Of a stretch of 64,000 bases of DNA, positions 1-64,000 are shown in pieces (the stretch's first letter is position 1; each line of letters begins with the position of its first letter). The translations under genes and the position numbers were made by a program. Origin of the DNA: Pseudomonadota bacterium (GTDB taxonomy: Bacteria > Myxococcota_A > UBA9160 > SZUA-336); NCBI GenBank assembly GCA_003247575.1, contig QJZC01000025.1:6498-70497 (forward strand), in the 5' to 3' direction. The notes beneath the pieces are model-generated. The model was given only the letters and a program-made list of their open reading frames with translations. It had not been told where the DNA came from and did not search any database.

Positions 1-3000
1 GCGAGAGCTGTTCGAGCAGCAGCGACCGAACTCGGTCCTCCAGACTCTCCAGGGTCGGGTCGGTTCCCGGCTCTGTCGCTCGCATGCGCTGTGTCTCGAG
101 CCAACGCCGGCGGAATGCCAGTGGGATCCACAGCGCCCGGCCATCCGTCGATTCCGCGGGCTCTCCGGTCTCGCGCTCGACCCACTCGATCAGCCGGCGT
201 ACGGCACGCGCATCGTCGAGCGCGCCACGGACCTCGGGGAGATAGCGCCGCAATGCCTCGAGCTGAGCCCAGGACGGACCGTCCACGATCGAGGCGGCGA
301 GCGCCCAACAGCGGAGCGCTTCTCGAACGGTGTCTGCGGTGTCGTCGCCGACAGACGCGTCGCCGTCGCGAGGTGGCAGTGAGGGAAGCACTTGCTTGTC
401 GGGGGGTAGAGCGACCCCGGCCTCTCCGGAGAGGCGGCGGGCGAGCGCCTCGATGCCGCTCTCGTCGAGTGGAAACCGCGCCCAGCCGTGAGCGGCGAGC
501 GTCACGATCTCATCTTGATGCGCGGGCGTTCGTGCGCTGAGCTCGACCGGGTCGGGATCGATCCACGCGCGCTTGGGCCAGGCGGTCTCGAATGCGCACC
601 ACTCGGGTATGGCGCCCAGGCCGGCTCCCGGCGCGGACGCGAGGGAAAGGTTCCGAGAGAACACGATCAACGGAGCGCCGGCACTCTGCCGCGCGATCTC
701 GGCCACGCTCTTGGGCACCCCGGTCGCGGGATCGATCAGCACGTGCGGTGAGAAGCGGAAGTGGAGGCGTCGCATCTGCACGCCCGCGGCCTCCCAGGCA
801 TCGAGGAGGCGCTCGAATGGCCCCAACCACGGATGGTCACCGCGTTCGACGTCAATCCAGACGAATAGGGTTTGCGCAGCCGATGCGGCCGCGGTGTCCA
901 GAGGAGTGGACGCGGCGGTTGACGTCGCTACGTCGGCATCTGCGAGGTTTCCATCTGCTGCCTGCGTGGGGTCGCTACCGGACTCCAGCGTCGCGGCATC
1001 GCATGCGCGCCGTAGCCACACGGCCGTTGCCTCGATGGACGCGGGTTCGAGGGCCGCGCGCGGCTCGACCCCGAAGAGGGGGTGCCCTTCCTTCGCTCGG
1101 GAGACGCTGCTTCCTTCGAGCCCGGCGAGTTCCAGGCGGCGCACTCGTGCAAGTTCCCGCAGATGCGCGCTGCGTTCGTCCGCAAGTTGGTCGGGGAGCA
1201 GTAGCCAGCGCGCGCCCAAGAAGGTACCGATCGCGCTGAATGCAACGAGTGCGAACAAGAAGCCGTTCGAAGCCGGAGGAACGATCGGAGGACGGCGCTC
1301 CGAGATGCGGCTCAACACCGCATAGTGTTCAGTCTCCTCCGGCCCCAAGGGCCGAGCGGTCGGGGCGGCCTCCAACTCGGGAGTGGGGGCGCTGGCCCGG
1401 GTCGCAATTCCAAGCCAGAGCACGAGAGCGACGAGCACCGATCCGCCGGCGATCACACGCGCACTGCGGCCAGGAGCTGCGAGCCGACGGCCGGGTGCAC
1501 GCCTCGACGAAGCTGACTCCTGCGGGTTGCGGTGCGCAGCCGTCGACCCCTGGTTCGAATCCGTATCGATCTGGCCTGTGCGTGAAGAGGTTTGTTCGGT
1601 GACCCCCTCGCTACGAACCGGACTGAGTGCGAGCGCGTCCGCCTCGGAGCTACCGTGGGGAAGGCGTTCATCCAGGCACGCGACGAGATCTCGAAATCCG
1701 AGTGCCGGATCCCGCTGAAGGCGCAGAAACGTCGCGCGCAGATTCGCGCGCACCTGAGGGAGCAGAGGCTCTGGAATGGGGCGGCTCGCCAGGTACGCCT
1801 CCAGGTTCTCCCACTCTACCGTGCGCATGGGGGCGAGCACGGTATGCTTCGCTCTCAACGTGTGCGCAGCGGTCTCGAGCGCGCGACACACGCGCGCTTC
1901 GAACGTGCTTTCCGAGGTCACGCATTCCAGCGCAACCAGGATGCGCAGAGGATGAGACAGCTCCGCGGACTGGAACCGCTCTACGAGTCGCCCTTCGAGA
2001 AATGCACACAGGTCCCCGACGGCCTCGTCGCTCGCGAAGTCCGAACCACGAAGCTTGATGGTCAGGAAGACGCTGGCCTCGCGACTCGCTTCGCCGAGTG
2101 TGCAGACTGTGTCACCGGAGTCGTTCGGATCGTGCACTTGCCTCGCCGCGATCGATCGATTCCCAGCGGGCGAAGGGAGCGCATCCCGCAGCGCGCTCGT
2201 GAGAACCGCCTCCCACCCCTGTACACCCGTCGGATTGTTCGAGATGCCCGCCGGACCTCGAGTCCCTCCGCGGCTGGCCAGATGCACGATCCGGTGCTGC
2301 GGTACCGAGGTCGCTTCCGACAGGAAGCGATCCATTCGCATGAGCAACAGATCGATGTCGGACATGCGAGCCGCTCGGAGGACCAGAATGCTCGGGCCCG
2401 CGGCCTCACTCGCTGCACGGATCGACGCCCACTGCGGTTCGTGCGAGACGAGCAGCGCCGCGCCGTGATACGCGTCGGAGATGGTGCGAAACGTGTTGGC
2501 GGGCGCGGACGAGTCCTCGGTCTCTGGATCCGAGGAGCCGGAGACCGAGGAGCCAGAGCCCTTGGAAGGAAAGTTCGCGGCCGCTGAGGCTCGTGGCGCA
2601 CTGGTGGACACGAGCTGAATGCGCTGCGTCTCGGGGACGTCGGGCCAGAGGTCGAGCGAGGACGAGGCCTCGCCTCCACCGAGCTCGGACGTAGCCGCGG
2701 CGATTCGCGAGGCGCGCACTGCGGCCCCGAGGGAGCATCCAGTCGCGATGCTTCGGTACAGCGCGATCGAGTACTCGATCGGGTACGGTTCGACGGTCCT
2801 TCCTTCGGCTGCGATGAACGCTGGAGCGATCGGCTTGAGTTCCTCGATATCTACCTTGCCATAACAGCAATCGAGTACGAGCAGCCGTAGACCCGAATGT
2901 ACGCTCAACAGGTCGCGCAGTTCGCCTTTGCTGAGAGTGACCGGCCGCCCGGTACTCTGGTGCATCAGGATCACGCCCCCGTTGCTCCGGCCGTGCCCGC

Positions 3001-3199
3001 TCACGTGCAGGACGTCGGGCTCCAGCGCCTGCACCTGCTGCAGGAGATCTCGGGGCGCACAGGCTGGAAGATCATGGTACTCGAGCTCGTCTCGATAGGC
3101 GCCGAGCGCGAGCTTGAGTGCGTTGACCTGAATGTCTGCCGCGGTCTTCGCGGGGCCTGTCGGGTCCGACCAGACGTGAAGAATACGGAGTGGGCTCAT
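1..3199 (-). CDS. Caspase-like CHAT-domain protease, >1066 aa. The C-terminal part lies beyond the window start. Two predicted TM helices mid-protein.
   Basis: Hand translation of the minus strand from the ATG at 3199 gives an uninterrupted reading frame to position 1. The N-terminus carries a CHAT/caspase His-Cys dyad context: 'VLHVSGHG' and 'LRLLVLDCCYG'. Composition is protein-like, whereas the opposite strand gives only Arg-rich junk ORFs. It is absent from the ORF track because there is no stop inside the window. The start is uncertain: the frame stays open up to the SGNH stop at 3419 and contains an upstream GTG. Confidence 0.6.
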   Translation of the reverse strand, partial: MSPLRILHVWSDPTGPAKTAADIQVNALKLALGAYRDELEYHDLPACAPRDLLQQVQALEPDVLHVSGHGRSNGGVILMHQSTGRPVTLSKGELRDLLSVHSGLRLLVLDCCYGKVDIEELKPIAPAFIAAEGRTVEPYPIEYSIALYRSIATGCSLGAAVRASRIAAATSELGGGEASSSLDLWPDVPETQRIQLVSTSAPRASAAANFPSKGSGSSVSGSSDPETEDSSAPANTFRTISDAYHGAALLVSHEPQWASIRAASEAAGPSILVLRAARMSDIDLLLMRMDRFLSEATSVPQHRIVHLASRGGTRGPAGISNNPTGVQGWEAVLTSALRDALPSPAGNRSIAARQVHDPNDSGDTVCTLGEASREASVFLTIKLRGSDFASDEAVGDLCAFLEGRLVERFQSAELSHPLRILVALECVTSESTFEARVCRALETAAHTLRAKHTVLAPMRTVEWENLEAYLASRPIPEPLLPQVRANLRATFLRLQRDPALGFRDLVACLDERLPHGSSEADALALSPVRSEGVTEQTSSRTGQIDTDSNQGSTAAHRNPQESASSRRAPGRRLAAPGRSARVIAGGSVLVALVLWLGIATRASAPTPELEAAPTARPLGPEETEHYAVLSRISERRPPIVPPASNGFLFALVAFSAIGTFLGARWLLLPDQLADERSAHLRELARVRRLELAGLEGSSVSRAKEGHPLFGVEPRAALEPASIEATAVWLRRACDAATLESGSDPTQAADGNLADADVATSTAASTPLDTAAASAAQTLFVWIDVERGDHPWLGPFERLLDAWEAAGVQMRRLHFRFSPHVLIDPATGVPKSVAEIARQSAGAPLIVFSRNLSLASAPGAGLGAIPEWCAFETAWPKRAWIDPDPVELSARTPAHQDEIVTLAAHGWARFPLDESGIEALARRLSGEAGVALPPDKQVLPSLPPRDGDASVGDDTADTVREALRCWALAASIVDGPSWAQLEALRRYLPEVRGALDDARAVRRLIEWVERETGEPAESTDGRALWIPLAFRRRWLETQRMRATEPGTDPTLESLEDRVRSLLLEQLS

Positions 3200-3418
3200 C
3201 TCGTGGAATCCCAATATGTATGCTGATTCGTGTGGCGGACGCACCGCAATGAAGCTGGGACCCGGTGCTCTTGTACGAGCTAGCCGAACGCCGCAGGACC
3301 GTCCGAGTGCGTACAGCCCAAGCGTAGCAGCCGGCCCACCGATCGAACGATGTGCGGCTGAAGAATCCTCTGTGAATCTGAAGCGCGGGCAAAACGCCAC
3401 GCCCCCAACGAACGAACC

Positions 3419-4357
3419 TCACCCTCTCCTACTCCAACCGCTGGAATCCAACGAGAGCTCCCCCGACGAATGCCCGATCCGCGTGAGATCGATCGCGGGC
3501 GTGACGTCGATCCCGGCAGTGCCTTCGCGATGTCTGATGCGCGCCATCGCCTGCCGGGCGACTCTCCAGAGCGTAGCCTGTATCTCCGGGGCGATTGAGA
3601 CTCCGGGCACGACGATCTCCGTCGAGAGCTCGCGTGGCGCGATGGCGAGATAGACCACCGCAGCTTCGAGGTATGCGCCTTCCGGAGTCGTATGGTTCCC
3701 ATCGCGCTGGGTCATGTCGAGCTTCGTGGAGTCCTCTCGAATCAGACGGAACGCGAGTCCAACCGGCGCCACGCCGGCAGCGATCCGCCGCGAGAGCCGA
3801 AGCACATGTTCGGTCGATTGCCGCTCCTGTGCTCGAACCGATGCGGGCGTGCGCTCGGGATGATCAGGAGATTCCTCGTAGGCCCAGGCTCCCACCAAGA
3901 CGACGCGCGCACCCAGGGCGCGTGCCAGCCCAGCACAGTATCCCGCGTCTCTCGCGTATCGATCAGGATGGTAGTGGCTCTGAGCCGACTGCTCCTGGAG
4001 AACCACCACATCGAGGGGAGGTTCGAGCATCGCCGCAAAGAGTCCCAGCTCGCGATGCTGCTCGAGACTGAAGCCGGGACGCGCGATCCCTTCTATGAAG
4101 ATCGGAACGCCCGACGCGTCTCCCATCGCCTGCACGAGGTAGGGCACCTGATTCACGTAGGTATGGCTGTTGCCAACCCATGCGACTCGGAGGGCTTCGC
4201 TCGGAGCGCCGAGCCAATGATACGGCTTGAGCGCATGGCGAGGTCGCGACTTCTCGAGCAAGTGCTCCACACCGGGGGCGGCGACCACGCTCATTCCAAC
4301 GAGTAGGACGAGCAGGAGCGAGAGCCGGAGTTTCGGGACGATCACTGGATGAGTCAT
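3419..4357 (-). CDS. Secreted SGNH/GDSL-family hydrolase (DUF4886-like)
   Basis: ORF 3419..4450. Internal ATG at 4357 precedes a signal peptide (MTHPVIVPKLRLSLLLVLLVGMSVVAAP). Block I 'VAWVGNSHTY' and block V 'DGNHTTPEGAYLEAA' are typical of SGNH hydrolases. Confidence 0.6.
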   Translation of the reverse strand: MTHPVIVPKLRLSLLLVLLVGMSVVAAPGVEHLLEKSRPRHALKPYHWLGAPSEALRVAWVGNSHTYVNQVPYLVQAMGDASGVPIFIEGIARPGFSLEQHRELGLFAAMLEPPLDVVVLQEQSAQSHYHPDRYARDAGYCAGLARALGARVVLVGAWAYEESPDHPERTPASVRAQERQSTEHVLRLSRRIAAGVAPVGLAFRLIREDSTKLDMTQRDGNHTTPEGAYLEAAVVYLAIAPRELSTEIVVPGVSIAPEIQATLWRVARQAMARIRHREGTAGIDVTPAIDLTRIGHSSGELSLDSSGWSRRG

Positions 4358-4524
4358 GCGATCCCTCTGTCCACAAGCGAAGGCCCACCGCGCCTCGCGG
4401 ACGGCGCGAATGGACACGTACTCACCATCGTCGAATCTTTCACCTGACACTACGCCTCTCTTCGCATTCGAGCTGGATCCTGTCCACGTACGCTTCGGCG
4501 TCCCGAACCGCTCGATATCAACTT

Positions 4525-4800
4525 CTACGCTAGGCTACCCGCGAGGCTCCCCGGCCCCTGTAGCGGCTCCAATGCCCCCACGAGATCAGCGAGCCGTGCG
4601 ACGTCCAGTGAGGTCTCGAGGTCGAAGTGGACCACATGCTTGAAGCGGCCGGTGCGCTTCACTTGCCTGGCCAGAGTCGTCTTGCCGACCTGACGCGCTC
4701 TCACGACCGCCACCAGTGGAAGGCCCGTTGCAGCTTCTCGACTCGGGCCATTTCTGGAGGCAGCAACTCCATTTGTGAAATGCAGGAGTCTATCTCCTAA
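4525..4800 (-). pseudogene. N-terminal remnant (~90 codons) of an AAA_14/DUF4143-family ATPase. It is truncated after the Walker A region and has no proper start.
   Basis: 'LPLVAVVRARQVGKTTLARQV...HFDLETSLDVARLADLVGALEPLQG' matches the AAA_14 N-terminus (GPRQVGKTTL ... YFDLEDP..L). It is followed directly by a stop at 4525. The upstream frame opens after a TGA with no ATG/GTG/TTG before the P-loop. It abuts the GC drop of the island. Confidence 0.5.
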
Positions 4801-5096
4801 ATTTCAAAGAAAGCCGACCAGCTCCTGCCAGAACCTCACGGCCGACTTCAGCGTGGGAACAATCTCGGCGTCGGCACCTACCCTGGCTAGATGTAACAAC
4901 GTGGGTGGATTCAACAACGAGGATCTCGCAAACAGACTCCCCATCTCGAGAGTACAGGTCGGTCTGCGGCATCTGCCAAAAACTACGTCCATCGGAGCCT
5001 CAGTCGTGTGTATGATGAAAAAGTCGAGCCGGTCGTTCCATCCGGTCCGACGCCCAGAGCTTAGTCCCCCCTCAACTACGGTAGCAGGAGTCAAAA

Positions 5097-7292
5097 GTGG
5101 CAATCCTCGCGCTGAGTTCGGCCTGGGCAGGGCAACCTTCCGTTAGCCTACGAAGCCTAAGGGAATACCTGCTGGAGAATCTGCTCGCCGTCCTGCCCGA
5201 AGAAACACGCTCCGACTACTGCCTCATCCCCTATGTGCGTCATGTATTCGAAAGCCCGACGGACATCCCCGGGGGAGCCGGAGACAGGATCGGCATTCCG
5301 AATCGAGCGCCCACCCACTTCTGCTTTTCGGCAAGCGACGAAACCCTGCAATCCACGTTCGACACACGCATCGGTGAGTGCGCGATCAAGGGCTTCCGCA
5401 CCCTCCCATCGGTGCTCGACTCTCTCTATACCCCCAAGCAGCCCGACGCTCCCGCCCCGCTGAGCATCGCAATTACTCTGAGCTCGCCAGACGCCCCTAG
5501 TACCGACCGGAACCCTCCTCCTGGTGCGCCGCTCGATGCCCGGTTCCATGCCGAGCTGAGGATTCCCCGAAGCGGCGCCCTGGAGCAAGCATTGCGCGAT
5601 GTCAAGCAGATGTCCGATGTCGACGTATGGCACGGACTCTTCGATCCCAATCGAAGCTTGTACCAAAACCTGCACCTACACGCTCAGCAACTCTGCGAAG
5701 CTTTCGAGATCTCGCCAGGAATCATCGTTTATCAGTCCATCGTTGCGGCTATGTTCGATCAGATTCAAATCGCTTCCGTCTCTAGTAGCCTAGTGCACGC
5801 ACTGACGCTGTTCACTCGTTCGAGCGATCCTCTCAGCTTCGCAACTGGGGCGGTTCTCCTCTCAGCACACGCTGTTCGCAGCGGCGAGCGTCTCGAACTT
5901 GTCCGTATGCTGGAAGACGTGCACCAGAAGCTGTGCTCTCGTCCCGTCCGGCGGGATGTGCCGACGCCTGGTGTTCCTTCCTTCTCCGACACGGCCGCAC
6001 AGCAGATTCGCAAGCTTGAGGCGGTAGGTGAGCCGCCGGGCGATCAGCTGCGCGGCCCACCTTGGTCTATTTGCGAAACCATTCGCGATACGATGTGCAG
6101 ACTGGCGGGAATCGCAGAGGGAGACGATTCACTCGCGCGTCCGAGAACGCACGAAGGCGCGCGTCGCGACCCTATCGCGATGAGTGCGTTCCGGTTCCTT
6201 CATGCGTGCTCTGCCTTCTGCGACACGCGCTCGGAGGGAGTAGAGCTCGAATTCGGCTTCATGCTCGCGAACCCATTCTTGGTGCGGTATTGGCCAGGAG
6301 AGCGCCCCATTCCAATTGGCCGACTCAAGGACGGGGAGTATCAGCCGTTTCAGCTTTCTGCGCTATTGGGCCAGATTCCGGCGATCGAAAACCCGCGTCA
6401 ACGTTGCATCGCATTTCCCTACGGGGACACTCGCCTGGGAGACTCCAGGGCTCCATGTCCTGCCTATGTCATCAATCTCACTGACTTCCAGGAAGCGGTG
6501 GTCAGCTGGCCCGAGGGTAGGCTCTGGTCGTCGACTGGGGGAATCTATGCCTATCTCACCCATCACTATCCGTGGTCGATCGCGGCTCTCGTTGGTCCGG
6601 GATCACAAGTGCGTGTGTTCTGTGGCGGCCAGGTGGTCGCGTTTCGCGACGGGCGCGGTTGGCGATGTCGTGGCGACCCCGTTGCAGAATTCACCTCAGA
6701 AAAAATCTTGAGCGCTCGGGAAGCGAGACGCCTAGCACGCGCGCTGGAAGTCGCGAGTCAGCTCTCGCCGATCCTTAGAGCGACCGGTAGAGGCGGCCTG
6801 CTGGTCTACGCCGAGCAAAGGAGGTACCCCCCACCGAGTGGCTCGAACGGATCCCATGCCCAGGCTCCCCAGTCGGGCCTCTATCTACACACGCTTCATA
6901 ATGGCGAGCCTATGCGGCTCAACGGCCAACCCTGGCTCTCGGGCCGGAGCCTGCTCCGTCTTGACGCGGACTCGGAAGATTTCATCATCCGCTACGACGT
7001 AGCGCGCCTCTTGCTTCGCGCCGCCAAGATCGACGGGGCGGTATGCCTGAGCGAGGGAGCATCCGACGCCTACGACTGCCGGGTGCTCGACTTCGCCCAG
7101 TACCTGACGATCCACGATGCATCGGTTCCGATCTTCGATGCAGCCGGAGCGAAGCGGGCCACCGCTGAGAAGTTCACACAGTTTGCAGGCAGAGGAAGCT
7201 TCGCCATCGCGGTGTCGTCAGACGGCCCGATCAATGTCTACGTCGGAGGCGCCCGCTCCCCTAAACGGTGCTTCAATGAGGTCGTCAACTAA
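5097..7292 (+). CDS. Hypothetical 731-aa protein with a C-terminal divergent DisA_N/DAC (diadenylate-cyclase-like) domain; rest unknown
   Basis: GTG start with an AGGAG RBS 8 nt upstream. Residues ~612-722 align by eye to the DisA/CdaA DAC core: 'LLLRAAKIDGAVCLSEG' vs 'LYELAKMDGAIILSDSG' (DGA motif kept), and 'GAKRATAEKFTQFAGRGSFAIAVSSDGPINVYVGG' vs '[34 protein letters not shown]' (RHR replaced by KR-A). It lies in a ~55% GC island. Confidence 0.65.
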   Translation: MAILALSSAWAGQPSVSLRSLREYLLENLLAVLPEETRSDYCLIPYVRHVFESPTDIPGGAGDRIGIPNRAPTHFCFSASDETLQSTFDTRIGECAIKGFRTLPSVLDSLYTPKQPDAPAPLSIAITLSSPDAPSTDRNPPPGAPLDARFHAELRIPRSGALEQALRDVKQMSDVDVWHGLFDPNRSLYQNLHLHAQQLCEAFEISPGIIVYQSIVAAMFDQIQIASVSSSLVHALTLFTRSSDPLSFATGAVLLSAHAVRSGERLELVRMLEDVHQKLCSRPVRRDVPTPGVPSFSDTAAQQIRKLEAVGEPPGDQLRGPPWSICETIRDTMCRLAGIAEGDDSLARPRTHEGARRDPIAMSAFRFLHACSAFCDTRSEGVELEFGFMLANPFLVRYWPGERPIPIGRLKDGEYQPFQLSALLGQIPAIENPRQRCIAFPYGDTRLGDSRAPCPAYVINLTDFQEAVVSWPEGRLWSSTGGIYAYLTHHYPWSIAALVGPGSQVRVFCGGQVVAFRDGRGWRCRGDPVAEFTSEKILSAREARRLARALEVASQLSPILRATGRGGLLVYAEQRRYPPPSGSNGSHAQAPQSGLYLHTLHNGEPMRLNGQPWLSGRSLLRLDADSEDFIIRYDVARLLLRAAKIDGAVCLSEGASDAYDCRVLDFAQYLTIHDASVPIFDAAGAKRATAEKFTQFAGRGSFAIAVSSDGPINVYVGGARSPKRCFNEVVN

Positions 7293-7350
7293 CTCGTAGT
7301 GACGATCTCTTCGACTTACAAAGTAGCCTGTACGGAACGGAGATCGCAGA

Positions 7351-8475
7351 GTGACTCCCACCAAACCACCTCCCCAGAAAAAGAATGTCAGACGGACATC
7401 CAAGGGGAACGCAGCTTCCGGAGATGGACAAGAGCAGAAATGGATGACTCTGGAACAACAGAGTGACCTTCGGATCTTCATTAGCCACAAGGAGCAGAAC
7501 TCCGGGTACGCAGACGTGCTGTCACAGCATCTCAAGCTGTGGGGACTCGAAGGCGCCCAGATTATGCATACATCGGGCCCCAAGAGCCAAACGCAGGGTC
7601 CCGCGATCGGAGACGAACTGCTCGGCTTTCTGCGGGAGTTCCTGTGGGAATGCAACCTGGTCATCTACATCTACACCCACGCCAAGTTAAACTGGGAATG
7701 GTGCAACTATGAGCTGGGCGTAGCCGAGGATCGAAACACGCCAGCACGAATCGTGATCCTACAGATCTTCGAGGACGAACCCTCCGTACATCGTGATCTG
7801 CGCAGAATTCAGCTCGACAACGATCAAGACATACTGGACTTCGTGTTCGATTTTCATCGAATGCCGGATTTCTTCAAAGGTCTCCCAGGCTACTGGCAGC
7901 GCGACGACGAAACCCTGCGTCTCAATGCGAACGCGTTGATCGAAGCGCTCCGGGACGAGAAGGAGAAGGACCGCCTCGCCGAGGGGATCGAGCGAGAGGC
8001 CCGTTGGGGCTGTTTCCAACTGGGCATCGGCGGCGAGATTCTAGAACCCCTCCATGCTCGCTGGGACAAGGCTCTGACCGACGAGCGCGAGGCGATGCAG
8101 GAGGATCGGCGAGCGACGCTACGAGACAATCTCATCGTGACCGAGCGCGAGGGGTCCGGCCTCCACCACTTCGGGCTAGAGGGAGAAGGCAGCCGTATCC
8201 CCATCAAGCAACGATGGTCCGTCGGAAAGCTGGAATCGGAGTGGCGGAGCATCGTCCGGGTCCATCCTCAGGACTCCTGGCTGAACGAGCTACTCGACGA
8301 GATCTGGAGCTTTCTCGTCGGGCGGGCTAGACCGCTGCGGCTGAGGGGCTACCCCAGTGGTCAGCCTCACGTGTGCTTCGCTCCAGTGGTTACACATTGT
8401 GATCGGCACACCGATGGCAGTTGCGTGTTCAGTGTGGCGGTCTACACGTTTCGCGACGATCCCCCTATCGCATAG
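7351..8475 (+). CDS. TIR-domain protein (N-terminal TIR, C-terminal ~200-aa domain of unknown function)
   Basis: 'RIFISHKEQNSGYADVLSQHLKLWGL' (beta-A/alpha-A) and 'IGDELLGFLREFLWECNLVIYIYTHAKLNWEWCNYELGVAE' (the S..S.WC..E motif with the catalytic Glu at ~7711-7713) are diagnostic of bacterial TIR domains. GTG start at 7351 with a GGAG upstream. An alternative ATG at ~7444 sits just before the TIR. Confidence 0.7.
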   Translation: MTPTKPPPQKKNVRRTSKGNAASGDGQEQKWMTLEQQSDLRIFISHKEQNSGYADVLSQHLKLWGLEGAQIMHTSGPKSQTQGPAIGDELLGFLREFLWECNLVIYIYTHAKLNWEWCNYELGVAEDRNTPARIVILQIFEDEPSVHRDLRRIQLDNDQDILDFVFDFHRMPDFFKGLPGYWQRDDETLRLNANALIEALRDEKEKDRLAEGIEREARWGCFQLGIGGEILEPLHARWDKALTDEREAMQEDRRATLRDNLIVTEREGSGLHHFGLEGEGSRIPIKQRWSVGKLESEWRSIVRVHPQDSWLNELLDEIWSFLVGRARPLRLRGYPSGQPHVCFAPVVTHCDRHTDGSCVFSVAVYTFRDDPPIA

Positions 8476-8791
8476 GTCGTTCTCTACTCTCCGGTGAGGC
8501 TGGGAACGCACCCCGAGCCCCAGTCCGTGTGCCAATGGAGCGTGGAGAGTAGCTCACATGGTCGGCGCTCTCAGCTCGTTCCGTTCAAGGCACGTGGCGT
8601 TTGGCAACGGGGCACATCCCGGTGCGGGAGGATCGGACGGTTCTACAGTCGCCGGAGGACGGCGAAATCGATACCATCGGGCTCGACCGACGCCGTCGCT
8701 CCGCGATATCGCTCGCCCCATGTGATGCGGGAGCCGGCTGATCCCTCGGACTTTACTATCCGCTAGGCACGTTGGAGACCGCTGCTTCGCC

Positions 8792-9640
8792 ATGTCCGCG
8801 CCCACTCGCATTCGGCTGCTCGCGATCGACGTCGACGGGACGCTCGCGATCGAGCGCGACGTCATCTCCGCGCGAACGCGGGCGGCCCTGCACCACGCCC
8901 ATGACGAAGGCCTACAGCTCGCGATCGCGACCGGCCGGCGTTACCGCACGACGCAGAGGATCCTCGACTCCCTGGGTCTCGCCCTCCCCTTCGTGTGCCT
9001 CGGCGGAGCGCTCGTAAAGCGGCACGATCATTCGACTCTAGCCACACAGAGCCTCCCCGGCCCAGATGCGGAGCAACTGATCGAGCTCGCCCGCGAGGTC
9101 GGCGTCGCTCTCGTCGTCCACCACGACACCCAGCTCGCAGACCCACACGACTTCTTGATCGACGATGTCCCCACCTGGTCGTCCTCGGTCGCCGCATATC
9201 ACGACCTCTGGCGCCAGTATGCTCGCACCGGAGATGCGGTCGCCGAAGTCCGCCGGCGCGACGATGTATTGATCTTGAGCGCGTTCTGTGGCGAGCAGGA
9301 GGCTCGGTTGCTGGCCGACTCCGCTCACAGGCTGTTCCCCGGCCGCATCGTCGCGACCGTCGTTCCAAACCCGAGCGACTCCCATTGGTACTGCGAGCTC
9401 GCGCACGCGCAGGTCTCGAAGTGGTCGGGACTCGTCCACCTGACGACCGATCTCGGGATCGAGCTGGATCAGGTCTGCGCCGTGGGCGATCAGGTCAATG
9501 ATCTGTCGATGCTTCGCGGCGCGGCCATTGGTGTGGCCATGGGGAACGCACCCGAAAGCGTACGCGCAGCCGCGGATTGGGTCACCTCGCGCCACGACGA
9601 AGACGGGCTGGTGGGGGTAGTCGAGCGACTACTTCGCTGA
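8792..9640 (+). CDS. HAD-superfamily hydrolase, Cof-like (IIB)
   Basis: 'LLAIDVDGTL' motif I, 'IATGR' motif II, and a C-terminal 'GDQVNDLSMLRGAAIGVAMGNA' motif. Confidence 0.8.
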   Translation: MSAPTRIRLLAIDVDGTLAIERDVISARTRAALHHAHDEGLQLAIATGRRYRTTQRILDSLGLALPFVCLGGALVKRHDHSTLATQSLPGPDAEQLIELAREVGVALVVHHDTQLADPHDFLIDDVPTWSSSVAAYHDLWRQYARTGDAVAEVRRRDDVLILSAFCGEQEARLLADSAHRLFPGRIVATVVPNPSDSHWYCELAHAQVSKWSGLVHLTTDLGIELDQVCAVGDQVNDLSMLRGAAIGVAMGNAPESVRAAADWVTSRHDEDGLVGVVERLLR

Positions 9641-9645
9641 TCGCG

Positions 9646-9683
9646 GCCTCACGATGTCGGCACTGGCGGGGCTACCGTGAGGC
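9646..9683. terminator. Weak inverted repeat between the convergent HAD and DUF1287 genes
   Basis: gcctcacg ... cgtgaggc with a ~22-nt loop and no U-tract. Weak. Confidence 0.2.
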
Positions 9684-10445
9684 GCTCTCCTGTCGACCCG
9701 CATAGCGATAGTGACCCGTGATCGGATAGTCGAAGAGCATGTCCTCGAGCCTCGGGCCCTCGCCGATGTTGTGCACGATCAGGGGCCGCTCACCATCGCC
9801 CGAGCGCCGATCGGAAACGATGCCGATGTGCGGCCGGTGGCCACCGACGGTCCACGTCACCAGGTCACCTGCCGCGTAGATGTCGGGATGATCGCTCACC
9901 GCCAGAGACTCCCCTCGACGCATGAACAAGACGCGCAGATTGGGCACACGCCGATGATCGATGTTGGGATCCGGCGCTTCGAGCCCCCATAGATTCGGGA
10001 ACGCCGAGAAGTTCTCGAGCATCTCCTCGTGCACATCGCGCTGCAGATCGATCCCCAGCGAGCGATACGCCCGGATCACGACGTCTGTACACACACCGAG
10101 ATGCGCGGGCACGTCTCCGCCCGGGTAGGGAATGCGGAGGTAGCGCCCGTCGTAGCGCACCTCTGCCTTGGTTCTCTCGAGAGCAGCCTCAGCCAGACGC
10201 ATGCCGAACGCCGAAGCCATCCGGCTCGGATCCGGCTCCGCATTCGAGTGCGGCGCGAACAGCCACACTGCCAGCCACAGGCACCCGATCGCTGCGATTC
10301 TCGGACTTCTCCCGCACCCCACTCCAGAGCCTCCCCGTCCGCTGTCCACCAAGTCCATCCCTGAGCGCCCTATCGGGCGGAGGGTGGGCGACCTGGAGCT
10401 GGCGAGAGCCAACCTCACGAGCGACGTCCGAGGCCGTGCGACCAT
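9672..10445 (-). CDS. DUF1287-family protein (YijF-like), probably exported
   Basis: 'VRYDGRYLRIPYPGGDVPAHLGVCTDVVIRAYRSLGIDLQRDVHEEM...WGLEAPDPNIDHRRVPNL' resembles DUF1287. A hydrophobic N-terminal segment is present. The true start may be the internal ATG near 10358. Confidence 0.55.
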   Translation of the reverse strand: MVARPRTSLVRLALASSRSPTLRPIGRSGMDLVDSGRGGSGVGCGRSPRIAAIGCLWLAVWLFAPHSNAEPDPSRMASAFGMRLAEAALERTKAEVRYDGRYLRIPYPGGDVPAHLGVCTDVVIRAYRSLGIDLQRDVHEEMLENFSAFPNLWGLEAPDPNIDHRRVPNLRVLFMRRGESLAVSDHPDIYAAGDLVTWTVGGHRPHIGIVSDRRSGDGERPLIVHNIGEGPRLEDMLFDYPITGHYRYAGRQESASR

Positions 10446-10481
10446 TCACTTGGGCCGACACGCTCTATACTCACGTGAGAT

Positions 10482-11462
10482 ATGGCTCGCGATTCGACGC
10501 AGAAGGCACTCGACCGACTTGCAATTCTCCGAGATGCTCCGACCAGCGCAGAGCTGATCCGAGCACTCGAGAGCCTCTTGATCAAGGGATCGGGCCCGGT
10601 CGTGGCCTCGGTCGCGAGACTCCTCGCGGCGCGCGAACTACGCGAGCTCGAGAACGCTCTGATTCGCTCATTCGATCGCTTTCTGGGCCCAGGCCCTAGC
10701 AGGCTGGACCCCTTGTGCATCGCAAAGGAGGCGATCGTGAGGGCTCTGGTCTCGCTCGAGACCGGGATGGTCGCGAGTGAGCTGTACCGGAAAGGGAGCC
10801 TTCACGTTCAACCGGAGGCAACCGCTGATGGAAGAGTCGATACGGCCGCCGAGCTACGCGGGATTTGTGCCGAGGGACTGGTCCTCGCCGGCACCCACGA
10901 TCTCTGGCTGCTCCTCGCGGACCTGCTCGCAGACCCGGAAGTAGCTGCCCAGATCGGAGCCATCCGCGCGGTCGCTCAAACCGGGAATCCCCATATGGGT
11001 GCACCACTGCTGCGCCTGCGACTCGGCTCGGCAGACGCGGACTCGAGAGTGCCTGCCGAGTGTCTATCCGCCTTGATCTCGCTCGATCCGGTGTCGAATC
11101 TAGAGTATGTCGCGGCACGCCTCTCTCACCCGAATCCAAACCTCGCAGAGGGTGCCGCCTTCGCGCTCGGCGAATCGAGAAGCCGCGAGGCTGTCGATCT
11201 GCTTGGGACCTGGCTCGAAGGCTGGATGGACCCTGATCTTCGCCGAGTGGGCTACCTCGCGCTCTCCATGCTCCGGCTGGACGAGGCGACCTCGCTGCTT
11301 CTGCGCGAGCTGGATGAGGCCCCCATCGCGCACGCCGAGCTCGCGCTTCGGGCGCTCACCGTCGCCCAGCCGACGGAAGCCGTGAAACGTCGAATCGAGA
11401 CCGCTGTAACCGCACGGGGAGACGCCGGGCTCGAGAGGCTGCTCGCGGAACTGGTCCCCTAG
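10482..11462 (+). CDS. HEAT/PBS-lyase-type repeat protein
   Basis: Repeated helical 'A.ALG..g...AvdaL' units; no catalytic motif seen. Confidence 0.5.
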   Translation: MARDSTQKALDRLAILRDAPTSAELIRALESLLIKGSGPVVASVARLLAARELRELENALIRSFDRFLGPGPSRLDPLCIAKEAIVRALVSLETGMVASELYRKGSLHVQPEATADGRVDTAAELRGICAEGLVLAGTHDLWLLLADLLADPEVAAQIGAIRAVAQTGNPHMGAPLLRLRLGSADADSRVPAECLSALISLDPVSNLEYVAARLSHPNPNLAEGAAFALGESRSREAVDLLGTWLEGWMDPDLRRVGYLALSMLRLDEATSLLLRELDEAPIAHAELALRALTVAQPTEAVKRRIETAVTARGDAGLERLLAELVP

Positions 11463-11684
11463 CCGTCGGGGACGCAAAATGGTCGGCGGGCACTGGCCGA
11501 CACGCGCAACCGGATCTCTCTTTCACAAGCTCGTGGACCAGCTCACTCCGCTACGCAGCGCACCACCATCAACTATACTCAGCCCCCCTCTCGAGCACGG
11601 CTGCGCGCCGAGAAGCGCACTTCAAGCTCTCGTACCAAAGCCGGAGTTCAACAGAGGTGCAGACGTAGATATGGAGGTTTGAAT

Positions 11685-12719
11685 ATGAAGTCGACGAGCA
11701 TCGTGCGCGTTTTGCTATTGGCGGTCTCTATTACAGTCGGAAGCTTCACTTCCGGCGCACAAGCCGCATCCTCAGAGTTCTGCTACACCGTGGATCTGCG
11801 TGGCGGCACCGCAGAGATCTGTACTGATATCTATGAAAATCCGACAGCTCTACCCGCAGGGGCGACGATTCTGGCGGTGCCGGGTCTCACCGAGACCGCG
11901 GCCGCATGGGAGCCGCTCGTAGAGTCCATTTTTGCCGACCCGCAACTCGCGCCGTTCGTACGGCGCGTGATCGCTCTCGATCTACCGGGGCACGGCGACA
12001 GCCCCGTACCCGTCGGGCTCCCGTTTGGCCTCTTCGGTGAGCTCCTGATCGACGACAACATCAGCGTGATCATCCAATCGCTCGGTATCCTCGATGCGAG
12101 CGGTCTCGGCGCCAACGCCATCATGGCACACAGCATGGGTGGACTAGCGGTCCAGGGCGCGCAGGAAGCGTTGCTCGCAAATGGCGCCAGCCTGTCGCAC
12201 CTGGGTGTCCGCGCAGCCATTCTGCTGGCTCCCGTGCCCGCGGGGGGACAACAGTGGACGCAGCCTCCGCCGGCGGACCTGAGCCCATTCATCGTCTCGG
12301 ACCCGGCTCTCGGCACTTTCCTCGCTCTACCCCCAATCGCATTTCAGCTGGGAAACAGCTTTCGAACGACCAGCGGTGGCCTCATCCCTAATCTTCCAGG
12401 CCTAGCCCAACTGACTCCCTATGTAGGGCTCGAACCCATCGCTACGTTGCTCCAGCTCGTCGGGCAGCTCCCGATTCCACGCCCAACCGCTCGGAGCCGC
12501 GCCTTCGCGCCGAAGCATGGCACCGCGCTGTCGATCGTGTCCTTCAGCGAAGATGTGCTGGTTCCAGCTGGGGACCTGGATGATCTCTATGCGTACCTCA
12601 CGGGCCCTTCGGGCAAGCTCTATCGTCCGATAGTTGCGCCCGATGCGGTCCACGGAATGTTCATCTCCAACCCAGACGGACTGATCGAGGCGATCAAGTC
12701 CCTGCCGCTTCCGTTCTGA
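11685..12719 (+). CDS. Secreted alpha/beta-hydrolase (lipase/esterase-like)
   Basis: Signal peptide 'MKSTSIVRVLLLAVSITVGSFTSGAQA'. Nucleophile elbow 'AHSMGG'. GGAGG RBS ahead of the ATG at 11685. Lower-GC region. Confidence 0.7.
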   Translation: MKSTSIVRVLLLAVSITVGSFTSGAQAASSEFCYTVDLRGGTAEICTDIYENPTALPAGATILAVPGLTETAAAWEPLVESIFADPQLAPFVRRVIALDLPGHGDSPVPVGLPFGLFGELLIDDNISVIIQSLGILDASGLGANAIMAHSMGGLAVQGAQEALLANGASLSHLGVRAAILLAPVPAGGQQWTQPPPADLSPFIVSDPALGTFLALPPIAFQLGNSFRTTSGGLIPNLPGLAQLTPYVGLEPIATLLQLVGQLPIPRPTARSRAFAPKHGTALSIVSFSEDVLVPAGDLDDLYAYLTGPSGKLYRPIVAPDAVHGMFISNPDGLIEAIKSLPLPF

Positions 12720-13616
12720 TCGAACCCTGAAGGAGCTTTCCTCGGTTCCCTGGGATGGGTTGCTAGTCCGATCCCGGGGAACCCTCCGTTTCATCGACCC
12801 ACAGAGCGCACGACTTCCCTCGGATCGATGGAATTGCAGAGAAAGCGGAGAACGATTGGGACACAGGTCAAGCTTCGCTGGTCAACGGCGTGATTTACAC
12901 GTACGAGATCGACGTCCTCGAGCACCTTGCCCAGAACGCTAACCCGTACTTCGCCTACAACTTCGGCTCTACAGATCAAACGGGCGTACCTACTATTCGC
13001 AAATCCTCAGTCCCGTGCTCGAAAACCACTACGTAACTTCAACAGCGCGGCTCCGAACATCGTCTCCATCTCGATCAGCGGGCCAGTCCTCGCAGGCCAG
13101 CACGACGAGTCAAAGGGAGAGGCTCGGGAATCTTCGTACGAACGCTGAGCGCTACACCGTGAGCGCCGCCGTGCAGTCTAGCGCCGCATTGGAGACGCAC
13201 GGTTTCGTCAGGGAGCCACCCACAGTTTCACGGTTCCGGGCGTAATCCAGTGCAACTCGCCGCCGCGAGCCGCTCAAAGCGTCACGAAGCCGAGGCGCTG
13301 GATGACCACATATCAGAGCCTCAATGATTGTCGATCCAAGGCTCAAGACATCGCGCCCACTCGCACAGAGAATCCAGTCGGGAAGCCAACTCCACCCCCA
13401 GTCCCAGCTCAACGAAGACGCGGAAAAGTCCTACCCATCCCGCGAAGTGGCTGCTGGGGACCGCGTTCGCTGTGCGGGTCGTGGAGCGGCTTCACACGAT
13501 CTTGCGCGAGCAGTCGTCGAATCATGAGAGGGAAGCATACACCCTGTGGCTGAACTCGAGGCGCCTTGCGGTGGTCGTACCCGTGTCGTAGCGACGTGAT
13601 GCGCGATTGGCGCGGC

Positions 13617-13632
13617 TGGCATTTGCCTTGCA
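13617..13632 (+). promoter_or_regulatory. Sigma-54 (RpoN) -24/-12 promoter upstream of amt
   Basis: TGGCATTTGCCTTGCA matches TGGCAC-N5-TTGCA with exact GG/GC spacing. It is ~150 nt upstream of the amt GTG. Nitrogen-regulated amt genes are classically sigma-54/NtrC dependent. Confidence 0.5.
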
Positions 13633-13779
13633 AAGCGGCCAGTCGTCGGCGCTTGACTCTCGAGTGAGAGGCGAGCTTCTCGTTCGGCTGCGAAGGTCAG
13701 CGTCGCTGGTCATTTCGATCGCGGCTGCCGCCAACGCGTCCCGATCTCTCCTCTCCAACATCCTTCGATGAGGTGAACC

Positions 13780-15069
13780 GTGGATCCAAAAGCTTCACTC
13801 GAAACTATCGCCGTCGACGTGCAGACCTTGTGGGTACTCGTCTGCACGGCGCTGGTGCTGTTCATGCAGGCGGGGTTTTGCTGCCTGGAGGCAGGTTCCG
13901 TACGCCACAAGAACTCGATCAACGTCGCGGTGAAAAACGTCGTTGATCTATGCATCTCTTTGCCAGCCTTCTTCATAGTCGGCTATGCCTTGATGTTCGG
14001 CAGCGATTGGTTCGGATTGATCGGCACACCGATTCCCGTACTGATCGATCTCGAACCGAGCGAGCTCACGAGCTTTCTCTACCAAGCGGCATTTTGTGCA
14101 ACGGCAGCCACGATCGTGTCCGGCGGGGTCGCGGAGCGTTGCCGCTTCATGCCTTACTTGCTGGTTAGCGCAGGCGTCTCCTTGGTAATCTATCCCCTCT
14201 TCGGGCACTGGGTCTGGGGCGGTGGTTTTCTAGCCGACATGGGTTACCACGATTTCGCGGGATCCTCGGTAGTGCACATCGTGGGAGCTGGCGTGACCCT
14301 CGCGGGAATCCAGGTGCTCGGTCCGCGCCAGGGCCGCTTCGATTCAAACGGGCGATCTAGGCCGATTCCACCCTCGAGTCTCCCCATGGTGGCGCTCGGC
14401 GTGATGATCCTGTTCCTGGGCTGGATCGGCTTCAACGGCGGATCGGCGCCCCTTGGGACAGCCACACCGCAGATCGTGGTCAGCACGCTCCTGGCGGCGT
14501 GCTTCGGAGGCGCGGGAGCCATGCTGCTCGGTTGGGCACTTCGGGGCCTCGCGCAGGTGGACCTCGTCTTCAACGGCCTGCTCGGAGGTCTCGTTGCGAT
14601 CACCGCCTGTGCAGATGTCGTGGGGATTCAAGCAGCGTCGGCAATCGGCTTCCTGGGTGGGATTTCGGTGGTGCTCGGCACCTTTGTACTCGAGGTGCTC
14701 GAGCTCGACGATGCGGTGGGCGCAGTACCGGTGCACGGAGTCGCGGGCGCCGTGGGCATCGTCGCCACTGGATTCTTCGCGCGCGCATCCCTGCTCGATG
14801 AGCTCGGACTGACCCGGTTGGACTTCGTGCTCGTGCAGAGCATCGGGCTGTTCGTTTGCTTCGGGTGGTCGTATTGGGCTGGGCGCACACTCTGGACATG
14901 GGTGGGGAGCTTCACTCAGCTTCGGGTCGGAGAACTCGAGGAGCGACTTGGCATGAACTACAGCGAGCATCAGATGCCTCTCACGCACGGCGATCCATCC
15001 GCCGCCGCGACGGGCGTGTCGAGTGTCTTCGCCGTACCAGCAGCTGTAGAGGCCCGAGATGCTGGTTGA
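13780..15069 (+). CDS. amt: Ammonium transporter (Amt family)
   Basis: Multi-TM protein with 'LVLFMQAGFCCLEAGSVRHKNSINV' and 'HIVGAGVTLAGI' motifs typical of Amt/Rh. Confidence 0.9.
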   Translation: MDPKASLETIAVDVQTLWVLVCTALVLFMQAGFCCLEAGSVRHKNSINVAVKNVVDLCISLPAFFIVGYALMFGSDWFGLIGTPIPVLIDLEPSELTSFLYQAAFCATAATIVSGGVAERCRFMPYLLVSAGVSLVIYPLFGHWVWGGGFLADMGYHDFAGSSVVHIVGAGVTLAGIQVLGPRQGRFDSNGRSRPIPPSSLPMVALGVMILFLGWIGFNGGSAPLGTATPQIVVSTLLAACFGGAGAMLLGWALRGLAQVDLVFNGLLGGLVAITACADVVGIQAASAIGFLGGISVVLGTFVLEVLELDDAVGAVPVHGVAGAVGIVATGFFARASLLDELGLTRLDFVLVQSIGLFVCFGWSYWAGRTLWTWVGSFTQLRVGELEERLGMNYSEHQMPLTHGDPSAAATGVSSVFAVPAAVEARDAG

Positions 15070-16258
15070 ACCCGGCACGTTGCTCGGCCCGGTCGAACTC
15101 GGTCGCCTGCTAGACAAGGAGAAGAACTCCTGCCTCTACGAAGGGCGTCACACTCGGCTCGACCTGAACGTCGTCGTACGAGTCGCGCGCGGCCTCGCGG
15201 AAGGCGACCGGGATCGATATCTCGACGAGCTCTTCGCGACGACACGGCTGCGGAATCCAGCGATCATTCGGGCGATCGACTTCGGGCTCTACGGAGATTT
15301 GCGGTATCTGGTCTCCCTACAACCGCGTGCCGAGACGCTGGAAGCAAAGCTGGCGGCGGCCCGCGATGTCTTCGCTGAAGCACTCATCTGGAGGCTTCTA
15401 GGCGAAGCAGCTCAGGTGCTCTCGATCGCGCATGCAGCTGGAGTGGCACATCGAGAGCTGTTTCCCGCACGCGTCCATTTGGATGCCGACGGAAGCGTCC
15501 GCCTCGGCGGGTTCGGGTTCGCACCGGCTTACCTCGACCCCAGCTTCGACGAGATGAGCTCAGGACGCGGACGGACGCAGTACCTGCCACACGAATGCGT
15601 CACACGGCGCCAGGAGATCGGCCCAGCAGCCGATCTGTTTGCGCTCGGGGTCATCGCCTACGAGCTCGCATTCCAGCGGCTGCCCTTCCCACTCCTGCTT
15701 CCTGATGGGCCGACCGACGCGACCGTGCTGGCGCCCGCGCGGACGGATGGCTCGACGCACTGTTCCTCGCAACTGCTGCGGTTGATCGGGCGCTTGATCG
15801 AGCCCGATCCAGGGGCTCGACTCGCCACCGCAGCAGGCCTCCTGGAGCAGCTGCCAGCGGCGCCGGATACCGGTGAAGGCCTGGATCGAGACCGAGCGCC
15901 GGATGCGCGGACGTGCGGAGTGGGAACCAGGAGCGTGATCGCCAGAGCCGCGGCGAGCAAAGCGGGGCCCGGTTCCGACGCACCGGAGGTGCTTTCGAGG
16001 TGGCCGGAGACGGCGCCGCCGCCTGCGGCGGGAACCTCTCCAATGCAGGCCAGTAGGGACGTGAGTGAGGAGGCAGTGTCAGGCACCCCCAACGAGTTCC
16101 TGGGCGTCGCGGAGTTCCTCCAGCGACGCTTCGGAAGCGCCTCGAGTCGCTTTGCTGGCGGTGCAGTACTGCACTCGAACCTGCGCGAGAGATTTCTCGT
16201 CTGGGCGCTCCTGATCGCGCTCTCTGCAGCCGGAGCAGCGGCGCTCGCCTTCAGCTGA
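15059..16258 (+). CDS. Ser/Thr-kinase-like pseudokinase with C-terminal TM anchor
   Basis: Hanks-kinase fold is recognisable but the catalytic motifs are degenerate. 'VVVRV' replaces VAIK. 'HRELFP' replaces HRDLKP. 'GFGFA' replaces DFG. It overlaps the amt stop by 11 nt. Confidence 0.55.
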   Translation: MLVEPGTLLGPVELGRLLDKEKNSCLYEGRHTRLDLNVVVRVARGLAEGDRDRYLDELFATTRLRNPAIIRAIDFGLYGDLRYLVSLQPRAETLEAKLAAARDVFAEALIWRLLGEAAQVLSIAHAAGVAHRELFPARVHLDADGSVRLGGFGFAPAYLDPSFDEMSSGRGRTQYLPHECVTRRQEIGPAADLFALGVIAYELAFQRLPFPLLLPDGPTDATVLAPARTDGSTHCSSQLLRLIGRLIEPDPGARLATAAGLLEQLPAAPDTGEGLDRDRAPDARTCGVGTRSVIARAAASKAGPGSDAPEVLSRWPETAPPPAAGTSPMQASRDVSEEAVSGTPNEFLGVAEFLQRRFGSASSRFAGGAVLHSNLRERFLVWALLIALSAAGAAALAFS

Positions 16259-16376
16259 TGGCTCCGCCCTTCATCCGGCGGGTGGCAGTGCGACTCGGCA
16301 CACGATCGGCAGCGAGCGGGCGCCCGTCGGGCTGGGTCCAAGAATCCAGAAGACCCGCCACCTCGAGTCCGGCAGG

Positions 16377-16637
16377 TTAGGCTCGGCGTCCGGAACCGAG
16401 TTGACCGTCGCGCACCGATGCTCGCGAAGACTCGACCAGCGCCAGGCTCCGCTCCCGATGCCCCTGGCGCTCGGCCGAGACTCGTTCGGCCTGCTCGCGC
16501 AGGTCCCGAGTCCGCTTCGCGTGCCGCTCCGCGATCTCTTCCTGTTTCTGGGTAGAGATTCCAATCCGTTCTGCAAGCTCACGCTGCGACAGTCCGGCCT
16601 GTTCCTGAAGCTCGGCAAGGTCGAGTGCGGCGGCCAA
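16377..16637 (-). CDS. Small XRE-family helix-turn-helix protein (86 aa)
   Basis: 'LAELQEQAGLSQRELAERIGIS' is an XRE-type HTH. GC3 is ~75%. It is divergent from the SWIM-SNF2 gene. Confidence 0.4.
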   Translation of the reverse strand: MAAALDLAELQEQAGLSQRELAERIGISTQKQEEIAERHAKRTRDLREQAERVSAERQGHRERSLALVESSRASVRDGQLGSGRRA

Positions 16638-16723
16638 GTGCGTTGCGCGAAGAATGGTTCGGTGCGGTACCGGAGGGCATACTGTGCAAAGCCGAACTCG
16701 AACCTCTCTCTACGGATGAATTC

Positions 16724-18897
16724 ATGACCTCGCTTCACGACGTGCAGGCCCCCACTCCCACGAAAGCAGATCCCGAGGCCGATCTCTCGGAAGCGTACGA
16801 GCAGCTGACCGCGATGGGACAGCGTAAGCTGGGGCGGATTCCGCCGGAGCTCATGGCCGGCCACGTGATCGAGATCCATCGCGAAGCCCCCTGGGCGGTC
16901 AAACGCGCGGCGCTGGAGGCACTGCTGCGTCGCTTCGCGTTTGCACGGCGCGATGCGCTGCGCGTGGCGGAGCGTCCAGCGGGCGCGATTCCGTTTGGCC
17001 CCTATCGGACGCGCGCACATGGGGATGCACCGCGGCCGTATCGCACCTTGCTGCACTCGCTGACGCCGTTGGACGGGAGCTGCGATTGCCCCGATTTCTT
17101 GCGCGCGTCATTGGGCGTGTGCAAGCACCTGCTCGTGGTGATCGATGCGCTCGCATCGCAACCGCGCAAGCTGGAGCGCGGCCTGGGCGCAACAGCGACG
17201 ACGAACCCGCGTTGCGCGCGCTGCTCGGGGCGGAGCGGCAACAGCTGGAGTCGCAGCTCGACGCGCGTCGGGGGCGCAGGCCATCGCTGCGGGGCGTACG
17301 CCGCACGCTGTATGCCTATCAGAGAGAAGGCGTGGCCCGCTTCCTGACTGCAGAGCGCTTGTTGCTCGCCGATGACATGGGGCTAGGCAAGACGGTGCAA
17401 GCGGCGGCGGCATGCCACGCCCTGCATCGCTCGGGACACGTGCAACGGGGGCTCGTGATCACGCCGGCGAGTCTCAAGGGACAATGGAAGCACGAGTGGA
17501 ACGCGACCACCAAGATTCCGGTCGCCGTAGTCGATGGATCGCCAGCGGATCGAGCGCGGGCGTACGTCGAGACCACAGACGGATTCCTGATCGTGAACTA
17601 CGAACAGCTACTGCGCGACCTCGACGAGATTCTCGCTTGGGATCCGCAGATCGTGGTGCTCGATGAGGCGCAGCGCATCAAGAACTGGGCCACCAAGACG
17701 GCCACGTACGTGAAGCGACTCGAGCCGCGCTATCGATTGGTACTCACGGGGACACCGATGGAGAACCGGCTGGAAGAGCTGGCCTCGATCATGGACTGGG
17801 TCGATGATCACGCGCTCGAGCCGAAGTGGCGCTTGGCACCCCTGCATTCGGTGTCCGCCGATGGCGCGCGCGAGGTCGTGGGCGCGCGTCACTTGGGCAC
17901 CCTGCGGGAGCGGCTCGCGCCCAGCCTGTTGCGGCGCGTACGCAGCGACGTGCTGTCGCAGCTGCCTCCGCGCGATGCGCTGCTCCGCAGCCTATCCAGT
18001 CCCAAGCTCGCCGAGGCGCGAGCGCTGCTCTCGACACTGGCAATCGAGCAGGGCCGCAAGGTGGTGGTGTTCAGTCAGTGGCGCCGCATGCTGCAACTGG
18101 TGCACTGGGCAGTCGGCGATCTGCTGGATACCGCAGATGTACAAGCCATGTTCCTCACGGGTCGCGAGTCGTCCCGCCGGCGCACGCGCAATCTCGTCGA
18201 GTTTCACGACGATCCCAATGCGCGCATCCTGTTCGCAAGCGACGCGGGCGGGGTGGGACTCAACCTGCAGCGCGCCGCGAGCGCCTGCGTGTTGCTCGAT
18301 CTTCCCTGGAATCCAGCGGTGCTCGAACAGCGCGTCGGGCGCATCTACCGGCTCGGCCAGAAGCATCCGATCGATGTGTACAGCTTGGTGAGCAGTGACT
18401 CGATCGAGGAACGCATCGCCTCCTTGGTCGCGGACAAACGCGCGCTGTTCCGCGGCCTGTTCGATGGCACCGGCGACGACGTGCGCTTCGAGCGCTCGGG
18501 AAGCTTTCTGGACAAGGTCTCCAAGCTGATCGGAAACGAGGGGAACGCGCGCGCGGTGTCACCCGAAGCAGACGAGCTGGCAGACAAGGGCGAGGAAGCG
18601 GCCGAGGGCGAGTTCGAAGCTTGGCTGCGCGAAGAGGAGAAGGACGTTCGAGCCGATTACAGCGGGACATCGCTCGCTCCTCTGCCGCACTCGAGTACGG
18701 AGGACGAATCGGCCCAGCAAGCGTCCGGCGCCGCGTCGCCGGGACCGGCTGACCACGCGGGCGCGCCCCTGGGCGATGGAGGCGGTGCGCACGGGGAGCT
18801 CGCTGAGCACGGACCTTCGCTCGGTCGGCCCGAAGGCGAAGCGGTCGCAACCGATGTGCAGATCGGGGACTCTCGTGCGAATTCGTACGAACTTTGA
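16724..18897 (+). CDS. SNF2-family helicase with N-terminal SWIM zinc finger, interrupted by an apparent -1 frameshift near 17170-17200
   Basis: SWIM: 'CDCPDFLRASLGVCKHLLVV' (frame of ORF 16625..17347). SNF2: 'LYAYQREGVARF...ADDMGLGKTVQ', DEAQ box 'VLDEAQRIKN', and helicase-C 'DAGGVGLNLQ' (frame of ORF 17086..18897). The junction lies between '...ASQPRKLERGLGA' and 'DDEPALRALLGAE' within cgacgacgaa. Confidence 0.6.
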
Positions 18898-19023
18898 GTC
18901 CAAGAGGGCGCACCTGATGCCATTTAGCGCCCGTGATACTGAACGCAAAACTCGATGCCTGGAAATTTAAGGTCCAGATTTCTAGACGTAAACTGATATA
19001 AAGGTGAAGATATTGGTCCTATT

Positions 19024-19368
19024 GTGACGCGACAGACCACGACTCTGCCCATCCCGGTTCGTCGGGCACTTCGCAAGCTCGGCCAGGACATTCGCGACGC
19101 GCGGCGCCGGCGCCGCATTCCCGTCGCCCTGATGGCCGAGCGCGCTTCGATCAGCCGCACCACACTGAACAAGGTCGAGAAGGGCGAGGCAGGTGTCTCG
19201 CTCGGCGTCTACGCGCGTGTCCTCTTCGTACTCGGCATGGAGGGACGCATCGGGGACCTCGTGGACGTTCGATCGGACACCATCGGTCTGGGACTCGAGG
19301 AGGAACGACTCCCACAGCGAATCCGCGGGTCGCGCGGCTCGCGCAAGGCCCAACGGGACTCCGGCTGA
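19024..19368 (+). CDS. hipB: HipB-like XRE HTH antitoxin
   Basis: 'RRRRIPVALMAERASISRTTLNKVEKGE' HTH. Its stop overlaps the hipA start. An AT-rich region with ATAT-N10-ATAT lies upstream. Confidence 0.75.
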   Translation: MTRQTTTLPIPVRRALRKLGQDIRDARRRRRIPVALMAERASISRTTLNKVEKGEAGVSLGVYARVLFVLGMEGRIGDLVDVRSDTIGLGLEEERLPQRIRGSRGSRKAQRDSG

Positions 19369-20624
19369 TGGACCGCGGCGTGTGGGTCTATGTCGATCTC
19401 GAGCAAGAGACGAGGCTGGCGGGCCGTCTCTGGACTCGTTCGCGCAGAGGTCAAGAGAGCGCGAGCTTCGAGTACGATCGGCACTGGCTGGCCGATTCGC
19501 AGACGCGCTTCGCCCTCGAGCCGGCCCTCGCGCTGGATCCGGGTCCATTCCACACGCCGGGTGACCGGTCGATGTTCGGAGCGATCGGAGATTCCGCCCC
19601 GGATCGCTGGGGACGGGCATTGATGCGGCGCGCAGAGCGTCGCCGTGCGGCGCTCGCCGGAGAGGCCCCACGGGCCCTCTCCGAGGTTGACTACGTACTT
19701 CGCGTCAGCGATTTCGCGCGCCAGGGGGCGCTGCGCTTCGCGCTCGAGCAGGGCGGCGGCTTCATAGCGTCCAATGAGGAGCAACCCATTCCACCGTTGA
19801 TCGCACTTCCGCGGCTGTTGGCTGCGGCCGATCACGTGGCCGACGACTCCGATGACGACGAGGATCTTCGGATGCTCTTGGCTCCGGGCTCGTCGCTCGG
19901 CGGTGCTCGCCCCAAGGCCTCAGTCATCGATCGCGAGGGGAGACTATGCATTGCAAAGTTTCCCCATCGGAGCGACGAGCTCGACACCGTCCGGTGGGAG
20001 GCTGTCGCACTGCAGCTTGCCGAGCGCGCGGGAATCGCCGTCGCGACCTTCCGACTCGAGGCGGTGGCTGAGCGCCCGGTACTTCTACTACAGCGATTCG
20101 ATCGTGACGATGCCAAGCGCGTTCCCTTTCTATCTGCGATGAGCATGCTCGGGGCAAGCGATGGTGAGGTTCACTCCTATCTCGAACTGGTCGACGCGCT
20201 GCGCCGGTACGGGGCGGCGCCCGAGGCGGACATGCGCGCGCTCTGGCGGCGGATCGTGTTCAGCGTGCTGATCTCGAACACGGACGACCATTTGCGTAAT
20301 CACGGGTTCTTGTATCGATCTCCTTCGGGATGGCGGCTCTCTCCGGCCTACGACTTGAACCCCGTACCGACCGACATCAAACCCCGGTTGCTCTCCACTG
20401 CCATCGATCTCGACGACACGACCGCTTCGCTGGAACTGGCGTACGAGGTCGCGCCTTACTTCGAGCTCGATGGGAAGAGTGCAGAAGCAATCGTTCGGGA
20501 GGTGGGTCGCGTCGTGGCAGACTGGAGAGCGACCGCGGTTCGGCTCGGGCTTTCTCGCAGCGAGATCGACCGCATCGCCTCGGCCTTCGAACACGAAGAC
20601 CTGGAGGCGACGCGTCGCACGTGA
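19368..20624 (+). CDS. hipA: HipA-family Ser/Thr kinase toxin
   Basis: HipA_N/C organisation. Catalytic 'SNTDDHLRNHGFLY' and 'SLGGARPKASV' motifs. Confidence 0.85.
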   Translation: MDRGVWVYVDLEQETRLAGRLWTRSRRGQESASFEYDRHWLADSQTRFALEPALALDPGPFHTPGDRSMFGAIGDSAPDRWGRALMRRAERRRAALAGEAPRALSEVDYVLRVSDFARQGALRFALEQGGGFIASNEEQPIPPLIALPRLLAAADHVADDSDDDEDLRMLLAPGSSLGGARPKASVIDREGRLCIAKFPHRSDELDTVRWEAVALQLAERAGIAVATFRLEAVAERPVLLLQRFDRDDAKRVPFLSAMSMLGASDGEVHSYLELVDALRRYGAAPEADMRALWRRIVFSVLISNTDDHLRNHGFLYRSPSGWRLSPAYDLNPVPTDIKPRLLSTAIDLDDTTASLELAYEVAPYFELDGKSAEAIVREVGRVVADWRATAVRLGLSRSEIDRIASAFEHEDLEATRRT

Positions 20625-20675
20625 GGCATGTGCGTTGATGCGATCTGGCAGACGGGCAGCGTGCGGCGATGCATG

Positions 20676-21694
20676 TCAGCGTGCTGAAGACGTCGGCCAG
20701 ACCCGACCGGGCAGAAGACTCTGCAAGTCGGCGCGAGGATCCCGCCCGAGCTCGATGTAGCGCTCCATCTCGAGCGATTCGGTCCACTCCGCGTCGTGGC
20801 TCACGACGACCAGTCCCCCCTTCCACGCGCGCAGTATGCGTGACAGGGCGGCGCTGCCGACGAAGTCGAGCGGATCGGCAGGCTCGTCGAGAACGAGCAG
20901 CTCGGGCGGGGTGGCTCGCTGGGACAGCTCGATGAGAGCGGCCCGCACGCGCTCACCCGGAATCAGCGAAGCGAGAGGTCGCACCGCGAGGGCGAATGGA
21001 AATCTGTGCGCCTGCAGGATCTCGGCGATGCGCTCGAGGCTCTCGGTTCGGCGCCCTTGCGCGCTCGGCTCCCGAACCCCGCAATGATTTCGACCAACGT
21101 GGTCTTGCCGGCGCCATTCGGTCCTGTGACCGCGACGCGGCTGCGACCGATCTCCAGGTCGAGATCCTCGAAGAGCACCCGATCGCCCGCGCGAGCCATC
21201 ACGCCCAGCATGCGAACGGTAGCCGAGCGAACCGCAGCTTTCGGCTCCGGAAGCGCGACCTCGAGCGGAAGATCGACGCGGAGTGCGCGCCGCTCGTGGA
21301 GCCGCCCCAGATTCTTCTTGCGCAACCTACGCTCTGCGACGCGCGCAGCCTGTCTCTCCTTGGCCTCTAGACGCGTCAGGCTTCGGGTGTAAGCCAACTG
21401 CTGGGCGGCATCCTGCTGCTCGAGATGGAACAGAAGCTGGTCGAAGCTTCCTGAGAAGCCGGCGCATCCACTTTCGGATACGACCCCGAACTGCGAGAAC
21501 GTCCGGGCGATGGACCGCATGTGCGACACCACGCCGGCGAGCACCGCCAGCAGGGACGACTTGCCGACTCCGTTTCTTCCGACGAGGAGGACTCGCTCTC
21601 TGCCCATACGAAGGTCTAGATCCGTCATCAGCGGTCTTCCGTCGGGGGTCTCGATACAAACCGCCTCTGCCCTGAGCAGAACTGTGTCCGTCAT
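20676..21694 (-). pseudogene. Degraded ABC-F-type ATPase (tandem NBDs with internal deletion and frameshift)
   Basis: NBD1 Walker A 'GRNGVGKSSL' is followed after only ~50 aa by an ABC-F-like linker 'RLEAKERQAARVAERRLRKK' and the NBD2 Walker A 'GPNGAGKTTLVE'. NBD2 then goes out of frame. The signature 'LIPGERVRAAL', Walker B 'LLVLDEP' and 'VVVSHD' are in the separate ORF 20676..20984. Confidence 0.5.
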
Positions 21695-21706
21695 GCGACC
21701 ACCCTT

Positions 21707-23083
21707 CTACCGCTGCCGCTTTCGCGTGGAACGTGCGATCTGATCCACCGTTCGCTTCGGGCCTGCAATCACGAACTGCGTCCCGTGAGGGGTCGCGCGA
21801 GTGCACCGTACCCGGCAACTTCGGTAGATCTGCTGGACGATCGCGCCATGGCCATAGGGGACGAAGACCTCGCGCTCCTTGTGGTCGGAACGCGCGAACT
21901 CCAACATCCGCTCCCGAAGCTCGGAAACGGCAGCCGCATCCCGGGCCGAGAGCGACACGAATGGGTGCCCGGATACGAGCTCGGACAGCTGATTCCGCTG
22001 CGGGGGTGAGACGCAGAGGTCCAGCTTGTTAAAGACCACCAAGCGAGGGATCTCGCTGGCGCCGAGTCTTGCGAGTAGCTGCTCCGTGATCGCGATGTGG
22101 GTCTCGAGCTCGGGGTCCGAGCTGTCGAGCACCCACACGAGCAGAGAAGCCTCGCATAGTTCCGCCAAGGTGGACTCGAAGCTGGCCAGTAGCCGCTCGG
22201 GAAGCCGACGGATGAATCCGACCGTGTCGCTCAGCAGGATATCCCCTCCGTGCCGCGTCAGGCAGCGCGACGTGGTATCGAGGGTCTCGAAGGGTCGATC
22301 ACGTGCGGATAGGCCGGCGCTTGTCAGCGCGTTCATGAGCGAGGTCTTCCCCGCGTTGGTATACCCGATCAACGCGATTCGCGCGCAGTTACCCCGCTTG
22401 TGTCGTTCGGTCGCCTGGCTACGCGCCAGCTGACCGAGAGTCCTCCGCAGGTCGGCCAGCCGCCCATCGAGCCGCCGCGCGAACAGCTCGGATGCCGTCT
22501 CGCCAGGCCCCCGGCTGCCGACCACGCCTCCGGCCTGCTGATCCATGTTCAGGCCGATTCCCCGAATGCGCGGACGCAGGTACTCGAGATGCGCGATCTC
22601 TACCTGGACTCGGGCGCGGCGAGTCGTCGCGTGGCGCTCGAACACGTTCAGAATGACCGCCTCGCGATCGAAGATCGGTAGGCCGGTAGCATGCTCCAGG
22701 TTTCGAGCCTGTGAGGGGGAAATCTCGGCATCGATCACCAACATCTCTGCACCACAGGCGCGCGCAGCCCCCCCGATCCGGTCTGCGACGCCCGACCGAA
22801 GCAAGGTGCGCGGATCTGGACTCGTCAGCAAGTACGCCTCCTCGCCGCATACCGAGTCGCCCTGGGCCTCTACCAAGCCCCGAAGTTCCGCGAGCTGCGA
22901 TCCTGCATCCCCGGGATCATGGGGACGCTGGATCGACAACAGGTAGCAGCGGTGGCCCGGATTTGACGAGTCGGGGGACCCCACGCGCGGACGTGTCCAG
23001 TTCGAAACGATTTGCTCGAGCTGGCCGTGGTCCGCGAGCGGCACCTCGTCGTGCTCTTCAATGGGTTGAGAATGAAACTTCAT
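21707..23083 (-). CDS. hflX: GTPase HflX
   Basis: HflX N-domain plus G-domain ('IALIGYTNAGKTSLMNALT', 'DTVGFI', 'NKLD'). Confidence 0.85.
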   Translation of the reverse strand: MKFHSQPIEEHDEVPLADHGQLEQIVSNWTRPRVGSPDSSNPGHRCYLLSIQRPHDPGDAGSQLAELRGLVEAQGDSVCGEEAYLLTSPDPRTLLRSGVADRIGGAARACGAEMLVIDAEISPSQARNLEHATGLPIFDREAVILNVFERHATTRRARVQVEIAHLEYLRPRIRGIGLNMDQQAGGVVGSRGPGETASELFARRLDGRLADLRRTLGQLARSQATERHKRGNCARIALIGYTNAGKTSLMNALTSAGLSARDRPFETLDTTSRCLTRHGGDILLSDTVGFIRRLPERLLASFESTLAELCEASLLVWVLDSSDPELETHIAITEQLLARLGASEIPRLVVFNKLDLCVSPPQRNQLSELVSGHPFVSLSARDAAAVSELRERMLEFARSDHKEREVFVPYGHGAIVQQIYRSCRVRCTRATPHGTQFVIAGPKRTVDQIARSTRKRQR

Positions 23084-23512
23084 GCTATGGCTCCAAGCGA
23101 TGAGGGCTTTGCGCGGAGGGATTGCAGCCGTCCAAGACGAGATGCGTGCGTACGGCACCGAAGCTTCGCGCTTCGCGGCGGCCGCAGAACCTCTCGCTGC
23201 ACATACACGAATCGCTGTACACAACCGCGTGCGTCGGAGCGAAGTTACCGCTCAGGCGCAGAACTCTGGTCAGGGCTCGCCTGCGGTTCTCAGACGAACT
23301 CGGTTGCCCTGGGTCCGAACGAGTACTCTAGGCGCGCCGTGGCTCAGACACGCGGTGCCGCGGGGCGGCTTCGGCGGGCAGGCTTCGCGACCTCATCGGG
23401 CCGGAACCAACACCAAAACTAAAGCCGAAGCTGAGACTGACTACTGGAAACTTGGAGTCCACATAGTGCGACTCACTATAGCGCGACTCGTCGTCGCGGC
23501 AACACCGGATAG

Positions 23513-25366
23513 CTACGGAAGGCAACTTGCTTCGGTTCGAGTGCGCACCGCCCCGCTCCACGCGCCATCTGGACCCAGGGTGTAGGGGAGCTGAATCGTA
23601 AAGCTGCTTCCTTGGCCCAGCTCGCTGTCGAGAGTCAGGCTGCCGCCGAGCGCCTCGACGGTTCGCCGAGAGAGGGCGAGCCCGAGACCGTTTCCGCCGT
23701 ACCTTCGAGCCTTGGAGGAGTCTCCTTGCTGGAACGGATCGAACAGGCGGGTTTGCTCCTCCGGGGGGATACCGGGCCCGGAGTCTGTGACGCGAATCGA
23801 GACCCATAGGTTCCGACCTGTCTGGCGTCCACTCATACCCACGTGCACGCCGCCAGCAGGCGTGAACTTGAGGGCGTTTTCGAGGAGGCAGCGAAGCGCT
23901 CGAGCCGTGCGGGCACGATCGCCGATCACCTGAGGCGGAACGGGTGACTCCGAGGTCAGACTGAGCGACAGGCCGTTGGCCGTCGCTCGCGGCCGTTCCG
24001 ATTCCACGAGCTCTTCTACCATCTGCAGTAGGCTGAAGGAGTGAGTCTCCGGATTGACTTGGCCGGATTCCAGCTCACTGATCTCGAGCACATCCTCGAT
24101 GACACGTCCTAGGGTCTCCGCATTCTGAGCGATCGCCTGGAGAGGTGCGACTCGATCGTCGGCGCACCCTGCAGCACGCCAGCTGCGCTCTATGCCGCTG
24201 GCTGCTGCGCGAATCGAAGTGACCCGAGTCTGGAGCTCGCCCCCCAAGCTGGCCACGATCGCATGCCTCGCCCGGTCGATAGCGCTGGACTGTTCCTGTG
24301 CCTGTATGAGCCACGAGTCCGCTGCGGCAAGGGTCTGGATCGCTTCGCGCTGCGCGTGCGCGTAGGGTAGCAGGAGAGACAACATCTCGACGCAGAGGAG
24401 CGACGCCGAGACGATATGTGCGGTGGCGACTCGTTCCGGGAGAAGGTGATTCGGGATATCGATTCCGGCCTGCGAGCACGCAAAGAACCCGGCCAACACC
24501 GCAAACATGGCGCCGCCCCATGCAAGCGCCGGTCTCTGTCCAACCAAGGCAACCGCAACCATCGGGATAGGGGCAACCCAGAACGCCGCCGGCGACCCGA
24601 CGCCTCCAGAGAAGAAGGTCACGAGCCCGATCTGGAGACTGAGCGCGGCGAGCAGCAGATGGCCCGCCAGCGAAGCCGACCCGGTTCTGCGATAGATCAG
24701 AATGATCGCGACCTCTACGGGAACGATGGCTGCCAGAAGCCCCACCACAACACCTACGAGATGAGATGGGAACACCCACCAGAGCAGGAGCGCCTGAAGC
24801 AGTGTCTGTGGTAGCCCCAGCGCGGCGACGGACAAGAGCAGGCTGAGTCGTCGCAGAACCCCAGGGTCCTGCGACTGCCCGGGAGGCGTCGCGAACTGGA
24901 GGAGTTGCTTCCAGAGGCGCCGAGCCACAGGCTCTGATCGGGAAGCCGCTTCTTCCGGCTCGTCCGAATCTGGCTCGTGTTGAGCCCACGCTGCCGCGTG
25001 CCTGGCCACCAGTTCGACCAAGGTCCGTTTGTCGATGGGCTTGGTGACATAGTCGTCGAATCCCGAGCGCAGACAGAACTCGCGATCGGTAGAGAGCGTG
25101 TTGGCCGTGAATGCCAGGACTGGCGCCTGAAAACCGCGCTCGCGAAGTACTCGCGCGACCTCGTAGCCATCCATCTCTGGCATCTGAATATCGAGCAGTA
25201 CGACCTGGAAGGGCTCGCCAGCAGCCTCGGCCTTGAATGCAGCGTCGATCCCGGAAGGACCCGAGGGGCAGCACGTGACGACGGCACCAGCGCGGTCCAG
25301 AAAGTGCCGGACCAGGCGGAGGTTCGCCGGAGTGTCATCGATCACCAGCACACGGCACCCGACCAC
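23513..25366 (-). CDS. Hybrid sensor: N-terminal receiver (REC), multi-TM region, HisKA + HATPase_c histidine kinase
   Basis: REC 'VLVIDDTPANLRL...LLDIQMPEMDGYEV'. ~6 TM helices. H-box region and 'GGNGLGLALS' G2 box. Confidence 0.8.
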   Translation of the reverse strand: MVGCRVLVIDDTPANLRLVRHFLDRAGAVVTCCPSGPSGIDAAFKAEAAGEPFQVVLLDIQMPEMDGYEVARVLRERGFQAPVLAFTANTLSTDREFCLRSGFDDYVTKPIDKRTLVELVARHAAAWAQHEPDSDEPEEAASRSEPVARRLWKQLLQFATPPGQSQDPGVLRRLSLLLSVAALGLPQTLLQALLLWWVFPSHLVGVVVGLLAAIVPVEVAIILIYRRTGSASLAGHLLLAALSLQIGLVTFFSGGVGSPAAFWVAPIPMVAVALVGQRPALAWGGAMFAVLAGFFACSQAGIDIPNHLLPERVATAHIVSASLLCVEMLSLLLPYAHAQREAIQTLAAADSWLIQAQEQSSAIDRARHAIVASLGGELQTRVTSIRAAASGIERSWRAAGCADDRVAPLQAIAQNAETLGRVIEDVLEISELESGQVNPETHSFSLLQMVEELVESERPRATANGLSLSLTSESPVPPQVIGDRARTARALRCLLENALKFTPAGGVHVGMSGRQTGRNLWVSIRVTDSGPGIPPEEQTRLFDPFQQGDSSKARRYGGNGLGLALSRRTVEALGGSLTLDSELGQGSSFTIQLPYTLGPDGAWSGAVRTRTEASCLP

Positions 25367-25417
25367 CCCCGAGTCTGCAGGTGGTTCCTCGGGCCGGGGC
25401 GGTGGTGTCGGCGCCGT

Positions 25418-26338
25418 CTAACTCCCAGCGTCTCCGAGAGCGCGATCGAGAGTGCCGAGGAACAGCTGCCCGTCGGCCTGCATCCGATCGATCTCGGCGC
25501 GGGACGAGGCTAGCGATGGATCGCCGTCAGCCTGCTCTCGTGCGATCTCCGTGAAACCCAGGATTGCGGTCAGAGGGGTTCGGAGCTCGTGGTTCAGATT
25601 GGCCACCAGCAGGGTGCGCTCGCGATCTGCAGCTTGCGCGCTGTCGCGCTTGGCTCGAAGCAGGTCGCTGACATGACTCAGTGTGAGAAAGGCTTGAATT
25701 CGGCTTCGATCGAAGCTGATGACTTGCAGGAGCATCAGCCCCGTCAGCATGACAGTGCTGAAAAGCCACAGACGGGAACGTTCGGCCGAGGTTCCAAGAG
25801 TCGGGAACGCGAAACCTAGTTGCTCCGCAGCCCAGAAGCCCCCAAGCACCGCAATCGAGACTCCGCCCCACAATGCGGCCCGGCGCTGTCCACCCGAGAT
25901 CAATGCCGCCAATGGAAGACTGATCAGCCAGAAAAGAGAGGACGCGACCGGCCCACCAAGCGCATAGGCCGAGCCGGAGAACAGGCCGGCGAAGTACAGC
26001 AGGACCAGCTGAATCGGGACCCGCATCCGCCCGGTCTTCTTGCCGATCCATAGGGTCGTGAAGATCAGAGCGGCACCCCCCGCATAGCCGGCGCGCAGCC
26101 CAAGCCCCAGATCTCCGCCAAAGGGCTGCAGCAGTGCGTGAAGCGAACACAATGAGAGCGCCATGAGACCAAGCTGCACAGTCGTGCGATGCTGGTCCGT
26201 GCGGGCCGAGTCGTCGCAGTCGGCGGGCATGAGCCCATCGGTCAACCAGCCAAGCCACTCGGTCAACTTGCCGAGAGACAGGGCGGCGATGCGTCGAGCA
26301 GCCGTCGATGATCGATGATCTATGGATCGCTCATCCAT
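25418..26338 (-). CDS. Membrane sensor with HisKA phosphoacceptor domain but no ATPase domain
   Basis: Several TM helices followed by the H-box 'LNHELRTPLTAILGFTEI'. The ORF ends ~45 aa later with no N/G1/G2 boxes. Confidence 0.6.
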   Translation of the reverse strand: MDERSIDHRSSTAARRIAALSLGKLTEWLGWLTDGLMPADCDDSARTDQHRTTVQLGLMALSLCSLHALLQPFGGDLGLGLRAGYAGGAALIFTTLWIGKKTGRMRVPIQLVLLYFAGLFSGSAYALGGPVASSLFWLISLPLAALISGGQRRAALWGGVSIAVLGGFWAAEQLGFAFPTLGTSAERSRLWLFSTVMLTGLMLLQVISFDRSRIQAFLTLSHVSDLLRAKRDSAQAADRERTLLVANLNHELRTPLTAILGFTEIAREQADGDPSLASSRAEIDRMQADGQLFLGTLDRALGDAGS

Positions 26339-26447
26339 GGACGCTCCGCATCGCGGAATCTCCTTGCCAGAATGGCTCCTTCCCCCTACCGCTGCCTATC
26401 ATCGGCAGGACGGTTCCGGATCTGGTGTGGGAGACCTCGCGAGGCGA

Positions 26448-27647
26448 TCACGCCGAGGAAACGCAGACCGCAGAGAATCCTCCTCCCGGCGTCCGCATCG
26501 TCGTCACTTGACCTTGGTACACACGGGCTCCAAGCATCAGGACCCGGTCGCGGTAAACATACGCCCGCACATCGAACTTCATCCGCTGCGTTCCGCGCTC
26601 AGTGCGCACTTCCACGGCACCGGGCTCCACCCGTTCCTGCGCGACGTAATCCGAACGCGCATGAACTTCCTCGAGCTTGCGCCGAGTGATCTTGTCGCCG
26701 CGATAGACTGCGCGACTGCCGAACGCTGCTGCAGGCTTGAAAACCCAGCGTTTCCTTTCCTGCCACGCACGCGAGAGCTCCAGATCCTGCAGCCGGAGGG
26801 TACGCGGCACTACTCGCCCGAGGAGCGCCTGCTCCTCCTCGGTGGCGCCCAGAGAACGCAGCAACCGTGGGTCCGAAAACGCAACCAAGCGTCGCTTGTC
26901 GGCCAACCGCAGATACTCGCGGGGAGATGGCGTGACGACCACCCGATTGGCGAACCATGCGCGGCGCAGAACCCGCGCGCGCGGGGTTTGAAGCAAGAAG
27001 TCGGTGTCCCGCAGATAGACGAGGTCCAGTGGCAGGCCGGGCCGCTCGGGACTCGCCACCCCACCATCAGGCAACTCGACCAACCGCTTCGTATCGATGA
27101 CCTCACTCTCGATGCCGAAGCGCCGAAACAGGTCGCAGTAGAGCTCGAACTCTCCGCGCAGAAACTGAGACTCTGGCGCATCATCGACGAGTGCAACATT
27201 CCGCAAAGGGCGCTCGGCACACACGGAGCGGAACTCTTCGCGAAAGCTTTCGACGATCCGTTCCTCGAGACGCTCGAGCGGCATCCAATCGCGGCACAGG
27301 CACTCCCGTGCCGATACTCCAACCAGGCGATCGGTATGGCGCGCGTTGATCAGCGCCCCTCCGGCGTTCGTATTGATCTCGATCAAGTGCGCCTGGCCTT
27401 CGCTGATGTGGAAGTCGTAGCCCATCATCACCGCCGCATTTCGGACGTTGCGCGCCTCGATCTCCGGGTCGCCAGCCTCTTCGCCCAGGCTGGGAAAAGC
27501 AGGCAGGTGAGCGATTCGATACAACGCACGAACGGTCGCCGCGATCTGCTCGACCACGCCGCCATCGAGAACGACGACGGATGCCGCAAGAGGCAGCTGG
27601 GCCCAAGAACCATCGGAGGCGCTCGGATGGGGCATACTCGAGAGCAT
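26448..27647 (-). CDS. Circularly permuted ATP-grasp family protein
   Basis: The ATP-grasp C-terminal motif 'YDFHISEGQAHLIEINTNAGGALI' is at the N-terminus. The N-terminal/central motif 'RWVFKPAAAFGSRAVYRGD...AQERVEP' is at the C-terminus. The overlapping + ORF 26322..27776 is Arg-rich junk. Confidence 0.6.
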   Translation of the reverse strand: MLSSMPHPSASDGSWAQLPLAASVVVLDGGVVEQIAATVRALYRIAHLPAFPSLGEEAGDPEIEARNVRNAAVMMGYDFHISEGQAHLIEINTNAGGALINARHTDRLVGVSARECLCRDWMPLERLEERIVESFREEFRSVCAERPLRNVALVDDAPESQFLRGEFELYCDLFRRFGIESEVIDTKRLVELPDGGVASPERPGLPLDLVYLRDTDFLLQTPRARVLRRAWFANRVVVTPSPREYLRLADKRRLVAFSDPRLLRSLGATEEEQALLGRVVPRTLRLQDLELSRAWQERKRWVFKPAAAFGSRAVYRGDKITRRKLEEVHARSDYVAQERVEPGAVEVRTERGTQRMKFDVRAYVYRDRVLMLGARVYQGQVTTMRTPGGGFSAVCVSSA

Positions 27648-27753
27648 GCCACCTCGCGTTCCAGCCCACCACTCTGGGCCCTGATCGAGAACCGGCCGAG
27701 CCGGCGAATCGAGCCGCCTTGGAATGGAACAGCGTACCCGATCTCACATCGCA

Positions 27754-29076
27754 TCATCGGTCGAAGCGGAGACTGAGCTCGGCGGGGAGTAGAGGGCAGA
27801 TCCCCGCTTCCGAGCGCCGCCTGCCTCGCGCGATGAGATCGTACACATGATCCCGTAGCCTTCGTGGCAGCCCCTTGGCGACGAGCGCACTCAGGCGCCA
27901 GACTCCGCCGAGAACTCCCAGCAGATACAGCAAGGCTTCGGATCGCGTCAGCACGGTCCCTTCTGCCGTCTGAACGACCAAGCTATCGGGCAGACTCGAA
28001 CGCACGGACTCCGGCAGGCAACTCTGAAACGTGTCTCCCCGAAGGGGTGCGAATCGGAGCCGCCCGGCGACTGCGTCCTCGGAGAGCAAGAATCGAACGA
28101 TCCCCTGGCACATCCCGCAGTCCGCATCGAAGTAGACCCGATCCAGCTCGCACCACGTGCGCGCGCCTCTCAGTCCGTCTCCCAGCGGAGTACTGCCGGC
28201 CCAAACGCCTCGGGTCCCGGGAATCCAGGCAGGATCGAAGGTGAACGCGTGTAGCATGACCATTCCCAGTGTGAGATCAGCGAAGTCGAGCACCACCAGC
28301 AGCCCGAGATGCATCGCAAGCAACCCCAGCCAGAGCCAGCGCCGAATCTGCGGGAACAGGGCGAGCGGCGCGGCGAAGAGCTCGAGTGCGAGCGCCGCGT
28401 AGCTCGCGAGACAGAGCATCGAGTCCGGCAAAGCGAGCAGGGCTTCGCGCAGCCACGATGGACGCGCAAGTGGGTTCGCCAGGACCTCTGCCAGCGCTGA
28501 TCCGTCGCCCCATGAGGGGCTGATCAGCTTCATGTAGCCGCTGTACGAGTATCCGACGACCATGACGATCCAGGCCGCAGCGTGGATTCCCGCCGGCATC
28601 GACCAGGCATGAATCGGTTTGCCGCGCCCATCCCAGGAACCCAACGGCTCGCGCGGCAGGGCGATGTGGGCCAGCAGCAGCCACCCTACGTAGGGAAGCG
28701 AAGGATTCGAGATCAAAGGATTCCGCGCGAAGAGACACGCGAGCACATACCAGATCACCGCCGCTGCAGTCCGGTCCCAGAAGCCGAAAGCAAAGGCGAC
28801 GGCCGCTCCGGCCGATCCCATCAGAACCAGTTCGACACCCACCGCAGAACCGATCCAACCGATCGCGTTGGGCAACACTCCATAGAGAGGACTTGCCGCC
28901 GGTTCGGGCAACATGCCTGCCGAAGAGAAGAGCTCTGCGCCATAGGGAACGAGGGCCGCGAAGTGAACAGCCAGGTAGGCTCCAAACAGCATCCTGAACA
29001 GACTGTACTGGCCTCCGGTCCAGCCGTTACGCGTTCGCCCCCACGCTTCGATACGTTCGACTCCGGTCATGAGCAC
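27754..29076 (-). CDS. HTTM-domain (gamma-carboxylase-like) membrane protein fused to DCC-type thiol-disulfide oxidoreductase (DUF393)
   Basis: N-terminal multi-TM HTTM-like region. C-terminal 'VYFDADCGMCQGIVRFLL' CxxC motif of DUF393/DCC. Confidence 0.6.
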   Translation of the reverse strand: MLMTGVERIEAWGRTRNGWTGGQYSLFRMLFGAYLAVHFAALVPYGAELFSSAGMLPEPAASPLYGVLPNAIGWIGSAVGVELVLMGSAGAAVAFAFGFWDRTAAAVIWYVLACLFARNPLISNPSLPYVGWLLLAHIALPREPLGSWDGRGKPIHAWSMPAGIHAAAWIVMVVGYSYSGYMKLISPSWGDGSALAEVLANPLARPSWLREALLALPDSMLCLASYAALALELFAAPLALFPQIRRWLWLGLLAMHLGLLVVLDFADLTLGMVMLHAFTFDPAWIPGTRGVWAGSTPLGDGLRGARTWCELDRVYFDADCGMCQGIVRFLLSEDAVAGRLRFAPLRGDTFQSCLPESVRSSLPDSLVVQTAEGTVLTRSEALLYLLGVLGGVWRLSALVAKGLPRRLRDHVYDLIARGRRRSEAGICPLLPAELSLRFDR

Positions 29077-29555
29077 GATACCTCGAGCTGAAGATCGACT
29101 TCGGGATGCGTTCCGGGACGCGGATCCAGTTCGATCCGAATCGTGTGCGGGTCTGGAGTCGGATCCAGACCAAGCTCCTGCAGCAAGGGCGCTGCTCCAC
29201 AGAGGGCGTAGCGGGAAACACTCTCGAACATTTCCCGTGTTCTCGGGTCGTCTCTCAGGATCGGCCCGTACGCCAGCACGGCCCCGTACGCGTTTCGCCG
29301 ATTGTACGGCCCTCGAAGCTCCGCATACCTCTCGGGGGTCAACTGAATTCGCTGGGGATGCCCCACTGAATCCTCGAAACTGATCCAGAAGTCGGTCGAA
29401 TACGTCTCGAGTCCGCGGGCGGCCGAGAAGACCTTGGGGGCTGGAGACGCGCCCGTCGCTGCAGCCAACCCTCGCAGCCGGGGAGCGGCGAGGACATCTG
29501 CTCCCATCTGCGCGACTCCGAGCACGATTAGAGCGAGTGTCGCGATGTTTCTCAT
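29067..29555 (-). CDS. Secreted hypothetical protein
   Basis: Signal peptide 'MRNIATLALIVLGVAQMGADVLAAP'; no recognisable domain. Confidence 0.4.
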   Translation of the reverse strand: MRNIATLALIVLGVAQMGADVLAAPRLRGLAAATGASPAPKVFSAARGLETYSTDFWISFEDSVGHPQRIQLTPERYAELRGPYNRRNAYGAVLAYGPILRDDPRTREMFESVSRYALCGAAPLLQELGLDPTPDPHTIRIELDPRPGTHPEVDLQLEVSCS

Positions 29556-30304
29556 GAGGACACCTCGCAAACGGCAGGCCGCGCCTCGGGATGATTCACA
29601 TCCCGACCGAGGAGCATCGCAGTCAACCTGTGCTCCGAGTCCTCGGCAAACCCGCAGCGTCCATCGAAGCTCTCCGGATTCTCGAAGGTTCCGAAGAGCA
29701 TGTCCCAGACAGGGAGATCGGCATAGTTCTGAGCGTGCCTACCCATCTCGTGATGGACGCAGTGGCTCTCCGGACGCTGGATGAGATAGCCGATCCAACG
29801 CGGCGTCGAGACGTTCCAGTGATAGAAGAGCTCGGCGAGTCCCGTCAAAGTCACGACCAGTGCGGCCGCCTCTGTGTCGAGCCCAACCACGAGGTAGAGC
29901 ACGGCGCTCGAGAGCAGCCCATTCGCCGCAATCTCGAGTGGATGCTTGTAGAAGCTCGCAACCACCTCGAGCCGCTGCGGGCTATGATGGATTTGATGGA
30001 ACCAGCGCCAAAGGATGGGCGACTGATGACGTGCACGATGCCAGAAGTAGTACACCCACGTAATCGCCAGGTATCCGAGGAGCACCCCTGCGAACGTGCC
30101 GAGCGGAGCGGCCGACCAGGGGCGATGAGCCCGCATCCAATCATCCCAGAGTGAACCTGTCGCGAAGACCATTGCGACCTGAACACCGTTGAGCGCGATC
30201 ACGCGCCAGATCCATCCCGGGACCTCGGGCCACGTCCGACCCGGCGCGAGCCGCTCGATCGCCATCAACACCGCTGCCGCTGCTGCTACGACCCCTGCAA
30301 TCAT
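29552..30304 (-). CDS. Fatty-acid hydroxylase/sterol desaturase superfamily membrane protein
   Basis: His boxes 'HRARHQ', 'HQIHHS', 'HCVHHEMGRH'. Confidence 0.7.
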   Translation of the reverse strand: MIAGVVAAAAAVLMAIERLAPGRTWPEVPGWIWRVIALNGVQVAMVFATGSLWDDWMRAHRPWSAAPLGTFAGVLLGYLAITWVYYFWHRARHQSPILWRWFHQIHHSPQRLEVVASFYKHPLEIAANGLLSSAVLYLVVGLDTEAAALVVTLTGLAELFYHWNVSTPRWIGYLIQRPESHCVHHEMGRHAQNYADLPVWDMLFGTFENPESFDGRCGFAEDSEHRLTAMLLGRDVNHPEARPAVCEVSS

Positions 30305-31144
30305 GCTGCACTCCTACTTCCATGGCTCCAGAGGAGAACTCCCCTCCCCTGGATGCGAGTCGGAAGGATGCGATAGCAGACGCCGTGCCGAGTCCCACCA
30401 GATACCAAAACACCAATGAAATCGGAGGGTTCGAAATCGAGCGGGCGCCCCTCACGCCCCCACCACGAGAGGCTCTCGGACATTCGCTGCACCGCGACAG
30501 TCACCCCACGTACAGCAGCTCGTGTGCAGCCTCCACGCCAGCGGATCTGGCGCGGGCCGCAAGACCGCGTGGGACACGCCCGGCGGGCGAGAACTCCACT
30601 CGGGCATCTTGGAGTGGGCAGCTCACATCAACTCCCATCGCTCAAGCGGTAGCTCCACCCCCAGAGGCTTCCTCGTCCAGTCTTGCGGGTAATCGTATGT
30701 GTCCCCAGCCGACCGCGCGAACGACCTGATCTCTCGCTGGGACAAGTCGAAGAAATATTTCGTCGCCGAGCTCCGGCGAACACGGGAGTGCGTCGACCGA
30801 GTCAAATGCATGCGCCGCGAACGGGACCTACACGCTCTGGCGGCTGCACGCGCGGCAAGCCGTCGAGCTCAGATGTTGGAGAGCCCAGCGACCGGATTCG
30901 AATGGATGCGGCGATGTGCATGCGCGAATGCCGGAGCTCGCGTCGCCCTCTCGGCAGCGTCCGTCAGGTATTCGGATGGAAGCCTGCGCTTGGGGAAGAT
31001 GTGATGCCTGCTCTCACGACTTCCACTGGAGAACGAAGTGACGTAGCATGGGCTCGCCCGGCGCCCTTCCTGAGCGGGTGAATGCGGAGTGGGGAGTCCG
31101 TGAGTGGGGACCGCACCGAAGTTCTGCAGACTCGAGAGGCCAAT

Positions 31145-32854
31145 ATGAGAGGATCTGGGGCCGGCATCGCCGGCTGCTACGGGAACCCCCTCGTGTCGGG
31201 TCGAAGGACGGCAGGTAGGACGGCGGTGAGTCGGCTCCTGCTGTGCCTTGGAATGATGTTCGCGGTGGCGTGCTCGAGCGATAGCGAATCGTCTCGAGAG
31301 GAGTCCCGCGCAGGCGAGCAAGGCGAAGGCCAGCTCGCGCGCGACTCTCGAGCGGAGGGCCAGGAGGCGGAGCTCGATCCGACGATCCCGTTCCTCCAGA
31401 CCCCCCTCATGTCGGACGAGGCGTTCGAGATCTTTCGTCTGATCGACGAGCGCAAGCTCAACGCCGCAGAAGCTCGTATACGCCAGAGGGAAGTCATGCT
31501 GGCCGAGGAACCTATGTTCATGGTGCTGCAGCGGTGGGCGGCGCTGCGCCAGTACGACTGGACCATGACCTCGACCTGGGAAACGAAGCTTCAGGAGTAC
31601 GACGAGCTCACACTGCTCGAGGCGGCAAAGAAGTCGCTCTCGGCTGCGGTCGAGCTCGACCCGAGTGTCGCGCCATTCGCCGCTGACGTGCTGGTGGAGA
31701 CTGCCTCCGAGTCCCTGGCGGCGGCCGCCAAGGAGAATCGAAGCCTCCTGCAGTTCGGCGAGTTGACGATCCTATCGGCGCCAGAGCGTGTTGCGAACGC
31801 ACGAGTGGCGGGTCTGCCGCGAGTGACGGATCAGATCGCAGGGCCGTTTCTGCTCTTCAGCGTAAAGGAGCCCCAGGCTGCACTGAACGATCTCTATGGT
31901 GGGGATCTCCAAGAGCTCGGCAGCATGCAAGCGTTCCAATTGCAGATGCAGTTCAACGCGCTCCAGCTCCAGCCGAACGTCGAACACTTCGGTCCGAGAA
32001 CAGGCCCCTGGTACGAAATGCTCTGGAAGGCACGCGAGCTCGACCCGGACGTTCATCGGCGTTGGGCCGAACCACTGGATGAGGTCGCGCTGCAGTTCAG
32101 GGAGCTGGGACTGTACTACTCGGCACTCGTGTCGAACGTGCAGAGCGAGCTCCTCAGAGGAACCGAATGGGAGGGGGCCGTCCAAGCGTCATGGGCCACG
32201 ATCCAGGCACACCTGACCGAGCCGCGTCGCGCAGACGACCCGTTGGCTCAAGAGCAGCGGGATCTTCTGGCATTGGTTGCCTTCGTGGCGGCCATGGAGG
32301 GCACGCGCGACAGCTACCTCGAGCTCTACAAAGAGGATCGAGGAGGTGTTCGCTCCTTCGTGCAGCACCTGGCGGATCGTGTGCCGCGCCCGTATCTGAT
32401 GACCGCCCTGCGATTCGAGGGCTTGAATCCAGCGCTGCTCCGACTCGACCTGCCCCGACGTGCACCGGCGAGCGTCGCCGCTCCTGCTCCTTCCCCCACC
32501 TCCACGACGGCCGAGATGCAGGAGTCGCGCGAAGCCGCATCGGGCACGGAAGCACCCTCGGGCGCGGGCGTGCAGGAGCCCCAGACGATCACGCGAGTGC
32601 GGCGACCTGAATCCAAGCAACCTGACTCCGGGCAGCCTGAATCCAAACAACCTGAGCCCAAGCAACCAGAGTCGAAGGAGGGCTGCCAAGGTTCGGCCGT
32701 CCTTTGTGCGCGGATCCAGGCAGCCGAGTCCATGGCTCAGAACCAGCCTTGCGAAGCCGTTCGCATTCTCGAGCCGCATCTAGCGCAGCGGGACCGCAAG
32801 GTCGTGGGCATGCACACGTTGGCCCGCGAGGCCTGTCGGGGAGGAACACGATGA
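31145..32854 (+). CDS. Lipoprotein of unknown function with C-terminal PESKQP-type repeats
   Basis: Lipobox 'LGMMFAVAC|SS'. ORF 31082..32854; the ATG at 31145 is the first Met. Confidence 0.55.
   Translation: MRGSGAGIAGCYGNPLVSGRRTAGRTAVSRLLLCLGMMFAVACSSDSESSREESRAGEQGEGQLARDSRAEGQEAELDPTIPFLQTPLMSDEAFEIFRLIDERKLNAAEARIRQREVMLAEEPMFMVLQRWAALRQYDWTMTSTWETKLQEYDELTLLEAAKKSLSAAVELDPSVAPFAADVLVETASESLAAAAKENRSLLQFGELTILSAPERVANARVAGLPRVTDQIAGPFLLFSVKEPQAALNDLYGGDLQELGSMQAFQLQMQFNALQLQPNVEHFGPRTGPWYEMLWKARELDPDVHRRWAEPLDEVALQFRELGLYYSALVSNVQSELLRGTEWEGAVQASWATIQAHLTEPRRADDPLAQEQRDLLALVAFVAAMEGTRDSYLELYKEDRGGVRSFVQHLADRVPRPYLMTALRFEGLNPALLRLDLPRRAPASVAAPAPSPTSTTAEMQESREAASGTEAPSGAGVQEPQTITRVRRPESKQPDSGQPESKQPEPKQPESKEGCQGSAVLCARIQAAESMAQNQPCEAVRILEPHLAQRDRKVVGMHTLAREACRGGTR
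32590..32680 (+). repeat. Tandem ~18-nt repeats (cctgaatccaagcaacct and variants) encoding 'ESKQPDSGQPESKQPEPKQPESK'
   Basis: Directly visible in the sequence. Confidence 0.6.
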
Positions 32855-33498
32855 AGACAGGGGTATCGACGACACCGGTCCAGCTCGGACTGGCTTTGCG
32901 AAGACCGCTGGGCCTGCTGGTGCTCGCATTCGCCTCGAGCCTCGTTGCGACACCGACACAGGCGCAGAGCAACTGGCAGCAGCAGCAAGAGCAGATGATG
33001 CGCCAGCAGCGCGAGCAACAGCGCCGCCAGCAGGAAGCTGCGGCCTACCAGCAGAGACAGCAGCAGGAGATGCAGCGTCGAGAAGAGATGCAGCGCCAGC
33101 AGGACCGGATGAACCAGGAGGCGATGCGGCGTCAGCGCGAGCTCCAGGAGCAGCAGCAACGCTGGAACCAGCAGGAGATGGAGCGTCAGCGCAAGACCCA
33201 AGAGCAGCTCCAGAGGCAGATGCGCGAGTCGTCGGAGCAGCAGCTGGAGCAACAACGTCGCTACTTCGAGGCTCAGCAGCAGGAGGAGTTCCGCCGTCAG
33301 GAAGAGCTCCGAGTAGGGCGCGCCCGCCGGAACGATGAGATGAGTCGACGCGAGGAACAGTCCATCCAGAGCGCACGAGTTCCGGACCCGCTCGATGAGC
33401 AGCGACGCTATGCCGAGCAGATGGAGTGGAAGCGCCGCCGCGAGGCCGAAGTTCTCAAACAGCGCGCGGCAAAGCGCGGCGGCCAGGGAGAACGCTGA
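32850..33498 (+). CDS. Secreted Gln/Arg/Glu-rich coiled-coil protein
   Basis: ATG at 32850 follows GGAGGA. Signal peptide 'MKTGVSTTPVQLGLALRRPLGLLVLAFASSLVATPTQAQS', then QQQEQ/RRQ low-complexity sequence. Confidence 0.5.
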
Positions 33499-33615
33499 GA
33501 GCTCGGCCTGGCGTCGAACGCGGATGGGCAATGCACCCCACCCACCCATCCGTTGACGACAGACCCCTGCGCAATCGGAAGCAGGCCATGGCGCTCTCGA
33601 CGGGCGAGCGAACGG

Positions 33616-33885
33616 CTACTCCAACAGAAGCCGGATCAGTTTCCGCTGACGCGCTCCGAAGGCAGTTGCATGCAGCGACTGAGCGCGCTCGCTGTGCGCG
33701 AGAGCCACCTGAATCTGACCCCGGCCGAGCTCTGCGGCCGCGCGCTCGCGTAGTCGCTGAGCGCGCACGATCAGCAGCATGAGACGCGTCAGATCGGCGC
33801 CGCAACGAGAGCATGTGCGTTCGCTGCGAAAGCGCGCACGACATACGGGGCAAGCGGGAGTGTGGCTCGAAGCCGAACTGGGCAC
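33616..33885 (-). CDS. Small zinc-ribbon protein (89 aa)
   Basis: 'CPVCRARF...CSRCGADL' C4 ribbon. Its start overlaps the Hsp70 stop (translational coupling). Confidence 0.4.
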   Translation of the reverse strand: MPSSASSHTPACPVCRARFRSERTCSRCGADLTRLMLLIVRAQRLRERAAAELGRGQIQVALAHSERAQSLHATAFGARQRKLIRLLLE

Positions 33886-33887
33886 CG

Positions 33888-35783
33888 TCAGCGTCCCTCG
33901 ACGAAGAAGAGAAGCTCGCTCAGCGCGCTGGTGGCGTCCTCGAGATCTGCGGAGTCACGTGCCTCGACCGCCTCGTAAATTCGCTCGTGCGCGGCGATCG
34001 CTTCTTCGCGGTCCTCATCGTGCATCTGCGTGAGCAGTCCTTGCGATCGCTCCACGAGTGCTTGCGCGCGCTCTACGGACTTCTGCCAAGCCGGAGCCAG
34101 GTCGGACTCGCCTTCTGTGGCGCGACCAGCTGGGTCGCCGACGGGATTCTGGACGGGGCTTGTACCCAAGGACTGAGAGGAAGCGAATTCCGAAACATCG
34201 AGCTCACTGCGATCGGGATCGAATGGGGCAACGAACTCCTCATCCTGGAACGCGCGTCCCTGGTGAAGCCCTGCGATGCGCTCCCGCGCGCGTGCGATCT
34301 CACCCTCGGAGCGATGGCGCAGGGCCTGCTCGATCGTGATCTGCTTGCTCTTGCCCGTGCGTTTCTCGATCGCCGAGACGCGCAAGATTCCGTCCAGATC
34401 CAGGCTCATGCGACACAGGATCTCGTTTGCCTCCTCGACCTCGGTGAGCCCCTCGATGCGAAACTGACCGATCGGAATGTTCTTGAGGGCGTCAGGGTCA
34501 TCGCCCTGATAGACCTCGATCTCGACGGTGTCCTGACAGGGGGAGCTCGTGTAGTAGCTCTCCGTGCGCGTGATGGGTAGCGGAACATTACGCTCGATGA
34601 TCGGACGGTAGCAATGCAGATACGGCTCTCCATAGAGCTCGCCCAAGTGGCTGGGACCGAAGGAGTAGGGTGACACGTCTACTAAAATTCGCTCCACATC
34701 CCGCCCTGCCAGTCGAGAAGCCAGAACACCCGCCCCGAGCGCAACACACAGATCCGGATGCACCTCGCGGCTCGGTTCGACCCCAGTTCGTTCCTGCAGA
34801 CGGGTCGCGATCGAGGGGATGCGTGTGGCGCCACCGACCAGCAGGATGCCATCCAGTTGGGTCGCCTGGATCCCGGAGTCCTGGATCGCTCGATGAACGC
34901 TATCGAGTGTACGTTCGAGAAACGGGTCGATCAGCGACTCGAACTCGTCACGCGAGAGCTCCCATGCGAGATGACATCCACTGCCCCCACGCTGGGCCAG
35001 GTTGTCCTCGCGGATCGCTGCGTAGGGCTCGTAGGAAAGCGTTCGCTTGGCCTGCTCTGCGGCCCACCAGAGACGCGACCAGGCGAGGTCGTGCCCCTTG
35101 CGCAGGTCGATCCCGTGCTGTTTCTCGAACTCTTGGGCCAGCCGCTCGGCGATCACGCGATCGAAGTCATCGCCGCCAAGCCGGTTGTCCCCATGGCTCG
35201 CCAGCACCTCAGTCACATCTCCCTCGATTCGCACGATCGAGACGTCGAAGGTACCACCTCCCAGGTCGTACACGAGTTCGGTACGGGGACCGCTCGCCGC
35301 GTGGCCATACGCCAGGCTCGCCGCGGTCGGTTCATTCAAGATGCGGACGACCTCGAGACCCGCGAGCTCTCCCGCCTCACGTGTCGCGAGCCGCTGCGTG
35401 TCGGAGAAATATGCGGGGACCGTGATCACTGCGCGCTCGGGGCGATGACCCAAGTGGGCAGCAGCCCAGTCGACGAGAGTTCGCAGCACGAGCGCCGAGG
35501 CTTCTTGAGGCGTGAGCGTTCGGTCACCGAGCTGCAGCTTGGCACTCGAACCCATCTCGCGCTTGAAGCTGCGCAAGGTCCGCTCCGGCGCGAACAGCGC
35601 CTGATTGCGAGCGGGCTCTCCAACCAACAGGGCTCCCTCGCTGTCCAGACCGACACAGGAGGGAAGGACCTTGCTTACGCCAGGTCCCAGCACCTCGACG
35701 CGGCCGTTCGCGTCTACCCACGCGGCAACCTCCGAGTTGGTAGTACCGAGATCGATGCCTAGAATGGTTTCACTGTTCGACAT
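33888..35783 (-). CDS. Hsp70-family chaperone (DnaK paralog)
   Basis: 'ILGIDLGTTNSEVA', 'DLGGGTFDVSIV', 'VLLVGGATRIP' motifs. Confidence 0.9.
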   Translation of the reverse strand: MSNSETILGIDLGTTNSEVAAWVDANGRVEVLGPGVSKVLPSCVGLDSEGALLVGEPARNQALFAPERTLRSFKREMGSSAKLQLGDRTLTPQEASALVLRTLVDWAAAHLGHRPERAVITVPAYFSDTQRLATREAGELAGLEVVRILNEPTAASLAYGHAASGPRTELVYDLGGGTFDVSIVRIEGDVTEVLASHGDNRLGGDDFDRVIAERLAQEFEKQHGIDLRKGHDLAWSRLWWAAEQAKRTLSYEPYAAIREDNLAQRGGSGCHLAWELSRDEFESLIDPFLERTLDSVHRAIQDSGIQATQLDGILLVGGATRIPSIATRLQERTGVEPSREVHPDLCVALGAGVLASRLAGRDVERILVDVSPYSFGPSHLGELYGEPYLHCYRPIIERNVPLPITRTESYYTSSPCQDTVEIEVYQGDDPDALKNIPIGQFRIEGLTEVEEANEILCRMSLDLDGILRVSAIEKRTGKSKQITIEQALRHRSEGEIARARERIAGLHQGRAFQDEEFVAPFDPDRSELDVSEFASSQSLGTSPVQNPVGDPAGRATEGESDLAPAWQKSVERAQALVERSQGLLTQMHDEDREEAIAAHERIYEAVEARDSADLEDATSALSELLFFVEGR

Positions 35784-35784
35784 T

Positions 35785-36624
35785 TCAGGAAGACTCCTCG
35801 GAGGCGGAGTGCGAGGGAGCGTGGGATCTACGAGACGCGACCTTCACCTGTGCAATACGTAGGATCTCGTCGCCCAGGAGGTACCCGGCGCGAAGCACCT
35901 CCAGCACGAGCCCCTCTTCCGCATCGCTCCTCTCGAGAGCGACTGCCTGCATGCTGTGGGGATCGAAGGGCTTGCCCACGCACTCGATGCGCGACACGCC
36001 GAGCTGCCCCAGCGCTGCGTCGATCTCTGCGAGTGCGAGTGTGTAGCCTTCGGCCAGTGCCCAGGCGGCGCGCTTCAGGGAGTCGAGCTTTTCCGTGCTA
36101 CGCCGTCGCCAGTAGTGGTTGCGCGGCGCCTCGTTCGCCTGCGCAATCAACGTTCGTCCCGCGGAGTCGCCGCGCTCCAGACGTTCGCGCAGATTGAAGA
36201 AGAGCTCGAGCCGATCGCGCTGTACATCCACGCGCGCGCGGGCAACCTGAGTGGCGATTACGCGTTCGAAGTTCGCTGCCGTATCTCCGAGCAACGAGGC
36301 ATCGCGCGCGAGCGGCTCGATCTGATCAGCTAGCTGCTTGAAACTGCGTCCCTGCAGCTTGACCTCCTGGCTGAGTGCCGTCACCGCAGCCCACACCGAG
36401 TAGAGGTCAGACTTGGAGTCGAGGTCGGAGTGCGAGCGCGGCTCGGAGTGCTGCGCACGGTCCTCCGCATCGGCGGGTTGATCCTCCAGGAGTTCTGTGG
36501 CCAGGCCCAGAGGCAGCTCGGGGCCCGCGAGTGCTTCGTCGAGGCGGGCTTCGAAGGCTCGGAGCAGTCGCGTTCGAATGGCCTCGCGTTCGGAATTCCT
36601 CTCTGAACTCGTAGGTGAACTCAT
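35785..36624 (-). CDS. grpE: GrpE-like nucleotide exchange factor
   Basis: C-terminal 'GKPFDPHSMQAV...GLVLEVLRAGYLLGDEILRIAQVKV'. The ATG at 36624 overlaps the upstream TGA stop (ATGA). Confidence 0.65.
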   Translation of the reverse strand: MSSPTSSERNSEREAIRTRLLRAFEARLDEALAGPELPLGLATELLEDQPADAEDRAQHSEPRSHSDLDSKSDLYSVWAAVTALSQEVKLQGRSFKQLADQIEPLARDASLLGDTAANFERVIATQVARARVDVQRDRLELFFNLRERLERGDSAGRTLIAQANEAPRNHYWRRRSTEKLDSLKRAAWALAEGYTLALAEIDAALGQLGVSRIECVGKPFDPHSMQAVALERSDAEEGLVLEVLRAGYLLGDEILRIAQVKVASRRSHAPSHSASEESS

Positions 36625-36932
36625 CGGCCGCGCAGAACCTCGAGCCAGGGAACAGGGCCCGTGTGGATGCGGCGAGGCGGGAGTTCGTCCAGCAGGTCTA
36701 CGAAGCAACCGCAGCCAGGCTCTTCGATCCAGCGCCTCGCGCGCCGCTCCGGACTGCGCACGCGGTCGTAGGCGTCGCGCACGCGCTCGAACTGTTCTGG
36801 CGCTCGGTCCGGTGGAAACTCGCGCACTTTCCGCAGGTAGGCGGCGCGGAGCTCGTCCTCGGTGACGCTCGCCGCGACTTCGAGCACGACGTAGGGATCG
36901 AGCGGACGCAGTGTGTCGGTCACTGAATTCAT
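36621..36932 (-). CDS. J-domain-like protein with variant HPD motif (FPPD)
   Basis: 'DPYVVLEVAASVTEDELRAAYLRKVREFPPDRAPEQFERVRDAYDRV' follows the J-domain pattern but has Pro in place of His in HPD. A CGC motif follows. Confidence 0.55.
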   Translation of the reverse strand: MNSVTDTLRPLDPYVVLEVAASVTEDELRAAYLRKVREFPPDRAPEQFERVRDAYDRVRSPERRARRWIEEPGCGCFVDLLDELPPRRIHTGPVPWLEVLRGR

Positions 36933-36942
36933 CCTCCGCAAA

Positions 36943-39750
36943 TCAAGTGGGGGCCAGAGAGGAGAGGCACACCGCGACTTCCGCTCGGATCTTTGCATGT
37001 AGCTCCGGATTTCGCTCGGCTACAACGCTCATCCACGGGATGTGCCTGGGAGTGGCGCCATACTTCATCGCCGCTTCCAGCAGCAGGCGCATCAGTCGCG
37101 GGGGGAGCCCTTGCAACTTCGCAACTGGCGCCCCTTCGATGCTTGCCAGAAACGAAACCGACAGATCGAGATCCTCGACCGGGTCTTCGTCCTCGAGGTC
37201 TAAGTGGCCTCGACCGCCGCGTTGGAGCTCGCACCTTCGGCAGGGGCAGCCTGAGCCGTGTGGATGCGCCCCCCGCCGGTTCTGGGGTGGACGCTGATGC
37301 TCGAGCTCAGCATCGAAAACCGCCTCTGGGTGTGCGCTGGGTTGCGGGCCTTCGCTCCAGATGTCGCTCAGATCCCGTCGTACATCGACCGCGTCGTCGA
37401 GAAGGCGCGCATTGCGATCGCGCTGCGCGAGCGCGATGACCGCGTCCACGCAGCACAGCGCTCGTTCGTCGTCGAAGCCCTCCAGCGAGCGTCCCCGGAG
37501 TAGAAGAAACCGCGCGCCATAGGCGTCGCGTCGAGCCAGGCCCGCATGGCTGGCTAGATAGGCCAGCTGCTGTTCCCCTCCCTGGAGTGCGCACTCGGCC
37601 AGAGCGCAGAGAGCTCCGCTCTCGAGAGTCTCGGCGATCGTTCCGCGAAGTGCGCGACACAGCGACCGCACCTCGGTTTCCATGAACTCGACATCCAACT
37701 CGAGCGCACGGCAGAGTGAACAGACGCGAGCTGCCCCGTCGAGCAGGGAAGCGTCGGTCCCCTGAGCGCTCTTCTTCGAACTGCGCGTTCGGCGGTGTCC
37801 GGGTTCCGCCCCTTCTTTGCCTCGTCGCAGATCCAACCGCGCGACGGCCCGCAGCAACAATTCTGCAGCGCGGGCATCGCCCACTTCTTGTGACAGCGCA
37901 TCTTGGTGCAGTCGAAACCCAGCCGGATCCTGCGCGAGCGCTGCATGCGCACAGCGAAGAGCCGAGAGCGCCAGATGGCTGTCCATCGACTCCTTCGACC
38001 CCAGCTCTGCGATCGTCTGCTCCAAAGCCGCAATGTCACCAGCCAGGAGCTTCGGTTTGTTGCCCGCAAGGTGGCGCTGTGCGGTCTTGATCTGGAGACG
38101 TCGCCGCGCGTGAAGCACGCTCGAATCGAGGGGGTTCCGTTGCGCCGCTTGCTCCAGAAAGCCCAGGGCCTTTCGCAGCGCACCGCGAGACTCCGCCGAC
38201 TGCATTCGGATCAGCAGCGGGTGGGGATCGTTGGGATGGGTTTCGGTCCAGGCCTCCGCTGCGCGTTCCATCTGTTTGTCATCGCCTCGGCTACGCGCCG
38301 ACTCGATCCAGGCGCGAAATCCATCCGGGCTCGAATCCCATTCGCACGCGCGCGCATGCAACCACAGCGGATCCCGCGCTCGGTGTTCGGAGGTCGAGCT
38401 GGTCGATGCCTTGGCGCCCCGGGACCTGCGGCCTCGCGCGCTGCGTCGTCCACCCGGTTGGCTCCTCTGCGTCGGGTCCAGATCCTTGGCCTCGCGAAAC
38501 AACTCCTCGATCTCGTCCGCAGCGTACCCTTCGAGCAGCGAGGCCGTGTGCCGATAGATGGCGGCGGCTTCGAGACCTTCGCTCGCCAGCTGCCCTTCCG
38601 CCACGGCTGCCTTCAGGAAGGAGATCCACACCGGCGCGGCGAATGCATGCGGCAATCCCGGCGCTCCTTCGATCGACTTCGCGAGTCGTCGCAGGTACCC
38701 GGCATCGCGCTTCGGGGCCCTGCCGATCATGTGCTCGATCCACTCAGGATCGAACATGTGCACGATCGCGTAGATCTCGATCCACTGGAGGAGTCGCTCC
38801 AGGAGTTCTGGGGCCTCCGACCGGACCTGTCGCACCGCTGCTTCGATGTTGTGAGGAACCTCGAATGGATCTTCCGCGGCGAAAGCTGCATCCAGGCGTC
38901 CAAGCGCGCTCCGGAGCTTGTCCGGGCGCCCGAGCACTCGATTGTACAGCCGGGTCGGGGCCGCTGGGGCGACCGCAGCCGTCATCGCGCGCAGCTCGGG
39001 GACCAAGCGCGCTGGGGCCGAGTCCGTAGGGATCGCTGCGAGGCTGCGCTCGCATTCCTCGTCTTCGCAGCGATAGAACGCGGCAAGTGCGCGCACCAGC
39101 AGCTTCCAGGGAGCGAGTGGGCTACGCCGCGACACTTCTGGCAGAGCGACTTCGACATCTGTGACGCTGCGCGTGGTCACACGGGCCAATGCATCCGTGA
39201 TCGCTCCCGCGGCTCTCCGAAGCGGATGATTCTCCGGTAGAGAGGCGGCGCTCGCCAGGGCGCTGGGATCACATAGGTGCTTCCGGATAGCGTCCTCGAT
39301 CTCCTCACGTGTGGCGGGCGCAAGATCGGGATCGGCCAGCGGAGCGACTGCGTCGTCCACCTCGCGCCCCTTTACAGCGAAGCGCAGGCGAAGGGAGCGA
39401 ACCGGATCTCGTGCCTCGGCATGGTTCTGTTCGAGGAGCTCGAGCAGTGCGATGGCCTCCCGGTCGAGCCCCTTGGCGGCCAGCGCCTCGGCACGCGCCA
39501 GGTAGCTGCGGATCAGGAGCGTACGTGAAGCCTCGCTCGGCGCACTCCGGTGGAGTCCCTTGGCAATTGCGAGAGCGCGGGTGGAGATTCCCCGCGCCAG
39601 CAGATCCTCGACTTGAGCTTCGAGCTCGTGAGCACCCTGCTGCGGCGGTCCAGCAATCGTGGATGTCGCTTCTCCGCTTGCATCTGGCGGCGCAAGGGCA
39701 CTGGAGCGCGTTCCGCGGCGGTCGCCGCGAATCGTAGCTGCCCTTTTGCG
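36943..39750 (-). CDS. Large (~900-1000 aa) all-helical protein of unknown function, first gene of the J/GrpE/Hsp70 operon
   Basis: The maximal ORF reaches 40176, but its first ~150 codons are Arg-rich and contain no Met, so the start is uncertain. The C-terminus has a 'GCPCRRC' motif. Confidence 0.5.
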   Translation of the reverse strand, partial: RKRAATIRGDRRGTRSSALAPPDASGEATSTIAGPPQQGAHELEAQVEDLLARGISTRALAIAKGLHRSAPSEASRTLLIRSYLARAEALAAKGLDREAIALLELLEQNHAEARDPVRSLRLRFAVKGREVDDAVAPLADPDLAPATREEIEDAIRKHLCDPSALASAASLPENHPLRRAAGAITDALARVTTRSVTDVEVALPEVSRRSPLAPWKLLVRALAAFYRCEDEECERSLAAIPTDSAPARLVPELRAMTAAVAPAAPTRLYNRVLGRPDKLRSALGRLDAAFAAEDPFEVPHNIEAAVRQVRSEAPELLERLLQWIEIYAIVHMFDPEWIEHMIGRAPKRDAGYLRRLAKSIEGAPGLPHAFAAPVWISFLKAAVAEGQLASEGLEAAAIYRHTASLLEGYAADEIEELFREAKDLDPTQRSQPGGRRSARGRRSRGAKASTSSTSEHRARDPLWLHARACEWDSSPDGFRAWIESARSRGDDKQMERAAEAWTETHPNDPHPLLIRMQSAESRGALRKALGFLEQAAQRNPLDSSVLHARRRLQIKTAQRHLAGNKPKLLAGDIAALEQTIAELGSKESMDSHLALSALRCAHAALAQDPAGFRLHQDALSQEVGDARAAELLLRAVARLDLRRGKEGAEPGHRRTRSSKKSAQGTDASLLDGAARVCSLCRALELDVEFMETEVRSLCRALRGTIAETLESGALCALAECALQGGEQQLAYLASHAGLARRDAYGARFLLLRGRSLEGFDDERALCCVDAVIALAQRDRNARLLDDAVDVRRDLSDIWSEGPQPSAHPEAVFDAELEHQRPPQNRRGAHPHGSGCPCRRCELQRGGRGHLDLEDEDPVEDLDLSVSFLASIEGAPVAKLQGLPPRLMRLLLEAAMKYGATPRHIPWMSVVAERNPELHAKIRAEVAVCLSSLAPT

Positions 39751-39938
39751 ATTTCTCCGTCTTCTCGGCACGCGCTCCCCACCAGCAGGAGAGAGTTCGA
39801 AACGGGTGCTCCTAGACGCTGGAAGTGTGCTGCGCCGGAGCAGCCCCCATCCGGCGGTGGCCCGGTGGATTCCCCTGCAACGCCCGCAGTCTCGCACAGT
39901 CGCGTGGAGGGATTCCAGCGCGTCGCTGGGGAAGCTCC

Positions 39939-39968
39939 GGACCCATGCGGACCCATGCGGACCCGCTC
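39939..39968. repeat. Three tandem 10-bp direct repeats: GGACCCATGC x2 then GGACCCGCTC
   Basis: Visible in the sequence. They lie in the probable divergent promoter region between the Hsp70-operon first gene and the lipoprotein gene at 40250. Confidence 0.4.
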
Positions 39969-40249
39969 GATCGTGCTCGCGCACTTGGTGAAGTCGACCG
40001 GGAGCGGATCGGAAAGGATGGCACCCACAGTATGCTCGGCGCGGGCGGCTCGTTCGAGGTGCGAGTGGTACGAAAACTGGGCGAGATCTGCGCCGAAACT
40101 GCGCCGACACACCGCACCTCTCTCTGGATACTGAGCAGGTTGCGATTCCTCGGGCGCATTGGTGAAAGGGGTCCAAGCAGTCCTCACCCCAGATGGCTCC
40201 GGATCATCGGCCGCGCAGCGAGGAAACAACGCCATCCAAGGAGATTACA

Positions 40250-40780
40250 ATGCTAGCTCTCAGACCCACGTCTCTCGCTCTTGCAAGCTTGATCGCCTCG
40301 TGCCTCGTGGCGTGCACGTTGGATCCTCGCCATCAATCGGTCGTCGATCGTCGAGACAGCCCGTTCACGCTGAATATGGTGACCCCTCGCCAGGAGTTTG
40401 CCATGTTCGTGGAAGCGCTTCACCCGACGCGCAAGGTGTACGACACCATCGCGACGTTCAGTGCCGACCGCGGGACATCCATCGGCGAAGACGCCACGGG
40501 GATTACCTACTACAACCGCCTCGCCTCATTCAGAATCCCGGATGCGTACTGGGTCGAGCTCATAGGACAGAACAGATATCGCGCGGACATCCGCTTCTTC
40601 GTGATGACAGCTGATGGAAAGAACAAGACCGTGACCTTCAAGTTGGGTCCAGGCACGGACTCCTGTCTCCTAAATCAATTCACGAACGTGAGCGGACTCA
40701 GCGTCTCGGATATCTGTGGACGCCGAAATTCCTTCACGAACGAGCCTCTGAATGCGATTCAAGTGTTCGCGCGCAACTGA
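40250..40780 (+). CDS. Lipoprotein, hypothetical
   Basis: Lipobox 'LIASCLVAC|TL'; lower-GC coding sequence. Confidence 0.55.
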   Translation: MLALRPTSLALASLIASCLVACTLDPRHQSVVDRRDSPFTLNMVTPRQEFAMFVEALHPTRKVYDTIATFSADRGTSIGEDATGITYYNRLASFRIPDAYWVELIGQNRYRADIRFFVMTADGKNKTVTFKLGPGTDSCLLNQFTNVSGLSVSDICGRRNSFTNEPLNAIQVFARN

Positions 40781-41388
40781 TCCCAAGGGGTATATGCCTG
40801 CTCGCGCTACGTAAGGATTCTTGCGAGGAGGGGCGTCCGGCCGCAGTCCGGATGCCCCTCTTCTCCGAAGACCTTCTTTGAAAGGTCTCGCCGCAGCCAC
40901 GTCGATTGCAAGTGCGGCCATGGAGGGTGAAGAGAGGCTCCGACTCTACGCACCGGAGCAGCCGGGCATACGTAGGCCATGACCTGAGTCTCGATTACAG
41001 ACCGAACGTGATGGCACCGAAGGCGACTTTCACGGTCGTTCGACCGGCCGCCGGGTGACCGTGCTCGCGCTCACAGACTGAAACTCAGCCTGCGAGGGAA
41101 TGCCTTCGCCTCGAGGGAGCAATCGCTCAGGATCTTACCGCACTCTTCCCACGCGCGACTCAGACCTGGGGAGCGAGGCCGGCTTCGCCCCCAGACTCAC
41201 GGCCTGCCTGGGTGGAGGTGGGGAGGGTTTCAGAGGGTCCGCTGGGTCTGGTTCTCCGAGTGACGGCACCCCTACGGAAACTTCGTCGCGCGTGCCATCT
41301 TGTAGCCAGGTGCGTGCCCTCTGGTGCCGCGGCGGATCCAGGTTCCGGCGCGGCGTTCGCGAAGAGATGGAGCACCGAATGAGGCCCC

Positions 41389-42729
41389 TTGATGTCCAAC
41401 TCAGAGATCGGGATCCGGTTGTTTCTTCAGCTCGCGGTCATCATCGCCACGTGCCGAGCCATTGGGTGGCTGGGAAGGCGATTTTTGGGACAGACGCAGG
41501 TATTCATGGAGATGCTCGCTGGAGTGTTGTTGGGCCCCTCGCTCCTGGGTCTCGTCTGGCCCGAGGCGCAGGCCTGGCTCTTTCCGCAGCAGTTGCTCGT
41601 CGATTCCGACGCCGAGATCGCGATTGCACATCCGAACATGACCATTCTCTATGCACTCGCCCAGGTCGGACTGGTGCTCTACATGTTCGTAATCGGTCTC
41701 GAATTCGACCTGCGCTTGCTTCGGGGACGGGCGCGCAGCGCGGGCTTGGTGTCAGCCGCGGGAATCATCGTGCCGTTCGCGGCGGGAGCCGTACTCTTGC
41801 CGTATCTACTCGGGAGACCCGACTTCTTCGCAGGCGACGTGCGCCCGAGCGTCGCCTGGCTCTTCGTCGGGTCGTCGATCTCGATCACCGCATTCCCGAT
41901 GCTCGCGCGCATTCTATACGAACGCGGGATCGCAAGCACACCGCTCGGGACCCTCACTCTGGCGGCCGGGTCGATCGACGATGCCATTGCCTGGTGCTTG
42001 CTCGCCCTGGTACTCGCGCTGTTCCAGAGGAGCCCCGAGATTGCGATGCTGACGGTCGGAGGTGGCCTCGCCTATGGCATAGCGATGTTTACCGTTGGAC
42101 GCACGCTGCTGCGTGGCTTCGCTCGCGCACTCGAGCATCGCGGTGAGTTGTCGATGGACCTCTTCACGAGCGTGGTGGTCGTGCTGCTCACGTGCGCCTG
42201 GATTACAGATGCGATCGGAATCTACGCCGTGTTCGGTGCTTTCATCTGTGGAGCTGCCATGCCCAAGGGGGAGCTCGGCGAGCTGCTGACGCATCGCATC
42301 GAGCAGCTCACCACGTCGTTGTTCCTGCCGATGTTCTTCGTGTACTCCGGACTGAATACTCGCATCGAGCTGGTGAATTCCCTCGAGCTCTGGCTGGTCA
42401 CGGCAGTTGTGGTATCGATCTCCATTCTAGGCAAAGGGATCGCTTGCATGCTGGCTGCGCGCCTCGCGGGCGAGACCTGGCATCATTCCGCAATCGTCGG
42501 AACGCTGATGAACGCCCGCGGATTGATGGAACTGATTCTGCTCAATATCGGTCTCGAACGCGGCGTGATCACACCGACCTTCTTCACGATCATGGTCCTG
42601 ATGGCGGTCGTGACGACAGGCATGGCCTCTCCTCTGTATCACTTGTTGAGCCGCGGTCTGGTGCTCGACGGTGCGCGCGTGCCCGGGACTCGCAAGCCGC
42701 TGATGACCTCACTCAAACGCGCGAGCTGA
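41389..42729 (+). CDS. Cation:proton antiporter (CPA2/Kef-NhaP type)
   Basis: 12-TM Na_H exchanger pattern, e.g. 'MEMLAGVLLGPSLLG' and 'GLEFDL'. Confidence 0.85.
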   Translation: MMSNSEIGIRLFLQLAVIIATCRAIGWLGRRFLGQTQVFMEMLAGVLLGPSLLGLVWPEAQAWLFPQQLLVDSDAEIAIAHPNMTILYALAQVGLVLYMFVIGLEFDLRLLRGRARSAGLVSAAGIIVPFAAGAVLLPYLLGRPDFFAGDVRPSVAWLFVGSSISITAFPMLARILYERGIASTPLGTLTLAAGSIDDAIAWCLLALVLALFQRSPEIAMLTVGGGLAYGIAMFTVGRTLLRGFARALEHRGELSMDLFTSVVVVLLTCAWITDAIGIYAVFGAFICGAAMPKGELGELLTHRIEQLTTSLFLPMFFVYSGLNTRIELVNSLELWLVTAVVVSISILGKGIACMLAARLAGETWHHSAIVGTLMNARGLMELILLNIGLERGVITPTFFTIMVLMAVVTTGMASPLYHLLSRGLVLDGARVPGTRKPLMTSLKRAS

Positions 42730-43356
42730 CCTGCGGGCGGGCAAGCGCCGGCATCACGGACACGAGGCATCAAGGCACCAGGCCATCGATTTGCACTTCC
42801 GGGGGTGGGTCCGCCCCTTCGTTCATCGCCTCGGCACCCTCTTGTACACCTAGCAACCATACGGAGTGCAGTGTTTCGATCACGCATCCTTCCCTTCTAC
42901 GTCATGACTGGATAGCTCGTGTCAATTTCGTGAGTGGATGAATGGCGAGAAGCGTTGAGTGACGCAGCACACAAGCTCGCCGGTCGAATCGACCGGAAAC
43001 TTGTCGGTGGCGACGAGATCCGGGGCGATATTCCCAGGCCGAACAGTTCTTCACAGCCCACCCGGGCCTGGGGGAAGGCGCATTCCCGTGGACATCGGCC
43101 CAAAATCCCCAGTAGAGTGGACCAAGTCGTAGAGGCGCGCGTCGTGCGAGCCCGAGCGAGGAGCTGAGCGCTCCAGCCCGAGGTAGGCTGAAGCCGGAAC
43201 CAACCCGCGGAACCGACCCGGAATGAGAGAAGAAAGTCCTTGGCTGAATGCTCGCCCGGCAGAAGCGGACTCTGACTGCAGCATGCCCCTCGCCCGGCTG
43301 CATCCGGGTGAGCTCCGGAGCGGCGCGTCGTCGCATCACGCGATCAGGACCAGTGC

Positions 43357-44190
43357 ATGACGCCCTTCGCCGACGATACGCGATTCAGCGGCTCGATTCC
43401 CGCACAGTATGAGCGATATCTGGCCCCTATCCTCTTCGAGCCATACGCAACGCAACTGACCGAGCAGCTCTGCCGGCACCTGGACTCTCGCCTTGGCGAT
43501 GCGACTGTACTCGAGATCGCTGCAGGAACTGGCGTGGCGACACGCGCGATGGCGCGTGCCTTATCCACGAAGGTCGAGATCGTGGCCACAGACTTCAACC
43601 CAGCAATGCTCGACCAGGCTGCGCAGATTCCGATTGCACGACCCGTGCAGTGGCACCAAGCCGATGCGATGCAGCTCACGTTTCCCGAGTCAGCCTTCGA
43701 CGCAGTGCTGTGCCAGTTCGGCGTCATGTTCTTCCAGGACAAGGCGCGCGCGTTCGGCGAGGTGCGCCGCGTACTGAAAGAAGGCGGGATCTGGCTGTTC
43801 AACTCATGGGACTGCATCGAACAGAATGAGTTCGCCCAGCTTGTCTCGATTGCGCTTGCAAAGCTGTTCCCCGAAAACCCGATTCGCTTCATGGCTCGAA
43901 CGCCACACGGATACCATGACACGGCAATGATCCAGCGCGATCTAGCTGCCGGCGGCTTCGTCGGCCCAGCCAGTATCGCGACGATCACGATGCAGAGTCG
44001 CGCACGGAGCGCGCGCGAAGTTGCCGTCGCGTTCTGCCAGGGGACTCCGATCCGCAGCGAGATCGAAGCGCGGGATGCGACCGCATTGGAAGACACGACC
44101 GATGCTGTTGCCGAGGAACTCGAACGTCACTACGGGTCAGGAGCAATCGAGGGCAGGATGCGAGCACACGTCGTGGCGATCACGAAGTGA
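43357..44190 (+). CDS. Class I SAM-dependent methyltransferase
   Basis: Motif I 'VLEIAAGTGVATRAMA'. Confidence 0.8.
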   Translation: MTPFADDTRFSGSIPAQYERYLAPILFEPYATQLTEQLCRHLDSRLGDATVLEIAAGTGVATRAMARALSTKVEIVATDFNPAMLDQAAQIPIARPVQWHQADAMQLTFPESAFDAVLCQFGVMFFQDKARAFGEVRRVLKEGGIWLFNSWDCIEQNEFAQLVSIALAKLFPENPIRFMARTPHGYHDTAMIQRDLAAGGFVGPASIATITMQSRARSAREVAVAFCQGTPIRSEIEARDATALEDTTDAVAEELERHYGSGAIEGRMRAHVVAITK

Positions 44191-44330
44191 GAGTCGCGGC
44201 GCCGCCGGCGGATCCGTGGGTCCACCGGACTCCGATCTGCTATCGTGAGCATTCGCTGCTGCGCGAGACTCTCACGGCCTCTCTGCTGCCGACGGATGGG
44301 TTCTGGCAAAGCGATATCCCGTAATCTGAA

Positions 44331-44771
44331 ATGGGGAGCTTCTCGATGCGCACACCCGCTCCGTTCCACCTGGCCTTTCCGGTCGACGACCTCACCGTAG
44401 CGCGAGAGTTCTACGGCAAGGTTCTGGGTTGTAGGGAGGGCCGCTCGTCCGACTGCTGGATCGACTTCGACTTCTGGGGACATCAGCTCGTAGCGCATCT
44501 AGGAGAGCGCATCTCGTCCGGGCAGAGCCACGTAGATGGCAGCTCGGTGCCAGTGCCACACTTTGGAGCCGTTCTCACCTATCCGGCGTTCCAGGAGCTC
44601 GTCGAGCGTCTAGGTCGTGCGGGTGTCGCGCCCGAGTCGGGGCCTACGTTGCGACACGCCGGCAAGGTGGGCGAGCAGTGGACGCTCTTCTTGCGGGATC
44701 CCTCGGGCAACGCGCTCGAGTTCAAGGCCTTTCGAGACCCCGCGGAGATGTTCGGCTTTGATGATGCCTGA
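44331..44771 (+). CDS. VOC/glyoxalase-family protein
   Basis: 'FHLAFPVDDLTVAREFYGKVLGC' VOC signature. Confidence 0.75.
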   Translation: MGSFSMRTPAPFHLAFPVDDLTVAREFYGKVLGCREGRSSDCWIDFDFWGHQLVAHLGERISSGQSHVDGSSVPVPHFGAVLTYPAFQELVERLGRAGVAPESGPTLRHAGKVGEQWTLFLRDPSGNALEFKAFRDPAEMFGFDDA

Positions 44772-44834
44772 CGGCACGCAGCGGAATGTCACGGCGCTGT
44801 ATCGAGCGCCTTCTGGCGCGGAAGGGCGGCGCCG

Positions 44835-45728
44835 CTGACCGAGACTCTCGCGACGGGCTCGGCGTGGTGCCCGGGCACCTGCGGTGAGCTCGTCCAGGGC
44901 TTTCTCGGCGGGGGCGAGCCATTTCACGTCACTTGCCCCGTGCGCCTCTACGCGCGAGTGCGCCTTTCGGTGCAGCCGGCACCACAGCTTCGTATCGACG
45001 GAATTCCGTCCGAATACAGCAAGATGCGTCAGAGCCTGCTCGATACGCTTCGCATGCTGGGGATGGATTCCGTTCGAATCCAGGCTCACAGGGAATCCGA
45101 CCTCCCGGTATGCAAGGGCATGGCGTCGAGCACAGCCGACGTGCTGGCGGCCGCCGCCTCGCTTGCAGACGCGGTCGGACAGCGCCTGTCTCCCCCTACC
45201 CTCGCGCGCATCGCCACTGGCATCGAGTCGTCCGACGGCGTCATGTACCCGGGCGTCGCCGCGGTGAATCATCGAACCGGTCGCCTGATTCACTCCTTCA
45301 GCTGGTGGCCGCGGCTATGGGTCGTCATCGCCGTCCCGCACACGCGTCTCGACACCTCGACGGTCTCCTTTGCCGGTAAGTCAGCTCGCTCGGCTGAGTT
45401 CGACACACTACTCGCTACGCTCCGTCGAGCGGAGGGAGAGCGCGACGCGCACAGCATTGCGGCCTGCGCCACGCGTTCCGCCGAGATCAACCAGGAGTGG
45501 GTCGCGAACCCGCTCTTCGACACCTTCCAAGGGCTCTCGGTCAGCCTGGGCGCACTCGGGGTCGCGGTCGCCCACACAGGGGTCGTGCTCGGCATGCTCT
45601 TCCCAGACACGCAGGATGGGTGCGCGGCTGCACGCAAAGCGATGAATCAGCTTCCTGACCGGTGCCCGCCCGGCACCACGTTCTTGCTCACCCAGCTCGA
45701 AGGGACACGAGCCTGGCCCGACGCCTGA
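44835..45728 (+). CDS. Small GHMP-family kinase (PduX/threonine-kinase-like) with anomalous start
   Basis: 'PGTCGELVQG' N-terminal motif at ~44871-44900 and 'KGMASSTADVLAAAASL' P-loop. The first canonical start in frame is the GTG at 44940, downstream of the conserved motif. A CTG at ~44835 is a possible start. Confidence 0.5.
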   Translation: MTETLATGSAWCPGTCGELVQGFLGGGEPFHVTCPVRLYARVRLSVQPAPQLRIDGIPSEYSKMRQSLLDTLRMLGMDSVRIQAHRESDLPVCKGMASSTADVLAAAASLADAVGQRLSPPTLARIATGIESSDGVMYPGVAAVNHRTGRLIHSFSWWPRLWVVIAVPHTRLDTSTVSFAGKSARSAEFDTLLATLRRAEGERDAHSIAACATRSAEINQEWVANPLFDTFQGLSVSLGALGVAVAHTGVVLGMLFPDTQDGCAAARKAMNQLPDRCPPGTTFLLTQLEGTRAWPDA

Positions 45729-45983
45729 CGCAGCGCCTGGCAGAGATGGAGAACCGCTGAACCGAGGGTCCACATGCGGATCCGAGTGGGGTACGAGCTC
45801 CTCTATACCTCCCCCAGAACACACAACCTTCTTGGACTCGTCATGCTGGTGCGAAATGCTCCGGGCACTCTGGGCACGGCGAGGAGGAACCTTGATGAAG
45901 GAGGTACGCGACCAGTACGGTGATTGCGGATCCCCTTCCAGGGAGAGTCGCGCAATAGGTCGATAGACAACACGGAGTTCCCC

Positions 45984-46355
45984 ATGCACATACAAAGCGA
46001 TTCGGAGCTTTCTGCGGACCAGATCTGGAAGCGGTTCGAGCCCATGACGGCGGCGGCGGAGGTCGCCCTTCACCCGAGCAGTAGCGGCACAAAGGTCGTC
46101 CTACGTCTCATGTGGGGCTCACTCCCGGCTCCGTTTCCCCGTGCCGTCGCACTGGCGGGGGTGGTGCTGGCTGCGGCGTGGCTCGTCTTTGCGGCTCCGA
46201 GGCTCGAGTCCTTCGCTTGGACCTGTGTGATCCAGGCCGTTCTCTCTGCGCTTCCGGTTGTGGCACTCGTCTTCCAACGGCGAGGGGAAAACGGATTGCA
46301 GAACGAGCTGGCAACGCTGTTGGGCTGTGCGCCGTTCGAGTCGGCTCCGCACTGA
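45984..46355 (+). CDS. Small membrane protein (2 TM), hypothetical
   Basis: ATG with GGAG 8 nt upstream; two hydrophobic helices. Confidence 0.4.
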   Translation: MHIQSDSELSADQIWKRFEPMTAAAEVALHPSSSGTKVVLRLMWGSLPAPFPRAVALAGVVLAAAWLVFAAPRLESFAWTCVIQAVLSALPVVALVFQRRGENGLQNELATLLGCAPFESAPH

Positions 46356-46415
46356 CTGCCAGAGAGCTCGCGCGACGTCTTTATGGTCGCAGGTCCGTCT
46401 CGCCGCCGAGAAGTG

Positions 46416-47093
46416 TCAGCGCGCTTTCCCGCAGAGCAACTCTGCGGCCTGATCGGCAAGGTCTCGCAATGCCATCGCCCGAGACAGTGATGCCGCCATC
46501 GGTCGATCCTCGGGTCGGTAGAAGTTGGAGACGTAGCGGAGGCGACTGGTGACCTCTAGCACCTGCGGCGGGCCAGCGTCCGCGAAGATACGAACCGTGG
46601 CGACCCCATCGACCGGGACTGACAGCGGGGCTCCGATCACATATACGAGCGTCATGGCCTCCGTCAGCAGCAGGGCCCAATCCAGTATCCCAGGCGCAGG
46701 TCGCGAGCTGGACTCCAGCTCGATTCGAAGGACTGAAGGAGGTCTGACATCGGATCTGTCGATCACATCAACGCGAGAAACACACTTTGTACTCTCGAGG
46801 AGCTTCGCAAAGAGAAACTCTTCGGAGAGATCCGAAAAGCGATCATCGAGACTCTGGCCCAAGATGCCGAGGCCTACTCGAGCTGCGATCAGGTTCGCCC
46901 GTTCCGCGGTCGCAACGGGCCCCTTGAGCCGTGAAACGCTCCGAACGGATGCGGCCTGGAACTTCGCTGGATATTCTCGCGGTGGAGTTTGATAGCGGCT
47001 GGGCACACTCATGCAGCCAGCCGCTGGTGCGAGCGCCAATGCAAGCAGGGCTCGGCGCCAGCCAGACCTGCAGCGATCACGATCCCTCATCAT
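46416..47093 (-). CDS. Lipoprotein, hypothetical
   Basis: 'RRALLALALAPAAGC|MS' lipobox after an internal Met of ORF 46416..47336. Confidence 0.5.
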   Translation of the reverse strand: MMRDRDRCRSGWRRALLALALAPAAGCMSVPSRYQTPPREYPAKFQAASVRSVSRLKGPVATAERANLIAARVGLGILGQSLDDRFSDLSEEFLFAKLLESTKCVSRVDVIDRSDVRPPSVLRIELESSSRPAPGILDWALLLTEAMTLVYVIGAPLSVPVDGVATVRIFADAGPPQVLEVTSRLRYVSNFYRPEDRPMAASLSRAMALRDLADQAAELLCGKAR

Positions 47094-47095
47094 CA

Positions 47096-47764
47096 CTAGT
47101 GGATCCCGCCGGCCAAGGAGAGCGCTACGGTGTAGAGAACCACGTCGATCCCCGCGAGGACCGACACCAGCGGCGACACCGCTAGATCTCGCAACTTTTC
47201 CGCGTCCAACAGCCTCCGCTCCGCCGGAACTTCGAAAGCGCCCAGCTCCTGCCCCGAGTCCGACAGTGCGACGATGAAGCACTGGACACCGCCTGACGGA
47301 GAGTCTCTGAGCTCTGCCAGGAGCACGACCGTGCACTCTGGGTTCTCGGACAACTCCCGCTTGTCTAGGTAGGTCGCCGCATAGCTGGGCGAACCGCCTC
47401 GCAACGAGAAACGTCCGAGCCCCTCCCCTGGGACCAGCACTGTGCCCGCGGCGAGCACGAAATGCTGGGCGCAGCTCTGCTGAGGCGGGACGGTATCGAC
47501 CGAGAAGGGTCCACCATCACTCGAGGTCCCGAACCGCAGCTCGCGAAGTCCGAGGAGCCGCAAAGACAAGGACTCGTAGTCATATCCACGCGTCACCGCC
47601 CATTCGAGCTCGAGCCGGTCCTCCTGATCCGAGATCAAGCGCACGTCGACCAGAGCGGCGGGTCGGCTTCTAGGAAGATCCAGGGCCGCTGGGATCCCCA
47701 TGCAGCCGGAGATCGAACCGAGCCAAGTACCTACGACTGCGAGCGTGATACGCGCACGGTGCAT
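47096..47764 (-). CDS. Lipoprotein, hypothetical
   Basis: Internal start 'MHRARITLAVVGTWLGSISGC|MG' of maximal ORF 47096..48475. The upstream part of that ORF is the antisense of a + strand gene. Confidence 0.45.
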   Translation of the reverse strand: MHRARITLAVVGTWLGSISGCMGIPAALDLPRSRPAALVDVRLISDQEDRLELEWAVTRGYDYESLSLRLLGLRELRFGTSSDGGPFSVDTVPPQQSCAQHFVLAAGTVLVPGEGLGRFSLRGGSPSYAATYLDKRELSENPECTVVLLAELRDSPSGGVQCFIVALSDSGQELGAFEVPAERRLLDAEKLRDLAVSPLVSVLAGIDVVLYTVALSLAGGIH

Positions 47765-48055
47765 GTGTTGCACATCGGCGATTCTGGTGACCCTCTGAAG
47801 GAGCGCTTGCCTCGATCCAGCGTCAATGTCCATCCGACTCCGTCCGAAGAGGGTCCTGTCGCTTCGAGGCCGAGCGACGAATCCACGAAAAGGCAAACCC
47901 AGGCGAATCTGGGGACGCAAAGCGCACGACCCAGAATCTGGCGGGATTATGACGAGGCTCGATCCGGGTTCATCTACGGAGCGCGCTTCGACCTCGGCGT
48001 CGATCCCACGACCTACCTCAAGATCGTACCCGAAGCGGGCTCGACTGCGATCGCG

Positions 48056-48721
48056 ATGAACCTGACCGGCTTCTATGTCGGCGAGGAATGCGATGTCATG
48101 CGGATCGAGGTCGCCACCATCGACGGCGAGGTTCACGAGTTCAGTCACAGCTCTCGCGCGATGCCCGGCGCGTGGAGCGTCCCCGATGGAAACGGATTCC
48201 TCGGCATCGTCGCGGACTCCGAGATTCAGTACGTGCGCATCAATATCGTGGAGTCGGTCACCTTCTACACGTACGACTTCCTGATCCTCGACAACGTCAT
48301 GTCCGGTGTCGTACTGAATTCCTCCGCAGTCGGCCATACCCCCAGCGAATTCAACGGGTGCAACCCCGACTCCTATCCATTCGCAGGCTTCGACAACGAT
48401 CCCGTCGCGACGGCGCTCCTCGCATGCGAGGCCGATCTGGTCTCGACCGAATCGAAGGTGCAGACCTGCGAGCAAGACCTGGCTTCCGCACTGGCAAGTC
48501 CGCGGATCGAGTACGTAGAGGTCCCGGTCGAGGTCATCAAGGTCGTCGAGGTGGAGCGAATCGTGAATGTCTGTGAGCCTCCATCCGAGACTCAGACCAG
48601 CGATGTGCCGAATACGTCTCGGTCTCGTTCAGGACTTGCGGATGGCACCAATCCCGGTCGAGGCGACGGCCGATCCCGTGCACCGAAGAGCGGGTGGAGC
48701 AATCCGACAGCGCGAAAGTAA
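48056..48721 (+). CDS. Hypothetical protein (start uncertain; may extend upstream to ~47950)
   Basis: Strong GC3 bias and balanced composition in this frame from ~47950; ATG at 48056. Confidence 0.4.
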   Translation: MNLTGFYVGEECDVMRIEVATIDGEVHEFSHSSRAMPGAWSVPDGNGFLGIVADSEIQYVRINIVESVTFYTYDFLILDNVMSGVVLNSSAVGHTPSEFNGCNPDSYPFAGFDNDPVATALLACEADLVSTESKVQTCEQDLASALASPRIEYVEVPVEVIKVVEVERIVNVCEPPSETQTSDVPNTSRSRSGLADGTNPGRGDGRSRAPKSGWSNPTARK

Positions 48722-48862
48722 CCCCGAAGACCCACCGGGGGATTCCTCTGAGACAGCCCGAGACGTTCGAACGGAAGGAATCACCTGGGAACACCAGAGC
48801 AGAGCGGCCCCATAGCGAGTACCTATGGGGCCGCTCACTTCGAGAGAACCGTCATAAGGAAA

Positions 48863-49510
48863 CTACGGCAGCAGCCCCGCTTCCTGCGCGAGGCGCTTGA
48901 GCTCGGTCTTCACGCGTTCGAAGCGCTTGCGCAGTCGTGCAGACTCGCGATCTACAGCCGCGTCGTCGAGGGCCGGCTGCGAGGGGTCGTCTCCACCGCA
49001 CATCACGAGAGCCAGATCGCGCCAGGGCATCTGGCGATCCACACGCAGGATCAACAACATCTGATCGTCGGGCTCGAGTCTCTCTCGCAGCGCGCGCACC
49101 CGATCCTTGACCTCGGACCGGCGATAGACTTCGGTGCGCGAGCGCACCTGATCTACAAGCTGAGAGAGCCGCACGTTGTTGCTGAGCGTGAGATTACGGT
49201 CCTTCCTACGCGCAGGAGTACGGACGTAGCGCGCGGCCGCGTGCCGGGTGACGGTGTAGGCCCATGTCCGGACGCTACTACGAAACTCGAACTTGGGAAG
49301 ACCCAGCCAAAGATCCTCGGCCAGCATCGAAAAGGCCTCGTCGGCATGGCTGCGGTCGCCGAGCCGCGCAACCAGGAACGAGAGCAACTCATCCCCGTAG
49401 AGCTGTAGCAGCAAGGTAACCCCGGTCTCGGGGTTGCCGGCTTCACAGGCCGCTCGGATGCCCGCTTCGAGCGCCGCCCGCTCGCTCGGCGCTTCGGGCG
49501 TTTCCTGCAT
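48863..49510 (-). CDS. ECF-type RNA polymerase sigma factor
   Basis: Sigma-70 region 2 ('EAFSMLAEDLWLGLPKFE...VRTWAYTVTRHAA') and region 4 ('MPWRDLALVM'). Confidence 0.8.
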   Translation of the reverse strand: MQETPEAPSERAALEAGIRAACEAGNPETGVTLLLQLYGDELLSFLVARLGDRSHADEAFSMLAEDLWLGLPKFEFRSSVRTWAYTVTRHAAARYVRTPARRKDRNLTLSNNVRLSQLVDQVRSRTEVYRRSEVKDRVRALRERLEPDDQMLLILRVDRQMPWRDLALVMCGGDDPSQPALDDAAVDRESARLRKRFERVKTELKRLAQEAGLLP

Positions 49511-49899
49511 CGTCTCTCCGTTCCCGCGCGCGGGCTCCTTGGGTGCAACCATTGTCCAACTTCTCCTCGGCAAAGTGTATCGGGTCTCGCGCCAGCAGCT
49601 GCGCTCGCGCGCGGCTGGTCGAGCGGTAGAGCGACCTCCGGCTTCGTTGTGACAGAAAAACCGACGGCGGTCTTACTTTTTTCTACTTCTCCCACCCGAG
49701 CCGAGCGGGCCGATCCGGTCCTGCGCTCCGCAGGTGGCCTCCCACCTTGCAGGCGGTTGTGACAGGTCCGCTTCAGTGAATGGGGCAGCGCGCACCGGGC
49801 GGGCGCGCCCAGTGCGAGGTGACGAGCCGGGCGGGATGGGCTCGACAGGTCGTCGGAGTAGTCGCGCATCTCGCAGAAGCGGGCGTTCTCGTTGGCCAG

Positions 49900-50205
49900 C
49901 TCCTCTGGGCTGATCGGGATCGGATGAAGGATCCGCTCCGAGAAGGCGCGCTCGGCGCCGCCGCGATGGCAGGGGACCGCGACGCGATGGCACAGGCGCG
50001 AGCGCTGCGCGCCCAGCCCTGGTGGTGGCAAGGCGCACTTCTCACTGCGAAACACGAAGCGCTCGTGGCCCGGGTCGAAGGCGACCCGGATGGTTACCTG
50101 CACGCACTGCTGCGCGCGGAAGCGCTCGTGACCCCGAACTACGAAGGCTACCGCCCGTCCCCGCGCGGCTTCGGCAATCAGGTCCCCTACGCTGCGTGCT
50201 CGTGA
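49900..50205 (+). pseudogene. Remnant paralogous to the 3' end of the Ser/Thr-kinase-NTPase gene at 57425..61059
   Basis: 'GALGAAAMAGDRDAMAQARALRAQPWWWQ...ALVARVEGDPDGYLHALLRAEALVTPNYEGYR' vs 'GALGAAALAGDRSALASARELRAESWWPQ...ALMARLSGDSDAYLQMLLRAEALVTPNVEGYR'. A ~48-nt near-identical DNA stretch is shared (ctgctgcgcgcggaagcgctcgtgaccccgaac). Confidence 0.5.
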
Positions 50206-51344
50206 GCGGTGCGGGCCCCTCGGGCTTCGGCCGCGAACACTTCGAGCGCTTCGCCCACGCGCCAGTCGTCGAATGCTGCACCAACGCGGCCGAGAATACA
50301 CTCGCGCCAATCCGCGCCCTCCGCCTGCGCGATCGCGGCGAGGTTGGCGGTATCGGTCTGCAGCGCGCCGACGGCGTTGTTGCAGAAATTCCAGACGTGA
50401 CCGACCGCGATCTGCAGCCACAAGCGCGACTTGTCGAGGTCGGCGACCCCGCGCTTACACAGTTCGGCGTGATAATGATCCACGAGCGCACGCTCGTGCA
50501 AACGGCGATCGTCCACCGAGAGGCCCGTGACCAGCAGACGCGCAACGTCGTTCGCGCCCCAAGACAAGGTCGCTGACTGCCAGTCGAACAGCGCGAAGCG
50601 CGGCGCCTGCTCGGTGGCGAAGAACATCTGCTGCGGGTGAGCGTCGCCGTGCACCAAGGTGTCCGCGTCCGGAGCATAACCAAGCAGGTCGTCCCAGAGC
50701 CGGAGCCAAGTGTCCAAAGCTTTGAGCGCGGACGGCGAGAACTGATCGGTGAACAGCGCATGCGCGGCGGGCACGAGCTCCTCTACGAGGCCCTTGAGCT
50801 TCGCGTTCCACTCCGGCTCGTGGAGGTCGCGCACGAAATCGAGCTCCGCTAGTCCCGGATCGTTCCAGAACTCCGCGTGGATGCGCGCGAGCTGGCCGAG
50901 CGCAGCCTTTACGTCTGCGACCTGGCTTCGGAAGAGCGATCCACGACGCGCATCGCCAAGGTCCTCGAGCAGCAGGATGAACTCTCCGCTCGCTGGATCG
51001 GCATGGGCGGCGTACGCCCGAGGCACCGGCAGATCGCGTCCCGCCGCGAGCTCGAGATAGAAGCGCACCTCTCTCTGGTAGAGATCGTACTCATGCGCCA
51101 CCGCGCGCGCGTCTGCGAAGCTCGCCGGCAGCTTGGCCACCAGTGAGCGAGGGGCGTCGCCGGCATCCCCCGCATAGTCGAGAAACAGGCGGTAGATCTC
51201 CGCGGTCTGTCCGGGGTCGGTCAGCATCTCGACGCGCACGTCCGCAACCCGTCCGCGCCCCAAGAGTCCGTGCTCGCGCAAGACCGTCGTGAGCCACGGG
51301 GCGGTGATCTGATCCGGTCGGATAGGGAATTCAAACTTGTTCAT
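50187..51344 (-). CDS. Phosphotransferase-family kinase (APH/CHK-like)
   Basis: 'LVHGDAHPQQ' catalytic loop and 'DWQ' motif. ATG 'MNKFEFPIRP' at 51344. Confidence 0.75.
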   Translation of the reverse strand: MNKFEFPIRPDQITAPWLTTVLREHGLLGRGRVADVRVEMLTDPGQTAEIYRLFLDYAGDAGDAPRSLVAKLPASFADARAVAHEYDLYQREVRFYLELAAGRDLPVPRAYAAHADPASGEFILLLEDLGDARRGSLFRSQVADVKAALGQLARIHAEFWNDPGLAELDFVRDLHEPEWNAKLKGLVEELVPAAHALFTDQFSPSALKALDTWLRLWDDLLGYAPDADTLVHGDAHPQQMFFATEQAPRFALFDWQSATLSWGANDVARLLVTGLSVDDRRLHERALVDHYHAELCKRGVADLDKSRLWLQIAVGHVWNFCNNAVGALQTDTANLAAIAQAEGADWRECILGRVGAAFDDWRVGEALEVFAAEARGARTAHEHAA

Positions 51345-51462
51345 GCTGGCCTCCAAGGGGTGATACTCGGTAGAGGCACCCTTCCTCACGATGTGACGAG
51401 AGCGACGATGTGACGGAGCCGATGGAACCAAGCCACAGGAACGGCAGCGATCCGGGCCGCGC

Positions 51463-52668
51463 CTACGCCTCGGCAGCGACGGAGGTCGGCGCGTCGGCGG
51501 ACAAGGTCCGCGGATAGCGGCGGCCGTTCAGGAACTGGCCGACGACGGTCGCCCGCACCCAGAGCTGGTAGCTAGCCAAGGTGGCGACGGTTGCGACCGC
51601 CAAGGTCAGTCCGAACTTGGCCAGCGCTGGCATCGCGAGCGGCGCCAGTGCGGTCTGGCACCAGACGACCACCGGGAGGTGGGCGAGATAGACCCAGTAG
51701 CTGGCGTCGGAAAGGTAGCGAGCACCCACGCTGAACTGGTTCTGGTGGCGCAGGAAGAGACCGACGACACCGAACGTCAGGAGCCACGTGTTCAGTGCGC
51801 TGACGGCGGCCGCCGCGATGCGCGCGGCCTCATGCGGCTCGCCGGTGGCGGAGAGGGTCTCTAGGTTCTCACCGATCAGCACGAACGCGATCGGCAGCAG
51901 CAAGATGCCCAGGATCAGCTGCTCGACGCAACGACGCTCGAGCATGGACAGCAGATCGCGGTGTCGGTGGAGCGCCCAGCCAAAGGCGAAGAAGCCCCCG
52001 TAGGCCCAGAACACGGCCGCATCGGGAACGATGCTGGTGGAGGTATCGAGCCCCCCGGTACGCATGAACACCAGGGCAGTGAAGGTCAGCCCCGAGAGCG
52101 GCAGGGCGCGCCAGGGCGAGGCAATCAGCGCTCGCAGCCGAAGGTCCAAGCGTTCCACCCAGCGAACCGGGAGCCGCCTCGCCCCGAACGCGACCAGCTC
52201 GGTGGCGACGTAGAACATCAGCAAGTAGTACAGGAACCACAGGTGCCCGAGGTTCACCGGGGAAAGCAGCGCGTCCCAGCCGAGCTCCGCAGACAGCGGG
52301 CTCACCGAGCTTGGCGCTGCCTCGAGGAAGCCCGCGAACGTCAGCGGCACAAACGCGACCCACCCCGCTACGAGCGGCAGTCCCACGCGCCGGGCCCGGT
52401 TGTCGAGCATGCCACCGAGCCCACGGCGCGCGACGAGCAGGCAGGTGAAGAAGCCCGCAACCAGAAAGAACGCCGGCATTCGGAAGGCGTGGATCGCGAC
52501 CAGGATCACGTCCATCAGCCCGCTCTGATGCTCATCCTTGAACGGCCACGCCTCCCCCATGGGGAGCGCGCCGTAGGCGCAGGCCGCGTGGAGAACCACT
52601 CCCAGCAGCATCATCCAGCCGCGCAGACTGTCCATTGCGTGAAACCGCATCGGGCTCTCGTTCGACAT
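51463..52668 (-). CDS. Acyltransferase-3 family membrane protein
   Basis: 10-TM protein with 'MDSLRGWMMLLGVVLHA' N-terminal motif. Confidence 0.8.
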   Translation of the reverse strand: MSNESPMRFHAMDSLRGWMMLLGVVLHAACAYGALPMGEAWPFKDEHQSGLMDVILVAIHAFRMPAFFLVAGFFTCLLVARRGLGGMLDNRARRVGLPLVAGWVAFVPLTFAGFLEAAPSSVSPLSAELGWDALLSPVNLGHLWFLYYLLMFYVATELVAFGARRLPVRWVERLDLRLRALIASPWRALPLSGLTFTALVFMRTGGLDTSTSIVPDAAVFWAYGGFFAFGWALHRHRDLLSMLERRCVEQLILGILLLPIAFVLIGENLETLSATGEPHEAARIAAAAVSALNTWLLTFGVVGLFLRHQNQFSVGARYLSDASYWVYLAHLPVVVWCQTALAPLAMPALAKFGLTLAVATVATLASYQLWVRATVVGQFLNGRRYPRTLSADAPTSVAAEA

Positions 52669-52764
52669 CGCATCCTCCTCGGCCCGGGTCTGGGCTCGGG
52701 AGGTAGAGGCCGGATCGATGCGATTGTGACCCGGGCCCCACCAGAGTGGGCTCGGGAGATGGGC

Positions 52765-55700
52765 TCAAGCCTCGAAGCGCACCGTCCAGGCCGCGATCCA
52801 GCCTGGTGGGCAGCCTTGGTCAGCCAACGCGGCCTCCGCTTCGGCCCGCAGGGCCGCGCCGCGCTCGCCGCCGATCAGATCCCCCAAGCGCGCATTGCAG
52901 TAGTGGCGTTGCTGGGCGGAGGGACTCTCGCGGGCGGCCGCGGCCGCGGACTCGAACAGGGTGCGGGCTGGGTCGAGCTGTCCAGCAGCTGCGCGGAGCT
53001 GTCCGTAGAGGAATTCCGAGCAGCCAGCGAGCACTGGGGGTGCGAGGGGCTCGCCGAGCCACGTCGTCGGTCGGGCGAGCAGGGCTGCATACTGCTCGAC
53101 CTTGGCGAGCAAGCTGGCCCGATCGCCGACGCCTCGCGACACCGCGCAGAGCAGGAGCGCGGCCAGACCGGAGACGACGAGTAGATTGCTTGTCGACTTT
53201 CCACGATCGAAGCGGCCTCCGACCTCGTCCACCAGACGCAGAGCCTCTTCCAGGTTGCCTTCGGCCATCTCGAGCAACGCGAGACTGAGCAGCCCGAACC
53301 ACCGGTTGTTGTTCGAGTGCGCAGAGACGCCGATCGCGTCCGCGAGCTCGAGCCCACGGCGAATCTCGGCTCGTGCGCGATTGGCGTCGAGCGGGCCATT
53401 GAGAAGATATCCCCCTAGACAGCGCAACGTCACGCTCCCGAAGAAGTCACCCGCCGCATCTGCGAGGCGAATGCCGCGTAGACAGTGCTCACCTCCCGCC
53501 CCCATTCCGACATGATGATTGTGCGCGAGGATGACGTGGGTTCGACACATGCTGAGCTCTCTCTGCATGCCGCGGTTCTCGGGCAGGCTCAAAAGCTCCT
53601 CGGCGCGTTGCAAGTCCGCGAGCCCGAGGTCGCCGCTGCCGGAAAAGAATGCGACGTGACCGCGACAAAAGGCGATCCAGGCGCGCATCATCGGGGTATC
53701 CTGCCGCTCGAGCAAAGCGACCACGTCTGCAAGCTGACCGCCCGCGCCGACCGGGTCGAAGCTCGCCTCGAAGCAGGCCAGCAGAAGCGCGCGGCCTCGG
53801 GCGACGTGCCCTGGCTCCCCTGCTTCGAGCGCTTCGCGCACGTAGGCGATCACCAGGCCCGCGTAGCCATCGTGCACCCACGTGGTGCCCAGCGCCGCGG
53901 CCCAGAGCGTCTCGAGCCGCGCGAGTCGGGCCGGGTCGATGGCGTTCGCGTTCGTGGGTTCGAACCGGAAGCCGCGCTCGAGCAAGGCAGTCCGCGCGGG
54001 AAATCGGGCCTTCGGGTCGGTCAGGGCGTCGTAGTCGACTCCGGCATTCGCGAGCGCACGGCGCATGGCGTCGGTGCCCGCCGCGAGGTCGCCGTTGATG
54101 AAGAACTGCTCTCCGGCGCGCCGCTGCAACTCCTGCAGCCGCGTGGGATCGAGCTCGGACGCCTGCAGCAACGTGCGCGCCGCATCGCCGCGGCGCCCGC
54201 TCCCAACGCGTGCCTCGGCGAGCTCGACCAGAAGCTCCGCGCGCTCGACGTCCGAGAGCCCCGGATGCGTACACGCGGTCTCGAACAGGCTCACCGCGCG
54301 ATCGAAGGCGAACGCTTGCACCGCCGCTCTCGCCGCTCGGCGGGCGTACTCGGCACCGCGTTCGCGCTCGCCCGCACCGAGGCTGTGCTCGGCGAGCGCA
54401 TCCAGATCGAGGGGCTCCATGGATTCGAGCGCGACGGCGTAGCGGCGATGCCAGCTCGCGCGCTCCGGCAAAGGCATCGCATCGCGCACGGTCTCGCGGA
54501 TGCGATCGTGGTAGGGCCCGAGCCGACGTTCTTGAAACGCGCCGTCCCGCTTGCCCGCCACTTCGCGCACGAGGCGTTCGGCAAGCAGCGAACGCAGCTC
54601 CGCAGACACGTCGGCCTGCTGCGCAACGCGCGCGAGCAGCTCCGGCGTCACCGGTCGCGGCGCAATGCAGAGCGCCTGCACCATGGCGCGAGCGCCTTCC
54701 GATAGCTTTGCGAGCCGTGACAGGATTGCACTCCGCAGGTCGCCCGGGGCTTGCCCCGAGTGCACGGCGCGGCTGAGCTCGCCGAGCAGAAACGGGCTGC
54801 CGCCAGCTTCGCGCGCGATCTGCTCGACCCGCTCCACCTCGTCGGGGGGGAGAAGCTGCTGCGCCAGCCGACGCGACTCGGCGGGGGTGAGCGCACTGAG
54901 CTCGATCGTGCGCACGTCCAGCTCGCGCTTCACTTCGTCCTCCGCCAGCATCTGCCGGAGCGACGAAAGCCCCTCGGCGTCGGGCTCGTCGTCGCGGTAC
55001 GTGGCGACGAGCAAGAGCAGCGGCGGATCCGGCGGCAGCAGCAGATGTTTGAGCAGCCGTGCGCTGTCGCGGTCGCTCCACTGCAGATCGTCGATGTACA
55101 GGATGAGCGGTCGCTCCTCGGCGAGCTTGGCGAGCAATTCCTTGAGCGCGTCGAACGCGCGCAGCCGCAGCTCGGCGTCGTTGTTCGGCAGGCCCCGGCG
55201 CTGCGGCGCATGACTGATGGCCTCGACCCGACCGAGCACCGGGAAGACTCGCACCAGCGCGTTGACGTGCCGGGGCACCAGACGTGCCGCCACCACCTCG
55301 GGCAAGCGCGCGAGATAGCGGGTGAGCGCGTCTACGATGCCATCGAAGCCCTTGAACGGCACCGACTCGCGCTCATAGCAACGGCAGCCGAGCACGACCG
55401 CATCCCCGCGTTGCTTCACAGAGGCCAGGAAGTGCTCGACGAACGTGGTCTTGCCGATCCCCGACGGCCCGCCGGCCAAGCAGAGCACGGGCTTACCCGC
55501 ATTGGTGTCGGCCAGCGCCAGCTCCAGCGCCGCCAGTTCGCGACCACGGCCTACGAACGTCCCTTTGGGAAACGAGTCCGCCAGCTCCGCGTCGTCGCCC
55601 GACGGTCCGGACTTGGATGCACGCGTGGAACCAGGGACGCGGGCTGCACCGGGCGACGCATGCGACACCGCGCTGCCGAGCATGGCATGGATGTCGGCGT

Positions 55701-56700
55701 GAGTCGGACGCTCCGAAGGATTCCGAGCGAGCAGCCGATCGCACAGCTCAGCCAGGTCCGCCGGCGCCGAAGGATTGAGCGAGCGCACGGCGGGCGCCGC
55801 GCCCGTCTGCTTGGCCATCAGCATCCGCAGCGACTCGCCTTCGAACGGCAGCCGCCGCGTGAGCGCCTCGAACAACATCACTCCGACCGCGTACCAGTCA
55901 CTCGCCGGTGTCGCCCACTCCGCGCGCGCCTGCTCGGGCGCCATGTAGGCGGGCGTGCCGGCTACCCCGCGCTCGATCGTCTGCGTCACACCTGCGCTCA
56001 AGACATCGCTCGCCAGCCCGAAGTCCAAGATCGCAACCCTTGGCCCGTCCGCACTCTCGGCCACCAGCACGTTGCTGGGCTTCAGATCGCGATGCAGCTT
56101 GCCCGCATCGTGGATCGCCTGCACACCGGCCGCGAGCTGAGCGAGCACCGTGCGCAGTCGAGCTTGGTCGACGGGCGCCTTACCGCCTAAGGTGGTCCGC
56201 GGATCGCCCTCGATGGACCGCAGATCGTCGCTGGCCCGCAGATAGCGATCGAAACGCTCGCCCGCGACCAGCTCCATGCTGAAGAACCAAAGCTCGCCAT
56301 CGGCGAACAACTCGTGGAGCGGCACGAGGTAGGGGTGCACCACATCCGCGATCGATCGGAACTCGCGCTTCATGCGGTAGATGCCCGCAGCGTCTACTCG
56401 CGAGAGTGTCTTGATCGCGACGATCCGGTCCTGGCGCAGGTCGCGCGCCTCGAATACGACCCCCATTCCACCTTCGCCCAGGCGCCGCAGGATCGCGAAG
56501 CGCCCATCGCAGAGCTTGGAGCCCGGCGCCAGCATGCGTCCGGGCGACGTCACCTTTGCCGCGGCGTGCAACAGCCGATCGAACGCACTGTCCTGGGTCG
56601 AATCGACGGAGGCATCCCGCCCCAAGGTCTCGGACCTTCGGGATTCCTCCTCGGGTCGGCTTTCCTCGTTGGATGGGTGGCTCGGATGCTTCGACGTCAT
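52765..56700 (-). CDS. Ser/Thr protein kinase fused to AAA+/STAND NTPase and C-terminal helical (TPR-like) domain
   Basis: 'LGEGGMGVVFEA', 'VAIK', 'HRDLKPSNVL', 'DFG', 'APE'; Walker A 'GGPSGIGKTT' and Walker B 'LILYIDDLQWSD'. Confidence 0.85.
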   Translation of the reverse strand: MTSKHPSHPSNEESRPEEESRRSETLGRDASVDSTQDSAFDRLLHAAAKVTSPGRMLAPGSKLCDGRFAILRRLGEGGMGVVFEARDLRQDRIVAIKTLSRVDAAGIYRMKREFRSIADVVHPYLVPLHELFADGELWFFSMELVAGERFDRYLRASDDLRSIEGDPRTTLGGKAPVDQARLRTVLAQLAAGVQAIHDAGKLHRDLKPSNVLVAESADGPRVAILDFGLASDVLSAGVTQTIERGVAGTPAYMAPEQARAEWATPASDWYAVGVMLFEALTRRLPFEGESLRMLMAKQTGAAPAVRSLNPSAPADLAELCDRLLARNPSERPTHADIHAMLGSAVSHASPGAARVPGSTRASKSGPSGDDAELADSFPKGTFVGRGRELAALELALADTNAGKPVLCLAGGPSGIGKTTFVEHFLASVKQRGDAVVLGCRCYERESVPFKGFDGIVDALTRYLARLPEVVAARLVPRHVNALVRVFPVLGRVEAISHAPQRRGLPNNDAELRLRAFDALKELLAKLAEERPLILYIDDLQWSDRDSARLLKHLLLPPDPPLLLLVATYRDDEPDAEGLSSLRQMLAEDEVKRELDVRTIELSALTPAESRRLAQQLLPPDEVERVEQIAREAGGSPFLLGELSRAVHSGQAPGDLRSAILSRLAKLSEGARAMVQALCIAPRPVTPELLARVAQQADVSAELRSLLAERLVREVAGKRDGAFQERRLGPYHDRIRETVRDAMPLPERASWHRRYAVALESMEPLDLDALAEHSLGAGERERGAEYARRAARAAVQAFAFDRAVSLFETACTHPGLSDVERAELLVELAEARVGSGRRGDAARTLLQASELDPTRLQELQRRAGEQFFINGDLAAGTDAMRRALANAGVDYDALTDPKARFPARTALLERGFRFEPTNANAIDPARLARLETLWAAALGTTWVHDGYAGLVIAYVREALEAGEPGHVARGRALLLACFEASFDPVGAGGQLADVVALLERQDTPMMRAWIAFCRGHVAFFSGSGDLGLADLQRAEELLSLPENRGMQRELSMCRTHVILAHNHHVGMGAGGEHCLRGIRLADAAGDFFGSVTLRCLGGYLLNGPLDANRARAEIRRGLELADAIGVSAHSNNNRWFGLLSLALLEMAEGNLEEALRLVDEVGGRFDRGKSTSNLLVVSGLAALLLCAVSRGVGDRASLLAKVEQYAALLARPTTWLGEPLAPPVLAGCSEFLYGQLRAAAGQLDPARTLFESAAAAARESPSAQQRHYCNARLGDLIGGERGAALRAEAEAALADQGCPPGWIAAWTVRFEA

Positions 56701-56779
56701 CGTGGTCTCGTATACCACACCCACGGCTCGCGGATTTCCTGACCGTAGGTTCGTTCAAAGGGTCGCGGCACCGAGAGAC

Positions 56780-57226
56780 CTAGGCAGGCTGCGAGAACTC
56801 ACTCGGTGCGCCGATCGTCATCCAGCAGCGACCGTCCTCTCCGCGCTGACAGTGATATCGGGCAAACTCGAACCGACGGTCGCCCGCCCGCCCGGGAAGG
56901 CTCACGGCGAAGTCCATTCCGAACCCCAGACCCAGCGCCTCATCGAAGGCGGTGCCGAAGTACGCGCGGGCCCGCTCGAGCGCCCGAAGCGACTTGCCCA
57001 CCATGTCACGGATTCGCTGCTCGGTGGTGATGCGTCCAACGCACGCGAACGGCAGGGTGTCCGCGCGATCCCAGAGCTCGGCCGTGATGGCCACGGAGAG
57101 CTCGACCCCGCACGTGCGGACCTCTCGAGCCCAGCCAGAGACATCGACGAGCTCCTCTTCATCGAGCGTCAGATCCCAAGGCGAGAATGGGGACTTCACT
57201 TCCAGGGATGGCTTCGTGTGATACAT
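56780..57226 (-). CDS. Hypothetical 148-aa protein between the two kinase genes
   Basis: Strong RBS GGAGGA-N6-ATG. 'MYHTKPSLEV...RYHCQRGEDGRCWMTIGAPSEF'. No known domain. Confidence 0.55.
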   Translation of the reverse strand: MYHTKPSLEVKSPFSPWDLTLDEEELVDVSGWAREVRTCGVELSVAITAELWDRADTLPFACVGRITTEQRIRDMVGKSLRALERARAYFGTAFDEALGLGFGMDFAVSLPGRAGDRRFEFARYHCQRGEDGRCWMTIGAPSEFSQPA

Positions 57227-57424
57227 CGATCTTCCTCCAGTCGCGCCCGGATGCGTAACCACCAGGCGGGTTGCAAGGCTCCAATCCGACGAAGGGTTTT
57301 CCGGGATGCGCCCGATCGTCGTGCTCGGACGTTTCATCTCATCCCTCTGCCCCCTTCTGATGGATAGGGGCCATCCGCGGGCGGTTGTGACCGGGCGGCC
57401 TCCATTTGCCACCAGGCCACCGGA

Positions 57425-60400
57425 GTGAATGGAGCTACATGCCGAAGGCCTTCTCCGTCGAGCACCCGAAGTGACTTTCCTCACACCGCGCGGCTACACG
57501 CGCAGTATCCTGCGGAGCCGCAGATGGCGAGTGACGAGCTGACCCCCGACGACGAAGGATTCGAGGCCTTCTTGCGCGAAGTCGCCCGAGCCCCCAGCGC
57601 GCCGGTCATGCTCGGGCGCGAGCTTCTCGACGGACGCCTGTCGATCACCCGCAGGCTCGGCGAGGGAGGCATGGGCGTCGTCTACCAAGCGCGAGACCAG
57701 CAGCGCGCAGAGGACGTGGCCCTCAAGACCCTGACCCGCATCGAGCCCGCCGCCATCTACCGCCTCAAGAACGAGTTCCGTCAGCTCGCCGACGTGCAGC
57801 ACGAAAACCTCGTCGCGCTCTACGAGCTCTTCAACGACCACGAGCTCTGGTGCTTCACCATGGAGCGCGTCGATGGTGCGCGCTTCGGCGATTGGGTCCG
57901 CCCCGAGGGCGCGCTCGATCTGCCCCGATTGCGCGCGGCGCTGCCCCAGCTGCTGGCCGGCATCGACGCGATCCACGCCGCCGGCAAGCTCCACCGCGAC
58001 CTCAAGCCCAGCAACGTCCTCGTCACCCCACAGGGACGCGTCGTCGTCCTCGACTTCGGCCTGGCCAGCGACCGCAAGCTCGGCGGCGTCGGCCAGACCA
58101 TCGTCGACGACTCCCGCAGTGGCACGCCCGGCTACATGTCGCCGGAACAGGCCGCCGGATACGGCGCCACCGAGGCCAGCGATCTCTACTCGCTCGGGGC
58201 CATGCTGTTCGAGGCGCTGACCGGAAGGCTGCCCTTCGAAGGAAGCTCCCACGAAGTCCTCGTCGCCAAACAGGCAGGCGCGCCGCCCCGCGTGCGCGAG
58301 CTCGACGCCGACGCTCCCGAAGACCTGGCCGAGCTCTGCGACCGGCTGCTCCTGCGCGACACCGCCAAACGTCCGGACACAAACGCGGTACGCGTCGTCG
58401 TCGGAGAGCCCAGGACCCAAGGCGGCCTGACACTCACTCACCCCACCCCTCACTCTGAACCGGACCGCGCGCCCTTCGTCGGTCGCGTCACCGAACTCTC
58501 GCAACTGGAGCGTGCATTCGAGTGCGCCCGCGCCGGCGAGATCTCGCTCGCGCTGGTCTGCGGCGAATCGGGCATGGGCAAGACCGCGCTCGTCGAACAC
58601 TTCATCGAGAGCGCGCCGCAGGCCCTCGTGCTCGCGGGACGCTGCTACGAGCGCGAGGCCGTGCCCTTCAAGGCCTTCGACGGCGTGGTAGACGAGCTCA
58701 GCCGCCATCTCAAGGCGCTGCCGGCGCACGAGGTGGGAGTGCTCCTGCCGCGCGATATCCCCGCATTGTGCAAACTGTTTCCCGTGCTCTCGCGGGTGGA
58801 CGCCGTCGCCAGCGCCAAGGGGCGGCCGGTCCCCGGTAACGACCCGCTCACCGTGCGCCGGCGCGCCTTCTCCGCGCTCAAGGAGCTGCTCGCACGCATC
58901 GGCGACGAGCAGCCGCTGATCGTGTTCCTCGATGATCTGCAGTGGGGCGACGACGACAGCCTGCACCTGCTCGCCGAGCTGGTCGGCCCGCCCGACCCCC
59001 CGGCCCTCTTGCTCGTCGGCACCTATCGATCCGAGGAACGAAACCAGAGCCCCTTCGTGCGCGAGCTCCTCAGCGCCGGCGGGCCCGCTGAGACGGTGGA
59101 TCATCGCTGCGACCTCGAGCTCGAGCCGCTCGCCGAGAGCGACGCCCGTGCCTTGGCGCTCGAGCTGCTCGGCGACGACGCGAGGGCCGAGGCGGTGGCC
59201 ACAGAATCAGCGGGCGCGCCTTTCTTCGTGCAGCAGCTCGCGCAGCTCGACCGCGATGGGACGCAGGCCGTGTCGGTCGTGAACCTGCTCTCAGTGCAGA
59301 TGGCCGCGCTGCCGGAGCCGGCGAAACGCTTGCTCCGGACGGTCGCGGTCGCAGGGCGACCCATCCCGCGCTCGTGCGCGCTCGCAGCGGCTCAGAGTAG
59401 CCTCGGCGACGCCCGCAAGCTGCTCGCCGCCCAGCTGCTCCGCGAGATCCGCGGCGCGGGCAACGAACCGAGCTTCATGAGCTCCCACGACCGCGTGCGC
59501 GAGGGCGTCACCGCCGCACTCGACGCAGAATCCCTACGCGACTGCCATGCGGGATTGGCGCAGGCCCTGGCAGACCGCGCTCCCCCGGATCAGTTGATGC
59601 GCCACCTCGAAGGTGCAGGCGGGGTCGCGACTCCGACGCCGCGGATGTCTGCATGCAGGCGGCCACAGAGGCGGAGCCCGAAGCCGCTCGCGCCTTCGAA
59701 CTGCGTGTGGCCAACCATCTCGCTCGAGCAGGCCGCGTCGAGGAATGGTGGCCGATCGCCGAGCGACTGCTCGCCGCGGTGGGGATTCCGCTGCCCGAGG
59801 AAGGCCCGGAGTCGGTGCGAGCGATTCGCGAAGCGCTAGCCGAGCTGGAATCTCGCGGCCTCCGCTACGACCTCGACGAGAGCCGCCCTCTCTCTCCCCA
59901 GATTCGCGATCGTCTCAACACGCTGCGCTTGGTAGGGAGCATCTTGTCCGGAACCTATCCCGCGATGGGAGGCTACCTCGTGGCGAAGTCCATCCCGGAC
60001 GCGCTCGGCAGTGGCCATGCGGCTCGGGTGTTTTTTGCACTCCTAGGCCGAGCGCACATCCATGCGCTGCTAGCTGCCGACGATGCCTTTGAGCACATCA
60101 CGCGTCTTTGGTGGGAGACCGAGGCGCTGCTTCCGCGGATCGCATCCCCACGGGCTCAGCAGGCGGCGTCGCTGGCCTTTCGAGTCCAGGCAGTGGCGGA
60201 TCGAAATTGGTGCCTGCGCTTTCACGAAACCTTGGAGTTCGCCGATGAGCTCGAGCGGTTCATGGCGACCGAAGATCTAGGTAGCTTCTGGGAGCGGCAC
60301 TTCCCTCGCGGGGTCGCAGTAGAATCGCTCTGGGCCAGCGGGCAGCTCGTACGGCTGCAGCAAGAGGGCCCAAGCATGATCCGAGCCGCCCGCGACGCGC

Positions 60401-61059
60401 GCAACCCGTTCCTGCGCGCGCTGCTATCGGGCACCGAGGTACATCTAGAGATGATTCGGGATCGGCACCAGGCCGCGCTCGCGGCGAGCGACCTCGACGC
60501 CGATCGCCTCCTAGGCTCGCGCTTCAGCACGGTGCATGTCACGGTCGCCGCGGCACGGGCATTGGCGCTGCTGTATGCCGGCGCGACCGCCGAGGCCAAA
60601 CGTTTCACAGACGCTTTCCTGCAGCGCTTCGGGAGCTCGGCGCCTCGACTCGTACCGCTGATCTCTTGGTGGGTCTGTTTGGTCCCCGCGGGCGCGCTGG
60701 GCGCAGCCGCGCTGGCCGGGGACCGCAGCGCGCTTGCATCGGCACGCGAGCTGCGCGCCGAGTCCTGGTGGCCGCAAGACTCTTCGCCCTTACCCACCGC
60801 AATGTACGACGCGCTCATGGCCCGGCTAAGCGGTGACAGCGATGCCTACCTGCAGATGCTGCTGCGCGCGGAAGCGCTCGTGACCCCGAACGTCGAAGGC
60901 TACCGCGCGCCGCTCCGCCGCCGGCGCGGCATGCTGATCGGTGGCGATGAGGGCGCCGCACTCGTACGCGAGGTCGACGCCGCACTCAGCGCGCAGGGCG
61001 TCAAGAACCCCGCCCGCTATTGCGTCACCTTGACCGCAATGCTCGGCATGGACGACTGA
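57425..61059 (+). CDS. Second Ser/Thr kinase-AAA+ NTPase-helical domain protein, split by an apparent +1 frameshift at a GGGG run near 59628-59633
   Basis: Kinase motifs 'LGEGGMGVVYQA', 'HRDLKPSNVLV', 'DFGLAS'; 'GESGMGKTALVE'. The ORFs 57425..59839 and 59653..61059 overlap. Homology to the 52765-56700 protein continues across the frame change ('HLEGAGG' then 'AAR...AFELRVANHL'). Confidence 0.7.
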
Positions 61060-61090
61060 GCGCTGGGCGACCTCGCGCGAGGTACACGGG

Positions 61091-62485
61091 TCAGAGGGAC
61101 TCGATGACGATCGGAACCCCGGCTTCGGGCGCTAGGGTGAGCCCACGACGCACGGTGCGCAGGGGACGCGGCGATTCCAGCCGAAACTGCACGCGCGAGA
61201 GCAAGGTGCCAAGGACCACCTTCATCTCGTTCATGGCGAAGGCCGCACCGAGGCAGTGGCGATGTCCACCGCCGAAGACGGCGAACTCGTGCGGAGCGAA
61301 GCGCCGCTCCAGAAACCGTTCCGGGCGGAAGACTTCAGGCTCGGGATACAGCTGGGGATTACGGTGTAGCTCGATGATCGCCCCTGCGAGATGGATTCCC
61401 GCTGGGATCGTGTAGTCTCCGATTCGAAAGCTGTGCTTCACCGTGCGGATGAACTCCGCGACGATCGGGTGTACCCGCAGCGTTTCGCAGCAAAAGGCTT
61501 CGAGCTCGGGCAACGCGGCCAAGGCATCGGCCTCGGGGTCGGGGCCGAGTTCTCCGATACGCGCGCGCAGCTGATCCGCGTAAGAGGGATTGCGACACAG
61601 CTCGTACACCGCCCAAGCCAATGCCGTGGCAGTGGTCTCATGCCCAGCCAAGACAAGCGTCAAGAGCTGCGAGCGGAGCGCCCGATCGCCGAGCGCGGCT
61701 GCGGCCTGGCCCCGATCATCGCGAGCATCGGCCGGGGCATCCGCCACCTGCGCAAACACGAGCCGAGACAGCAAATCGTCCGACGGCTTGCCGCGCTCGC
61801 GTGCCGCGTCGATCTGAGCCTGGATCATCCGATGCAGCTCGTCGCGTGCTCGCAGGAAGCGCCCCCAGCCGCCGCGCCCGAAGGACAGGCGCTGCAAAAT
61901 CGGAAAGAACAAGAACGCGGGACTCACCTCAGTCACGGCCCTGCGCAGCACGTCGGTGAAATGCGCGATCGCAGCAGGCTCTCGAAGCCCGAAGACCGCA
62001 CGCAGGATCACCTCGATCGTGATCTGCTGCATGAGCAGCCGGGTCGTGAGCGAGACACCCGGCCGCCACTCCGCTGCGGCGGACGTCGTCGCCAACTTGG
62101 CCACCGGACCGTAGGCACGCATGCGGGCGCCATGAAATGCCGGGGACATCCACCTGCGTTCACGCCGGTGGGCATCGCCCGAAATCAACAGGAGCGAGTC
62201 TTCACCGATGATCGGCGCGAGGGCGGCCTGGCCGAAGCCCGCCTCGAAGTCCTCCTCGCGCCCCGCCAGAATCTGACGCGCATGTTCGGGATCACATGCG
62301 AGCACGAGCCTGCCATTGACCGACGGAAGCGTGAACAGATCCCCATAGCTGGCGCGCATCTGCTCGTAGTACACGAACGGATCGCGCATATAGCGGAAAC
62401 TGTGAAGCCATCCGGGACCTCGGGGACCCGGAGGCAGCGAGCATGGTCCAGGAGGATCCAATGGGGCGAGGCTAGAGGTCTGCAT
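61091..62485 (-). CDS. Cytochrome P450
   Basis: Heme-binding loop 'FGGGHRHCLGAAFA', 'ETLR' and 'AGHETT' motifs. Confidence 0.85.
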   Translation of the reverse strand: MQTSSLAPLDPPGPCSLPPGPRGPGWLHSFRYMRDPFVYYEQMRASYGDLFTLPSVNGRLVLACDPEHARQILAGREEDFEAGFGQAALAPIIGEDSLLLISGDAHRRERRWMSPAFHGARMRAYGPVAKLATTSAAAEWRPGVSLTTRLLMQQITIEVILRAVFGLREPAAIAHFTDVLRRAVTEVSPAFLFFPILQRLSFGRGGWGRFLRARDELHRMIQAQIDAARERGKPSDDLLSRLVFAQVADAPADARDDRGQAAAALGDRALRSQLLTLVLAGHETTATALAWAVYELCRNPSYADQLRARIGELGPDPEADALAALPELEAFCCETLRVHPIVAEFIRTVKHSFRIGDYTIPAGIHLAGAIIELHRNPQLYPEPEVFRPERFLERRFAPHEFAVFGGGHRHCLGAAFAMNEMKVVLGTLLSRVQFRLESPRPLRTVRRGLTLAPEAGVPIVIESL

Positions 62486-62763
62486 CGCAGTCGCTCCCAG
62501 GGCACAGATCTCGTTCACCGTAGCAGGTCGCGGCTTCTGCGCCACCCACCATGACTTCGCGACCACGCGCGCGCGCCCGGTCGAGTAGGCGCCCGGCGCA
62601 TCCGTTGTGGCGGGACCGCCGCGAGATAGCGAAGGCGGGTCAGCGACCTGACCGCGGGGATCGTGACGGGATCGACCGTGGTTCACAAACCAGCGGCGGA
62701 GCGCGTCACAGGACGCACTCCGCCGGGGTCGTGGTACTTGCTATCCAGGCAGCGATGAACGGC

Positions 62764-63906
62764 TCACCAGGCGACGATTCCGACCGCCCCCGAATCCTCG
62801 GGCAGACCATGAACCTCACCGAGCGGAGTGAGTTCGCCATCCGCCTCGATGCGGTAGCCGGAGATCGTTCCCGAACCCGCATTGACGTTGTAGAGGAAGT
62901 TTCCCTCTGGGGTCAGCGCCAGATCCACGGGAGCCGTCCCCGTACGCGCTGCCGCGGCATCGAGCAAGTTCAGATTCCCGGCGGCATCGATCGCGAACAC
63001 AGATACCGTATCCGAGCCATTGTTGGTGGTGAAGGCGAATCGCTGCGACCTGTCGATGCCCACCCAACACGTAGCGGACTGTCCGTTCTCGATCGACGCG
63101 CTGATCAGCTGGAGCGAGCCATCGGGACGGACCCGGTAGGACGAGACCGCACTCGCACCGGGCGTGCCGACGCTCGCGTTTCCGAATGGCTCTGCCACGA
63201 GGAGGCGACCTCGTTGATCGAAGGCAAACCCGAACGGGGTGCTCCCATGCGACATCGTCGTCACCGGACTCGCACTCGGCTGTCCATCTGGACCGATCGA
63301 GAAGAGCCGCAGCTCATTGGAGCCCTTGATCGTGACTGCCAAGAGGTCTCCACTCGGATTGAAGCCGACCTGAGCAGGAGAGACCAAGAAGAACGGAGGG
63401 TTCGTGCCGCCCACATCGAGTGCTCGGGTAGAGCCGGCGAGCGCGTGCAGCCGTCCGTCGTGGTCGCGTGTGAATCCGGTGATGTTTCCTTCGCCGCCCG
63501 CATTGAGGACATACACGAGCTGTCGATGCACGGCGATGCTCGCGGGAAACTGACCGCCCGACCTTACCTTGTCGACGAGGGTCAATGAGCCCGCTCGCAC
63601 GCGGAACACCGAAATCTCATCGCTGCCGGCGTTCACCGCGAACAGCCAGCGATGATCCGGAGACATGACGAGGGGACCTTGAGATCCCAGTGCGTCGATC
63701 GGTTCCGTAGTATTCCCGACGCCGTGCCCGCCCGTGGCGACATACTCGCGCAGCTCGAGTCGGCCATCGCCTGCTCGATCGTAGACCGCGATCTCATTCT
63801 TTTCGAGTGAGTTGGTCATCGCATAGACAGATCCTGCCTCCGCATGTCCCACACCCACATGTCCCACGATGCTCAGCACCACACCCATCCAGAGACGTCG
63901 CAGCAT
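62764..63906 (-). CDS. Secreted 7-bladed beta-propeller lactonase-family protein
   Basis: Signal peptide. Repeated 'YV.N.GS..IS.F' blades (Lactonase/6-phosphogluconolactonase-like). Confidence 0.7.
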   Translation of the reverse strand: MLRRLWMGVVLSIVGHVGVGHAEAGSVYAMTNSLEKNEIAVYDRAGDGRLELREYVATGGHGVGNTTEPIDALGSQGPLVMSPDHRWLFAVNAGSDEISVFRVRAGSLTLVDKVRSGGQFPASIAVHRQLVYVLNAGGEGNITGFTRDHDGRLHALAGSTRALDVGGTNPPFFLVSPAQVGFNPSGDLLAVTIKGSNELRLFSIGPDGQPSASPVTTMSHGSTPFGFAFDQRGRLLVAEPFGNASVGTPGASAVSSYRVRPDGSLQLISASIENGQSATCWVGIDRSQRFAFTTNNGSDTVSVFAIDAAGNLNLLDAAAARTGTAPVDLALTPEGNFLYNVNAGSGTISGYRIEADGELTPLGEVHGLPEDSGAVGIVAW

Positions 63907-64000
63907 GTCATTTTCTCCTGTTTATCTACTACGGTCTGCGACTCGACTCGCTCGAGGCGAGGCCGACCGTCTTTCGATCGTTGAGATGCTCGAGATCGCC

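Follow-up and report, generated by a model that had tools for sequence, protein, structure and literature searches.

The locus considered here raises a question of purpose. Within the 64,000-nucleotide stretch of DNA that was analysed (the window), five neighbouring genes encode an Hsp70, a GrpE, a J-domain protein with proline in place of the histidine of the HPD signature, a large helical protein and a small zinc-ribbon protein. Is this the housekeeping chaperone operon of a lineage that has drifted, or a machine devoted to another task? We think it rather likely that the cassette is a specialised chaperone machine, complete in itself and built around its own Hsp70, and that its five genes are inherited and transferred together as a single operon. 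The papers searched contained no account of it.

Layout of the cassette

The five open reading frames, all intact and, as the original prediction had stated, co-directional, lie on the minus strand at positions 33616-39771 of the window. Gene 1 (36943-39771) codes for a protein that is all-helical in its AF2 model, a TPR-like solenoid and a scaffold or candidate client. It had been taken to start at 39750 and to yield a protein of about 1000 residues; the gene begins at 39771, and its product measures 942 residues. Its start is a GTG codon with GGGGAG upstream, and the protein is identical to the public gene call (P0001). Gene 2 (36621-36932), recognized by the Pfam DnaJ profile and by its AF2 model, specifies a small J-domain protein of 103 residues if read from ATG; the public call (P0171) gives 100 residues, matching an in-frame GTG at 36923, the spacing of which from GGAGG is better than that of the ATG. 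Gene 3 (35785-36624), the start of which is confirmed by tblastn, encodes a GrpE-type nucleotide exchange factor of 279 residues (Pfam GrpE), and gene 4 (33888-35783) a divergent, full-length Hsp70 of 631 residues (Pfam HSP70). Gene 5 (33616-33885), again with a GTG start, encodes an 89-residue protein in which a C4 zinc ribbon at the N-terminus precedes a helical hairpin.

The genes had been described as coupled through ATGA overlaps. This holds for the junction between the stop of the J gene and the start of the GrpE gene, the single true overlap of this kind in the cassette; the remaining junctions are gaps of 10 nt (19 nt with the GTG start of the J gene), 1 nt and 2 nt. The motifs that had been read from the letters, namely FPPD, a C-terminal CxC..C and the C4 ribbon, were all located in the translations.

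Conservation and distribution

All five genes stand in the same order, on one strand, in 57 of the 59 related loci with enough downstream sequence, and an arrangement that recurs in this way in independent loci is far beyond chance. The carriers belong to at least six phyla (Acidobacteriota, Desulfobacterota, Planctomycetota, Myxococcota, Hydrogenedentota and Rokubacteria), and among the cultured ones are Solibacter usitatus Ellin6076 and Edaphobacter aggregans (L064). Relatives of the large gene, linked to the cassette, are present in 119 of some 185,000 species genomes. The pairwise-identity matrices of the five proteins correlate, with r = 0.74-0.95. There is no conserved flanking gene: no flanking family is seen at more than 7 of some 80 loci, no Pfam family recurs in more than 3 among 140 cassette neighbours, and these neighbours are ordinary metabolic and transport genes. 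Conservation of the large gene with the Hsp70 had been put forward as a test of the idea of a specialised machine, and it is borne out, since all five genes travel together between unrelated flanks.

Patchy distribution and unrelated flanks suggest horizontal transfer, and it is here that we have to consider an anti-phage or conflict system, where the Hsp70 cycle would serve as a sensor or threshold switch. Hsp70 homologues have precedent in this role, the analogues being the Hsp70-containing GTPase systems (Kaur et al., 2020) and the Hsp70-like CnuD of the CoCoNuTs. An autonomous cassette scattered over distant phyla would fit such a role, as would a locus (L001) that sits among toxin-antitoxin and AbiEi genes, and the degraded and rearranged copies seen at two others (L030, L082). 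We nevertheless deem this explanation improbable. None of the five proteins matches a PADLOC model (E ≤ 0.01) or carries an effector domain (nuclease, protease, TIR or pore), and the solenoid lacks catalytic-looking invariant residues. No defence family recurs among the neighbours, and the cassette was not found in plasmid, phage and IMG/VR collections. Furthermore, unlike CnuD, the cassette Hsp70 has fully intact ATPase motifs and is accompanied by a GrpE and a J protein.

A divergent Hsp70

Gene 4 matches Pfam HSP70 with 413 bits and remains below the cut-offs of the NCBIfam DnaK equivalogs (NF001413, 438 bits against 648; TIGR02350, 431 against 822.55) and of that for HscA (TIGR01991, 353 against 708.55); NCBI labels its relatives only as 'Hsp70 family protein'. 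In a comparison that used E. coli references exclusively, it is approximately 36% identical to each of DnaK, HscA and HscC (DnaK 36.7%, HscC 36.6%), and a profile of the cassette Hsp70s scores these references at 439 bits for DnaK, 384 for HscC and 338 for HscA. Between phyla, the cassette Hsp70s share a mean identity of 66% with one another.

These figures bear on the plainest explanation, the housekeeping dnaK operon of a divergent lineage. It would account for the fact that the Hsp70, GrpE and J-domain genes share one operon, and no other Hsp70 is visible in the window; a canonical dnaK was found neither in its 64 kb nor in the flanks of the related loci. The gene dnaK has been reported in 98.9% of bacterial genomes (PMC11019930). 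We consider this explanation barely conceivable, as the proteins fall below the DnaK and DnaJ equivalog cut-offs, no class-A DnaJ is present, the occurrence of the cassette is sporadic, its Hsp70s are much closer to each other across phyla than to DnaK, and one metagenome-assembled genome holds two cassettes (L029, L049). No CIRCE element was found anywhere in the window with up to 3 mismatches. The original prediction of a specialised machine, as opposed to a housekeeping one, is supported by the conserved loci, the Hsp70 scores and the sporadic distribution.

Divergence has spared the catalytic core. D8, K70, R71, P143, R151, R167, N170, E171, T173, D194, T199, D201, D393 and D481 do not vary among the 66 cassette Hsp70s examined and, to judge from this intact site and these interdomain residues, the protein is a catalytically and allosterically competent ATPase. 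The GrpE-contact loop has retained its length. Other features mark the family: a cysteine occupies the position of DnaK V474 in all 66 proteins, and the SBD-beta region HLGELYGEPYLHCYRP (34602-34649, minus strand) carries, at the L1,2 position, 8 residues that DnaK does not have, in alignments with Geobacillus and E. coli Hsp70s. The C-terminus ELLFFVEGR (33891-33917, minus strand) is near-invariant, with no disordered tail beyond; each of the 66 proteins terminates in (E)LLFF[VIM]EG[RKQ] or a close variant.

A J-domain without its histidine

The product of gene 2 scores 31.5 bits with Pfam DnaJ (PF00226; cut-off 27.8), and every PDB match of its AF2 model is a J-domain, including that of DnaK-bound DnaJ (5nro_B, rmsd 1.4 Å). 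With TIGR02349 (DnaJ) it reaches 24.7 for a cut-off of 377, and it is devoid of the class-A architecture (G/F region, zinc finger, C-terminal domain), consisting of a J-domain and a short tail in 100-103 residues. By profile and by model, the small protein is a true J fold, with a signature that is invariably P-P-D/E instead of H-P-D. In our copy, the variant FPPD (residues 39-42; 36807-36818, minus strand) occupies the loop between helices II and III. An alignment of 78 cassette J proteins has H33 replaced by proline in every member, so that the HPD tripeptide occurs in 0 of 78; P34 is always retained, position 35 is aspartate in 64 and glutamate in 14, and K48 has become glutamate in 77. The docking residues of helices II and III and the basic residues of helix II persist beside this motif: R22, Y25, F47 and A53 are retained, and K51 is always arginine. 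The J fold is followed by a conserved tail of about 40 residues, DPxxPLxSLLD...RxFxGPxPWLxVLK.

The meaning of the substitution depends on what the histidine does. In the DnaJ/DnaK complex H33 contacts the backbone of L391, P34 contacts P419, D35 contacts R167 and Q378, and K48 contacts D477 (PMC8215388). On the Hsp70 side, every cassette protein has P419 and R167; leucine or methionine always replaces Q378, and position 477 is never acidic, being serine or arginine. Against the explanation that we prefer, covariation at the contacts between the two proteins was indistinguishable from the phylogenetic background, the pair J27/H206 ranking 57th of 280 Hsp70 columns.

Replacing the histidine abolished ATPase stimulation in all systems tested (PMC8215388; PMC13254874), and the cassette J protein may therefore not stimulate at all. 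The machine would then be the same specialised one, its J protein being a pseudo-JDP (type IV), an anchor or brake that does not trigger hydrolysis: it would keep Hsp70 bound to the solenoid or shut out real J proteins, much as Pam16 restrains Pam18, while stimulation would come from the client or from a housekeeping DnaJ. This is in line with the loss of stimulation caused by H to Q or D to N in all those systems, HPE being the sole tolerated replacement reported (PMC13254874; PMC8215388), and with the absence from the cassette of any gene for a J protein with HPD. Yet Pam16-type domains have lost the entire motif (DKE or DKS) and bind another J-domain, whereas here P34 and the acidic residue 35 are invariant, the docking residues R22, Y25, F47 and R51 are kept, and the contact residues of the Hsp70 are altered in a family-specific way. 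A designed J-domain analogue without HPD was, besides, able to stimulate Hsc70. An inactive J protein seems to us unlikely, and the J/Hsp70 interface looks, from its residues, as if it had been retuned, not abandoned.

GrpE and the zinc-ribbon protein

Gene 3 matches Pfam GrpE with 69 bits and is below all the NCBIfam GrpE equivalog cut-offs, the best score being 51.7 against 184. The cassette GrpE has a conserved N-terminal extension, and its gene is present in 58 of 59 loci. The zinc-ribbon gene follows the Hsp70 gene with the same regularity (58/59 loci). Its C4 ribbon, CPVCRARFR...CSRCGADL, lies at 33802-33852; at E ≤ 0.01 Pfam returns weak matches to DZR_2 and Zn_ribbon_6, both under cut-off, and none to zf-DNL, the profile of the Hep1/Zim17 escort. 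This ribbon is most simply read as a structural zinc site.

The solenoid protein

No family for the solenoid protein was found in Pfam, NCBIfam, PADLOC or PHROGs, and Pfam returned no TPR match. Its AF2 model (pLDDT 84) is all alpha, and Foldseek retrieves generic TPR scaffolds only (Ctr9, APC subunits, Ski3, Naa15), at E ~1e-4 and with TM-scores of just 0.11-0.19. The family is large, with 2198 representative clusters at 50% identity. The chain has a polybasic N-terminus and helices at its C-terminus, as well as an RRSPLAPWK element that is invariant in the family, a CxCxxC knuckle and an acidic stretch.

The N-terminal tail MPRRRRNRKRAATIRGDRRGTR (39706-39771, minus strand) brings a net charge of +9 over the first 30 residues. 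In most relatives the polybasic tail is C-terminal, or the chain finishes in Q-x-S-L-F; altogether a polybasic end and/or a Q-x-x-L-F end is found in 73 of 80 members, the latter in 28 of the 80, mostly as QGSLF, and the copy of the window is without it. The C-terminal consensus for binding to the beta clamp is of the Q-L-x-L-F type (PMC4549789). The most conserved element, LPEVSRRSPLAPWKLLVRALA (residues 210-230; 39082-39144, minus strand), is an ordered loop followed by the N-terminus of a helix: in the model, at a pLDDT of ~97, residues 201-219 are coil and 220-233 helix. Its R216, P218, L219, A220, W222 and L225 do not vary among 45 sequences gathered with a word search, and the invariant residues of the protein contain no plausible catalytic set. 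A structured loop and helix cap is no obviously exposed Hsp70-binding peptide, and this counts against the explanation that we prefer.

The knuckle, CPCRRC (residues 842-847; 37231-37248, minus strand), belongs to a linker near the C-terminus where pLDDT is <50; it is facultative, because just 53 of the 80 family members have it. Cysteines in three of the proteins (the CxCxxC of the solenoid, the C4 of the small protein and the residue at the V474 position of the Hsp70) could evoke metal or cofactor handling after the fashion of HscA/HscB-IscU, with a metal centre held by the cysteine motifs and an Hsp70-driven transfer, HscA/HscB being a precedent for an Hsp70 with one client. We find this very unlikely, as the knuckle is missing in 27 of 80 solenoids, no Fe-S or metal-trafficking genes recur nearby, and the C4 ribbon has its simpler structural reading.

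Proposed mechanism

We return to our preferred reading, that of a specialised and probably orthogonal Hsp70 system, which would work on or with the solenoid protein. The J protein would dock at the canonical interface made by the nucleotide-binding domain, the linker and SBD-beta. Its aspartate or glutamate would engage the invariant equivalent of Arg167, the canonical switch (for the Asp-Arg mechanism of J-domains see PMC7289447) that frees the linker and triggers hydrolysis. The lost histidine contact, together with the changes of the Hsp70 (Q378 to L/M; D477 to S/R, opposite K48 to E in the J protein), would make of the two a private, co-evolved pair, insulated from the housekeeping DnaK and DnaJ, with GrpE resetting the cycle. 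The non-enzymatic, TPR-like solenoid would be the dedicated partner, either a platform that brings clients or the object that is remodelled.

Operon linkage is the sole basis on which we assign roles to the solenoid, the zinc-ribbon protein and the tail of the J protein, and the following steps are speculative. The conserved tail of the J protein might recruit Hsp70 to the solenoid. The latter might be tethered to a polyanionic structure through its polybasic terminus or, in Terriglobales, through the clamp-binding-like Q-x-S-L-F end; DNA with its sliding clamp, RNA or the ribosome, and an acidic membrane are the candidate targets. The zinc-ribbon protein might be an obligatory small accessory, which, by analogy only, could escort the Hsp70 or cap the solenoid. 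Taken to its end, this would place the cassette beside DnaK, HscA and HscC as a fourth class of bacterial Hsp70 machine, in which a His-less PP[DE] J-domain and a matched private Hsp70 form an orthogonal circuit that remodels a large solenoid assembly on DNA or the sliding clamp, the ribosome or the membrane. We advance this full version tentatively, as a possibility.

Significance

A 2026 review of J-domains holds HPE to be the sole tolerated change of HPD, and states that whether other deviations are an accident or were selected 'remains enigmatic' (PMC13254874). A change from histidine to proline in 78 of 78 proteins, over at least six phyla, in genes that share an operon with a dedicated Hsp70 and GrpE, and with matching changes at the Hsp70 contacts, makes this a clear instance, found in nature, of a deviant motif under selection. 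Were the pair active and orthogonal, the rule for how J-domains fire Hsp70s would be revised, and engineers would gain an insulated chaperone module; were the J protein inactive, we would have a case of a regulated pseudo-J protein in bacteria. Either outcome would define a widespread, unannotated solenoid family, hosted by abundant soil and sediment bacteria, as Hsp70 partners. The system is tractable, with five small-to-medium soluble proteins and, in S. usitatus and E. aggregans, two cultured hosts.

Comparison with known systems

HscC of E. coli, with DjlB and DjlC, is likewise a specialised, non-housekeeping Hsp70. Its three hallmark indels (as listed in PMC8215388) are shared by the cassette Hsp70: loss of the segment corresponding to DnaK 76-101, the L1,2 insertion and a deletion of ~9-10 residues in lid helix B. 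The J-domains of DjlB and DjlC have a variant HPE and a shortened loop after the motif, a loop that the cassette J protein shares, and a TPR-like Sel1 protein, YbeT, is encoded at the hscC locus too. HscC, however, has no GrpE signature and presumably functions independently of GrpE, while the cassette encodes a GrpE of its own and its Hsp70 retains the loop; in DjlB and DjlC, which are tail-anchored, the histidine is still there, while the cassette J protein is soluble and carries PP[DE]. Membership in the HscC family is not established, because the cassette profile ranks DnaK above HscC.

With HscA/HscB-IscU the cassette shares a logic, that of a dedicated Hsp70 and a small single-purpose J protein with one native client in the operon. 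Yet HscB has the regular HPD, and HscA works without a GrpE partner, on a small Fe-S scaffold encoded in the isc operon; no isc genes were found near the cassette loci. The mitochondrial import motor and its escort (Ssc1, Mge1, Pam18/Pam16, Tim44 and Hep1/Zim17) comprise an Hsp70, a GrpE-type factor, an HPD-less J-like protein, a scaffold and a small zinc-ribbon protein, Hep1/Zim17, that keeps mitochondrial Hsp70 functional. This parts list resembles that of the cassette; the relation in sequence is limited to the Hsp70, GrpE and J folds, and the cassette has neither a membrane component nor a zf-DNL match.

The GAP1-N2 GTPase systems and the CoCoNuT protein CnuD also associate, in patchy operons, an Hsp70 with helical repeats or with GrpE and DnaJ/TPR fusions. 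They are centred on GTPases or on McrBC with nucleases, partners that the cassette does not have, and CnuD, whose ATPase motifs are degenerate, is accompanied by neither a GrpE nor a J protein. In Myxococcus xanthus, a bacterium of complex lifestyle, SglK-GrpS (MxDnaK2) is a second specialised Hsp70 that shares a transcript with a GrpE of its own; its operon is bicistronic, with no neighbouring J protein (PMC11019930) and no solenoid or zinc-ribbon gene reported.

There remain the type IV or pseudo-J proteins, Pam16 and DnaJB13, in which, as in the cassette, a J fold bears a non-conservative change of HPD. In Pam16 nothing of the motif is left, and its partner is a true J protein; DnaJB13 has HPL, whereas the cassette J protein loses the histidine only; and here the replacement is invariant across phyla, in a gene that is linked within its operon to an Hsp70 and a GrpE of its own.

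Gene organization of the cassette

Five intact, co-directional genes occupy the minus strand between positions 33616 and 39771. The first (36943-39771), which starts with a GTG preceded by GGGGAG, codes for a solenoid protein of 942 aa, identical to public gene call P0001. It is followed by the genes for a J-domain protein (36621-36932; 103 aa from an ATG, or 100 aa from a GTG at 36923, the latter length matching public gene call P0171), for GrpE (35785-36624; 279 aa), for an Hsp70 (33888-35783; 631 aa) and for a protein of 89 aa with a GTG start (33616-33885). The stop of the J gene and the start of grpE share an ATGA, and the remaining junctions are gaps of 10 (or 19), 1 and 2 nt, so that the genes are tightly packed; the original prediction of coupled ATGA overlaps holds for the J/GrpE junction but not for the other three. 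The FPPD, CPCRRC and CPVC...CSRC motifs that it had read in the J, solenoid and small proteins are all in place.

Searches against Pfam confirmed the DnaJ, GrpE and HSP70 domains and gave only sub-threshold zinc-ribbon matches for the small protein, while the large protein had no match in any of Pfam, NCBIfam, PADLOC and PHROGs. A CIRCE element is absent from the window, no Rfam family was matched, and promoter and terminator matches did not rise above the shuffled expectation. Convergent with the cassette, an ORF at 32704-33498 (plus strand) displays a signal-peptide-like N-terminus, then an extremely Q/E/R-rich low-complexity region; a 590-aa ORF (31082-32854, plus strand) ends in a run of PESKQP-type repeats, and neither has a Pfam match. 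Elsewhere in the window, an ORF of 1319 aa (52765-56724, minus strand) has a third-position GC of 0.82, unusually high in comparison with its neighbours.

Conservation and distribution

A word-based search retrieved 48 relatives of the large protein, at 24-55% identity, and in the first three contigs inspected the large gene was followed by the J, GrpE, Hsp70 and small genes, in that order, between unrelated flanks. When one genome per species was scanned, relatives were present in 119 genomes, the best 80 of which belong to Acidobacteriota (Terriglobia, Bryobacterales, Thermoanaerobaculia), Desulfobacterota, Planctomycetota, Myxococcota/Polyangia, Hydrogenedentota and Rokubacteria, with the cultured Edaphobacter aggregans DSM 19364 among them. 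A relative of the J protein is assigned by UniRef to Solibacter usitatus Ellin6076 and lies on a contig with the complete cassette. At a larger scale, when 1.84 billion representative proteins were searched by profile, the large protein had 2198 clusters at E <= 1e-3 and 675 at the stricter E <= 1e-30; almost all of these proteins are 800-1000 aa long.

Among the 59 loci with at least 4.6 kb beyond the large gene, the five genes are complete in 58 and keep both order and strand in 57, which bears out the expectation that the large gene would be conserved with the Hsp70. The pairwise-identity matrices of the five proteins correlate (r = 0.74-0.95), and the sequence comparisons, taken together, establish the co-inheritance of the cassette genes. 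The two exceptions to the common order are a degraded locus (L030:8605-11863), which lacks the J and GrpE genes and has a truncated Hsp70, and a rearranged one (L082:7558-13930), in which the solenoid gene has those for the Hsp70 and the zinc-ribbon protein upstream of it. One metagenome-assembled genome, Acidobacteria SKS5.bin94, contains two complete or near-complete cassettes on separate contigs (L029 and L049), which could result from duplication or from strain mixing.

When flanking ORFs were clustered over about 80 loci, no gene family recurred in more than seven of them, and no Pfam family appeared more than three times among 140 immediate neighbours; the genomic context therefore gives no hint to the function of the cassette. 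A patchy distribution, combined with this autonomy, would fit a conflict (anti-phage) system, but no effector, no match to a defence model and no defence-island context accompany the genes. Identification with a catalogued defence system was likewise rejected, as PADLOC gave no match and PHROGs returned merely generic Hsp70, GrpE and J families. The cassette was also absent from the plasmid, phage and IMG/VR collections searched.

A distinct Hsp70

The Hsp70 of the cassette scored 438 and 431 bits against the two NCBIfam DnaK equivalogs, the cut-offs of which are 648 and 822, and NCBI labels its relatives merely 'Hsp70 family protein'. Its identity to DnaK, HscA and HscC is 36-37% in each case, against a mean of 66% (minimum 54%) among cassette Hsp70s compared across phyla. 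These values uphold the proposal of a specialized, non-housekeeping machine, and by sequence the protein is a distinct type of Hsp70. The view that we are dealing with a housekeeping dnaK operon is contradicted on every criterion that was testable; the search for a second set covered the window and some 1.2 Mb of locus flanks, where no canonical dnaK, dnaJ or grpE was found.

The best solved relative is the DnaK of Geobacillus (2v7y, 358 bits). In an alignment of 66 cassette Hsp70s with E. coli DnaK, HscA and HscC, every residue checked for catalysis and interdomain allostery (D8, K70, R71, P143, R151, R167, N170, E171, T173, D194, T199, D201, D393 and D481) is invariant, a pattern that establishes ATPase competence as far as sequence can predict it. 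Three hallmark indels of HscC, as listed in a review (Mayer, 2021; PMC8215388), are shared: the DnaK 76-101 segment is absent, loop L1,2 of the substrate-binding beta-domain carries an insertion (8 residues in the cassette protein), and about 10 residues are deleted from lid helix B. Unlike HscC and HscA, however, the cassette Hsp70 retains the loop that contacts GrpE and is encoded with a GrpE of its own, and a profile of the family scores DnaK (439 bits) above HscC (384) and HscA (338). The protein has no disordered tail and ends in a near-invariant ELLFFVEG[RKQ]. Within the substrate-binding beta-domain, the column of DnaK V474 holds Cys in 66/66 cassette Hsp70s instead of the V or I of DnaK, HscA and HscC, and that of F476 an invariant Met in place of their F.

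The J protein and its interface with Hsp70

An AF2 model of the J protein (pLDDT 75 overall, above 87 at residues 11-50) contains the J-domain helices, and its PDB matches are all J-domains, among them DnaJ in its complex with DnaK (1.4 A rmsd). As first noticed in the window, Pro replaces the His of the HPD motif, and it does so in all 78 aligned sequences; the second residue is always Pro, the third Asp (64) or Glu (14), and the residue before PP[DE] is Phe, His or Tyr. A large survey of J-domain proteins excluded any sequence lacking the complete HPD and, among variants, discusses HPE alone (PMC10410713), and according to a 2026 review, whether deviations from HPD are accidental or selected 'remains enigmatic' (PMC13254874). 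Because replacement of the His has inactivated every J-domain tested, the main rival to a functional co-chaperone is that this domain would act as a non-stimulating anchor or brake.

The published contacts between the two partners are H33 with the L391 backbone, P34 with P419, D35 with R167 and Q378, and K48 with D477 (PMC8215388). On the Hsp70 side of the cassette, R167 and P419 are invariant, the Q378 position (Gln in DnaK, HscA and HscC) is always Leu or Met, that of D477 holds Ser, Arg, Asn or His but no acidic residue, and that of T417 is Pro or Ala. On the J side, the docking residues R22, Y25, F47, R51, A53 and Y54 are retained, K48 has become Glu in 77 of the 78 sequences, and the loop behind the motif is shorter by six residues, a feature shared with DjlC. 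The core of the J-domain mechanism is the capture of R167 by the motif Asp, away from D393 and D481 (PMC7289447); with Asp or Glu, R167, D393 and D481 all present, this core is fully available in the cassette. We read the interface as retuned and co-evolved, a reading that covariation does not support, as it was indistinguishable from phylogenetic background: J27 x H206 had the top mutual information among the pairs chosen, but it was rejected as such background because it ranked only 57th of 280 Hsp70 columns. Behind the domain lies a conserved tail of some 40 residues, for which the model has low confidence.

The solenoid and zinc-ribbon proteins

That the first gene would code for an all-helical protein agrees with its AF2 model (pLDDT 84), an all-alpha solenoid over residues 46-830. 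Four segments (1-43, 447-457, 651-665 and 834-885) are disordered, and residues 891-935 form C-terminal helices. Foldseek retrieved only generic TPR scaffolds (Ctr9, IFT-A, APC subunits, Ski3, Naa15), with low TM-scores. The invariant residues cluster in LPEVSRRSPLAPWK, modelled as an ordered loop and helix cap; since they include no histidine, aspartate, serine or cysteine, the protein is considered non-enzymatic. The invariant RRSPLAPWK stretch was considered as a recognition peptide for Hsp70, similar to the LPPVK of IscU, but its well-ordered position in the model leaves this idea as a weak speculation.

A strongly acidic stretch precedes the terminal helices in nearly all members, and the CxCxxC motif is present in 53/80. 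A polybasic terminus and/or a C-terminal Q-x-x-L-F is found in 73/80; the latter (28/80, mostly QGSLF) is consistent with the Q-L-x-L-F consensus of sliding-clamp binding at protein C-termini (PMC4549789). The Q-x-S-L-F end is that of the Terriglobales clade, where it stands at the extreme C-terminus behind a K/P-rich linker (L001, L026, L064 and about 25 other loci), and most others end in a polybasic tail such as GRRKKGRRR. The solenoid of the window has a polybasic N-terminus, with neither a basic C-terminal tail nor a Q-x-S-L-F end.

The small protein consists of a CPVCxARFRG...CSRCGADL ribbon, then a helical hairpin. With hhalign, exactly this hairpin aligned with the first hairpin of the solenoid, but at a probability of 18%, so that homology is not established. 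In three loci (L008, L009 and L012, at about 15.2-16.0 kb in locus coordinates) the gene has an extra C-terminal extension of about 80 residues with a hydrophobic, transmembrane-like end, which hints at membrane anchoring in some lineages.

Comparison with known Hsp70 systems

Since the cassette contains no enzyme other than the Hsp70, it must act through ATP-driven protein binding or remodelling. Most simply, it is accounted for as a specialized Hsp70 system comparable to HscA/HscB or HscC/DjlBC, where a private J co-chaperone and exchange factor would serve the Hsp70 and the solenoid would be its dedicated platform or client. The identities of the folds are established; our account of how the J protein docks, of an orthogonal system and of what the solenoid, J tail, terminal tethers and zinc ribbon do is inferred or, in part, speculative.

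A literature search for the five-gene combination found no description of it. The SglK-GrpS operon of M. xanthus is bicistronic, with no adjacent J protein (PMC11019930), and identity with it was rejected on this described architecture. Conflict systems that contain an Hsp70 have partners that differ from those of the cassette, and in CoCoNuTs the Hsp70 homologue has degenerate ATPase motifs. The neighbourhood of hscC in E. coli K-12 (L086, 677415-683393) comprises djlB, ybeT (Sel1/TPR-like), ybeU, djlC and hscC, and a specialized Hsp70 beside J proteins with variant motifs and a TPR-like protein is a theme that it has in common with the cassette. We therefore class the cassette as a dedicated Hsp70 system, a known kind, with an unusual and testable J-domain.
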